Shown here: in pieces, positions 1-44,532 of the stretch | Layout: the number at the start of each line of letters is the position of its first letter | How positions within the stretch are numbered: position 1 is the first letter of the stretch | Virus record (IMG/VR): IMGVR_UViG_3300042191_000124 | Location: 1-44,532 of that record | Reading direction: 5' to 3' (one strand) | Origin: a virus | Lineage: Duplodnaviria > Caudoviricetes | DNA length: 44,532 nt | Position numbers and translations under genes: made by a program | Notes under the pieces: model-generated | What the model was told of the DNA's origin: nothing | The model's database searches: none | Seen by the model: only the letters and a program-made list of their open reading frames with translations

Positions 1-40
1 GTCCGCGGACACTCGCGACGCCCACACTCAGGAAGGACCC
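1..40 (-). other. Putative cos site (cosQ-like GGGTCCT plus cosN-like dyad)
   Basis: Minus strand GCGGGTCCTTCC (cosQ heptamer GGGTCCT at 34-40), about 19 nt before the dyad CGTCGCGGGTGTCCGCGGACG; lies just upstream of terS across the circle junction; terminase is lambda-type. Confidence 0.65.
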
Positions 41-112
41 GCGGGGATGCGCGTCAGGCCGTGCACGTTGATGCGGTGCCCCTTCGGCAAGCCGAGCATG
101 TTGAAGCTCACC
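1..112 (+). repeat. Direct terminal repeat, left copy (circular overlap)
   Basis: 1-112 equals 44421-44532 except position 13 (T) vs 44433 (C); the distal 99 bp are identical. Confidence 0.97.
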
Positions 113-807
113 ACGCCCGGCTCGTCCTCGACGCTGCACTGCAGGTAGTTGTCGGGGTTGAAGTGGGGGGCGTAGTGCCAGTAGAGCTCGTAGTCGTAGC
201 CATGGATCTGGTCGATGAGGTCGGGCATCCCTGGCCCAGGGTTGTTCTCCACGTACAGGATGGGCCGGCACTCCCGAATCAGGCGCTCGGCCCCCTTGAG
301 CACGTCGCCCTCCATGCCTTCGACGTCCGCCTTGAGGAACTGCACCACCGGGCAGACGTCGTCCAAGGGCAGCACGCGCACGCTCGCCCCCTGCTCGAAG
401 CCTCCGAGGGCCAGCCCCCCGTAGTTCCCGTCGATGGTGTAGTCCAGGAAGGGCACCTTGATGGTGCGATGCCCGGCCCCGAGGGCGTAGTTGAACGCCG
501 TCACGTTCGTCAGGCCGTTCAGGGCGAGGTTCCCGCAGAGGATGTGATACATGAACTGGAACGGCTCGAACGCGATGACGTGCCCGCTGAGTCGGGCGAG
601 CGCCACGGTGTGCGCCCCGATATTCGCCCCGGCATCCACCACGACCCAGTCGGGCCGGATGAGCTGCCGCCACAGGTCAACCTCGCTCTCCGAGTACTCG
701 CCGAACTTCTGCAGCGCGCGTCCCATGTAGCGGTCTTGGCGCAAATACATCATTCGGCCGTAGCGACAATCCGACACACCAATCAGGGAGGCGTCAGCGC
801 GATCCAT
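28..807 (-). CDS. FkbM-family SAM-dependent methyltransferase
   Basis: Motifs VVDAGANIGAHT, AFEP, FLKADVEGME, RPILYVEN; ATG 807 with upstream AGGAGG, coupled to the upstream stop (TAATG). Confidence 0.9.
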   Translation of the reverse strand: MDRADASLIGVSDCRYGRMMYLRQDRYMGRALQKFGEYSESEVDLWRQLIRPDWVVVDAGANIGAHTVALARLSGHVIAFEPFQFMYHILCGNLALNGLTNVTAFNYALGAGHRTIKVPFLDYTIDGNYGGLALGGFEQGASVRVLPLDDVCPVVQFLKADVEGMEGDVLKGAERLIRECRPILYVENNPGPGMPDLIDQIHGYDYELYWHYAPHFNPDNYLQCSVEDEPGVVSFNMLGLPKGHRINVHGLTRIPAGPS

Positions 808-1301
808 TACGCCCCCTCCTGCCGCATGGCTTCCCTGCGCATCCGCGCTACGAAGTTCTCTAGGTACAGCGCGGCCCTCTGGCATCGTGCGGGGTCTTCG
901 TCCAGGAGCCCTAGCGCAGTGTTGCACTTCGAGCAGAGCAGCCCGCGCACAAGCCCAGTTTCGTGGCAGTGGTCGACATGGGGCGTCCGCTTCGGCACCT
1001 CGCCGCAGATGAGGCACCGGCCATCCTGTGCGGCCAACATCTCGTTGAATGATTGAACGGTTAGCCCGTACACCTTGAGGTCGCGGTTTCGCAGCGCCTT
1101 CCGGGCGTGCGCACGAGCGCGCTCTGGATGTGTGTCCCGCCAGAGCTTCATGCGCGCTTGAATCTGAGTGGACTTCCGCTTGTACCTGTCCCGCTCGTAG
1201 CAACGCTTCGAGCAGAACTTCGGAGCGCAGCCCATGGGCTTGCGAGTGAAGTCCTCCCCGCAATGCTGGCAGGCTATGAGCTTTCCGTCGGCACGATCCA
1301 T
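807..1301 (-). CDS. Endonuclease VII-type homing endonuclease with N-terminal Zn finger
   Basis: YGLT...Q.GRCLICG...HVDHCHETGLVRGLLCSKCNTALG; N-terminal CQHCG...FCSKRC. Confidence 0.88.
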   Translation of the reverse strand: MDRADGKLIACQHCGEDFTRKPMGCAPKFCSKRCYERDRYKRKSTQIQARMKLWRDTHPERARAHARKALRNRDLKVYGLTVQSFNEMLAAQDGRCLICGEVPKRTPHVDHCHETGLVRGLLCSKCNTALGLLDEDPARCQRAALYLENFVARMRREAMRQEGA

Positions 1302-1311
1302 CAGGCGGTTT

Positions 1312-1734
1312 TCACACCGCGATGAATAACTGAGACGCGCCAAGACATCTCTCCCACAGTGCGGCGTGCTCAGATTCACCGTCCTTTATTAAGTCCTGAA
1401 TGTGCGCCCACTCTGGCTTCGGCATTTGCTTCTGCGATTCTTGCCGTTGCCACTCGAGATAGTCGTTGCGCCGCTCCGTGACCTTAGCCCTGCGTAGTTG
1501 GCACTCCACTGTTACCCAAAGCAGGTGTAAGTGAGCTTCGTATGTAGAGCAATCGTCCGTGTGCTCATTCACCCATCCCAGAATTTCGCCCGGCTTTTGT
1601 CTCCCGGAACTGAAATCCACGATTGTTTCTTGGACGATCTGACGGTAAACAGCCTTGGTCATCTGCTTCCCGTTCACCATAACAACCGCCACAGTAACTG
1701 GTTGATGCCTTATTTCCAGATGTTCAGGGGTCAC
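1312..1734 (-). CDS. Hypothetical protein (lower-GC gene)
   Basis: 140-aa ORF, start overlaps the upstream stop; visibly more AT-rich than its flanks. Confidence 0.75.
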   Translation of the reverse strand: MTPEHLEIRHQPVTVAVVMVNGKQMTKAVYRQIVQETIVDFSSGRQKPGEILGWVNEHTDDCSTYEAHLHLLWVTVECQLRRAKVTERRNDYLEWQRQESQKQMPKPEWAHIQDLIKDGESEHAALWERCLGASQLFIAV

Positions 1735-3125
1735 GCAGCCTCCTGTTGAGTGAGTGCTTCCAGGGCTGCTTTCACTTCACGCATGACGCTGCCCCAGTCC
1801 CCCTGGGCTGGCTGGCGCACGAGGCGGGCCGTCGGATACCAGGGCGTCGTCTCACCCTGCACGCCCCAGCGGTAATCGGGGATCGTCGGCAGGAGGAGCC
1901 AGAGGGGCTTCCCCAAGGCACCGGCGAGATGCGCCACGCTCGTATCGCACGAGATCACGAGATCGAGCTGGCTGATCAGCGCCGCCGTGTCCGCGAAGTC
2001 CGTGATCAGGGGCTTCAGGTTGTGGCAGGGCACGCTCACCGGCTCCTGATCGACCTGCAGCGAGTACCAGGTCACGCCGGGGATACTCCACAGCGGCTTC
2101 CAGTGCTCGAGCGCGATCGAGCGGCGCTTGTCGCTGCGATGGTCCGGCGAGCCAGCCCACACGAAGCCGACCTTGAGACCGTCCCCTTTTGGTATCGTGG
2201 GGGCTCCGCCGGTCTCACGAAGCTCACGACCGTGGTTAGGCCAGATGGCAGGGGCCAGCCACGGCACCGTCGGCACATTCTCGGCAGTCATCCCGAAGCG
2301 ATGCGGGAGACTCATCATGGCGACTTGAAGATCACAGGGCGGGTGGGCCTCTCCTTGGGCACTCAGGCCGTAGCCGGGGAAACTCTGTTCAAAGAGGCGA
2401 CCCAGTGGCCGCTGCACTTCGATGTGCACGTCGCCCTCGATCAGCGGCACGTAGCGCGCCATCATGATCGAATCCCCGAAGCCCTGCTCGGCGTGCACGA
2501 GCAGCCGCTTGCCGTTCAGCGGCGCGCCATCCCACATCGGCTCGTGATGCCGCATCACATACGTCCCCATGAAAACGGGCGAGTCGAAGCGCGCCTCGTA
2601 AGCGGCCCAACCTTCCGTCCAGCGCCCGAGGGCCATGAGCGGGTAGCTGAGATTGTAGCGGCGCTCGGCCGTGACGGGCCCGCTCGCCGGCGCGAGCGCG
2701 ATCGCCTTCTCGAGGCAGTGGATCGCCAGCTCCGCATCGCCGAAGGCGTGCACGCACTTCCCCAGGCCCTCCCACACGTCCCCCAGCTGAGGATTGAGCT
2801 TCAGCGCCGTCTCGTAGGCCGCGACGGCCTGGGTGTATTCCCCCCGCGTCTCGTGAATCACGCCGAGGAGGTGATGGGCTTCCACGAACGTGGGGTTCTG
2901 CGCCACGAGGGGGGCGAGGATCCGCAGGGCGGCCTCGGGCTCCTGGATCTGCCAGGAGATCACGGCGATGCGGTACAGCATCAGCGTGGCGATGGCGCGC
3001 GGCGGCGTGAGCTTGAGGACGCGCTTGTAGAGCGTCAGAGCCTCGGGGAGCTTTCCCTCCCGGTGCAGGGTGTCCGCCTGCTCCGCCCAACGCTGCGCGA
3101 GTCCCTTCCCGCGAATCGGCTGCAT
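1731..3125 (-). CDS. TPR-repeat glycosyltransferase (GT9/FlmG-like GT-B domain)
   Basis: N-terminal TPRs; C-terminal RLLVHAEQGFGDSIMMARY, KVGFVWAG, DFADTAALISQLDLVISCDTSVAHLAGALG, YRWG...PWYP; ATG 3125 coupled (TGATG). Confidence 0.88.
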   Translation of the reverse strand: MQPIRGKGLAQRWAEQADTLHREGKLPEALTLYKRVLKLTPPRAIATLMLYRIAVISWQIQEPEAALRILAPLVAQNPTFVEAHHLLGVIHETRGEYTQAVAAYETALKLNPQLGDVWEGLGKCVHAFGDAELAIHCLEKAIALAPASGPVTAERRYNLSYPLMALGRWTEGWAAYEARFDSPVFMGTYVMRHHEPMWDGAPLNGKRLLVHAEQGFGDSIMMARYVPLIEGDVHIEVQRPLGRLFEQSFPGYGLSAQGEAHPPCDLQVAMMSLPHRFGMTAENVPTVPWLAPAIWPNHGRELRETGGAPTIPKGDGLKVGFVWAGSPDHRSDKRRSIALEHWKPLWSIPGVTWYSLQVDQEPVSVPCHNLKPLITDFADTAALISQLDLVISCDTSVAHLAGALGKPLWLLLPTIPDYRWGVQGETTPWYPTARLVRQPAQGDWGSVMREVKAALEALTQQEAA

Positions 3126-3826
3126 CACCGGGCCGAGCGCATCGCTTGCGCGAACGCTTCCGCCCATCGGATCGGCCACCGCTCCCGCACCGTGCGCTCG
3201 CCCACGGGGAAAAACTCGAAGCGGCGCGGAATGGGAATGCGCGTCTTGTACGTCCAGATCAGTCGCACATCGTGCGGCCCGGGGCCGAACCGCTGATAGA
3301 CGCCCCAGGTCTTGACGCCCTGATGCGCCGTCGGGTCCAGCACGAACGTCCGCTGCTTGCCCTTGAGCTGCACCACCCCGCGCGCCGTGACGTGACGCTG
3401 CGGACCGAGGATGCCCGTCACCCCACGTCGGGGGACGAGCCGCAGGTTCTTCGGGTACAGGCCCCGTGGGGGGAGATCGCTGAAACTCGGCCGGATGTTC
3501 GACGAGGGGATCGCGATCGGCATCGCCGGGTCGAGCGCCTGCTTCACCCCCGCCGCCTGGAACTTGCGCAGGAAGCCCGCCTTCTCCCCGATCTCCACGA
3601 TGACCTGCATGGGGGAGTCGTGCTTGTCCGAGAACTTGGGGATACGGACGCTGTTGAGAATGAACTGTGGCTGCCGCAGCACAAAATTGGCGGCCAGCTC
3701 GCCCTGCTCGGCCTGCTGGACGTCCTTCGCGGTGCGGTTCAAGGCCAGGCTCGCGGCGAAGGGGATCTGGTCGCGGTAGAGCCCGTCGAGAAAAGTCTCG
3801 GCTTCGGACGTGTCAACGCGGATCAC
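3125..3826 (-). CDS. Lambda gpZ-like tail completion/neck protein
   Basis: N-terminal QIPFAASLALNRTAKDVQ and basic C-terminal F..A...A helix typical of gpZ-like proteins. Confidence 0.6.
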   Translation of the reverse strand: MIRVDTSEAETFLDGLYRDQIPFAASLALNRTAKDVQQAEQGELAANFVLRQPQFILNSVRIPKFSDKHDSPMQVIVEIGEKAGFLRKFQAAGVKQALDPAMPIAIPSSNIRPSFSDLPPRGLYPKNLRLVPRRGVTGILGPQRHVTARGVVQLKGKQRTFVLDPTAHQGVKTWGVYQRFGPGPHDVRLIWTYKTRIPIPRRFEFFPVGERTVRERWPIRWAEAFAQAMRSAR

Positions 3827-4038
3827 GGAGCGCCTACCAGTTCATCGGCGTGCCGCTTGCAAAGAAAGAGCGACCCGCCACATCCGCAGATCACCGGGAG
3901 CCCGTCGCTGAGCACGAGGCCGTACTCATTGCGACCGAGCGCAGCCGCGTCGTCCCGTAGGTACTCCACGAGCGTGCGGCGCGCATTGCTGTCGCGAACG
4001 CGCGTGAAGATATGTTCACTCCCCCTCAACGCTGTCAT
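3823..4038 (-). CDS. Small Cys-containing hypothetical protein
   Basis: 71 aa, 4-nt overlaps on both sides, CGCG...LCKRH. Confidence 0.65.
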   Translation of the reverse strand: MTALRGSEHIFTRVRDSNARRTLVEYLRDDAAALGRNEYGLVLSDGLPVICGCGGSLFLCKRHADELVGAP

Positions 4039-4346
4039 TGCGCACCTCGCTGCAAGATCACCTCAACGAGCCCGCCGCATTTTGGACACGCCTTCACGAA
4101 CCCGCGCCCCGTCTCATCGGCCTCGGTGCGCAGCGCGACGGGGTAGGCGTGAATGGACGGCGGGAAGCGCACCCGCCCGAGGAGGCCGTGGCCACACATC
4201 CCCCCGTCCCGCGGGTGCGGGCAGTGGAGCTGCACAAAGGGCCGGGACGACAAAGGGGCTGTCACCCAGTTTCCTGGGCGCAGCCCCCGAGGGCGACCGT
4301 GCATGATGTGCAGGGAATCTAGCAAATCGCGACGCGCCGCGCTCAT
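4035..4346 (-). CDS. Zn-ribbon protein (loosely Com-like)
   Basis: CPHP...CG.GLLG...KACPKCG; start ATG 4346. Confidence 0.6.
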   Translation of the reverse strand: MSAARRDLLDSLHIMHGRPRGLRPGNWVTAPLSSRPFVQLHCPHPRDGGMCGHGLLGRVRFPPSIHAYPVALRTEADETGRGFVKACPKCGGLVEVILQRGAQ

Positions 4347-4386
4347 GGCCGCTGGACCTGCTCGCCGGTGACGCCCGCGGCTTCGC

Positions 4387-4989
4387 TCACTGGGACGCCG
4401 TCCTCTCGTCCCCCACCCGATTGAGCGCCGCCCGCACCGCACGGAGTAGGTCGATTTCACGCTCGTACATTCCGCCGCGCGTCACCCCAGCGTACAGCGC
4501 ACGGAACGCGGCCTGTACGGGCTCCTGGAGAAACACCTCGTGGTCGCTCGGCGCTGCTCCTCGGAGTCCATCCACCGCAGCCCGCAATCGTGCGTTTTCG
4601 TCAACCTGCGCTTTCCAGAGCGCGGCGTAATGCGGGCGCTCCACAAGCCAAGTCGCCAGTTCCTTGCCAATGCCCAGATTCAGTCCTTGCAGCCACGCCG
4701 CATGGCGCTCCAAGTCGATGCGCAGTTCGGTGGAAATCGGCTCCTCCTCCGCAGGGGCCGCACGCACCGACGCCAGCACTTGCTCGGCGCACAATGGGCA
4801 GCGGAGTAGTGCCGTCATGGTTTCGTGGATGAGGTAGTCGTGGCGCCCGCCAGCGCCGACCTCGGCCTCACCCTCGCGCAGCGCCATTTCTAAGCACCAT
4901 GCTTTCGACACGTTCAGTTTCATGTTTCCTTCCCGTTCGGGGAGCCGCTCCTCGGGAGTCCCCGAGCCCTCCGCGTCACGGGCGGTCAT
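4387..4989 (-). CDS. Hypothetical protein
   Basis: ATG 4989 coupled to the upstream stop (alternative ATG 4923); contains CPLC and a coiled-coil stretch. Confidence 0.6.
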   Translation of the reverse strand: MTARDAEGSGTPEERLPEREGNMKLNVSKAWCLEMALREGEAEVGAGGRHDYLIHETMTALLRCPLCAEQVLASVRAAPAEEEPISTELRIDLERHAAWLQGLNLGIGKELATWLVERPHYAALWKAQVDENARLRAAVDGLRGAAPSDHEVFLQEPVQAAFRALYAGVTRGGMYEREIDLLRAVRAALNRVGDERTASQ

Positions 4990-5126
4990 CCGCCTACCAC
5001 CCAGCAGCGTCCGCAATGGCGCGGAGCGACGATGGTGCTCTCGACGGTGACGTGGCCTCGAATCGCGCACCACAACCGCCGCAGCAGGTACGCACGAGGA
5101 CGATACGGCCAGAAAACTTTTCTCAT
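4986..5126 (-). CDS. Small Zn-binding prophage protein
   Basis: 46 aa MRKVFW...LWCAIRGH...CGRC, ATGA-coupled on both sides. Confidence 0.6.
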   Translation of the reverse strand: MRKVFWPYRPRAYLLRRLWCAIRGHVTVESTIVAPRHCGRCWVVGG

Positions 5127-5579
5127 TCGGTCCTCTCCGTTTCTGGGGGTGAGGGAGCCCCGCCCCGCGCGACCCCATCGAAAGTCGCCAGCCACAAATA
5201 GAATGCTTCGTGACGCGCGCACTCGTGAGCGAGATTGATGCCCCGCCGCTCCTCAAACCCGGCGACACCGAGGCGGTGCTGTTCCTCGTGCGCCCCGTCA
5301 CATCCCGGCCACAGGTTGCCCGCATCTGGGCCACCCGCCCCGCGCGACTTCAGATGACACGCCCGGACGCGCCCTGTGCAGCGGTGCCGACCATCGAGCA
5401 CGCACGGCAGTCCTCGGATGTAATCGCGCCGCGCCTCGTCCACGTTCTTCGGGAACAGCGCCCCGCGAGACTTCTTCGTGCGCGGCCCGTTTTTTCTGGA
5501 ACCGCGTGCGCGCCATCGGCTTCGGGGGGCGCTTGGGCCGCCGCACGGGCTTGGGGCAGGGGAAGATCCCGGCGCTCAC
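5123..5579 (-). CDS. DUF968/HNH-like nuclease split by a frameshift at an A6 tract
   Basis: 5' part (GTG 5579, ...CPKP...FQK) and 3' part (YIRGLPCV...ACHL...LWPGC..AHEEQH) are in different frames, joined at A6 (5490-5495); paralogous to 8269-8583. Confidence 0.65.
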
Positions 5580-5818
5580 GCGTTCCTCCAGTTGGCGCCC
5601 TGCGGGCACGTGCTGAAGTGACTCTGGTAGAGCCGCTCCCCGGCGTCGGGCGTGGTCACGAACGTCGCGATCGGCGCCGCCTCGTCCTGGTCCTCGTCGG
5701 ACAGGCGGAAGCCGCGCGGCGTGAGGACGGGATCGGCGTCGACCGGCATCCGCTTCCCATTCGTCGTCGTGGTCCAGACGATCGGCGCCTGACAGCTCTT
5801 GCAGGTCGAGAGCTTCAC
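5576..5818 (-). CDS. Small Zn-finger protein, paralog of 10827-11102
   Basis: CKSCQAPIVW...GKRMPVDADP...YQSHFSTCP. Confidence 0.8.
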   Translation of the reverse strand: MKLSTCKSCQAPIVWTTTTNGKRMPVDADPVLTPRGFRLSDEDQDEAAPIATFVTTPDAGERLYQSHFSTCPQGANWRNA

Positions 5819-6288
5819 GCGGGCTGCGGCCGGCGATCAGCCTTCGTCGCACGCCAGTAGTTGTTCTCCCACTTGCGCACGTCGAGCTCGCGCCGGTTCT
5901 GGCCGTACCGATCGAGCACGATGACGCGGAGATCGCCCTCGATGGCGTCGAGGAACCACCACAAGGCGCAGAGGCCGTGCATCTTCTTCACGGTGATCTC
6001 ACTGGTATCCTCGACTTCATAGAGCGTCACGATCGGGCAGTCGTTCTCCACAAACGTGACCGTGTAGGCGTCAGGGTGGATCCGCGCGCGATGGAAGAGC
6101 TCGTTGAGTTCCGTTCGCTCTGCCGCGCAGTCCTCGGCCCGGTACAGCGCGGCATGCCGAGCGGCGTACCACGCGACATAGTCGCGGATGAGCTTGTGCA
6201 TGGCATCGCTAAACCCTCGCACCTGGACGGCAGCGTCGTCCTGTTGGAGTGCGAGGATGGCGAGGTTGTGCATCGTAATGGTGCGCAT
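5815..6288 (-). CDS. Hypothetical protein
   Basis: 157 aa, TGATG-coupled to the integrase stop. Confidence 0.75.
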   Translation of the reverse strand: MRTITMHNLAILALQQDDAAVQVRGFSDAMHKLIRDYVAWYAARHAALYRAEDCAAERTELNELFHRARIHPDAYTVTFVENDCPIVTLYEVEDTSEITVKKMHGLCALWWFLDAIEGDLRVIVLDRYGQNRRELDVRKWENNYWRATKADRRPQPA

Positions 6289-7631
6289 CAGCTCCTCGGA
6301 TGCCGTTTGGGTGCCGCTTTCGGGGTGGATTTCCCCCGGCGTGGGGGCCTAGACGACGGGTCAGCCGGGCGGGCGGGCGCTACGGATGGCAGCGGGGCGG
6401 TGCGACTACGGACGGATGGATGCTCGCGGTCGTCGGTTCGATTCCGACCGGTGGCTCTGTCCCCCCAATCACTTACACCGACCCCTGCCAGCTCGGGTGT
6501 CTCTCGGGTGTCGGTTTCGGGTCCCCTCGCGCGCGCATCCGAGGCCGCGATCGCCGCGGCGAGCCGGTCGTCCCGCGTCTTCAGGTACTTCTGGAAGGAC
6601 CGCAGATCCGTGTGTCCGGTGAAGTCCATCACGAGCTTCACGTCGCCCTGGAATTCCGCCCACAGGTCGCCGGTCACCATGCGACGGAAGCCGTGCGCCG
6701 CCCGCCAGGGCCGGTGCGGGACCTCGGCCCGATCCTCGGCGTCCCGGAGCGCCTGCCAGAAGCCCTGCACGCTATAGGGGGCATCGCGCCGCGCCGAGTA
6801 GAACACGTACTCGCCGGCGTAGCCGTCCCGTGTGCGCCACCAGCGGGCCGTCTCGAGCGCCGCCCACGCCGCCTGCCGGAGCGGCTGCGACCACGCGCGC
6901 CCCACCTTATCGGTCTCGCGCCGCCAGTGCACGCGATCCCCGCGGACATCCGACCAGCGCAGGTGCAGGGCGGCGTTGATCCGGACGCCCTGGGTGCCGA
7001 CGAAGAGAAGGACGGCGTGAGCCCGCCAGGTCCGCGAGGACTGCGGGTCGAGCTCGGCGAGCAGCGCGTCGAGATCCTCAGCGCGGTACTCTCCGGGCGC
7101 GTTCACGACCTCGTCCTTGCCGCGCTTGAAGCGGTAGCCGGCGAGGTCGTTCTGCGCGAGCGCCTGATGCGCGCGGCCCCACGCGTAGACGATCTTCACC
7201 ATCTTGACGTGCTCGCCCACCTGGTTCACGGCATGGCCGACCTTCCGCATTGCTGCGGTGAACTCCGCCATCGTCAGCCCGGTCGCTTGCTCCGCAAGGA
7301 AGTCCCCACCGACGAACAGTTGCCACTTCGCCCACCGCGCCGTGTAGAGGACGACGCTGCGCGGCCGCAGGTGCGCCTGATCCGCGAGGTACAGCGCCCA
7401 GAGCGCCCGCGTGGTCAGCGCCGGGCGGCGTGGCCCCTGGATCCACTCAGCCGCCATCGCCTTCGCGAAAGCCTTCGCCTCGGCACGGCCGGCCGCGGTG
7501 AGCGGCCAGCTCCGCTTGAGGCGGCGCCCATGGGACCGCCAGAACACCGTGACGAGCTGCCGGCGCTCGTCTTCGTAGACGCGCACGCCGCCACGCGCCG
7601 GGCCGAAGTGGCCGATCGTCTTAGGAGTCAT
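6288..7631 (-). CDS. int: Tyrosine integrase
   Basis: Catalytic set GVRINAALHLRW (R), TDK (K), AHGFRR (HxxR), TGHTD (H), KYL (Y). Confidence 0.92.
   Translation of the reverse strand: MTPKTIGHFGPARGGVRVYEDERRQLVTVFWRSHGRRLKRSWPLTAAGRAEAKAFAKAMAAEWIQGPRRPALTTRALWALYLADQAHLRPRSVVLYTARWAKWQLFVGGDFLAEQATGLTMAEFTAAMRKVGHAVNQVGEHVKMVKIVYAWGRAHQALAQNDLAGYRFKRGKDEVVNAPGEYRAEDLDALLAELDPQSSRTWRAHAVLLFVGTQGVRINAALHLRWSDVRGDRVHWRRETDKVGRAWSQPLRQAAWAALETARWWRTRDGYAGEYVFYSARRDAPYSVQGFWQALRDAEDRAEVPHRPWRAAHGFRRMVTGDLWAEFQGDVKLVMDFTGHTDLRSFQKYLKTRDDRLAAAIAASDARARGPETDTRETPELAGVGVSDWGDRATGRNRTDDREHPSVRSRTAPLPSVAPARPADPSSRPPRRGKSTPKAAPKRHPRS
6421..6457 (+). other. attP: attP core: 3' half of a tRNA (probably Thr)
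   Basis: GGTC-GTCGG-TTCGATT-CCGAC-CGGTGGC-TC = variable loop, T-arm, acceptor 3' strand and discriminator; no 5' half present; lies in the 3' end of int. Confidence 0.8.
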
Positions 7632-7965
7632 GCGCTGCCTCGCGACCGGCCGCGGCGGCGGCCGTCAGGTTCGCCCGTCGCGGGATCACCAAGAGGCGGT
7701 AGCACCGGCGTTTCCCGTCGCGGCGGGCGTGCCCCATCCGCTCCCACTCGGGGAACTGGCTCCGGAGCCACTCGCGGGACCGGCTCGATCGCAACATCGC
7801 ATCCTCCTCCGACACCCAGCGAAGATACTCCTCCGCCGCCTGGCGCACGTCGTCGCAGATCCGTTCGATCAGCCCGGCATCGTGTTCGTGGCCGCGCCGG
7901 CGCAGAACCTGGGCGTCGCCACGCCAATCGGCGAGCACTTGCTCGAGCACGGCGGGCTCAGCCAC
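7621..7965 (-). CDS. Putative excisionase / winged-helix DNA-binding protein
   Basis: Directly upstream of int; WVSEEDAMLRSSRSREWLR...ARRDGKRRCY resembles an HTH plus wing; GTG 7965. Confidence 0.45.
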   Translation of the reverse strand: MAEPAVLEQVLADWRGDAQVLRRRGHEHDAGLIERICDDVRQAAEEYLRWVSEEDAMLRSSRSREWLRSQFPEWERMGHARRDGKRRCYRLLVIPRRANLTAAAAAGREAAHDS

Positions 7966-8272
7966 GCGGCGCGCCGTGGAGCTCGACAAAGTCCTTCCAC
8001 CGCAGGATGACCAGCGCCTCCTCATCCCGCCCGTACTTCTGCTGCCAGACCACGACGCCCACCTTCGCGGGGACGCGGGCGCTGGCCGCCACCACGACGC
8101 CGTCAAGCCAGCCTCGCAGGTAGCTCGGCAGGCGATAGCCGCGCTTCTCTTGGAAGCAGAACATCGGCGTCTCGTAGTCGGCGGCGTCCTTCTGGCCGGT
8201 CGAGGGGATCCGCTCGGTGCCGATCGATCGAGCATGGCGGCGCTCGGCTGCCTTGTAGCCCTTGTCGCTCAT
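7958..8272 (-). CDS. PD-(D/E)xK nuclease, Holliday-junction-resolvase-like
   Basis: KGYKAAERR...ADYE...FQEKR; ATG 8272 with GGGAG RBS. Confidence 0.65.
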   Translation of the reverse strand: MSDKGYKAAERRHARSIGTERIPSTGQKDAADYETPMFCFQEKRGYRLPSYLRGWLDGVVVAASARVPAKVGVVVWQQKYGRDEEALVILRWKDFVELHGAPRG

Positions 8273-8583
8273 CGCTCCCTCCCTGCGAGATACCGGGCGT
8301 ACCCCTGCACCGCCGCGACCTTGAGATTGACCTCCCAGTGCTTCTCGAATCGCTCGCGCCCCAGCTGGTGCAACGAGAACTTCCCCTCTCGATGGTGCGC
8401 GCTCCCGCACAACGGCACGGCGTTCTCGGCGTCCCCATACCGGCACGACTCCAGATGCGCCGCTTCGACGTGATCGAAGCCCCAGCAGCGGCGGCCGCAG
8501 ACGAGGCACGGCAGGGTGCGGAGATACGCGAGGAAGCCCGCGTCGAAGGCGTAGGTCGGCGGCTTCGGGCAGGCGCGGATCAT
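8269..8583 (-). CDS. DUF968/HNH-like nuclease
   Basis: FLAYLRTLPCLVCG...EAAHL...AVPLC..HH...LH.LG...FE. Confidence 0.75.
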   Translation of the reverse strand: MIRACPKPPTYAFDAGFLAYLRTLPCLVCGRRCWGFDHVEAAHLESCRYGDAENAVPLCGSAHHREGKFSLHQLGRERFEKHWEVNLKVAAVQGYARYLAGRER

Positions 8584-8948
8584 GGCCTCACCTCCAGCCG
8601 GATGCACGCGGGGCACACGATCGCGTTCACGGGGATCGGTTGCCCCTGCCACTGCAGCTCCATCCCGGCGAGGTACTCCGTCGTGTAATCCGCGCCACAG
8701 TTTGAGCAGATCACCGCCCAGTGCCGCGCGCCGGGGAACGCGTCCCTCGCGGCGGGATCACTGAGCCTCAGGAATCGCCAGCACCGGCTGCCGCGCATCG
8801 GCGGGTCGGCGTAGTGCGCGACGCGTTGCGCCCGCTCGGCACACGTGCTGGCGAAGCAACAGGCGGTCCGCTCGTCCTCGGCGGCACGGCAGATCGGCTC
8901 CTTCGGGGGCCGCTCGGCCGTATCGATCGGGACGCTGGGGGCGGTCAT
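8580..8948 (-). CDS. Cys-rich hypothetical protein
   Basis: 122 aa, CSNC...CPAC, coupled overlaps. Confidence 0.65.
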   Translation of the reverse strand: MTAPSVPIDTAERPPKEPICRAAEDERTACCFASTCAERAQRVAHYADPPMRGSRCWRFLRLSDPAARDAFPGARHWAVICSNCGADYTTEYLAGMELQWQGQPIPVNAIVCPACIRLEVRP

Positions 8949-9577
8949 CGACTCGCCCCGAACGTCGCGGCGACGCGCTCAGCATCGGCGACCGGGTGGC
9001 AGTCCAGGCAGAGAACTTCGAGATCGCTGTCCGGCTCATGCCCGAGGTTGTCGTAGCGCAGGTGGTGAACCTCGAGGCCCCGCCCGTAGAGCCCGCACCG
9101 CTCACATCGGTACGCGGCGCGGGCGAGCACTTGGTCACGTCGCGCGCGCCACTCAGGGCTGCGGATGTACGCCTTGTAGTCCGCGGATTGCCGTAGACTG
9201 TGCATCAAAATGTCACCGATCGCGGACAGACTCGAGCGTTTCGGCCGGTGCTTCGCCGTGCGCCAGTAGGCACTGGTGGCGAGCTCGAACATCTGACTGA
9301 CGCCGCTCCGCGTGCAGTACAGCGCGCGCATCGTGACCTTCTGGCCGGGGCGGAGCCAGTCGATCGAGCCCTCGTCGCGGAGCTGCGCCAGGCCAAGTAC
9401 CGCGACCTCGATCTGGGACTGCGAGCGGTGGATCAGGAGCCGCTTGATCACCGACCCTTCCCGCCGCTCGTCCCACGCCGGCGGCGGCAGACCATCGGGT
9501 ACCCACAGGCGCTCCCGAATCAGCGGGAACAGCACCTTGTAGGCGAGCCGCGCGTCGGCGGTGGGAGGTGCCGTCAT
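8945..9577 (-). CDS. Unknown N-terminal domain fused to an HNH endonuclease domain
   Basis: C-terminal YKAYIRSPEW...RCERCG...EVHHLRY...DLEVLCLDCH. Confidence 0.78.
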   Translation of the reverse strand: MTAPPTADARLAYKVLFPLIRERLWVPDGLPPPAWDERREGSVIKRLLIHRSQSQIEVAVLGLAQLRDEGSIDWLRPGQKVTMRALYCTRSGVSQMFELATSAYWRTAKHRPKRSSLSAIGDILMHSLRQSADYKAYIRSPEWRARRDQVLARAAYRCERCGLYGRGLEVHHLRYDNLGHEPDSDLEVLCLDCHPVADAERVAATFGASR

Positions 9578-10131
9578 GCGTGCTGTTCCTGCGCGGCGGC
9601 GCCAGCCGCCGATTTAGTCTTTGACTTGGTAGGAGATTCTCTCTCCGCTCGGCTTAGCTCATCTAACGCGGGACTTCCGTCGCCCTGTCCCTTGGACACA
9701 CGCGGGACGCGTCCGTTGCGGCGCGACCGTTCTAACCGCTTGCGCTTCCGGTCCTTGTGGAGCCGCATGGCCTCGGCGCCCGTCCACTCGCGCCAGTCGC
9801 GTACCACCGTCCGGCCGCGTCGTGTCACGACCATGTGGCCACTTTTCTTAAGCAACTCCCGCACGTCCTGTACCACCCATGTCGTGCCGGTGAGCCAGGG
9901 CCCGAGGGCGTCCCGGAGCTCGGCCGCCGGCGCGTCCGTGACGTCCCCCGAGGGGTAGTGCTCGAGCACGTGGGCCCAGAGCTGCTCGAGGATCGCCATG
10001 GCGATCGCGCGCCAGGCGAGCTCGTCGCGGCCGCCGAAGAGGTCCGCGCCGCTCTGGGCGAGCAGCTCGGCCAGGCGGTAGGTCTTCCGGTTCCGCGGGA
10101 GGAGGACGTCACGCTTGATCCACAAGCTCAC
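9574..10131 (-). CDS. Putative replication initiator N-terminal-type protein
   Basis: WIK...P.N.K...LA, LW, DW.EW, RKRKRLER pattern of phage replisome-organiser N-termini; GTG 10131. Confidence 0.5.
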   Translation of the reverse strand: MSLWIKRDVLLPRNRKTYRLAELLAQSGADLFGGRDELAWRAIAMAILEQLWAHVLEHYPSGDVTDAPAAELRDALGPWLTGTTWVVQDVRELLKKSGHMVVTRRGRTVVRDWREWTGAEAMRLHKDRKRKRLERSRRNGRVPRVSKGQGDGSPALDELSRAERESPTKSKTKSAAGAAAQEQHA

Positions 10132-10304
10132 CGCTTCCTCCGCCCCCTGGCCCGCTGCGCTTTGCGCCGGCAGCCTCGCATGTAGACCCGCATCGATTCG
10201 TTGTAGCACAGGCGACAGCGCGGGCGCCGCTTCCCGCGCTCGGTGTGCCAGGACACGTTCCGCCCGGCGATCTTGTGGCCCTTCGCGCACCGCCGCGCCT
10301 TCAT
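10128..10304 (-). CDS. Small basic Zn-binding protein (not in ORF track)
   Basis: 58 aa MKARRCAKGHKIAGRNV...RCRLC; coupled both sides; resembles the C..GH...R.C..C module seen on HNH nucleases. Confidence 0.65.
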   Translation of the reverse strand: MKARRCAKGHKIAGRNVSWHTERGKRRPRCRLCYNESMRVYMRGCRRKAQRARGRRKR

Positions 10305-10618
10305 GACGGCCGCTTCCAGACGCGGTGCAGATTCCCGTGACTGGCGTCGACGTCGCTGCGCCGGAACTCCTCGGTCGAGACGAGGCCCGCCTTCTGCATC
10401 ACCGCGCCCAAGAACGCGAGCTCGCGGCCCTTGGCCTTCGCCGGCAGGATCCCGTGGCGCACCGCTTCGCGGCGGACGTCCCCGACGGTCACGCCGTCGG
10501 GCCGCACCCGCGCGAGCCCCTGCGCGAGCGGGATGAGGCGCTCGATCAGCGAGCGGTGGTCCGCGGTGCTGGCCGTCGCGTCGAGCGCGTCGAGGCCCAG
10601 CTGCAGGGAGTCGGTCAT
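10301..10618 (-). CDS. Hypothetical winged-helix-like protein
   Basis: 105 aa, VTVGDVR...LGAVM...RRS...SHG...VW. Confidence 0.7.
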   Translation of the reverse strand: MTDSLQLGLDALDATASTADHRSLIERLIPLAQGLARVRPDGVTVGDVRREAVRHGILPAKAKGRELAFLGAVMQKAGLVSTEEFRRSDVDASHGNLHRVWKRPS

Positions 10619-10830
10619 CGCGACCCCGGGTAGAAGGCGCGGATCCGCGCGGCCCGCTCAGCCCGATGACCCGGGCCTGGCCAGTTCACGCCGCCGGGCG
10701 TCCCCGGATCCAGCCAAGCCGCACCGCAGTCATGGCAGACGTGCGGGGCAACGTGCTCGTGCCCGTGCTCGAGCAGGCAAATGCACGACGGTGCTGTAGT
10801 TCCGAACGTCGCGAGACAGGGACCGTTCAT
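10615..10830 (-). CDS. Small Cys/His-rich protein
   Basis: 71 aa from ATG 10830, CICLLEHGH...HVCHDC, coupled both sides. Confidence 0.6.
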   Translation of the reverse strand: MNGPCLATFGTTAPSCICLLEHGHEHVAPHVCHDCGAAWLDPGTPGGVNWPGPGHRAERAARIRAFYPGSR

Positions 10831-11102
10831 CGCCGGTGCTCGTCCCGGTCCGGACACGTGGCGAAGTGCGATTGATAGAGCAGCTCCCCCGGCGCGGGCG
10901 ACGTCGTGAACGTGGCCACGACATCCTTCCCGGGGCGCAGGTCGTCCTCGTTGAATCCGATCTGCGCCGCGTCCACTTCCTCGTCGATCCGAAACCCGCG
11001 CGGCGCGACCACGGGATCTGCGTCGACGGGCATCCGCTTCCCGTTGGTCGTGATCGTCCAGATGATCGGCGCATCGCAGGTGCGGCAGGAGGAGAGCTTC
11101 AT
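10827..11102 (-). CDS. Small Zn-finger protein, paralog of 5576-5818
   Basis: CRTCDAPIIW...GKRMPVDADP...YQSHFATCP. Confidence 0.8.
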   Translation of the reverse strand: MKLSSCRTCDAPIIWTITTNGKRMPVDADPVVAPRGFRIDEEVDAAQIGFNEDDLRPGKDVVATFTTSPAPGELLYQSHFATCPDRDEHRR

Positions 11103-11434
11103 CAGTTCCGCAGCGCCCACACGGCGGGGACCTGCCGCTGGATCTGCTCCACCGTCGCATCGCCCAGCGCACAGCAGAGCGGCCCCGCCAGCTGCATCGC
11201 GCCCACCAGCTTGGCGTCACTGCCGGCCGACTCGAGGAGGACGTCGGGCAGCACGCGGAAGGCGGCGAGGATCCGGAACGTGAATTCCATCGTCGCCTCG
11301 ACCGCCACGAACTGGATCGGGCTGTGGCGTTGGCAGAGGATCACGACGCGGCCGGCCGGGACCCAGCCGGCGAGCGGGATGGGGATCCCCGACGCGATCG
11401 GCGGCCAGGGGCCGAGGGCGATCGCGCGGCTCAC
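11102..11434 (-). CDS. Hypothetical protein
   Basis: 3' 110 aa of a long ORF; GTG 11434 overlaps the upstream TGA. Confidence 0.6.
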   Translation of the reverse strand: MSRAIALGPWPPIASGIPIPLAGWVPAGRVVILCQRHSPIQFVAVEATMEFTFRILAAFRVLPDVLLESAGSDAKLVGAMQLAGPLCCALGDATVEQIQRQVPAVWALRN

Positions 11435-11766
11435 GAGTGGGCCTCCCGTTCGAGCTCGGTGAGCGCGTTCTGGGCGGACGGGTCGAAGGACCAGTGCGGC
11501 ACGACGGGCGACGTGTCCCGGCGATAGCGCACCGGCCGTGGGCGCACGATCCCGAGTCCCTCGGCCACCTGGTCGCTCTCGTCGCCGGGATCCCGCTGCT
11601 CGGCGCCGGGCATGAGGCGCACTTCCTCGGGGGCCGAGTCGAAGTGCCCCGTCGGCGCGGCGGGGTCGTCGAAGCGCAAGGCGGGCGCGATCCCCCGCCG
11701 GCGCGGGGGCCGCTCGACGAGCCCCAGGACGAGGTAGAGCACCACCAGCAGCGCGAGCCAGATCAC
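11431..11766 (-). CDS. Membrane-anchored hypothetical protein
   Basis: N-terminal IWLALLVVLYLVLGLV hydrophobic helix. Confidence 0.7.
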   Translation of the reverse strand: MIWLALLVVLYLVLGLVERPPRRRGIAPALRFDDPAAPTGHFDSAPEEVRLMPGAEQRDPGDESDQVAEGLGIVRPRPVRYRRDTSPVVPHWSFDPSAQNALTELEREAHS

Positions 11767-12449
11767 CGGCCGATCTCCTCGGGGTCGAACAGGGGCGTTT
11801 CCTGGAAGTACTTCGCCTCGTCCTCGTCGTCCTCGAGCTCGTCGTCCGGCTCGGGCGGGCGCTCCTTGGGCTTGGTGGCGTTAGCCGCCCGGCGCGTAAC
11901 CCAGGCTTTACGGAGGGCCGCCGAACGCGTGCCGGGTTCGAGGTGGGCTCGCCGTCGATTGGTGGCCTGCTCCCTCGGCGTCGCCCAGCGGCAGTTGCCG
12001 AGCTCGTAGTTCCCGTCGCCGTTGATGCGATCGATCGTCGTTCCGGGCGGCCGGTCGCCCATGTCCTGGACGAACGCCTCGAAGGATTCAAGCCAGCGCG
12101 CGCAGACGGTGATCCCGCGGCCGCCGTACCTGGCGTAGTGGGCGGCTTGTGGGTCGAGGCACCGTTGCTTCATCGCCTGCCAGGAGTGGTAGGTGCGGTC
12201 GCCGTTCCTATGCGGAGCTACGCATCGACCGTGCATCGTGCGGGAGCGATTGAAGTCACCGATGATGCAGCCGCAACTCTGGCTCTCGCCGGATCGCAGG
12301 GCTCCGCCGGGAACGGCACGGGTGGTGCCGCACTCGCACCGGCAGAGCCACCACCATCCATGCACCTTCATCTCGGGCGGCCGGGGCGCGCGCTCGATGA
12401 CGAGCCAGCGCCCGAAGCGACGGCCGGCCATATCGGTGACGGCCCTCAC
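11763..12449 (-). CDS. HNH homing endonuclease (copy 1 of 3) with acidic C-terminal tail
   Basis: GRRFGRW...WLCRCECG...SCGC...W.AM.QRC...YGGRGI.VC.RW...DRINGDGNYE.GNCRWAT. Confidence 0.88.
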   Translation of the reverse strand: MRAVTDMAGRRFGRWLVIERAPRPPEMKVHGWWWLCRCECGTTRAVPGGALRSGESQSCGCIIGDFNRSRTMHGRCVAPHRNGDRTYHSWQAMKQRCLDPQAAHYARYGGRGITVCARWLESFEAFVQDMGDRPPGTTIDRINGDGNYELGNCRWATPREQATNRRRAHLEPGTRSAALRKAWVTRRAANATKPKERPPEPDDELEDDEDEAKYFQETPLFDPEEIGR

Positions 12450-12937
12450 GTCCACTCTCGCTTCAACTTTTTGCCGCACATTTGGCACGGGTCGTAGGAC
12501 GTTTTTAACTGGCACCAGTTGCAGGTGATCGAGCCGGCGAGCTGGGTGCCGGTGCGGGTCGCCGCGGTCGGCGTCGTCCCCTTCTTCGGCCGCTTCCAGC
12601 CGCCCGCCTTGGCGCGGGTGCGCACGGTCGGCTCCGAGACCTTGGCCGCCTTCGCGATCGCCACCACTGGCGTGCCTGCTTCCCATCCCCGGCGCATGGT
12701 GGCGAGCTGGGTGTCGGTGATGTTGCTGTGGCCCGTCGGCTTGCCGTTCCCCTTGCCGGCGGGCGGCTTCGCCTTCGCTGCCCGGACGGGCAGCAGGGTG
12801 AGGCCCGCCGGCACGACGGCGCCCGCCCGCCGGCGCACGGTGTCGATGATGGCGTCGATGTCCTGGGCCTCCTGCTCCACGGCGCGGCGTTGCTGCTCGA
12901 GCTGGGCCAGCAGGGCCGGGTAGTCGATCGCGGTCAT
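12446..12937 (-). CDS. Coiled-coil + HTH + Zn-ribbon protein, putative regulator
   Basis: PVVAIAKAAKVSEPTVRTRAK HTH; C-terminal CNWC...CQMC; ATG 12937. Confidence 0.65.
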   Translation of the reverse strand: MTAIDYPALLAQLEQQRRAVEQEAQDIDAIIDTVRRRAGAVVPAGLTLLPVRAAKAKPPAGKGNGKPTGHSNITDTQLATMRRGWEAGTPVVAIAKAAKVSEPTVRTRAKAGGWKRPKKGTTPTAATRTGTQLAGSITCNWCQLKTSYDPCQMCGKKLKREWT

Positions 12938-13836
12938 GTGTGCCCCGTGAAGAGTGTGGGTTGGAGTGCGGCGGCCGTGCGCGGCGAGAGCCACAGCGCC
13001 TCGGTGCGGAATCGCCCGGAGCCCACGCCCCCGACCAGCGTCCGCGTCGTGACGCAGGTCCATCCTGCGTACAGCGCGTCGTAGAGGGGGCTGGGGTAGC
13101 CCGAGACGATGGCGAACCCGGTCAGCCCGCGGGCGACCTGGGCTAAGGCCTCGTGATCCGCGGGGCCGAACTCGTGCAGGTAGCCCTTCCCCTTCCCGAA
13201 TGAGGTCCGGGTCTCAGGGAGGTAGGGCGGGTCCAGATAGAACAGGGTGTCGGCGCCGTCATGCACTCGCAGGAGCCGGAGCGCGTCCAGGTTCTCGACG
13301 ACGACGCCCTGCAACCTCGCGTGTGTGGCGGCGATCGTGGGGGGGACCTTGAGCCAGGACAGGTTGTTCGCGCGCCGCGCTCGGTAGTCAGCCGCGCGGA
13401 ATCCGCAGGTCGGGTTCTTGGTTGCGCCGGATCCGTTGAACCCCATGAAGCCGCGCACCACGAGGCAGCGCGCGCGCTCTACCGCCCCGCGTGCCGAGCG
13501 TTTCGCCTGATCGTATTCCTCTCGGGCGTAAGCCGTCCGCTCGATCCGGGCGCAGAGGTCACGGCACTGGCGGCGATTGCGGACGACGCGGAAGAAGTTC
13601 ACGACGTCCCCGTCCAGGTCGTTGTAGACCTCGATTGGCGACCGTTCCTTGCGGAGTAGCACGCCACCGCCGCCACCGAACGCTTCGACGTAGACGCGGT
13701 GCGGGGGGAAGTGTCCGATGATCCAGGGCGCGATCCGCCACTTGCTGCCGTGATACCGCAGCGGCGGCCGCGAGAGACTTGGCCGTGATACCGTAGCGGC
13801 GGCCGCGAGAGGCCGGACCGGAACGGCTGCCGTCAC
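12934..13836 (-). CDS. DNA adenine methyltransferase (D12/Dam class)
   Basis: LRYHGSKW, YVEAFGGGG, VYND, FYLDPPY. Confidence 0.92.
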   Translation of the reverse strand: MTAAVPVRPLAAAATVSRPSLSRPPLRYHGSKWRIAPWIIGHFPPHRVYVEAFGGGGGVLLRKERSPIEVYNDLDGDVVNFFRVVRNRRQCRDLCARIERTAYAREEYDQAKRSARGAVERARCLVVRGFMGFNGSGATKNPTCGFRAADYRARRANNLSWLKVPPTIAATHARLQGVVVENLDALRLLRVHDGADTLFYLDPPYLPETRTSFGKGKGYLHEFGPADHEALAQVARGLTGFAIVSGYPSPLYDALYAGWTCVTTRTLVGGVGSGRFRTEALWLSPRTAAALQPTLFTGHT

Positions 13837-14453
13837 TTGCCCCCCCGCTTGATCCGCTGGCGCTCGGCGTCCGCCTGGTCGTGCGGCTCCCCCTCATCCG
13901 CGAACTGCTCCATCGGCACGAAGATCTCGAGCTGCGCGCTCTCGACGGCCACGCCGAACCCGCGGAGCGGCGGATTCCACAATCCCCACCGCGCCACGAC
14001 GCCCGAGAACTCCGACACGTCGGGCAGCCGCACCGCGTAGGCCCCCGTCTCGGGATCCCGCTCGCAGGCCGACAGCGCGTGATCGACGCAGGCCAGGCGC
14101 TGCTCGGGCGTGAGCCGCAGCCAGAGCTTGTGATTGAACGCCAGCACGAAGTCCAGGGCGGTGAGGAAGGCGAACGGCCCGCCCGGGTGCGCGCTGACCG
14201 TGAGCTTCGAGTCGCCCCGCGAGCTGATGTCCTCGCGGAACAGGTAGGCGATCTTCGCGTTGACGAGCCGCTCGTGCAGCTTCGTCCGGATCAGGATCTT
14301 CGCGATCTCCTCGGGCTGCTCGGCCTTCAGGAACTTCTCGCCCTCCGGCCAGATGCTTCTCAGGGGGGCGTTCAACGCCTTGCTGAACTTGAGATCGAGG
14401 TCCCCGAGGTCGCGGGGCAGCTTCAGTTTCGATGGACTGGCGGTCGCGGTCAT
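13833..14453 (-). CDS. Phage metallopeptidase-family protein with degenerate active site
   Basis: W..LTPEQRLACVDHALSAC...PDVSEF.GVV.RWGLW versus family DHELxH...HDVEEF. Confidence 0.65.
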   Translation of the reverse strand: MTATASPSKLKLPRDLGDLDLKFSKALNAPLRSIWPEGEKFLKAEQPEEIAKILIRTKLHERLVNAKIAYLFREDISSRGDSKLTVSAHPGGPFAFLTALDFVLAFNHKLWLRLTPEQRLACVDHALSACERDPETGAYAVRLPDVSEFSGVVARWGLWNPPLRGFGVAVESAQLEIFVPMEQFADEGEPHDQADAERQRIKRGGK

Positions 14454-14480
14454 GGCACTCCCTCGAGGGGCTGCGGGTAG

Positions 14481-14548
14481 AGCGGCTGCTCCGAATCGAC
14501 GGAGACCTCCGAGCTGGTGGGCTCGGCGCTCGCTTGAGCTTCAGCCGC
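14481..14548 (-). ncRNA. tRNA-like cloverleaf with non-canonical loops
   Basis: GCGGCTG/CAGCCGC acceptor; GCTC-AAGC-GAGC D arm; CCGAG-CCCACCAG-CTCGG anticodon arm; AGGT; CTCCG-TCGATT-CGGAG T arm. Confidence 0.7.
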
Positions 14549-14793
14549 GAGGTGGCGGGGACGAAGGCGGCGCTCGCACGCCGGCCCATCCTTTCCGCTA
14601 CCGCCATCGCGTCCCGCAGAGCGGAGAGATCGGCTGTACGACCGACCGGCAGACCCCGCGGATTGCTAATCGCCGTCTAGAACTCTCCCAGCATTCCTTG
14701 GTTGGCGTCCCCTGCGCTGCGTGGCCTCGCTGGGGGCGGTGCCGTCTCCCGATCCTGCCACGCCACCGGCCTACCTCCGACACGCCAACCAGG

Positions 14794-14865
14794 GCGCGGT
14801 GGGGGTTTGATCCCCCGCTTCATCGGCCCCGGTCGGGTTATGAGCCCCCGGTCCGACCCCCACGC
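14794..14865 (-). ncRNA. D-armless initiator-tRNA-like element
   Basis: GGG-CTCATAA-CCC (CAT anticodon, three G-C pairs), GGGGG-ATCAAA-CCCCC T-like arm, GCGTGG/CCGCGC closing stem. Confidence 0.5.
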
Positions 14866-14937
14866 TGTTCGGCGGCGGTGTGTGACCCAATCCCTTGCGA
14901 GATCGCGCATGGCCACCCTGCTTCACGCCGCCTACGA

Positions 14938-16101
14938 CTACGCCAAGCCCGGCACCTTCTCGCCGGTGTACGGATCCCGCGTCGGGTCGAGCCCGACGTC
15001 GGCGAACGCCGCCATGCCGCGCTCGACGAACGCCGCCCGGTCGATGGCGGGGTCGAGCGGGCGCGCGCCCAGGAATTCGGCCAGCGCCTCGTCCAGCTGC
15101 TTGAACCGCGAGGCTCGCGCGGCCGGCGAGATCTCGTGCTCGGCCCGCCGCAGATCGAGCTGGAAGTGCAGCGCCGCGGCGCGCCACTGCCGCAGCTGCG
15201 TGTGATTCAGGTTCCGCCGCACGTCGCGCGTGACCTCGCGCACCACGAGCCGCACGACGGCCCCGGTGAGATCCCCGAGCTCCGCGACCCGAGCGGCGAT
15301 CGCGGCGTCCAGGTCCTCGGCGCCGAGCCCCGTGCCTTCGATCGGCGCCAGGTCCATGAAGCGCCGCGTCGGGCCAGGTCGGAACTGGACGGTTGGCGCT
15401 CCCGTCCCGAGCTCCACGAGCATCCAGCCTTTGCCCGGGATGCCGTGCTCCGCCTCCGCGCGCAGCTCGCCCCAGACGTCGCTCGAGACGTACTCCAACG
15501 CGCCGACGTAGGCCGCGTTGGGCCGCACCATCGTGTAGACGTGATAGTGGCCCAGGATCACGAAGTCCCACCCCGCGAACCGTTCCGGCGCGATGCGGTG
15601 GGCCGGGCGGTCCGCGCTGCCATGCGGGACGATCCCCTCGACGTCGCCATGGAACACGAGCAGCCCCTCGGGCTCGGCCGGCGGTTCGTGTCCTTCGGGT
15701 ACGCCCCAGACGATCCCGCTGGGCAGTTCGAGCCGCTGCGGCCGGTCCCAGACGACGTGGACGCGGGGGAGCTCCGCGAATAGCGGGAGCACGCACCCGG
15801 TTTCGGTCGCCCGCGGGATCTCATGGTTTCCCCCGACGAGCACGACGTGGAGATCGGGCAGCGCCTCGCACAGCTGGCGCAGCTCACTGAACGCGAGCGT
15901 GATGGACGGGTTCGACGGCCGGACGCGGTCGAAGATGTCCCCCGCAATGGCGAGCACGTCGGGGCGCGCGTCGCGGATCTCCCCCATGGCGCGCTGAAAG
16001 GCCTGGGCGACGTCCAGTTCGCGCTGATCCATCCCACCAGGGCCACTCCGATCGAAGCGGCGGTGCCCCAGGTGGAGATCGGCGAGGGCGGCGATTAGCA
16101 T
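14938..16101 (-). CDS. sbcD: SbcD/Mre11-family metallophosphoesterase nuclease
   Basis: ADLHLG, AGDIFD, GGNHE, FHG, LGHYH motifs; ATG 16101. Confidence 0.88.
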   Translation of the reverse strand: MLIAALADLHLGHRRFDRSGPGGMDQRELDVAQAFQRAMGEIRDARPDVLAIAGDIFDRVRPSNPSITLAFSELRQLCEALPDLHVVLVGGNHEIPRATETGCVLPLFAELPRVHVVWDRPQRLELPSGIVWGVPEGHEPPAEPEGLLVFHGDVEGIVPHGSADRPAHRIAPERFAGWDFVILGHYHVYTMVRPNAAYVGALEYVSSDVWGELRAEAEHGIPGKGWMLVELGTGAPTVQFRPGPTRRFMDLAPIEGTGLGAEDLDAAIAARVAELGDLTGAVVRLVVREVTRDVRRNLNHTQLRQWRAAALHFQLDLRRAEHEISPAARASRFKQLDEALAEFLGARPLDPAIDRAAFVERGMAAFADVGLDPTRDPYTGEKVPGLA

Positions 16102-16610
16102 GAGGCCACCGCCGGGACGGGCCGCCGGTTCGCCCGCTGCTCGATAGGGGTCGCCCATCGACAGTTGCCGGGCTCATAGTTGCCGGCCGGATCGATGCGG
16201 TCCAAGCTGCGGCCTGGTGGCCGCTCGCCCATGTCTGCCAGAAAGTTCTCGAAGCTGTCCCGCCACCGTGCGCAGACGCTGACGCCGACGGCCCCATAGC
16301 GCGGATACTTGGTTGCCTTGGGGTTCTCGCACCGCTGGCGCATAGACTGCCAGGAGCAAAAGGCCCTCGACCGGGTGTGGCCGTGCGTCGTGTGAACGGC
16401 GCGCATCACCGCGACCGCCATGCACCCGCAGCTCGGCGCTACGCCCCGCCGGAGGTTCTTGCTGGTGACCGTACACTCAGTCCCGCAATCGCATCGGCAG
16501 ATCCAGGCTGCGCCGCGATCGCCGGTGCGGTCGCAATGCGTGCCTGCGAACCGCAACACCACCAGTCGACCGAACCGTCGACCCGCGAGATCGACAACCG
16601 GGCGAGCCAC
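16095..16610 (-). CDS. HNH homing endonuclease (copy 2 of 3)
   Basis: GRRFGRL...WICRCDCG...SCGC...LDRIDPAGNYEPGNCRWAT; GTG 16610 in a TAGTG overlap. Confidence 0.88.
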   Translation of the reverse strand: MARPVVDLAGRRFGRLVVLRFAGTHCDRTGDRGAAWICRCDCGTECTVTSKNLRRGVAPSCGCMAVAVMRAVHTTHGHTRSRAFCSWQSMRQRCENPKATKYPRYGAVGVSVCARWRDSFENFLADMGERPPGRSLDRIDPAGNYEPGNCRWATPIEQRANRRPVPAVASC

Positions 16611-17593
16611 TACAGCAGCGACTCCTGCGGCTCGCTGCGCCGCTGCTCGAGCTCCTCGTCGACCGCCGTCCGCATGCGATCGAGGGCCGCGGGATCCTTG
16701 GTCTTCGTCTCGCGGCACCACAGGGCGAGGGCGGTGAGGTCCTCGACGCTGATGGACTCGTCGTCGATCGCCTTCCCCGCGAGGGCCTTGAACGCGGCCG
16801 TCGCGATCACCTTCGGGAAGCGGAACCGCGGCGCGGCCGGCTGCCCAGGGTAGACCGGCGGCGGCTCGTGGTCGTCCTTCTCCTTCGGCTCGTCCTCGCG
16901 CGCGACGGTGAAGATCTCCTCGAGCGCGGCGGCCACGATGGTCGCCTGCGTGTCCGCCCGCTTCGTGGCCCGGCTGACCACGTCGTGCAGCGCGGCGCGG
17001 TAGTCGGGATCCCGCGTGACCTTCGGCGGCTTCCCCTTCTCGTATTCGCACCAGCCACCGTACTTCTTGACCGCGCTGGCCGAGGTGAAGCCCTTCTCCG
17101 CGGTGTTGCAGCTGCCGAGGCCCGCGCCGACGACGCGGCCGAAGTGATCGACGATCGGGATCTCGATCGTGGCCGAGCAGTACTCCCTCGTCTCCTGGCC
17201 GTCGACGCGCCGCGCGGCGCCGCGCGCCCAGCGGAACAGCTGCTTGATCTTCGACGCGCCGCGCTTGGTCAGCGCCTTCGACGTGCTGCCTGGGACCTGG
17301 TAGTAGTCACCCAGCTGGCCGGCGATCAGGTCGCCCTTCGCGTCGCACTTCGCTTCCTCGAAGTAGTCGCTCTGGATGAACTTGATCACGACGTCGCGAT
17401 TCGCCTTGAAGCTCTCGAGGTTCTTGGCGAGATCGAGCGGCGCGCCGAGCTGCTTCATCACCAGCGCCTGGCCGAGGGCGACGAACTGCTGCAGGTCCTC
17501 GTCCCACACCTGCCCCATCTGCTTCCCGTACTTGTCCTCGGCCTCGGCGGCGGTGAGCCGCGTCTGGACCGTCGGCTTCGTGGCGGTCGTCAT
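16610..17593 (-). CDS. Putative single-strand annealing recombinase (Rad52/RecT superfamily-like)
   Basis: LTKRGASKI...G.GSCNTAE...SRATKRA pattern; sits between the Gam-like and SbcD genes. Confidence 0.55.
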   Translation of the reverse strand: MTTATKPTVQTRLTAAEAEDKYGKQMGQVWDEDLQQFVALGQALVMKQLGAPLDLAKNLESFKANRDVVIKFIQSDYFEEAKCDAKGDLIAGQLGDYYQVPGSTSKALTKRGASKIKQLFRWARGAARRVDGQETREYCSATIEIPIVDHFGRVVGAGLGSCNTAEKGFTSASAVKKYGGWCEYEKGKPPKVTRDPDYRAALHDVVSRATKRADTQATIVAAALEEIFTVAREDEPKEKDDHEPPPVYPGQPAAPRFRFPKVIATAAFKALAGKAIDDESISVEDLTALALWCRETKTKDPAALDRMRTAVDEELEQRRSEPQESLL

Positions 17594-18027
17594 GCGGTCA
17601 CTCCGGTCAGCGCGGCGGCCAGGTCGGTCGCGATGGTCGCCTGGGGGATCTCCTCGATCTCGGCGCACGGCAGCGGCGTCGCGACGGCGATCTTCTCGAA
17701 CGCCTTGGCGTCAAGTGTCAGCGCCATTCCGCTCACCTTCGCCCACGCGAACGCCTGGGCGAACTCGTACTTGACCTTCTTGACGAGGCGGATCCCGACG
17801 CCCGGGGCCGGGGCCTTGTCCCCCGTCTGCTCGAACGCCCGCAGGGTCAGGGTGCGAAGCTCCGCTTCGTGGGCAGCCACCAGCGCCTTTGCGTCCGTCA
17901 CGCGCGCGATGAGCACGGCGTTTTCCTGCTCGAATGCACGCTGCTTCTCCAGCAACTTGGCGGCGAGGCTCGCCTGGAACGTGCGCGTGTCGGAGACTTT
18001 GCGGACCTGTTCGGTGAGCGTAGTCAT
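17590..18027 (-). CDS. Gam/Gp157-like coiled-coil protein
   Basis: Long N-terminal coiled coil then GVGIR...A.AWAK...LDAKAFEK; ATG 18027. Confidence 0.5.
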   Translation of the reverse strand: MTTLTEQVRKVSDTRTFQASLAAKLLEKQRAFEQENAVLIARVTDAKALVAAHEAELRTLTLRAFEQTGDKAPAPGVGIRLVKKVKYEFAQAFAWAKVSGMALTLDAKAFEKIAVATPLPCAEIEEIPQATIATDLAAALTGVTA

Positions 18028-18284
18028 GGGGTCGCCTTGAGGCTGGTGGTGATGGCGGTCATCAGATCGATGACCGTTGTCGTCTCCTCGATCGGGGCGG
18101 TCGCGCCCTTGACGGAGAGCGTCCGGCAGTCCGGGCAGATGTGCGGCCAGTCCTGGATCTCCGCCGGCCGCTCGAGCCGGGCCTGCGGCTTGTCGGGGAC
18201 GGGCGCCTCGCACAGCGGCGCGCCGATGTGGGAGATGTGACTTGCGGACCACCGGCCCGCGTCGAGCCACGAGAGGAGCCGCAT
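18024..18284 (-). CDS. Small Zn-binding hypothetical protein
   Basis: H...PLC...ICPDC; ATG 18284 coupled (TGATG). Confidence 0.6.
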   Translation of the reverse strand: MRLLSWLDAGRWSASHISHIGAPLCEAPVPDKPQARLERPAEIQDWPHICPDCRTLSVKGATAPIEETTTVIDLMTAITTSLKATP

Positions 18285-18451
18285 CAGACGTCCCGCCCGG
18301 CCAGGTCGTGGCGGCGCCGCGCATCGAGGTACTGCTGGACGTCGTCCTTCTCCTCGCGCGCGGTCGCCCAACAGACGAGGAGGACGCCCACGACGATCGC
18401 GATCACGATGATCCAGAGCGGGCCGATCGTGTCGATCGTCTCGGGCGTCAT
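18284..18451 (-). CDS. Small single-pass membrane protein (not in ORF track)
   Basis: 55 aa MTPETIDTIGPLWIIVIAIVVGVLLVCWAT..., coupled both sides. Confidence 0.7.
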   Translation of the reverse strand: MTPETIDTIGPLWIIVIAIVVGVLLVCWATAREEKDDVQQYLDARRRHDLAGRDV

Positions 18452-18930
18452 CGGGACCCCCGGCGGCGCTGCTGTTCCTGGACGAGCGCGTCGCGGCGCG
18501 CGGTCTCGCGCAGGATCGCGCGATCGGACACCCGGATCAGCCGGTCGAGGTTCTGATCCGAGCGGTCGAGCAGGAAGTCCGTCTCCGCCAAGTCCTCGGC
18601 AGTGTCCGCCTCTTGGGCGAGGCGGAGCACGGCATCACAGAGCGGGGGCGCGGTGCGCCCGTCCCACGCCGTGAGGATCGGCCGGATGAACCGCTCGCCC
18701 CGCGCCGTGTCCCCAAGCGCGACGAAGGCCGAGACGATGGCCGCACAGCGGGGCCCGATGTCGCGCATCAAGTGGCCCACAGCCTGCGGCCGCATCCCGA
18801 GCTGGGGCGCGACGTAGGCGGCGATCGGATCGCCACGGCCCCCGGACCCCCAGCGGCGTTCCTTCGGGCGAGGCGCGCGCGTTCCGGCGTTGTCCGAGAC
18901 AGACGGGCGGGCGACGTTCGGCGTCGTCAT
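18448..18930 (-). CDS. Hypothetical protein in a CII-like position
   Basis: 160 aa; AAYVAPQLGMRPQAVGHLM could be an HTH. Confidence 0.6.
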   Translation of the reverse strand: MTTPNVARPSVSDNAGTRAPRPKERRWGSGGRGDPIAAYVAPQLGMRPQAVGHLMRDIGPRCAAIVSAFVALGDTARGERFIRPILTAWDGRTAPPLCDAVLRLAQEADTAEDLAETDFLLDRSDQNLDRLIRVSDRAILRETARRDALVQEQQRRRGSR

Positions 18931-19130
18931 GGGAGTCGCCCCTCGATCTTCCGCAGCGCGGATTCGATGCGCCGCCGCACCGCCGCGTTGTCCACCGGCA
19001 TGAGCGGGTACTCCGCGAAGCAGACGAGGACGGCGAGGGCGTTTTTAAGATCTTCGGCCGCCGTCTCGGGCCCGAGCAGGGCGGCGACGGGTGGCGCGGG
19101 GACAGGACGCCCAGGAAGGGAGGCGGTCAT
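18927..19130 (-). CDS. Hypothetical protein
   Basis: 67 aa from ATG 19130, 2 nt after the cro-like stop. Confidence 0.6.
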   Translation of the reverse strand: MTASLPGRPVPAPPVAALLGPETAAEDLKNALAVLVCFAEYPLMPVDNAAVRRRIESALRKIEGRLP

Positions 19131-19132
19131 CG

Positions 19133-19333
19133 TTACTCGACGCCGGCGGGTTGGGGCTGCTCGGCCTGCTGCAGGAGCTGCTCCACGCCCGGAAAACCGA
19201 GTTCTCGGAGCAGGGTTCCGGGGGCCACATCCTCTTGGCGGCGGGTACTCTCCAGCCGCGCCGCCCGCCGGAGGCGGGTCCATTGATCCAGGGTCAGCCG
19301 GACCCACAGCTTCTTGCTCTTGCGAGGCGCCAT
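19133..19333 (-). CDS. Cro-position ribbon-helix-helix-like regulator
   Basis: KKLWVRLTLDQWTRLRRAA...PGTLLREL; divergent from the repressor. Confidence 0.6.
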   Translation of the reverse strand: MAPRKSKKLWVRLTLDQWTRLRRAARLESTRRQEDVAPGTLLRELGFPGVEQLLQQAEQPQPAGVE

Positions 19334-19445
19334 TCCATCCCCTAACGTGGGAGGTTCTGTCAAAAGACAGGCGCTGGACACGCGTCCAATAGCGCAGATG
19401 CGCCACAACTTGCGCGCAAGTGCGCGATTTGTCAATAGCGAGGTT
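19334..19445. promoter_or_regulatory. Immunity switch region: leftward promoter and candidate operators
   Basis: Minus strand TTGACA (19430-35) -17- CAAGTT (19407-12); perfect palindrome ACTTGCGCGCAAGT 19408-21; dyads CTGTC-AAAA-GACAG and TGGAC-ACGC-GTCCA; repeat CAATAGCG x2. Confidence 0.65.
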
Positions 19446-20015
19446 ATGGGTCCGGCCAAGAGTAAGCTGCACAAGGAGTTCGTCGGCCGACTCCGCGCCG
19501 CCATGGAGCAGAAGGGCTGGCTGGGACGGGGTGCCGCTACCCAACTGGCCAGGGCCGTAGGGGCCAGTCCCTCCCTTGCCGCCTCATGGCTACGCGGGGA
19601 GCGGATACCGCGCAGCCCCTATCTCGGGCGCCTGCCGCGGGTGCTGGGAGTTAGCGCAGATGCGCTAGAAGTGGGGGAAATGCCACCTGCCTCGCCCCAG
19701 GACGACGCCGGCTATGCCGACCGCCCCCCGACCCCTGGTGGCGAGCGTCCCAGGGCAGGGGTAGTATCGGAGCCTGGTCGGGGAGACGAGCACGAGGTTG
19801 CGTGGCGGGGGTTTCGCGTGTTAGCCAGTCGGATCGCCAGGACCATCCAACAGACCGTCCGACTCCACGAGCTCGGCTACACGGCGGCGAGCCGGGCCAT
19901 CCTCGCCGACTCCCTCGCCGTGTTCGCCCGCGAGCTCGACGCCCGCTGCGGCGAGACCGTCTGCGGGGACATCTGGAAGGTGATCGACTGGCTCAGGAAA
20001 CCGCCGGAGGGGTGA
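19446..20015 (+). CDS. CI-like XRE-family repressor
   Basis: FVGRLRAAM...ATQLARAVGASPSLAASWLRGERIP...LPRVLGVSADAL HTH_3; GAGG RBS before ATG 19446. Confidence 0.85.
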   Translation: MGPAKSKLHKEFVGRLRAAMEQKGWLGRGAATQLARAVGASPSLAASWLRGERIPRSPYLGRLPRVLGVSADALEVGEMPPASPQDDAGYADRPPTPGGERPRAGVVSEPGRGDEHEVAWRGFRVLASRIARTIQQTVRLHELGYTAASRAILADSLAVFARELDARCGETVCGDIWKVIDWLRKPPEG

Positions 20016-20085
20016 GCTGCCGCCTGTGCCGGGATGGACAACCCGCGTACCCCAAGCCCCGGCTTTGGACGAACAGCCCACCCCG

Positions 20086-20664
20086 CTAGTGCCGCGTTGC
20101 CACGAACGCCACCGCTGTCGCGCCCGCCCCGAGCGCCGCAGAGACCAGCCGACTCGGGCACCGCGGGAGAAACCGAAGCCCGAGCATCCGGCAATCCGCC
20201 ACCGTCAGGGTCGCCGCGAGGTGCTGCTCGAGCAGGGCCACCCGGGCCTCCGCCCGATCGGCGCGCGTCGAATCCGCCAGCCGCGCGAGGTCGAGCCGCC
20301 CGAACGCCACCTGCCAGTCGGCCACCTGGCCCCGGAGTTCGAGATTCTGCTGGCCGAGCACCACGTTCGAGTCGCGCGCCGTGGTGGCCTGGGCGAGCGC
20401 GGTGTCGAGCTGGGCGATCCGGGGATCCCGGGCCTGGGCTCGCCGCTTCCACGCGGCCGCGCTGTCGGCCTGCGCCCGGGCGATCGCCCCGAGCTGGGCC
20501 TGGCGCGCGCGGTACGCCTTGCCGACGGCCAGGGCTTGCTCGGCGGAACGGATGATCGCGGCGTCCTCGCGGCCCGAACGCGCCTGGCACATCCCGAAGG
20601 CGTAGAGGGCGACCGCCGCCGCGGCGATTGTGAGGATGGGGACGCGGAGCCGGACGTTGCTCAT
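20086..20664 (-). CDS. Spanin-like protein
   Basis: Last gene of the lysis cassette; N-terminal TM, Ala-rich coiled coil, C-terminal hydrophobic segment. Confidence 0.55.
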   Translation of the reverse strand: MSNVRLRVPILTIAAAAVALYAFGMCQARSGREDAAIIRSAEQALAVGKAYRARQAQLGAIARAQADSAAAWKRRAQARDPRIAQLDTALAQATTARDSNVVLGQQNLELRGQVADWQVAFGRLDLARLADSTRADRAEARVALLEQHLAATLTVADCRMLGLRFLPRCPSRLVSAALGAGATAVAFVATRH

Positions 20665-21011
20665 CGGAAGAATCCGTCGAGCCAGCGCGTGAGCCGCTGC
20701 ACCCAGCGCCGCGGCCAGAGATACGTGGCGTACAGCTGATGCAGCGGGCTCTTGTAGTCCTCGTCCCCGAACGTCTGCACCATGTGCTGCACCAGATCAT
20801 CGACCGTGAGCACCACGCCCAGGATCTGCAGCACCAGCCCCACCCACCCACCCACCACCGCCCCGACGAGGACAAGCAGCGCGCCCAGGTAGGCGTGATG
20901 AAACTCGCGCAGGTGGAACGGCGAGCTGAGCCCGAGCGAGCGATGCAGCGCGGCCAGTCCGCCCACGATCACGAACAGGACCAGCAGGAGCCCCTCGAGT
21001 AGCAGGATCAC
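20661..21011 (-). CDS. Multi-pass membrane protein
   Basis: Three hydrophobic segments; HHAY and DD..QH motifs. Confidence 0.75.
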   Translation of the reverse strand: MILLLEGLLLVLFVIVGGLAALHRSLGLSSPFHLREFHHAYLGALLVLVGAVVGGWVGLVLQILGVVLTVDDLVQHMVQTFGDEDYKSPLHQLYATYLWPRRWVQRLTRWLDGFFR

Positions 21012-21253
21012 GGTGCCACCTCCTCGGCGTCTTTCCCGCCGTCCCCGCCGTTCATCCGACTCCGGCCGCCGGTGACACTCACCCAGCGTTTGCGCTCCGC
21101 CCGCAGCTGCTCCACCGCCGCGAGGTGCGTTTTGATCTCGTCGTCGATCTGCCCCACGCGCAGATCGATCAGCGACTCGACGTCGTCGGGCGAACAGCTT
21201 TCCGCCCGAAACGCGGTGAGCAACTCGGGTGTCGGGGCCTCGCGCTTCGCCAT
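21008..21253 (-). CDS. Small coiled-coil protein
   Basis: 81 aa from ATG 21253 (TGATG-coupled). Confidence 0.65.
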   Translation of the reverse strand: MAKREAPTPELLTAFRAESCSPDDVESLIDLRVGQIDDEIKTHLAAVEQLRAERKRWVSVTGGRSRMNGGDGGKDAEEVAP

Positions 21254-21726
21254 CAGGCGGCGCCCCACTGTTGCGCTTCCTGGGCGCGCCGCGTCACGAG
21301 CCCCGGAGCCACCGCGCCCCCGGCGTAGACCCAGCGCCGGAGTTGCGCCGGGACCCCAGCGTAGTCGCCGGCGTTGAGCAAACGGACGAGTGTCGAGTGC
21401 TGAAGGGCGGCGGCGCCGACGTTGAACGCGAACGAGACCAGGGCGTCGAACTGCCCCTGGGAGAGCGGGACGCGGACGGCGAAGGACACCGCCGCTTCAG
21501 CGCGCGCGAGGTCCTTCTGCAGGAGCTCCTGCGCCTGCGCCGCCGTGAGGCCCGGGGGCCATTTCACCGGCGCGCCCCGAATCCACAGCTTCCCGCTGGT
21601 CAGCTCGTCCTTGGTCAGGAGATGGCCGACCCCGATCGTCGGGAGCCCTGCCGAGTCGCGGTACATCGTCAGCACGACGCCCTCGCGCAGGGTCAGCGCC
21701 TCGAGCCCCGCCTTGCTCGTCGTCAC
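21253..21726 (-). CDS. Endolysin, GH24 lysozyme
   Basis: E-x8-D-x5-T triad (EGVVLTMYRDSAGLPT), FDALVSFAFNVG, GLVTRR..E. Confidence 0.93.
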   Translation of the reverse strand: MTTSKAGLEALTLREGVVLTMYRDSAGLPTIGVGHLLTKDELTSGKLWIRGAPVKWPPGLTAAQAQELLQKDLARAEAAVSFAVRVPLSQGQFDALVSFAFNVGAAALQHSTLVRLLNAGDYAGVPAQLRRWVYAGGAVAPGLVTRRAQEAQQWGAA

Positions 21727-22055
21727 GTGCCCGGCCCCCCAGGCAGGGGCGCGGGGGTCGCAGCGCTCGCGCGCCGGTCCGGGACAGCGCCCGTGACCAC
21801 CGCGGCGGTGGTGGCCGCCGCTGCCCGTTGGGCGATCCCGTCCGCGATTTTCCCGCCGGTCATCGGCGCGACGCAGGCCGCGACCATAATCCCGACGAGG
21901 TACTCGTTGATGTCTCGGTTCGTCAGGAAGACGACCCAGACGGTTGCGATGCCCGCGAGCGAGGCGAGGCACACGCTCACGAACGAGCGGACGCGCGCGT
22001 AGTCGATGACACCGGTGGCGGGGTCCGCCAGCAACGTGGACCACCGGATACTCAC
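21723..22055 (-). CDS. Putative holin
   Basis: 110 aa, two TM helices, directly upstream of the endolysin. Confidence 0.6.
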   Translation of the reverse strand: MSIRWSTLLADPATGVIDYARVRSFVSVCLASLAGIATVWVVFLTNRDINEYLVGIMVAACVAPMTGGKIADGIAQRAAAATTAAVVTGAVPDRRASAATPAPLPGGPGT

Positions 22056-22207
22056 AGCCGCACCGTATGCCCCGACAGGAGGTAGACCAGCACCAGGACG
22101 CCGGCGCCGAACGTCAGGCGCCCCAGCTCGGCCGTCTTGGGGTTCGTGGCGGCGAAGTACGTGATCGCGCCGAGGAGGATGGCGAGCACGGGAACGATGG
22201 CGATCAT
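22052..22207 (-). CDS. Small two-TM protein (holin/antiholin candidate)
   Basis: 51 aa from ATG 22207 with GAGG RBS; two hydrophobic helices. Confidence 0.65.
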   Translation of the reverse strand: MIAIVPVLAILLGAITYFAATNPKTAELGRLTFGAGVLVLVYLLSGHTVRL

Positions 22208-22235
22208 CGAGACCTCACTGGAAGTTGGACGCGCC

Positions 22236-22715
22236 TCATCCGAGAAACACCTTGACCGCAATCCCCAGCACAAAGAGCAGAATGGGAATGCCCACGCTGA
22301 GGATCACTCGCTGATTGGCCTTCGCGATCTCCAGCCCTTCGTCCCTGCCCGTCCCCTTGCCCCGGGATACGTCGAGGCTCGCGATGGCGCTCTTCACTTC
22401 ATCAATGCGCTCGTTGATGCGCTCGACGATCCCCACGAACTCGGGTCGGGGAATCATCATCTCTTGCTTCCGCAGCAGGTCGTTATGGCTCGTGTTGTAG
22501 GCGCGCTGCGCTTCCTCGGCCTTGAGAATCGCCTCCTTGCTGGAGGCGAAGGCGGCATCGACGGCGGTCTGGGCCGCCTCCGCCCGCTCCCCGTAGCGTT
22601 CGTGGCGTTCAGCCATCAGTTCCTTGAACGCATCAAACGCCGCCTTCAGGGCGTGGAGGTCGTTCGACAGTTTCACCTCACAGGGCGTCAGGCGACCCTC
22701 CGGCGCGGGCGTCAC
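22236..22715 (-). CDS. Coiled-coil protein with C-terminal TM anchor
   Basis: Heptad-rich body and VILSVGIPILLFVLGIAV tail; GTG 22715 coupled to the upstream mini-ORF. Confidence 0.75.
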   Translation of the reverse strand: MTPAPEGRLTPCEVKLSNDLHALKAAFDAFKELMAERHERYGERAEAAQTAVDAAFASSKEAILKAEEAQRAYNTSHNDLLRKQEMMIPRPEFVGIVERINERIDEVKSAIASLDVSRGKGTGRDEGLEIAKANQRVILSVGIPILLFVLGIAVKVFLG

Positions 22716-22777
22716 TCGTCGTCCCACCCGTCGCCCTCGTAGGGGCCCCAGAACAGCTCACCCTCACAGGACTCCAT
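22712..22777 (-). CDS. 21-aa acidic leader ORF
   Basis: GGGAGG RBS, MESCEGELFWGPYEGDGWDDE, stop overlaps the next start (GTGA). Confidence 0.45.
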   Translation of the reverse strand: MESCEGELFWGPYEGDGWDDE

Positions 22778-22790
22778 GCCGCCTCCCGGG

Positions 22791-22835
22791 AAACAAAAAT
22801 CCCCAGCCATAGCCCCAAGGGGCTCAGCTGGGGAT
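22791..22835 (-). terminator. Intrinsic terminator-like hairpin before the lysis cassette
   Basis: ATCCCCAGC...GCTGGGGAT with inner AGCCCC/GGGGCT stem, followed by TTTTGTTT. Confidence 0.7.
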
Positions 22836-22868
22836 GCCGCGTCACGCGGGTGATCCCCGAACGCCTGC

Positions 22869-22897
22869 AATCTACCGCGCGACGGCCCGCAATCCAA
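22869..22897 (-). promoter_or_regulatory. Putative sigma70-type promoter for the lysis leader
   Basis: TTGGAT-17-TAGATT. Confidence 0.45.
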
Positions 22898-22991
22898 GCG
22901 TGGCGCGAATCGTACCTCAGGCGAGGGTCGTGATCGGGAGTCGGGCGACCCCGAGTGGCGCCCTGTTCTCGTGGGGCATAGCTTCTACGAG

Positions 22992-23576
22992 ATGCCTCAA
23001 CCGACTGTAGACGTTCCGGGCCAGCGATTTGGGCGACTCGTCACCATCGCACGGCGAATAGGACGTGACAGGCAGATCTACTGGCTATGCCGATGCGATT
23101 GCGGCGGGGAGAAGACAGCCCGGTTGGGCCACCTGCGAAGTGGTCGAACTCGATCATGTGGATGCCTCAGCAGAGAACTCACGACGGCACGCAACCGGAC
23201 GCACGGACAAACAAAGCACCCGCTGTATTCCGTATGGTCCGGCATGATCGCCCGCTGCACCAACTCCAAGTTAGCCTGCTTTCACTACTACGGCGGTCGC
23301 GGGATCATAGTCTGCGTGCGGTGGAAGGAGAGCTTCATGGCGTTCCTCTCAGACATGGGTGAGCGACCACTGGGGGCCACGCTGGATCGCATCGACAACG
23401 ACGGCGACTACGAGCCGGGCAACTGCCGGTGGGCGACCCCAAACCAGCAGGCCGCCAACCGGCGACCGCCGCGCCCGGTCGATTGGCGCACAACATCCTT
23501 GCACAAGGCGGGAATGTCGCTCAGCGAGTGCCTCGCCTCGATTCGTACCCTCATTTCCGCCCCCGCGCAGCACTAG
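22992..23576 (+). CDS. HNH homing endonuclease (copy 3 of 3), antisense to late genes
   Basis: GQRFGRL...WLCRCDCG...SCGC...YYGGRGI.VC.RW...LDRIDNDGDYEPGNCRWAT; start ATG 22992 or GTG 22971. Confidence 0.88.
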   Translation: MPQPTVDVPGQRFGRLVTIARRIGRDRQIYWLCRCDCGGEKTARLGHLRSGRTRSCGCLSRELTTARNRTHGQTKHPLYSVWSGMIARCTNSKLACFHYYGGRGIIVCVRWKESFMAFLSDMGERPLGATLDRIDNDGDYEPGNCRWATPNQQAANRRPPRPVDWRTTSLHKAGMSLSECLASIRTLISAPAQH

Positions 23577-23592
23577 CTAGCCTGCTCCCGAG

Positions 23593-23621
23593 TTGCCCGC
23601 GCGCGCGGTGCCGAGTACCAT
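23593..23621 (+). promoter_or_regulatory. Putative promoter for the lipoprotein moron
   Basis: TTGCCC-17-TACCAT in the intergenic gap upstream of the plus-strand lipoprotein. Confidence 0.5.
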
Positions 23622-23629
23622 GCAAACAG

Positions 23630-23905
23630 TTACTTCGCCTGCGGCGCCGCGACGAGCTTCAGGTTGAACGCCTTGGCGAAACACGGAACGCAGTATTCGC
23701 GTCGGGCGATCGGCTGGGCCATCAGCTCCCGAATGAGATCCGGCACCTTCACCCCGGGGCCGTTGAGATTCACCGGCGGGCCGGGATAGTCGGGCGGGAC
23801 GCCGGCGACGAGGTAGACGACGAGCGGGACCAGCTTCCCGTCCACCATGATGGTGGAGCAGAACTCGCCGCAGGCGTCGCAGAGAAAGTCGTTCGTGTGG
23901 GCCAT
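23630..23905 (-). CDS. Small Zn-finger protein
   Basis: 91 aa MAHTNDFLCDACG...YCVPCF; AAGGTGA RBS. Confidence 0.7.
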   Translation of the reverse strand: MAHTNDFLCDACGEFCSTIMVDGKLVPLVVYLVAGVPPDYPGPPVNLNGPGVKVPDLIRELMAQPIARREYCVPCFAKAFNLKLVAAPQAK

Positions 23906-23926
23906 TGAATCACCTTGGAGGTTAGT

Positions 23927-24436
23927 ATGCGTTCCATGACCGTCGTCCTGTTGCTCCTCGCCGCGCTCGCGTGCGGCGACACCACGAAGCCCGTCACGTC
24001 CATCGATCCCTACGCGCTGTTCTACGTGCGGAACGACAAGCCGACGAGCCCGATCTACTACGGCTTCATCCGGTTTCCCAATCGCACGCCGGTCGAGGAG
24101 TCGTTCATCGGGTCGGCAGGCGCTGGAGAGGAAGCGTGCGCCAGCTTCGGTCTCGAATCGATCATCCCCGGCGACCCCGAGAACATGGTGCAGCTCGTCT
24201 TCAAGGTGACACAGGACAACCGCGATCCTGCGGCCAATCCTCCGGGCATCGTCATCGACTCGCTGATGTCCCCCACCGTGGACCCCTTTGCACTGGGAGC
24301 GAACACGCCCACCACACCGCACCGTTTCCGCCTGTGGTGGAAGGCGGACGGCTCGACGTTCTTCGACTTCGGGTTGTGGAACGACTCGACGCGCTGGGCG
24401 GCGGAGCCGGGCTGGCCCTGTCCCACCCGGTTCTAG
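23927..24436 (+). CDS. Lipoprotein, candidate superinfection-exclusion moron
   Basis: GGAGG RBS; signal MRSMTVVLLLLAALA-C(GD) with lipobox-like ALAC. Confidence 0.8.
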   Translation: MRSMTVVLLLLAALACGDTTKPVTSIDPYALFYVRNDKPTSPIYYGFIRFPNRTPVEESFIGSAGAGEEACASFGLESIIPGDPENMVQLVFKVTQDNRDPAANPPGIVIDSLMSPTVDPFALGANTPTTPHRFRLWWKADGSTFFDFGLWNDSTRWAAEPGWPCPTRF

Positions 24437-27400
24437 TAGTCATGGATCGCCTCACCGAACGTGACCTCGCGCGTGCCGTTGAGAACGTTGAGCGCACCGC
24501 CGGAGTTCTGTTCGCCCCACAGCTCGTAGTAATCGCCGGACGCCGGCGCATTGTCGCGTGCGACACACTGGACGACGGTTGCTTGTGATGCCGTCGCCAC
24601 CGCTGGCACTTTCTCCTCGGCGATGAAGGTCGTGTTGTTCTTCTTCCAGCGCGCCCGCCGATAGCCGGTGGCATTGGCGGCGAACGTGATCTGCCCGACC
24701 AGCCGAATCCCGCCGCGCCCGACCATCCCCGCAGGAACGGTGATGCGCGCCGTGTTCGATGAAACGTCGTGCAGCGGGCCGATGTCGTAGGTCTCGGCGT
24801 CGAACGTGATCGCCGCTTCCGTCCCAGTCGTGAGCGACTGCACAGCCCCGCTCTTGTAGGCCAAGCAGCGCCGCCGCGCCAGCCCGCGGAAGAACTGCAC
24901 CGCGTCGATTTTGACGAATCCCCCGCCCGCCGCATGGCCCGGCCACGAGAAGCCGAGCACCACGTAGCGGGTCGTGCTCCCCAGGACAACCCCCCCGACT
25001 AACGTCTGCGTCCCTGTCGTGGTCGTGGAGGCCAGCGTGGTGCGCGCGAGGAACGCCTTGGCTGCATCGTACTCCTCAACCACGATCGCCACGGCGGCCG
25101 GGAAGGCTGCCGACAGGTTGAACGCGACACTCCCCCACACCTCATCCAAGGGCTGCACCGGCAGATAGAGCGGCGTCCCGGTCGTGGAGTCATCCACCGG
25201 TGTCGTCCGATCGCATTGCTGGAGCCGGCTCGCGGGAACCCCGCACGTCCAGTATCCGCTCGTGGCCCCTTCGAGCTGGCCAACCGTGAGAGTGGACATC
25301 GTGCCGGCGGTCGCCGGGTCGCGGCGCCAGTAGGTCGTCCCGAGTTCCCACCCACCGTTCAAGGCCAGGTTGGTCCCGATCTCGGCCATCTGCTGCACAA
25401 CATCCGGCGCGAGGCTCGGCTGCGTAACTTGACCAGCGGTAACACTGAGAACTTTCCTGTAGGTCGTCCCGTCAGCCGCTGAGTCGAGCGTATCCGGATC
25501 GGCCGCCAAGGGCTTGGCCAGGAGGCGGTTGACCGCCTTGCCGCTGGACTCGTTGATGGTTGCGATGAGGTTCCCGGCAGTCAGCTTTCCCGCCGCCGCG
25601 TCGTTGATCTTCGCGTCGGTCACCGCCAGCCCCGCGATGCTCGTCGTCTGTACGAGCCCCGAGCTGATGTTCAGCACCCGCTTGTAGGTCGTCCCATCGC
25701 CGACCGAGTCGAACGTATCGGGATCGGCGGCCAGCGGCTTGGCGAAGAGACGGTTGAGCGCCTTGGCGCCCGACTCCTTGACCAGTGCGTCCGCCGTCTC
25801 GCCCACCGTGTCGGTCGCGATGAGCGCGTACTTCCCGTCGGTGTAGTCCTGCGCCCGCTTCGGCTTCCCGGTCCCATCGTCGATGAACGTGTCCACGAAC
25901 GCTTGCCGCGCCCGGAAGCGGAACACCGGCCCCGCCACGCCCGCCCCCGCCGCGTCCGGGTACGGCGTGATCGTCACGTACACAAGGTTCGCGTAGACGA
26001 ACGCCACCCCCGCGTCGAAGATCCCGTCCTGGCCCTCGACTACGGTCCCCGTCCCCGCCGCGGGGAACGCACTCGTCGAGGTCGCGACCTTGAAGGAGGC
26101 GACGCCCGTATTCCCGTAGACCTGGACGAACAGGCGGAGCGCCTTCCAGACGGCGTCGGCGGAGAGGATCGACACGGTCGGCAGGTAGGAGAAGCTGATC
26201 TGCGCCTGGGCGATGAGCGACTCGCCGCCACTGCCGTCCCCCGCCTCGTAGGCGAACACGCTCACGTAGAGCGTCTGGCCGTCCGTCAGCGTGGCGAGCG
26301 AAGCCGTCGTGAGCATCCCGCTCGCATCGAGGGCCTGCGCGGCCGCGGCGCGGACGGTCGCGGCGCTCGGGAAGGCGCTCGTCGAGGTGGCGATCTTCAC
26401 GCTGCGGCCGCCCGTCGCCCGCACGACGGCGGACACCACGCCCGAATCCGCCACGGACAGGGCCACCCCGAGCAGCGTGGGCGTCGTGAAGCCCAGCAGC
26501 GTCGCCGCCTCCGCGCCGGCGAAGATGTCCGCGTAGCCGTTCGTGAGCCAGCCGGTGAACTCCCACACGCCCTGGGTGAAGCTCACATCGGTCAGCCGCG
26601 CCAAGGCGACGAGCTGGCCCCGGAGCGCCCGCGCCGCGTGCGGATCCTTGGCCAGGAAGCGCGTCGTGCCGATCGTCACCGCGTCGGCCAGCTCGAGCTC
26701 GGGCCAGGGATCGAGCGTCCGGTACTGCCACAGCATCAAGCCGGTGGCGAGGGCTTCGCCGGTGCGCCGCGCCATCTCCTTCGCCTGCGGGCCCGAGTAG
26801 ACGTACTTCCCCGCTTCCTCGGAGAACTTCTCCTCGGCATCGACCCGGGCGGGGCCGAGCTTCGTCAGCGCAACGGTGCTCTGCCAGATCGCCTCGTCGT
26901 CAAACTGGTTCTTCTCGTTGCTCCAATTCCAGGCGACCGAGACCCGCGGCCGCCGCTCCCGGAAGCCCGGGACGATCCGCAGGGGGATCACCCGGTCCTC
27001 TGGGAAGTGGGCGACGGGGGCGCGCTGGTCGAAGAAGTCCACCGCCACGATCCGGCCCTGACTGGAGACGACGGACCGCCCGAATACCGCGGCCAGCGCA
27101 TCCGCTTCGTCCGCCGCGTTCGCGTCGGTGATGGTCTTCGAGACCGTGAGCGTCTCCGTCACGCCGGGGCCGATGTGGCGCGTCGGCACTTCGGCTTGGT
27201 TCAGGAGGTCGGCATAGACGACGTTGGCCGCCTGGTTCGTGTAGACGAGCGCGGCGCGCTGGCCGGTCACGCGGAGCTGCGCCCAGGAGACCTGCACCCG
27301 GCGGGCCCCGGCGCCGGAGGCCACGTTGGCCCGGAAGAGGAGGCGGAGATCGGTGTAGTCTGAAACGCTCTGCGCCTGCGCCGCCGACAGCGCGAGCGAG

Positions 27401-29220
27401 AAGTCCGTCCACTCGTCGGGCACCGTGATGGGGTCGCCCACCATCTTCTGCGTCGCGCCCTGCAGCAGCTCGACCCCGAGTGTGAGCACTTCGCCCCCCG
27501 TCGCGTCTTTCTTGCAGCGGAAGTCCACGAAGTGCCCGGTGTCGCGGTTGGGGTCCGCGAGGTTCGACAGGCCGAACGTCACGGCGTCGTTCGTCGGGGA
27601 CGCGGGGCTCTGGACGTAATCGGTATCGTCCGACACCGCCTCGTCGATCGTGAGGTGAATGTTGACCGCCCCCCCCGCCTGATCCGTCCAGCCGTCGGGG
27701 TTCGACACGGTGCTGTCCGGCGTCTCCACCCCCGACCCCGCGAGGTCGTACTTCGGCAGCCGGGCCGAGATCAGCGCGTTCGCCCCGAGCAGTTCGATCC
27801 CCACCGCCGCGGCGCCGGGCTCGAAATCGTCCACCACCACGAAGCTGTCGATCAGCGTCCACTGACTCTTGGGGAGCGCCGTCTCCCCGACGTACCAGCG
27901 GAACTCCAGGTTGACGAGATCGTAGGTGGTGAGCAGGTCTTCAATCGTGGACTGAAAATCCCGCCGACCGTTCTTCACCGCGCGCAGCGTCGCGGTCGTG
28001 ATCCGGCCCTGGAGCGTGACCGGGTCCACGTGGCTCGTGTAGCTCACGATGTGCGCGACGTGGGAGAGATCGACGACGGTCTTCTCCTCCATCCCCAGCT
28101 TGCGGAGGATGGGCGTGAGGCTCCCCGCGCCGTTCGGCGTCAGCGTGGCGCGGACCTTGCGCGTCTGGGTAGCCGTGAGCCCCAGCTCGGTGAACGTCTG
28201 GCCGTCCACGTAGACGACCCAGGCGGTGTCGGCATCGTTGCGGATCTCGTAGGTGACGCTCGTCCCCGGTGGCGTGTCCGCGAGGCTCGCGAGATAGACG
28301 GGGCCCGTCGGCGCCGCGCCGAGGTCGAGCAGGTTGCCCGCGGAGAACGTGATGATCTTCTGGGTGAAGCTGCCCGTCTCGATGGTGAGCTTCGGCACCC
28401 CGCCGGCGGTGCCCGTGTCCCCATACGTCCCGGCGGGCACCGGGATCCCCGCCCAGATGCCGCTGTAGGGGAAGTCCTTGAGCAGTGCGCTGCGCAAGAC
28501 GTTCCCGGTCCCGAACGTTTGGATCGTGTTGTCGTAGCCCCAGCCGACATTCGTCACCGCCGAGCCGTCGGCCGCGTGGGCCGTGATGATCGCGATGGTG
28601 CAGGGGTGCAGATACTCGGGGAAGTTGGCGGCGAGGAAGAAGTACACCCCGGGCGTCACGGTCGGGGCGCCCAAGGCTTTGGGCCGCGGCCGCGTGGGCA
28701 GCGCCGAATAGTCGAAGGTCACCTCGCCGGCGGCATCGCCCGCCGCCGCGACGTCGAGGGGCTCGGCGATCTGTGCGAGGCGGAGCAGCGGGACATCTTG
28801 CAGCCCAAGGGTGACGCCGAGCACGTGGTAGAGTCGGCACCGCCACCAGGCGACCGCGCGGCCCGTGCCGGCCTGGTTGGGATGCAGGCTCGCCTTGACC
28901 CGCATGATCTCGCGGTTCGCGTCGTCGGTGCCGCCCCAGCTGATGAGGGCGGCGGAGTACGGGAAGTCGTTGTTGAGGTCGGTGAAGAAGCTCGAGCCCG
29001 TGGTGGAGCTGATGAGGGCGGCGATGGTGGAGGCGAGCCGCAGCCCCCCGTCCACCACGAACTCGAAGTCCGCGCCCGAGGGCGGGCCGTCGCCGGCCAG
29101 CCAGTCCGCCTGCGTCTGTTTGATCGCGGCGGCGGTGATGGCGTGACATTCGACGGGATAGCGAAGCTTCGACGCGGCGCGCCGGAGCCGCGCAGCGAGT
29201 TGGGGCGAGACGGGCCGCAT
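24433..29220 (-). CDS. Large tail-tip / host-specificity protein
   Basis: 1595 aa at the distal end of the tail module; beta-rich; CBM-like NLALNGGWE segment near the C-terminus. Confidence 0.8.
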   Translation of the reverse strand: MRPVSPQLAARLRRAASKLRYPVECHAITAAAIKQTQADWLAGDGPPSGADFEFVVDGGLRLASTIAALISSTTGSSFFTDLNNDFPYSAALISWGGTDDANREIMRVKASLHPNQAGTGRAVAWWRCRLYHVLGVTLGLQDVPLLRLAQIAEPLDVAAAGDAAGEVTFDYSALPTRPRPKALGAPTVTPGVYFFLAANFPEYLHPCTIAIITAHAADGSAVTNVGWGYDNTIQTFGTGNVLRSALLKDFPYSGIWAGIPVPAGTYGDTGTAGGVPKLTIETGSFTQKIITFSAGNLLDLGAAPTGPVYLASLADTPPGTSVTYEIRNDADTAWVVYVDGQTFTELGLTATQTRKVRATLTPNGAGSLTPILRKLGMEEKTVVDLSHVAHIVSYTSHVDPVTLQGRITTATLRAVKNGRRDFQSTIEDLLTTYDLVNLEFRWYVGETALPKSQWTLIDSFVVVDDFEPGAAAVGIELLGANALISARLPKYDLAGSGVETPDSTVSNPDGWTDQAGGAVNIHLTIDEAVSDDTDYVQSPASPTNDAVTFGLSNLADPNRDTGHFVDFRCKKDATGGEVLTLGVELLQGATQKMVGDPITVPDEWTDFSLALSAAQAQSVSDYTDLRLLFRANVASGAGARRVQVSWAQLRVTGQRAALVYTNQAANVVYADLLNQAEVPTRHIGPGVTETLTVSKTITDANAADEADALAAVFGRSVVSSQGRIVAVDFFDQRAPVAHFPEDRVIPLRIVPGFRERRPRVSVAWNWSNEKNQFDDEAIWQSTVALTKLGPARVDAEEKFSEEAGKYVYSGPQAKEMARRTGEALATGLMLWQYRTLDPWPELELADAVTIGTTRFLAKDPHAARALRGQLVALARLTDVSFTQGVWEFTGWLTNGYADIFAGAEAATLLGFTTPTLLGVALSVADSGVVSAVVRATGGRSVKIATSTSAFPSAATVRAAAAQALDASGMLTTASLATLTDGQTLYVSVFAYEAGDGSGGESLIAQAQISFSYLPTVSILSADAVWKALRLFVQVYGNTGVASFKVATSTSAFPAAGTGTVVEGQDGIFDAGVAFVYANLVYVTITPYPDAAGAGVAGPVFRFRARQAFVDTFIDDGTGKPKRAQDYTDGKYALIATDTVGETADALVKESGAKALNRLFAKPLAADPDTFDSVGDGTTYKRVLNISSGLVQTTSIAGLAVTDAKINDAAAGKLTAGNLIATINESSGKAVNRLLAKPLAADPDTLDSAADGTTYRKVLSVTAGQVTQPSLAPDVVQQMAEIGTNLALNGGWELGTTYWRRDPATAGTMSTLTVGQLEGATSGYWTCGVPASRLQQCDRTTPVDDSTTGTPLYLPVQPLDEVWGSVAFNLSAAFPAAVAIVVEEYDAAKAFLARTTLASTTTTGTQTLVGGVVLGSTTRYVVLGFSWPGHAAGGGFVKIDAVQFFRGLARRRCLAYKSGAVQSLTTGTEAAITFDAETYDIGPLHDVSSNTARITVPAGMVGRGGIRLVGQITFAANATGYRRARWKKNNTTFIAEEKVPAVATASQATVVQCVARDNAPASGDYYELWGEQNSGGALNVLNGTREVTFGEAIHDY

Positions 29221-29246
29221 CTAGCGGCCCCGCCCGGGGGCGGCCA

Positions 29247-30575
29247 CTAGGGCACCGCCAAGCATTCGGCGAGCGAGAACAACCCCCGGAATACGATCAC
29301 GTCGAGGAGGACGCCGTAGAGCTCCCCACCCGCTGCACCTGTGCCGCCGATATGCAGGGTCTGGTCCCCAAATGCGGCAAAACTGGGGGCCGGGCCCGTG
29401 TCCGTACCGAAGCCCCCGCCCACGTCGAGGCGCGCAAACCCGCCCGTCGTGAGCGCGCGGAATTGTTCGCACACGGTCAGTTGAGCGCCAGCAGGAATAG
29501 CCAACACGGGCGCGATGCTCCCGGTGGCGGTCGTAATTCTGGCGAGGAGCTGGCGCGCGATGCTCGCGAAGTAACCGCTGAGTTTCGGGTTGGCACTACT
29601 CAGTTCGTAGATGTGGAGGTTGGAGCCAGTCGTCAGCGTTCCCGCCGCATCCGCGTGAACCGGCCGCGCCAGTCGTGCCAGCACGGTGAGGTCCATCGGC
29701 CCGAAGTTGAACGGCACGGTGAGGCTGTCCGCTGCCCGGGTGACCGCACTCGCCACCGTCTTGATGTAGGAGGATGGGAACGCCGCGCCGCGCTCAAACT
29801 GGGCGCCCCAGACGTACAGCCCGCTCGTGCCGTCTCCGTCGTAGGAGACGTTGCCGCCAGCGTTTGCCAACTGCACGATGATCCAGCCTGACGTAATGCC
29901 GCTGGCGATCTTTCCGCCCAGTCCGACGCGATACCACCCGTCCGCAAGCTTCGTGATTGACGACACGTACAGCGACCCACTGCCTCGCGCAACCGCGCCG
30001 CTCAGCGTCCCAGCGGACAGGTCCACATCCACCCGCGCCCCTTCGCTCCCCGCCCCATTGGTGAGATAGATCTGTGCCTTCGTCCGTTCGGCGGCTCTGA
30101 GAAAAATTGCGTCTGCGACGTTCTCGTCGGCGGTGATCGTGAGTGACTGCGCGACAAAATGCGTGCTCGCGGCGGTCGCGTCCTCCACGAGCTTGTCGGC
30201 GGTCAGCGTCCCATCGGGGGCGGTGATGGCGTTCGCGCTGATACTGGCGCGTGTCTTTTGCCACGTCGCGTTGTCAAACGTCTCAGACTGGAGCAGCGAG
30301 TTCACCCGGATTCCCTCCAGCAGAATCCCCGGGGTTTCTCTGATGCCATCCCCGTCGAGGTCCACCCACTCGATGCGCACCTTGTTCGCCGCCGCGAGCC
30401 GCAGAATCCCGTCGCGGTCGAGGTAGGTCGCGCACGTCGAAGCATCGGCGCGCGTGAACGTCTCGACGAGTCCGGGGATCGCGCGCCCCGCGCCGTTGCA
30501 GGCGAGGACGCCAAACCGCTGCAGCGTCCGCCCGCCAATCCGGAGCAGGATGTCCCGCGTCTGGACTTCGGCCAT
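29247..30575 (-). CDS. Virion spike/fiber protein with carbohydrate-binding-like domain
   Basis: TFTRA...ATY...GILLEG.RVNSL...YVWGAQFE...PSSYIKT...VTRAAD pattern of spike-fiber proteins. Confidence 0.75.
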   Translation of the reverse strand: MAEVQTRDILLRIGGRTLQRFGVLACNGAGRAIPGLVETFTRADASTCATYLDRDGILRLAAANKVRIEWVDLDGDGIRETPGILLEGIRVNSLLQSETFDNATWQKTRASISANAITAPDGTLTADKLVEDATAASTHFVAQSLTITADENVADAIFLRAAERTKAQIYLTNGAGSEGARVDVDLSAGTLSGAVARGSGSLYVSSITKLADGWYRVGLGGKIASGITSGWIIVQLANAGGNVSYDGDGTSGLYVWGAQFERGAAFPSSYIKTVASAVTRAADSLTVPFNFGPMDLTVLARLARPVHADAAGTLTTGSNLHIYELSSANPKLSGYFASIARQLLARITTATGSIAPVLAIPAGAQLTVCEQFRALTTGGFARLDVGGGFGTDTGPAPSFAAFGDQTLHIGGTGAAGGELYGVLLDVIVFRGLFSLAECLAVP

Positions 30576-31402
30576 TAGAGCGCCCCCTCCTTCGGCTCGT
30601 GCACCTCATAGGGGAGCTGCCCGAACGGATAGAAGTACGAGCGGTCCTGCTTGAACCCGAGCCGCTGCTCGGGCCGATGCACCAGTAGCGCCTGCTCCGC
30701 CCGGGCCTCGTCGAAGATCAGCACGGCGGGCGACTCGGCCCCGTACCGCTTGAGGTGATACCGGAACTGCTCGTAGGCGTCGAACGTGGCGTGGTGGATC
30801 GGCACGCTCCCCGAGGGGAAGACCGTCCGCCGGCCCATGCCCACGTAGCCCGCTTCGTTGCGCTCCCGCGTGGCGAGGAGATCGTTCGCGTCGGGGAACT
30901 CGCCCAGGTCGCGGTCGAAGGAGTAGGAGAGACCGACGAGGCCGTTCACGAGCGGCTTGAGCCCCGCGCCCATCGCGACGGAATAGATCCGCACCGCCGC
31001 CGCCGCTCGCCTGGGGAACCGCTTGAGCCACATCGTGCCGTCCTCGCACACCACGCCCAGCGCGTCATCCACCGAGCCGGTGCCCGGCACGGTCGGCAGC
31101 GCGGCGCTGAAGATCGTCTGCGCGGGGGTGGCGAAGTCGTCATCCGACGCCTCGATCTTCACCGTCTCGCCCAAGAGGTTGTGATTCCAGAGGCACACGA
31201 AATCGAACGCCCGCACGCGGTCGAAGATCGCCTTGATCCACCAGTCGGAGTTGGCCGTCGTGGCGGACGCCTGCTGGTCGCGCCGGCCCGCCGCGAAGCG
31301 GGACGCCTCGAGCCCCGTCGGCTCCTCCTCGGCCGTGACCGCATGGCTGGGGTACTGCTCGACGGTGTCGAACAGGTTGTCCACGCATAACAAAGCACTC
31401 AT
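30575..31402 (-). CDS. Distal tail (Dit-position) structural protein
   Basis: 275 aa, first structural gene after the tape measure; synteny only. Confidence 0.55.
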   Translation of the reverse strand: MSALLCVDNLFDTVEQYPSHAVTAEEEPTGLEASRFAAGRRDQQASATTANSDWWIKAIFDRVRAFDFVCLWNHNLLGETVKIEASDDDFATPAQTIFSAALPTVPGTGSVDDALGVVCEDGTMWLKRFPRRAAAAVRIYSVAMGAGLKPLVNGLVGLSYSFDRDLGEFPDANDLLATRERNEAGYVGMGRRTVFPSGSVPIHHATFDAYEQFRYHLKRYGAESPAVLIFDEARAEQALLVHRPEQRLGFKQDRSYFYPFGQLPYEVHEPKEGAL

Positions 31403-31890
31403 CGAAGCGCCTCACGAATCTGCGCTTGACGTCTTGGAGAAAGAAACCGATAGACGGTCAGTAAGAAACCACGCGCGCGCGGCCCACAGGCATACCATCG
31501 CCACATGAGCCCGCCGCCAATGCTGTTGGCCGCACCCCAGTGGCCTGTCGATCCGCCGAACAAGTCACGCATTCGATGGGGCAGCCACGCGTCTTTCTGC
31601 GATACATTCGCAGTGACCGACCCACCCGTGCGGGTAGCGTGGCCCTCTCCCTCGTAGATGCCAGCCGCCCAGGCGATGTCGCGGGCGGTCGGCGTAACGA
31701 TGGAAGGACAGTGCCTCCATGTGCGATAGCGCCGACTGAGCCCTAGCCGTCGCCCCATGAGCTGGAGCGAATGGAAGCTCCGTCCTGGCAACATGGAGAG
31801 CAGTTGGCCACGCGGGGTTGACCGGTAGTGCCTGGTCAATGTTTCGCGCTCAGCATCGCTCCAGCGTTTGCAGATGTCACCTTTTTTCAT
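31399..31890 (-). CDS. Free-standing LAGLIDADG-type homing endonuclease
   Basis: IAWAAGIYEGEGH helix, VSQKD, FGG; N-terminal W...E...L...Y Myb/HTH-like segment. Confidence 0.78.
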   Translation of the reverse strand: MKKGDICKRWSDAERETLTRHYRSTPRGQLLSMLPGRSFHSLQLMGRRLGLSRRYRTWRHCPSIVTPTARDIAWAAGIYEGEGHATRTGGSVTANVSQKDAWLPHRMRDLFGGSTGHWGAANSIGGGLMWRWYACGPRARGFLLTVYRFLSPRRQAQIREALR

Positions 31891-33278
31891 ATGCCCCCCA
31901 ACCGCGGTTCGCCGCCCAAGCGTTCGGCCCGGCGCATCTCGTAGAGCCCCGCCTCCGTGGTCCCGTCCGCATTGATGACCGTGACCCGCAGGAAGCCCTC
32001 ATGGAGCGTGCCGAGCAGCTCGCGATGCCGGCGCTCCTCCGCCCGCTCGCGCTCGCTGTCCTTCCGATCAAAGAGCGAAATGAGCGACCCGAACGTGCTG
32101 GCGATGATGCCAATCGGCCCCAGGCTGGCGAGCCCCTCGATACCGGAGAGGCCCGAGAGCATCGCCCCACCGGCGCCGAAGATCGCCCCCGGCCCGCCCT
32201 GCTGGGCGAGCTGCACCGCCGACAGAAAGGACTGGGCGATGAGCACCCCGGTCGGCGTGGCGGCCTTCTTGAGGGCCTTGCCGCTCTCTTTCTCGAGGTC
32301 CGACAAAAAGAACTCCCGCGGTGCGAACTTCTCGGGCGTTGCGAGCTTGCCGAATAGCCCCCCCTTCTCAACGTTGCCACCGCCCCCGATCCCCACGAAC
32401 GGCAACCGCAGGTTGCCGAGCCGACCGGTGGCCAGGTCGCGCTCCAGCACCTCCGCCATCGCCGCCCGCAGGGCATTGCCGTAGAGCTGCCCCGCTTCAG
32501 TCCCCAGGCGCTTGAACTGCGGCGCCGCGGCGAACAGGGTCCGTAGTTGGGAGTTGAGGTCGAGGAAGCGAATCCCGGTGAGAAACGCCTGGGCCCACTT
32601 CGTCCCATCGTCCTGCGCATCGGCGATGAGTTGGACTTTCGCTTCCGCCAACTGCTGGCGGCGTGCTCCAACAACGCGGTTGGCGGCATCGAGGGCGTTC
32701 TGGGCCAGCGCGATCTCGCCCGGCGTCCCGCGCGCCACCGGACCACGCGGCGACGGGACCGTCGAGGTGAGCCGGTTGAACTTTTCCTGGGCGGCGGTTG
32801 CCTCCGTCTGCGCAGCAGTAAGCTGATTTTGGATGGCCACGACGGGCTTGCCCTGGGCGATGATGTCACGCCACGACTGATTGAGGCGATCCGCACTCGC
32901 CGTGAGTGCATCGGCGGCAGCACTCGCGAACTTCCAGGCGAGCGCGATCGCGCCCGCCCCAGCCACCGCCCCCGTGACGACGAGCGATCCGGCCCCCAGG
33001 AGCCCGAGCCCCGCTGCCACTTTGCCGAGCGGCCCCGGGATGCCCGCCGCCTGGAACGCAAGCGTGCGGAGCCCGTTCTCCATGAGGTTGAGACCCTTGC
33101 GCGAACCGGCCGTCGACGTGACGAGCCGGTTGTTGGCCACGACCATCCGGTCGAAGCCCAGCGACGCCGTGCCCGACGCCGTGCCCGTCACCTGCACATC
33201 ACGCCGCAGCTCGGCGAGCGCGGCGCGCGCCAAGTTCTCGGCAACGATGCGGATGCGGGTTTCTGGGGTCGCGGCCAC
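31887..33278 (-). CDS. Tape measure protein (short, 463 aa)
   Basis: Ala/Gly-rich and helical; RIRIVAEN.A..AL N-terminus; follows the frameshifting chaperone. Confidence 0.8.
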   Translation of the reverse strand: MAATPETRIRIVAENLARAALAELRRDVQVTGTASGTASLGFDRMVVANNRLVTSTAGSRKGLNLMENGLRTLAFQAAGIPGPLGKVAAGLGLLGAGSLVVTGAVAGAGAIALAWKFASAAADALTASADRLNQSWRDIIAQGKPVVAIQNQLTAAQTEATAAQEKFNRLTSTVPSPRGPVARGTPGEIALAQNALDAANRVVGARRQQLAEAKVQLIADAQDDGTKWAQAFLTGIRFLDLNSQLRTLFAAAPQFKRLGTEAGQLYGNALRAAMAEVLERDLATGRLGNLRLPFVGIGGGGNVEKGGLFGKLATPEKFAPREFFLSDLEKESGKALKKAATPTGVLIAQSFLSAVQLAQQGGPGAIFGAGGAMLSGLSGIEGLASLGPIGIIASTFGSLISLFDRKDSERERAEERRHRELLGTLHEGFLRVTVINADGTTEAGLYEMRRAERLGGEPRLGGI

Positions 33279-33279
33279 G

Positions 33280-33516
33280 TTACTCGGTCCCTTCAGGGAA
33301 CGCTTCAGCCAATAGGTCCGGGTCGCTCAGGAGGGCCCAGAGTTTCCAGGGGATCACGCCATCGGGGGTCTGCCACACCGGACTCCAATAGAGTCCGGGC
33401 CAGTGCTTCAGAAAGCGGAGGGCACCGACACAGGTCAGGTCGTCGGGTTTGACGGGAGCGGGGGCTCCGGCGTTGAGGGCGGCTGGCGCCCCGCCAGTTG
33501 GCAGACGAAAAAACCC
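33280..33516 (-). CDS. -1 frameshift extension (gpGT-like) of the chaperone
   Basis: GGGTTTT at 33516-33510; the -1 frame is open (FRLPTGG...WPGLYW...FPEGTE) to TAA at 33280-33282, 1 nt before the TMP start. Confidence 0.85.
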   Translation of the reverse strand, partial: GFFRLPTGGAPAALNAGAPAPVKPDDLTCVGALRFLKHWPGLYWSPVWQTPDGVIPWKLWALLSDPDLLAEAFPEGTE

Positions 33517-33797
33517 TCCGCCATCTGCTCCAATGCCACGGATGGCAGGTTGATCATCTCCTCGACGATCTCGTCCGCGAAGCCCAGCGAACTGAACATC
33601 CGGCGTAGTTCTGTCTCGTACTGATCGTCAGTGAGCGCGTCCCCCGTCTCCGGTTGCGTAAGCCACTTCTCAAAGACCTTCACCCATCTGATGTATTCCA
33701 GGTGCGACCACAGCCGCCCCGTATGGGTGACGCCCGCCCGGTCGATGTAGGTGGGCGGCTCATGGGCTTTGATCCACGCCTGCGCGTCAAAACTCAT
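33435..33797 (-). CDS. Tail assembly chaperone (gpG-like)
   Basis: 120 aa from ATG 33797, between tail tube and TMP; ends with slippery G GGT TTT. Confidence 0.8.
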   Translation of the reverse strand: MSFDAQAWIKAHEPPTYIDRAGVTHTGRLWSHLEYIRWVKVFEKWLTQPETGDALTDDQYETELRRMFSSLGFADEIVEEMINLPSVALEQMAEGFFVCQLAGRQPPSTPEPPLPSNPTT

Positions 33798-34774
33798 GAG
33801 GCGTAGAGCAGATTGAAGCGGTTCGTCCCGCCCGGATCGAGGACGCCCTTGGCGCCGAAGCGCACGAGACCGTTCTCGTCCTCGTAGGTAAAGGGCTCCT
33901 TGGTGATCTGGGCGCGGTCCGCCGTGAGCACGATCTTGTTGCTCCCGCCCCCCACCCCGAGCGTCTGGATCAGGGCTTCCTGCGCGCGCGAGCTCCACTT
34001 GAGCCCGGGGTTGTAGTCGACGATGCGCGCGGCTTCGACCGCGACGTCCCATGTCAGCTTCCGGCCCGTGATCAGGTGCCGCGTGTTCGCCGAGTTCGCA
34101 TTGTCGCGGAACTGCAGGATGTTCTCGAGCGTGACGCTCGACCGCTTGACGAACGCCGTCGTGAGCGTGCCGAGCTGCCACGAGGCCGCCGCCGCGTAGG
34201 CCGGCGGGATCGACGTCTGGTACGTCGGCGCGATCAGCGCCGCGTCCGTGGGCTCGACGTACTGGCCGCGCGCCACGACGTCGATGAAGCCCGGCTTCCC
34301 CGCCTCACCCGAGTAGACGAGCTTCGACACCTTCGCGGCGAGCAGCTTGTGGAGTACCCAGACGTTCGTGTCGAGCCCCTTGAAGGCGTAGAACGTCAGG
34401 CTGGGCTGGCCGGCCGCGAGGACGGAGAGCGTGTCGTAGGTCCACTGGGCGGTCGCGAACGCGGCCGACATGAGCGCGCCCTGCAGGATGGCATGGGGCT
34501 CGGGGCCGGCGGTCGTCGCGTAGGCCGAGCCCTTGCCACGCTGGTAGAGCCGGAAGCCGATCTCACCCCAGAGATAGGACGGGGCGAGCGGGGCGGCAGA
34601 CTCGAGCTTCTGGTTGTCCAGCTCGTCCTGGTCGTTGTCGATGTAGGCGCCCCAGTTGATCGTGGCGGGGGCGACGAGCTGCAGCGCGTCGGGAGCGGTG
34701 GGAACGGCGTCGGTGCCCTCGACGGTTTCGAGTTTGGCGAACACGACCTGGAGGCGCTTGATCTGCGTCGGCAT
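33794..34774 (-). CDS. Major tail tube protein
   Basis: VFAKLETVEGTDAVP N-terminus, ITGRK; position before chaperone and TMP. Confidence 0.8.
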   Translation of the reverse strand: MPTQIKRLQVVFAKLETVEGTDAVPTAPDALQLVAPATINWGAYIDNDQDELDNQKLESAAPLAPSYLWGEIGFRLYQRGKGSAYATTAGPEPHAILQGALMSAAFATAQWTYDTLSVLAAGQPSLTFYAFKGLDTNVWVLHKLLAAKVSKLVYSGEAGKPGFIDVVARGQYVEPTDAALIAPTYQTSIPPAYAAAASWQLGTLTTAFVKRSSVTLENILQFRDNANSANTRHLITGRKLTWDVAVEAARIVDYNPGLKWSSRAQEALIQTLGVGGGSNKIVLTADRAQITKEPFTYEDENGLVRFGAKGVLDPGGTNRFNLLYAS

Positions 34775-34777
34775 GGT

Positions 34778-35278
34778 CTACACCCCTTGCGTCCTCGTAA
34801 ACAGCGACCCTCTGAGCACTCCGCCTACCCGCACCACCGCATTGTCCTTCGTCTCGAAGACCTCGATGGACGCCACCGGGTCCTCGACATTCACGATCTG
34901 CCGGAGCGTGGCGCCGAACGCTTTGCCCCGCAGGCCCTCGAACAAGGGGACCAGGGCCTCGATGCTGATCTCACTATCCCGCCGCGCGCTCGCCAAGGCG
35001 GCGACCCGCGTGTGATAGGCGAAGATCACCGGGAAGTCCGGGACGTCGCGCTTCCCGAAACTCGCCGCCTCGCCATTCGTCGGCTGCGTCCCGACGTAGT
35101 GCACGATCATCGGGAAGGCCGCTGCCAGCTGCCCACCCACGACCGTCACCGCCCCATCCATCACCGAGGCGATCGCGGGGACGCTCGTCGAATAGAGCGT
35201 GTTGAGCGTCGTGATCTGGGCGTTGATCGCGGCGACCGTGAAGTCCGCCTCGATCAGCTTGCGGATCGGGTAAATCAT
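34778..35278 (-). CDS. Tail terminator (gpU-position) protein
   Basis: 166 aa immediately before the tail tube; synteny. Confidence 0.55.
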   Translation of the reverse strand: MIYPIRKLIEADFTVAAINAQITTLNTLYSTSVPAIASVMDGAVTVVGGQLAAAFPMIVHYVGTQPTNGEAASFGKRDVPDFPVIFAYHTRVAALASARRDSEISIEALVPLFEGLRGKAFGATLRQIVNVEDPVASIEVFETKDNAVVRVGGVLRGSLFTRTQGV

Positions 35279-35568
35279 CCCGCGAGTACCACGCCGACCA
35301 TCCCCGCGTCATCGGGCGGCACGACGTCCCGCACCGTGTAGCTCACGCCGCCGACCGTCAGCGCCGCCCCGAGCACGAGCCCCGCAAGACCCGCCTTGAT
35401 CTCCACGACGTTGACGCGCTCGATCTGCTGCCCCTCGGAGCTGAGCACTTCCTGATTCTGTCGGAGGATGCCCTGGACCGTGGTAGCTCCCAGGACCACA
35501 TCGACCGCTTCACCCAGGGCCTTGAGGTCCGACAGCACCCAGGCGATGTCACCGTCCCCGAGCGCCAC
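35275..35568 (-). CDS. Head-tail joining protein (gpFII-like)
   Basis: 97 aa from GTG 35568 with GAGGA RBS; G..LTVGGVSYTVR...PDD.G...V.L. Confidence 0.7.
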   Translation of the reverse strand: MALGDGDIAWVLSDLKALGEAVDVVLGATTVQGILRQNQEVLSSEGQQIERVNVVEIKAGLAGLVLGAALTVGGVSYTVRDVVPPDDAGMVGVVLAG

Positions 35569-35755
35569 GTTTCCTCGCCGGCGCGGGGTCGCGGTGCTCG
35601 ACCTCGGGCTCCCGCGCCTCGACCGCTTCCACCCGCACCGCCCGACCCTGCGCGATAAACTGCTTCGCCCAGTAGTCGGGGATGTCGTGCTCGGTGCCGG
35701 GGTCGAGGGATTGGCCGTGCTCCCAGCCAACCCCCCGCAGCATCTTGATCCGCAT
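35549..35755 (-). CDS. Small post-capsid protein
   Basis: 68 aa, AAGGAG RBS, MRIKML...PG...DI...A..FI..G.A. Confidence 0.7.
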   Translation of the reverse strand: MRIKMLRGVGWEHGQSLDPGTEHDIPDYWAKQFIAQGRAVRVEAVEAREPEVEHRDPAPARKRGARGR

Positions 35756-35764
35756 GGCCGCTCC

Positions 35765-37687
35765 TTACGACGCGAGCGCGTCCTTCATCGCGGCGAAGCT
35801 GACCGGGTGCCGCACCCCGACGTCCACCATGAGGTACGGCGTGATGAGGATGTTCGCCCGGCGCGCCTGGGTGTAGGGATCGACCACGACCTCCATGTCG
35901 CCCCACTGGCCGAAGATCAGCTCGTTCCAGTTGCCGAAGATGATGGCCGAGCAGATCGTGGTGCTCGTGCCCTTCGTGAGGTTCGACGGCACCTGCTGCG
36001 TGGCCTCGGCGCGGTAGCCGTTCACCTCGCCCTGGTACCAGACCGGGATGCCGGTGGTCGCGCTGATCTGCGCCACCTTCTTGAGCGCCGCGCGCACCTT
36101 GGAGTTCGTGAGGTACGCCAGGGCCCCCATGTCGGCGTTGTCGATGGCGACCTCTTTCTCGAGGTCCACCGCGTGATCGTAGGTGGGCGCGAGCCCGTTC
36201 GTCCCGCCGGCGACCGACCCGATGCCGACGGTGGCCAGGATGCCGCGCGGTTCGTTCGAGGTCCCGAGGCCATTGATGCCGACCCGGTCGAGCTCGATCG
36301 CGAACACCTGGACGAAGTCGTCCCGGATCAGGTTGTCGATGTCCACGACCGCCTGCGCGAGGAGCTTCCGCGTGTAGGACGTGGTCGCCGTGGCGAGCTT
36401 CGGCGCGAGGTTCAGGTTGTCGAGCGTCAGGTTCGACTCGGACGCATCGGCCGTCGGCGACTCGCCGACCCAGGCCACGCTGTGCGCGCCCGTCTGCCGC
36501 GGGAACTGGACGTCCCCATTCAGGCCGGCGAGGAAGCGCGCGCCGAGCGCCCGCGTGAAGATGCGGTTGCGCAGGATCTCGATGAACGGCCCGGGCTCGG
36601 TGAACTTCAGCTCGCCGCCCTTCGAGGCCGTCGCGACTTCGTGCGCGCCGCGCTGGTAGTACAGCTGCTCGCGCACGCCCTGCGCCTTGCCCTGGTCGAC
36701 CCAGAGATTCATCGGGATGAAGATCGAGCTGACGTTCCGCTTCAGCTTGAGATTGCTCCCGCCCCGGGCTTTCGCGATCGCCCGATGGACGTCCATCTCG
36801 AACGGCGCCATCTCGTCGTCGCCTTCGGCGGCGGCGAGCAGCACGCGCGAGAGCGAGTACCGCCCGCGCTCGAGGTCCTCGGTCGCCACGACGGGACCGT
36901 CGGCCGCCGGCATGAAGCCCGGCCGCACCGTGGCCTCGTAGCCCGCCAGCACTTCACGGGTCGCGGCCTCCACCGGGGTGCCCTTGCTGTGCCACTCGTC
37001 GAACTTCGCGTCGCTGACCTTGTGCGAGCGTTGCAGGGCGCGGAGCTCGGAGACGCGCGTGCGCTCCACGGCGCCGGCGTCCGCGGCGACCGTCACGACC
37101 GGGGCTGGGGCCGGGGCCGGGGGAGAGGTCGGGTCCATGGTGCGTGACTCCTGTGTGACGGAGGCTTGGGGGTCTGCGGCGCGGCCAACGCCCACCGTGT
37201 GATCGGCCGGCACCGGGGCGAGCGACCCTTCCATCGGCATCCACTTCGTGGCGCGGACGGTCAGGATCTTGCCCTTCTCCTGCTCTTCTTTGCGGTCCTG
37301 GATCGTGTAGCCGACGGAGGTCTCGACGCGGATCCCGTCGAGCACGTCCTGCATCACTTCGCGTCCCTCGACGCTCTTGCTGAAGCGGACGGTGCCGCGC
37401 AGCACGCCATCGTCGCCCGCCTCGAGGTTCTCGATGCGGCCGACCTGCTTGTCGGTGTTGTGGTTCATCAGGAGGGGGAGGCCCTGCTTCGCGCGCGTGA
37501 AGTCGATCGCGCCGTTGCCGTGCTCGAGGATTTCGACCCAGCGATCGCCCCACCAGTCCTGGCGCTCGATCGGCGTGTCGGACGAGAGGGCGACGCTGAT
37601 CTCGGGGTCGCCTTTGCCGTCGCTCGCGCGCACGACCGTGAGGGCCGCGGTGCGATACAGCATGGGACTCGCTTGACGCTTCGCCAT
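35765..37687 (-). CDS. HK97-type prohead protease fused to major capsid protein
   Basis: N-terminal PLLMNH...GRIE...SVGY...EGSLAPVPAD protease; C-terminal AWVGE, IFGNW, DVGVRHPVSF capsid. Confidence 0.93.
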   Translation of the reverse strand: MAKRQASPMLYRTAALTVVRASDGKGDPEISVALSSDTPIERQDWWGDRWVEILEHGNGAIDFTRAKQGLPLLMNHNTDKQVGRIENLEAGDDGVLRGTVRFSKSVEGREVMQDVLDGIRVETSVGYTIQDRKEEQEKGKILTVRATKWMPMEGSLAPVPADHTVGVGRAADPQASVTQESRTMDPTSPPAPAPAPVVTVAADAGAVERTRVSELRALQRSHKVSDAKFDEWHSKGTPVEAATREVLAGYEATVRPGFMPAADGPVVATEDLERGRYSLSRVLLAAAEGDDEMAPFEMDVHRAIAKARGGSNLKLKRNVSSIFIPMNLWVDQGKAQGVREQLYYQRGAHEVATASKGGELKFTEPGPFIEILRNRIFTRALGARFLAGLNGDVQFPRQTGAHSVAWVGESPTADASESNLTLDNLNLAPKLATATTSYTRKLLAQAVVDIDNLIRDDFVQVFAIELDRVGINGLGTSNEPRGILATVGIGSVAGGTNGLAPTYDHAVDLEKEVAIDNADMGALAYLTNSKVRAALKKVAQISATTGIPVWYQGEVNGYRAEATQQVPSNLTKGTSTTICSAIIFGNWNELIFGQWGDMEVVVDPYTQARRANILITPYLMVDVGVRHPVSFAAMKDALAS

Positions 37688-37698
37688 TCGGACTCCCG

Positions 37699-37781
37699 AA
37701 AAGACAAAACCCCCAAGGAGAACCCCCAGGGGTTTGGCGTGAAACGAAAAACGCCCTCGGAGGGATGAGCCCCCGAGGGCG
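37699..37781 (-). terminator. Tandem intrinsic terminator-like hairpins before the capsid gene
   Basis: CGCCCTCGGGGG..CCTCCGAGGGCG-TTTTTCGTTT (37781-37742) and AAACCCCTGGGGG..CCTTGGGGGTTT-TGTCTTTT (37735-37699). Confidence 0.75.
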
Positions 37782-37802
37782 ATGGTGTCCTACGTTGCCT
37801 CA

Positions 37803-37831
37803 ACGCTAGCATCCTGCGGCGATTCGCGCAA
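37803..37831 (-). promoter_or_regulatory. Putative late promoter
   Basis: TTGCGC-17-TAGCGT followed by AACGTA. Confidence 0.5.
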
Positions 37832-37838
37832 CACCCCC

Positions 37839-39227
37839 CTAGTGCCGGACGATAGTCCGCTTGCGCGTGCCAGCCATGACGACGTAAGTCGAAACGGGCG
37901 GAGGGGGCGGGGCTCGTGTGATCGTCCCAACTTCCGCGGAGGCACTGACGCCGCTGAGTGCGAGGGTCAGGTCGTTGCCCAGGACTGTGACGGTGCCAAC
38001 CGCGGTCGTGGCAGCTACACTCGTGAGGGGGAGCGTGTTGCTTGGCGCAACCGTCCCGACCGCACCAGTGGCCGAGATTCCCGAGACTGCACACGCCCGC
38101 TCAACGGCGAGCGTCCCAACGCCCCCGGTTCCCGCAATCCCAGTCGGCGCGAGGGTGTGCGATGGAGATACCGTCCCGACGGCGCTTGAGGCGGAGACTC
38201 CTGAGACCGCCAGCGTTCCCTCGACCCCGAGCGTTCCAACGGCGCCGGTCCCGGCTACCCCCGTCAGGGCAAGCGTGACGTCATTGGACAGCACGGTGAC
38301 GGTGCCGACCGCCCCCGTGCCTGCAACACCCCCGAGAGGGGAACTGCTACTCGGCGCAACGGTCCCGACAGCGGCAGTCGCCGCCACCCCCGTGAGCGCG
38401 AGCGTCCGATCCGGCACGAGCGTCCCGACCGCCCCCGTCGCCGCAAGACCGGACAGGGCGAGAGCCAGACTGGCCACCACCGCGCCCACGCTGCTGGTGC
38501 CGGCCACGCCCGTCAGGGCGACCGTCACGTCCGGACTCACCGCATTCGGCCGGATCTCGAAGCCGATGGTCGAACTCTCATCGGCGGCGGTCGTCAGCAC
38601 GCCGCCCGTGACCGTGCCGGGATCAGCGGTCGGCGTGCAGGTCTGCACCTGGCACACGCAGCCCTGCGCGCCGATGGTGGTGGAGGTGAACTCGGCGACC
38701 GGCTCCGCCCACGTGCCGCCGGTCTGCGCGCCGCCCGCCGCGAGCGCGTTGTTGTCGTCCTGCGCGATGAGGGCGATGGCCAACGCCCCGGCCACGGTGG
38801 TCGTCACCGTGGGCAGGGCCGGGTCGTCCTCTTTCGGGATGTCCGAGAAGCTTGCGGCCGGAATGATGTCGGCGAGGGTGCCTGAGACGTAGCCGTCGAA
38901 GCTGTAGATGCGCCCGAAGCGGCCCGCCGTGCCACCCGCCGTGCCGAAGTTGACGGTGGTGCCGTCCTCGGTCCCCACGGCGATCTTGCCGTACACGTAG
39001 GAGCGCCCGACCGGCGTGCCGGTGCCCATCGCCGCTCCGAGCCCCGAGGTCGGATACAATCGCGTCCAGCCCGAGGGGGTAGTCGGCTCCGAAACGTTGT
39101 CAATCCAGTTGAGATGCGCGACGAGAATGTCATTCGCCGCCACCACGGCCGGGCACACAAGGGCGAGCTGGGCGCCGCTCGTCTCCGTCCCCGCGCCCGC
39201 GCCCGCCGACTTGTAGGCGATCCCCAT
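37839..39227 (-). CDS. Virion protein with ten ~20-aa Gly/Thr/Ala/Val repeats
   Basis: C-terminal repeat LAL[TS]GV[AS][AG]T[GA]AVGT[VL]; lies between portal and capsid. Confidence 0.8.
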   Translation of the reverse strand: MGIAYKSAGAGAGTETSGAQLALVCPAVVAANDILVAHLNWIDNVSEPTTPSGWTRLYPTSGLGAAMGTGTPVGRSYVYGKIAVGTEDGTTVNFGTAGGTAGRFGRIYSFDGYVSGTLADIIPAASFSDIPKEDDPALPTVTTTVAGALAIALIAQDDNNALAAGGAQTGGTWAEPVAEFTSTTIGAQGCVCQVQTCTPTADPGTVTGGVLTTAADESSTIGFEIRPNAVSPDVTVALTGVAGTSSVGAVVASLALALSGLAATGAVGTLVPDRTLALTGVAATAAVGTVAPSSSSPLGGVAGTGAVGTVTVLSNDVTLALTGVAGTGAVGTLGVEGTLAVSGVSASSAVGTVSPSHTLAPTGIAGTGGVGTLAVERACAVSGISATGAVGTVAPSNTLPLTSVAATTAVGTVTVLGNDLTLALSGVSASAEVGTITRAPPPPPVSTYVVMAGTRKRTIVRH

Positions 39228-39686
39228 TTACGCGATCCGGATCAGGCCCGTCGTGGCGTCGTTCACGGGCATCGTGAGGGTCAGGGTGCCCGCCGTGATC
39301 GTCTGCGATCCGAAGGTGTGCACCGACACCGCGAGCTTCGACGCCGACGTGTCGTTGTAGATCAGTACCGCGTCGAACGCCGTGGCCAACGTCACGTTCG
39401 TATAGACGATGGACGCCGAGGGCGTGAAGAAGGCCGTCGTGCCGGAGATCGCCGGCCCGGTCGCCGTCGTCACCGCCACGCCACCCGCCGTGTAGTTCGT
39501 GCCGGAGACTTCGCCCGTCGCGCTGTAGACCGTGTCGCCGGCGCCGCGCGAGGCAGTCACCAGGTACAGCGCCGCCTTGTAGGCGTCCTTCGTGGTGGCG
39601 GCGCGGATCACGCTCGCCCCGAAGGCGTGCAGGCCGTTCATGAGGTCGGCCTTCGCCTGGGTGCAGAATGCCTGGATGTTCGCCAT
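39228..39686 (-). CDS. Conserved phage structural protein (fiber/decoration-like)
   Basis: QAFCT..K..L..G.H.F...K.ALY...GEVSGTNYTAGG...LIYNDT...FG..T..AGT.TL..P; GGAGG RBS. Confidence 0.75.
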   Translation of the reverse strand: MANIQAFCTQAKADLMNGLHAFGASVIRAATTKDAYKAALYLVTASRGAGDTVYSATGEVSGTNYTAGGVAVTTATGPAISGTTAFFTPSASIVYTNVTLATAFDAVLIYNDTSASKLAVSVHTFGSQTITAGTLTLTMPVNDATTGLIRIA

Positions 39687-39687
39687 C

Positions 39688-39936
39688 TCAGCCTCCGAGT
39701 GATGCCGCTTCGCCGAAGGCGGAGAGGGGTCGTTTCAGGGTGATGTGCGCCGAGCGATGGACATGCTGTGAACAGAAGTGCGTCGGGGCATCCGCCGTCC
39801 CGGTCTGGTGCGCCGGCCCGGGGCAGCCGCGCAAGCAGTACTCCACCCACGTCGTATGCTCGACGTCGGTGTCGACAACGCCCTCTTTTTTCTCGAGGAG
39901 CGTTTCGTCCATGAGGCCGTGCGTCGTCGTGATCAT
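39688..39936 (-). CDS. Small hypothetical protein
   Basis: 82 aa coupled to the portal stop; TTWVEY...VHRSAHI.LK. Confidence 0.7.
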   Translation of the reverse strand: MITTTHGLMDETLLEKKEGVVDTDVEHTTWVEYCLRGCPGPAHQTGTADAPTHFCSQHVHRSAHITLKRPLSAFGEAASLGG

Positions 39937-41510
39937 CGGCTCCTCGCAGCGATTCGGTTGCCGTTCCCGTTCTTGCCGGCCGCCTCATCCTCGTTGTCCT
40001 GCACGCCCTGCGCGTTCGGCCCGGGCGTCTGGCCACTCACCGGCCCGAGCGTCAACCCATGCTCGGCGGAGAGCTTCTGCTCCTCCGCCAGGTCCTCGAG
40101 GATCTCCTCGAAGTCGCGCCCCTGCTCCGCCGCCTGCCGGGTGCGGGAGTTCAACCCGAGCGCCAGTTCCTTCTCCGACGCATCGAGCTCGTTGCGGGGA
40201 TCGACCCAGGCCCACCCCCGCGGCCGCCACGCCACCCGCAGATAGTTCCGCGGATCGACGGACAGCCCCGGCAGCTCGCCCGTCAGGAGTGCCATCTTGA
40301 GCCACTCCTCGTAGACCCGCGTGTGGACGTGCTCGATCATCCACTGCTGCAGCGCCCGCCACTCATCCCGATCCGCCAGCTCGCCCACGCGCGCGGACGA
40401 GTAATTGACGCCGGAGAGGTCGTTGGCGAGCGAGTGGTAGGAGACGCCGAGCCCCGCCGCAATCGCCCGGAGAATCGAGGACACGAAGTCGCCGTAGGCT
40501 TGCGTCGGGTGCTGCGGGTCGTTCTGGACGGCCTTGTAGCCCGGCGGCAGCTCATGCGCCATCCCCGGCGAGATTTCCTCGGGGACCGTGTCGATGGTCT
40601 CGTCCTGCGTCCCGGTCAGGGCGGCGTCTGCCGTCGTCTCGTAGAAGATCGGCTTGGCGGCCGCCGACCGCGCGGCAACGAGCTCGGCCTCCTGATAGCC
40701 GTCGAGCATCTTGTGCGGGACGAGCACCGGATGAAACCACGGCACGCCGCGCGTCTGGTTCACCCGCAGCGGGAGGAAGTCGTGAACGATCTGATCGGCC
40801 GGGATAGGCTCCCGCTTCCGGTCGATGGTCGCCTCGGAAGGGTGGCGATTGAACAGCCAGTAGGCGACCGGCTTCCCCCACCGATCGATCTCCACGCCCA
40901 TGCGGATCTCGTTCTCGCGATCCGACGCGGGGCGGTTGAACGTCACATCCAGGAGGTCCGGGTCGATGAGCTGGACCGCGAAGCGGAACGGATTGTCGAA
41001 GCCCCGCACGAACCGGAGAATGAACTCGCCGTCCTGGCCGAGCGACGTCGCGAGGAGCCCCTGCACGTCACGCCAGGAGTGCCGCCCATCGACGGTGCAG
41101 CGTTTGCCCCACGCCGCCCAGCCCTCCTCGATCGTCGGGTTCACCGTCTCGAACGGCCGCCCCTCGGCGGAGCGGATCCGCGCCTGCAGGCGAATCCCCA
41201 TCGGCCCGACGACGTTGGCGCGGAGGAGCTGCAGGAAGCGTTTCGCGTAGGCGGAATTCCGACAGAGATCGCGCGAGCGGGCCCGCAAGGTCATCAGGTC
41301 GCCCTGAATCTCCTTGTCGACCGACAGGACGCCCATGACCCAGTCCATGAACAGCCGGCTGACGCGCGCGCCGGCGAACCCCTGTCCGCCGGTCACGCCC
41401 CCTTCGATGCCGACCACGGCCCGCTGCGCCATCGCCTGGAACGGCGCGGGGGCGAGGCGCTCCCACCAGCGGAGTGAGCGGAGCGGGGCGGGGGGGAGGC
41501 GGCGGCGCAT
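39933..41510 (-). CDS. Portal protein, lambda family
   Basis: LRARSRDL.RN, VVG.MGI, GVEID.WG.PVAY, RGVPWF, NYSSAR, WAWVDP. Confidence 0.94.
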   Translation of the reverse strand: MRRRLPPAPLRSLRWWERLAPAPFQAMAQRAVVGIEGGVTGGQGFAGARVSRLFMDWVMGVLSVDKEIQGDLMTLRARSRDLCRNSAYAKRFLQLLRANVVGPMGIRLQARIRSAEGRPFETVNPTIEEGWAAWGKRCTVDGRHSWRDVQGLLATSLGQDGEFILRFVRGFDNPFRFAVQLIDPDLLDVTFNRPASDRENEIRMGVEIDRWGKPVAYWLFNRHPSEATIDRKREPIPADQIVHDFLPLRVNQTRGVPWFHPVLVPHKMLDGYQEAELVAARSAAAKPIFYETTADAALTGTQDETIDTVPEEISPGMAHELPPGYKAVQNDPQHPTQAYGDFVSSILRAIAAGLGVSYHSLANDLSGVNYSSARVGELADRDEWRALQQWMIEHVHTRVYEEWLKMALLTGELPGLSVDPRNYLRVAWRPRGWAWVDPRNELDASEKELALGLNSRTRQAAEQGRDFEEILEDLAEEQKLSAEHGLTLGPVSGQTPGPNAQGVQDNEDEAAGKNGNGNRIAARSR

Positions 41511-42091
41511 TAGGGCTGCACGAACGTCGTGAGGTGCATGACGCCGAACTGCCCGGGGTTCCGCTCACGCTGCACGCGGGCGAAGTAGATATTGTGCCAC
41601 TTGATGAGTTCGGCGACCGGGATCTTGCTCACCGCGCGGCCGGCGATCTGGTAGGACTCGATGTCGGAGGAGGCCCGGCCTTCGAGGACGGACTGAATCG
41701 CGGCCAGCATCTTCTCCGCGTGCGTCTGCTGCGTGCCCGCCGCGCCGGCGTTCAGATCCGGCTCGAGGAACAGCACGCCAGCGTCCACCGTAAACCGCTC
41801 GGCGGCCTTCTCGACGAAGGCGACCCACTTCCAGTTACCCGAGACGAGCGCCGCGGAGATAGTCGCCGTCACGTCGGCGTCGTGGTCGACGCCGTTCGCG
41901 TTTGCGGTCGTGGTGATCTGGAGCTTCGTGCCCGTCGCGGAGGCGGAGCCGACGTTGTGGAAGGCGTACTTCAGCACCCAGCCATCGCCCGACAGGTGGT
42001 CGGGGACGTGCTTCGTCCAGGCCCAGGTATCGCCCGCGCGCGCGACCGTCGGTTCGGAGCTCGGCCGTTCGTTGTGCAGAGTGCCCCCCAA
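41510..42091 (-). CDS. Head completion protein (gpW-like C-terminal domain)
   Basis: HAEKMLAAI...SYQIAGR...EL...Y...V; between terL and portal. Start uncertain (TTG 42091 or CTG 42079). Confidence 0.7.
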   Translation of the reverse strand: MGGTLHNERPSSEPTVARAGDTWAWTKHVPDHLSGDGWVLKYAFHNVGSASATGTKLQITTTANANGVDHDADVTATISAALVSGNWKWVAFVEKAAERFTVDAGVLFLEPDLNAGAAGTQQTHAEKMLAAIQSVLEGRASSDIESYQIAGRAVSKIPVAELIKWHNIYFARVQRERNPGQFGVMHLTTFVQP

Positions 42092-42129
42092 ACAGAAAAC
42101 GCCCCCGGAGGCCAAAGCCCCCAGGGGCG
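42090..42129 (-). terminator. Intrinsic terminator-like hairpin after terL
   Basis: 13-bp stem CGCCCCTGGGGGC-TTTG-GCCTCCGGGGGCG followed by TTTTCTGTTT. Confidence 0.75.
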
Positions 42130-42143
42130 ATACGTTCCCGTAC

Positions 42144-42172
42144 AACTTACACGCGCTCGCGTTCCTGCGCCA
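42144..42172 (-). promoter_or_regulatory. Putative late promoter
   Basis: TGGCGC-17-TAAGTT followed by AACGTA. Confidence 0.45.
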
Positions 42173-42173
42173 C

Positions 42174-44060
42174 CTAGTAGTCGTTCACCCAGTTCCGCCG
42201 CTTCGGCGTCCGGCGCATCGTCTTCAGCTTCTCGGCCGCCATCGTCGTCGGGGGCGGCTCCGGGATCACAGGCACCGGGGCCCCGCCCAATCGCCGAGCC
42301 AGCACCCCCAGCTGCTCCTTCCGCGCGCTCGACAGCTCGAGCGCCACGAGCGCCAGCACCTCACAGTCCAGCACCTCGTTGCGCCGCCCGCGGGGCAGTT
42401 TGTAGCGCCGGAACCAGCGACCGTTCACCATCTCCTTGACCACCTTCTCCGCGACGAGCTGGTCGAAGTAGTCGGCGTCCGCCGCGAGTGGGAAGTGCAT
42501 GAACTGCGGCCCGGGGGTCGAGATGCGCAGTCGCCCGTAGACCGAATCCTTCGCCGCATCGGTCCCGACAAAGAACAGCCGGACGCGCCCCCGATTACTG
42601 ACCGAGGGCTTGTGATTCACGACGGGATGCCCCGGCCCGGAGTAGCCCTTGGTGGCAAACACCCGGAAGCCGTAGCGGGGTTTGCAGAAGCGATAGACGG
42701 CATCGGTATGCGCGCCGGAGTCCACGCAGGTCGTGTTGACGCGAATCGTGACCCCTGCTTCGTGTCGCCAGTCCGTGTGGAGGAGGGTGTCGAGCTGCGC
42801 CCAGACCGAGGGCTTCGTTCTGTCCTTGCTCTCCCCACTCGGGTCCCCGAGGATGATCTCCCGCCGGATCAGCCAGGATTCCTCCCCGTGGCCCCAGCCA
42901 CGGACGATGACCTCGAGCCGGTCATCCTGCACGTCCACGCCGGCGGTCAGTAGCCCGACGCCCGCTGGCACCTCGGCGGCATAGGCTTCCTTGCGACTCT
43001 CGAAGTCATCGGCATCCATGCCGCCGCGCTCCTCCCATGTCTCCCCGAGCTTCAGGTTCACGAAGGCTTGCAGCGCGGCGACGTCCTGCTGGCAGTCGAG
43101 CCACCCGGCGGCCAGCGCGCCCCACCGCTGCCACGGGGAATAGAGCGCATTGATGTGAAAGCCAGGAATCCGCGAGCCGGGGTTCTCGGGGACCCACTTC
43201 CCGCCGGCCAGCATCCGCTCCTTGTCGGTCTCAGGAATGAGTGTTCCACAGTGCTCGCAGACGTAGGCGGCGGTTTCAGGGTGCCCCTCCTCCCATCGGA
43301 GATTCTTCCAGACGAGGACCTGGAACGCACCGCAGGCGGGGCAGGGGACGTGATACCGACGCTGGTCGGACTTCGCGTACTCTTTCTCGATCCGCGAAAA
43401 GCCCTTCAGGGTCGGCGTCGAGTTCTTGAGGATCTTGCGGTTCCAGAAGTTCGCCGCGCGCTGCTCCCCCAGCTTGATCGGATCGCCCTCGGTGCTGATC
43501 GACTCGTCGTAGCGGTCGATTTCCTCGAAGAGCACGATCCGGATCGGTCGACTCGCGAGGCCGCTCGGGGAGTTCGCGCCGATGACGGTGATGTGCCCCC
43601 CGGGGAAGACTTTGTGGAGCACGGTGTTCGAGGTATCGCGGGACTTGGGGTCAGAAACCTTCCCCCGCAGACAGGCCGACGCCTGGAGCATCGGTGCCAG
43701 CCGGTCGGTGCTCCATGTCCGCGCCATCGGGTCCACGTTCGGCTGCACCACGAGGATCGGCGCCGGATCTTGGTCGATGTAGTAGCCGACGATGTTGTTG
43801 ACGATCTCCGTCTTGCCGATCTGGGAGGCGCACATGAACACCACCGCCTCCACCATGGGGTCGGTGAAGACGTCCATCATTTCCTGTTGGTAGGGGGCGC
43901 GGTCAGTCCGCCAGTCGCCGGGCTCGGCCGAGGCGTGCCCCGTCAGGACACGGTTGGCGTCCGCCCATTCGGAAACGGTGAGTCTAGGCGCGGGCGGTAG
44001 GCCCGCGTGGACGACCTCGGCGGCGAGGTTGAGGGCGTTCACTTCCACGAGTCGCAACAT
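42174..44060 (-). CDS. terL: Terminase large subunit, lambda GpA family
   Basis: ASQIGKTE, VLFEEIDRY, STPT, VPCPACG, LTAGVDVQDDRLE, RNEVLDC. Confidence 0.95.
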   Translation of the reverse strand: MLRLVEVNALNLAAEVVHAGLPPAPRLTVSEWADANRVLTGHASAEPGDWRTDRAPYQQEMMDVFTDPMVEAVVFMCASQIGKTEIVNNIVGYYIDQDPAPILVVQPNVDPMARTWSTDRLAPMLQASACLRGKVSDPKSRDTSNTVLHKVFPGGHITVIGANSPSGLASRPIRIVLFEEIDRYDESISTEGDPIKLGEQRAANFWNRKILKNSTPTLKGFSRIEKEYAKSDQRRYHVPCPACGAFQVLVWKNLRWEEGHPETAAYVCEHCGTLIPETDKERMLAGGKWVPENPGSRIPGFHINALYSPWQRWGALAAGWLDCQQDVAALQAFVNLKLGETWEERGGMDADDFESRKEAYAAEVPAGVGLLTAGVDVQDDRLEVIVRGWGHGEESWLIRREIILGDPSGESKDRTKPSVWAQLDTLLHTDWRHEAGVTIRVNTTCVDSGAHTDAVYRFCKPRYGFRVFATKGYSGPGHPVVNHKPSVSNRGRVRLFFVGTDAAKDSVYGRLRISTPGPQFMHFPLAADADYFDQLVAEKVVKEMVNGRWFRRYKLPRGRRNEVLDCEVLALVALELSSARKEQLGVLARRLGGAPVPVIPEPPPTTMAAEKLKTMRRTPKRRNWVNDY

Positions 44061-44370
44061 CCCGGACGTCTCCTCCAGCTTGGCGTAGCGTCGTCAGAAA
44101 GTCGTTGGCGATGTTCTCGAGGACGGTCTGGGCTTGGCCGATCGCCTTGAGTCCCACAATCCGCGGCGCATACTTCCCGGGGAACGCGGTGATGCGGGCC
44201 CGCAGCTCCGCCACGACGAGCGCGAGCAACCGCTTGAAGGACTCCAGCGGTAGCGCCTTCCCCTCCCGCTCCAGCAGGGCCAGTTCCGCCAGCTTGGCGT
44301 CGGCTACCATCTTTCGCCGTCTCGCCGCTGTTAGCCCGTCTTGCGCAGAGTTCTTCCGTGGCCTGGCCAT
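43984..44370 (-). CDS. terS: Terminase small subunit (Nu1-like)
   Basis: AR.RK..ADA.LAEL...EREG.....L...P helix pattern; directly upstream of terL. Confidence 0.8.
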   Translation of the reverse strand: MARPRKNSAQDGLTAARRRKMVADAKLAELALLEREGKALPLESFKRLLALVVAELRARITAFPGKYAPRIVGLKAIGQAQTVLENIANDFLTTLRQAGGDVRDVATRGSERPQPRRRGRPRGPTARA

Positions 44371-44420
44371 TCCTACCGAAACCCCTGAGCAAAAATTACT
44401 TTATCTGGTAAAGTGGTGCC

Positions 44421-44532
44421 GTCCGCGGACACCCGCGACGCCCACACTCAGGAAGGACCCGCGGGGATGCGCGTCAGGCCGTGCACGTTGATGCGGTGCC
44501 CCTTCGGCAAGCCGAGCATGTTGAAGCTCACC
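44421..44532 (+). repeat. Direct terminal repeat, right copy
   Basis: Matches 1-112 at 111 of 112 positions. Confidence 0.97.

Follow-up and report, generated by a model that had tools for sequence, protein, structure and literature searches.

A conserved cassette of structured RNA units, including candidate tRNA mimics, in a family of phages

The window, the whole stretch of DNA analysed here, is a 44.5-kb virus record (44,532 nt) with genes for terminase, portal, capsid, tail, endolysin and integrase, almost all of them on the minus strand. Because structural genes and an integrase are present in this arrangement, the phage is most likely temperate. A gap at 14454–14937, between the gene for an SbcD-like protein and that for a PF18894 putative metallopeptidase, holds an array of RNA units that begins 5 nt past the stop codon of the SbcD-like gene. 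The genes and features of the locus, from upstream to downstream, are these:

14938..16101, minus strand: SbcD/Mre11-like metallophosphoesterase, the upstream gene (PHROG 100, PF00149)
14871..14932, minus strand: module F, a long irregular hairpin with internal loops and the first unit of every array
14866..14870, minus strand: F–E spacer GAACA, kept in 10 of 12 aligned arrays and near-identical in the other two
14793..14865, minus strand: module E, defined by 12-sequence covariation and tabulated features
14699..14791, minus strand: module D, a multi-stem unit closed by a 10-bp helix
14622..14688, minus strand: module C, compared in four sequences
14555..14617, minus strand: module B, weakly supported
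14481..14548, minus strand: module A, a compact cloverleaf of apparent tRNA-Gly lineage, defined by 11-sequence covariation and tabulated features
14471..14478, minus strand: short motif that precedes the ribosome-binding site and is also seen at the 3′ end of related arrays
13833..14453, minus strand: putative phage metallopeptidase PF18894, the downstream gene (Pfam match)

Named homologs of the SbcD-like protein come from Gemmatimonadales and Gemmatimonadaceae and those of the PF18894 protein from Gemmatimonadales, and a contig of a Gemmatimonadales MAG carries an 83% identical copy of the PF18894 gene. From these matches the host of the window phage is likely a member of the Gemmatimonadota, and the family described below likely consists of temperate phages of Gemmatimonadota bacteria. 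A contig from DNA run X1 that may itself be the source of the window covers the region without differences. At the array, a scan for sigma-70-type promoters and for terminators, of a type that may not suit the presumed host, was negative. The gap had been described as the largest in its surroundings; with a crude gene caller it ties with 19334–19817 (484 nt), and two gaps are larger. The second gap of equal size (19334–20085) contains a small plus-strand ORF and is possibly a divergent control region. Elsewhere in this 44-kb phage, at least five reading frames are of the HNH endonuclease type (8945–9577, 11763–12686, 16095–17051, 22971–23576 and 31399–31890), and the stretch 22501–22985 (minus strand) has the lowest folding z in a genome-wide scan, about −3.0 from 12 shuffles only.

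Six units with closed stems lie on the minus strand of the gap, 2–10 nt apart, at the positions and with the closing stems that the original prediction had given. Measured against dinucleotide shuffles, the description of these units as structured holds for module A (z = −3.1, 1 of 300 shuffles) but not for D (−1.7), F (−1.6), E (−1.2), C (−1.1), B (−0.6) or the gap as a whole (−0.2). Tiling by closed units is ordinary in this genome: 21 of 63 equal-sized stretches of the window yield at least five units of 55–100 nt, as the gap does; the original prediction carried the caveat that high GC makes single stems likely by chance. Neither ARAGORN nor Rfam, both proposed earlier as checks, matched anything in the gap or found a canonical tRNA in the window, although the module A copies of three relatives pass RF00005. 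ARAGORN under relaxed settings proved unusable as evidence because it returned many chance cloverleaves on both strands. A blastn search against annotated phages and plasmids gave only short chance matches (31 weak hits).

The gap is non-coding, with negative scores in all six frames under the phage's own codon model. A conserved protein, considered earlier as a competing content of the gap, was not found there: the ORF at 14677–14916 (79 codons) scores −0.25, against +0.15 to +0.36 for eight scored genes, and its tblastn search matched only the window itself among the related loci then gathered. The case that the array is real comes from the comparison of homologs, not from single-sequence folding.

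Eleven further distinct arrays (L003, L004, L017, L018, L021, L022, L024, L027, L029, L040 and L150) bring the total to 12 distinct phage loci, window included. They were obtained by alignment-seeded scans of viral contigs, metagenomes and genomes and by one pattern scan, after removal of duplicates (L019, L020, L026, L069, L086, L115 and later refetches) and of contigs too short upstream (L023, L025, L028 and L030). Pattern scanning for E gave five real loci of 99 (L105 and L083 were inspected and rejected) and for G two of 17, both already in the set; scanning for A revealed no new array among 119 loci, with 31 of 64 parts of the collection covered, and scanning for C no real locus. Protein-seeded viral scans returned none and one locus, and L001 is without an array. 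In bacteria, none of 151 genomes from the MAG's order, a set without a positive control, matched the E model, and the E pattern occurred in 30 of 401 genomes of that order or phylum, about the rate of the reversed control, with none of the 30 fetched loci fitting the E profile. A DNA search of the 401 genomes gave short weak matches in 13.

An array is present in each of the seven distinct loci that have a close PF18894 homolog and sufficient DNA upstream. In nearly all arrays, which span 480–620 nt, the units run in the order F, GAACA-type spacer, E, variable middle, A, hairpin G where present, short motif and next ribosome-binding site. F and E occur in 12 of 12, module A in 10 (an intact copy is absent from L017 and L018) and hairpin G in 10. 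The array of L018, without an intact A, has at about 3730–3770 an A-like anticodon arm with an enlarged loop inside its middle module. Hairpin G, which is long and covarying, precedes the motif and the next gene in L003, L004, L017, L018, L021, L022, L024, L027, L029 and L040; its absence from the window (14454–14481) looks like a deletion between short direct repeats, which flank G in L022. The genes on either side of the array differ between loci, and the array is therefore not tied to sbcD; more distant SbcD-bearing phages (L005 and L007–L010) have no array in the DNA after that gene.

Covariation in these homologs came out strong for modules E and A, as the original prediction had proposed to check: none of 500 shuffles reached the score of either, counted in cells that overstate independent events because the array copies are related (two pairs exceed 90% identity in each of the two families). 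Seven 85-column slices of a neighbouring gene, a rough control with eight closer sequences, show 0–3 two-sided pairs. A reading of the gap as GC-rich stems formed by chance, as a gene for a small protein or as an assembly error draws on the fact that closed-stem tiling alone is common in the window genome. Against it stand the negative coding scores, the missing ORF homolog, the covariation and the independent contigs from other metagenomes; we regard this reading as hardly credible overall and, for A and E, as already refuted.

Module E folds into a 6-bp acceptor-like stem plus a G·A, a long irregular arm and a T-like hairpin, with C at position 73 (14793). At the tip of the long arm, a 3-bp stem carries a 7-nt anticodon loop with CAU (14838–14844). 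The nine pairs tested across 12 sequences (pairwise identity 46–94%) belong to the acceptor-like stem and to the 3-bp stem under the loop; they are 99.1% paired, and seven of them show two-sided change. In every copy the loop has 7 nt with U33 and CAU, while its closing stem exists in four variants. The consensus fold has no D arm, and 12–15 nt separate position 10 from the loop; a canonical tRNA has 10 stacked steps over that arm. As no E copy is canonical (0 of 12), the covariation belongs to the mimic state. The acceptor and T-like stems stack over 12 positions in eight copies, 13 in three and 16 in one, and the acceptor branch in most copies is built of 6 bp, unpaired positions and a further 4–5 bp.

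E had been called fMet-like, which holds for its anticodon loop only. The window's E matches the fMet tRNA of the Gemmatimonadales MAG exactly over 14 nt of the anticodon arm, and in pairwise alignment fMet ties with Ser and His. Three consecutive G–C pairs close its anticodon stem, but this is so in just five of 12 copies. Initiator tRNA-fMet is marked by an unpaired 1:72 and by A73, both seen in the MAG's fMet tRNA; in E, numbered from U8, G1–C72 is paired and 11 of 12 copies have C at position 73. On these two features, together with the lack of a D arm and the over-long arm, an identity of E as an initiator tRNA was rejected. A hammerhead ribozyme in E was likewise discarded, with the second conserved core segment absent and no Rfam match.

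Module A had been predicted to be a full cloverleaf and folds as one both in the window and in the consensus of 11 sequences. Its stems measure 7/4/5/5, with a 4-nt D-loop, a 6-nt T-loop and, in the window, an 8-nt anticodon loop at 14514–14521 and U73 at 14481. The window copy encodes no CCA, which we count as normal because none of the 30 tRNA genes of the related MAG encodes it; the MAG's Gly genes end like A. Among the 11 copies (pairwise identity 41–96%), 94.7% of cells are paired over 19 pairs, 12 of which show two-sided change. Slid-structure controls all score far lower than the true register, a comparison in which the test structure, as the RNAalifold consensus of the same alignment, has an advantage over the slid controls.

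Sequence comparison places module A in a tRNA-Gly lineage that grades into canonical tRNA, a derivation from glycine tRNA with intact synthetase identity bases that the original prediction had missed. The copies of L027, L024 and L006 exceed the RF00005 cut-off (33–43 bits versus 29), the last of these occurring without E. A canonical tRNA-Gly(GCC) with an altered 32/38 loop pair lies at L187:1176–1248 (G375:C68), in a genome from the same phylum sample, and a single small ORF separates it from the distantly related PF18894 gene downstream. Module A model R2 scores the MAG's three Gly tRNAs at 61–64 bits and the other tRNAs in the given loci at no more than 41. By pairwise alignment alone, the window's A is not nearest to Gly (Arg-CCG z 5.9, Gly-TCC z 5.0). 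Invariant in all 11 copies are G1–C72, C2–G71, G3–C70, U73, C35, C36 and A37. The bacterial glycine identity set, as given in the relevant part of PMC9976931, comprises G1–C72, C2–G71, U73, C35 and C36, and is present in 11 of 11 copies; G3–C70 and A37 lie outside it.

Other tRNA features have been lost: U8 in eight of the 11 copies, the D-loop GG in 10, U33 in eight and the 7-nt anticodon loop in four. The window's A is without all five of U8, D-loop GG, U33, 7-nt anticodon loop and 7-nt T-loop, and it keeps a four-stem cloverleaf with a 7-bp acceptor and a 5-bp T stem, as in canonical tRNA. Positions 32 and 38 form a Watson–Crick pair in 10 of 11 copies, as in the MAG's GCC and CCC tRNA-Gly. 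One published FaRel2 determinant is missing from the window's A, where pair 5–68 is C5–G68 and not purine–pyrimidine; five of 11 copies, the window's included, lack one such determinant at pair 4 or 5.

On one rival reading, module A would still take part in translation: as an atypical tRNA-Gly, it would stand in for host tRNA-Gly that a defence toxin has destroyed or blocked, and the other units would be accessory. Such a role agrees with the continuous series from the copies above the Rfam cut-off to the canonical tRNA-Gly(GCC) of L187 and with the intact glycine identity. It also agrees with changes at loop positions 32/33/38 and acceptor pairs 4–6, the pattern proposed for nuclease-resistant phage tRNAs in the section of PMC10264068 that treats them, and with changes at FaRel2 determinant positions. 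The missing FaRel2 determinant fits escape better than bait for that toxin class, and the kept 32–38 pair could reflect tuning for decoding; both speak against a simple bait role and fit A as a resistant, translating replacement. However, the window copy combines an 8-nt anticodon loop, a 4-nt D-loop and a 6-nt T-loop with the absence of U33 and U8, and translation by A leaves unexplained why E is in 12 of 12 arrays when an intact A is missing from L017 and L018. We consider this reading unlikely.

The gradient of A copies from canonical to degenerate, together with the low single-sequence folding scores, would also be expected of a decaying phage tRNA cluster with no current function. Yet compensation persists in the five most degenerate A copies, where both partners differ at 8 of 22 pairs, mostly between two haplotype groups, and the fold was therefore kept after the canonical loops had been lost. 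Compensatory changes also occur in E, whose copies are never canonical, and the array is retained in every informative close relative. Decay is thus largely refuted, and we assign it very little probability.

The remaining units are less uniform. In module F the closing stem and inner hairpin recur, with two-sided change at 3 of 21 pairs among the three closest copies and at 3 of 22 pairs in a second subfamily (n = 5); several F subfamilies exist. In its fold F is a long irregular hairpin, unlike a tRNA or a tRNA half. Units in the same position as D in L018, L040 and L150 are closed by a related helix (position and helix ends recur), and no homolog of D's interior was found among the related loci. 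The terminal CCA of D, noted earlier as an ACCA ending, is present but paired with D's 5′ TGG in the fold. In module C, an acceptor-like stem of 6 bp, followed by a G, stacks on a hairpin with 6 bp and a 6-nt loop, and there is a single side arm of 4 bp. In four sequences its 16 pairs are 100% paired, three show two-sided change and 2 of 500 shuffles reach the covariation score. C was rejected as the tRNA-like domain of a mini tmRNA, as its pair 3 is G–C or A–U and not G3·U70, and its 5′ likeness to five tmRNAs is not above shuffles, at best 23 of 300. In module B only the first hairpin recurs, with five consensus pairs (n = 4) and two-sided change at none. The T-like loops of six nucleotides described for A, B, C and E (TCGATT, TGCGAG, CGTACA and ATCAAA) are all present in the window; this length is kept in four of four C copies and part of the A copies, but in E only the window has six. 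The ending CCGC-TCT shared by A and C in the window is not kept in the three C homologs. Covariation is strong for E and A, moderate for C, present for F and weak for B, and we do not count F, D, B and C as tRNA-derived.

The units are separable. ORFs interrupt the arrays of L003 and L017 after E, L006 and L187 carry A but no E, neither the window nor L150 has G, and the middle of the array is exchanged wholesale between loci. The interruptions are whole ORFs inserted directly after E (L003:4438–4950 and L017:3190–3663); that of L017 resembles the window's HNH-type ORFs and that of L003 has no Pfam match. Such insertions recall the homing endonucleases found in phage tRNA clusters. L027 (2898–3036) and L150 (1240–1388, minus strand) share a further conserved multi-stem middle module, with compensatory changes at five pairs and no Rfam match. 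If the whole 480–620 nt were one long structured RNA whose domains fold together, the fixed order and conserved junctions would follow. Against this stand the insertion of whole ORFs, A copies that occur alone, arrays lacking G and the swapping of entire middles, and by inspection no covariation indicates a pseudoknot between E's CAU loop and the nearby junction. Pairing of A's loop with E's trailer likewise showed no covariation by inspection. We consider a single long RNA improbable.

The gap holds a row of RNA structures that is non-coding and conserved. We tentatively read two of them as tRNA mimics and the set as non-decoding decoys, an interpretation that is plausible while somewhat short of probable. 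The set of non-translating tRNA-like RNAs proposed originally is retained here for A, with its tRNA-Gly lineage, and for E, with its Met anticodon and no D arm, but not for F, D, B and C. Co-transcription with the phage early genes is likely: the array lies on the coding strand, 5 nt beyond a stop codon, and the scan showed neither a sigma-70-type promoter nor a terminator. A, C and most E copies retain an acceptor/T stack of about 12 steps (7+5 in A, 6+6 in C); because of this stack, and because the MAG's tRNA genes encode no CCA, host RNase P and RNase Z are predicted to cut the array into small RNAs to which CCA would then be added. A could still be bound, and perhaps charged, by GlyRS, and E would present the anticodon loop of a Met tRNA while its arm is too long for decoding. 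The released units would be putative ligands or decoys for host tRNA-binding proteins, most plausibly toxins that attack tRNA. Selection appears to have kept the tRNA parts read by processing enzymes and synthetases, namely the stack, the glycine identity bases and the Met anticodon loop, and to have dropped most canonical elbow and U-turn parts.

The same stack would serve a role in cis, in which the tRNA-shaped folds recruit RNase P and RNase Z to cut or stabilise the early transcript or set translation of the next gene, the RNAs themselves having no target. The position of the array between a stop codon and a ribosome-binding site is consistent with such a role, as is the location of hairpin G and the short motif directly before the next start codon in relatives. 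On the other hand, cutting should need neither an invariant CAU loop nor an invariant C35-C36-A37, one site would be enough where each array has several exchangeable units, and the flanking genes differ between loci. A role in cis is, in our judgement, rather improbable.

In favour of the decoy interpretation, the portion of PMC11559606 that lists the targets of GNAT and toxSAS toxins names both tRNA-Gly and Met-tRNAfMet. Of 61 genomes from the MAG's order, 48 have PIN-domain genes, which is weak evidence, such genes being common. It is possible, though doubtful, that the array is more specifically a modular, RNA-only anti-defence cassette, a tRNA cluster turned into exchangeable decoys for defence toxins that cleave or modify tRNA. 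Each decoy would then show one face of a host tRNA (glycine acceptor and anticodon, Met anticodon loop, others in the variable middle) and never enter the ribosome. We found no report of decoy activity for any phage tRNA mimic in the open-access literature; published phage tRNAs act by replacement, according to the sections of PMC11555353 and PMC10264068 concerned with them.

Phage tRNAs that counter tRNA-targeting defences are, as treated in those sections, also phage-borne with altered anticodon loops, and by analogy the array is likely under the same selective pressure (PMC11555353, PMC10264068). Those tRNAs are canonical replacements, whereas ARAGORN and Rfam recognise none of the window's units and E cannot serve as a canonical adaptor. 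In layout the array resembles the polycistrons of irregular tRNAs and inactive allo-tRNAs that Mukai et al. (2017; PMC5389517) describe, in the portions compared, from soil and sediment data, some of them charged but unused in translation and with a proposed toxin–antitoxin link; both are tandem irregular tRNA-like units. As described there, the Mukai units are 8/4 or 7/5 cloverleaves assigned to Acidobacteria, and the two sequences compared keep a canonical T-loop (PMC5389517). In contrast, A is 7/5 with eroded loops, C is 6/6 and E has no D arm, and none of the three has the Mukai-type 8/4 or 9/3 acceptor branch, G-1 or extra loop. The array is further set apart as a fixed-order cassette in phages that are likely temperate.

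A non-proteinogenic tRNA-Gly of Staphylococcus aureus is glycylated and kept from EF-Tu and the ribosome, and like A it is remodelled in the D and T arms; in the part of PMC7826273 describing it, it is chromosomal and serves Fem-type peptidoglycan transferases. Among the 118 proteins of the window and its relatives scanned with Pfam, most without a match, we recognised no Fem-type transferase, no tRNA-modifying enzyme, ligase, synthetase or toxin gene, and no toxin–antitoxin genes near the arrays. Phage T4 offers a further parallel in RNAC and RNAD (species 1 and 2), small RNAs of obscure role that are serially transcribed from its tRNA region, as outlined in the relevant passages of PMC3014915 and PMC12685909. 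Those lie among canonical tRNA genes, of which the window has none by ARAGORN and Rfam, and no T4-like record is among the 31 weak blastn matches. D-arm-less tRNAs are described only for mitochondria in the pertinent part of PMC7609411. A search of the open-access literature, with subscription journals outside its scope, found no published description of this RNA-array family.

Taken at the level of sequence comparison, these arrays are a real family of phage RNA cassettes, undescribed in the open-access literature searched. They differ from the published phage answers to tRNA-targeting immunity, which are canonical replacement tRNAs. ARAGORN and Rfam overlook the array in the window, although it is conserved and covaries; such elements are therefore probably missed in phage annotation. 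The family forms a natural series from canonical tRNA-Gly to stripped-down mimic, and E is a D-arm-less bacterial-phage RNA with a fixed CAU loop. With short synthetic RNAs, the A series and E make two matters testable: the use of tRNA decoys by phages, and the role of small RNAs in phage tRNA regions.

Several further tRNA-like stretches were noted in passing. The contig end of L029 (1098–1145) repeats part of module A inside the metallopeptidase gene and is probably a chimeric assembly end. Weak RF00005 matches of 20–23 bits occur in related phage records (G004:C1:35278–35338, G002:C1:27845–27925 and G005:C1:22030–22102) and are possibly attachment-site remnants. Two other viral records contain odd tRNA-Gly-like stretches that ARAGORN misses (L254:1488–1535 and L295:300–347).
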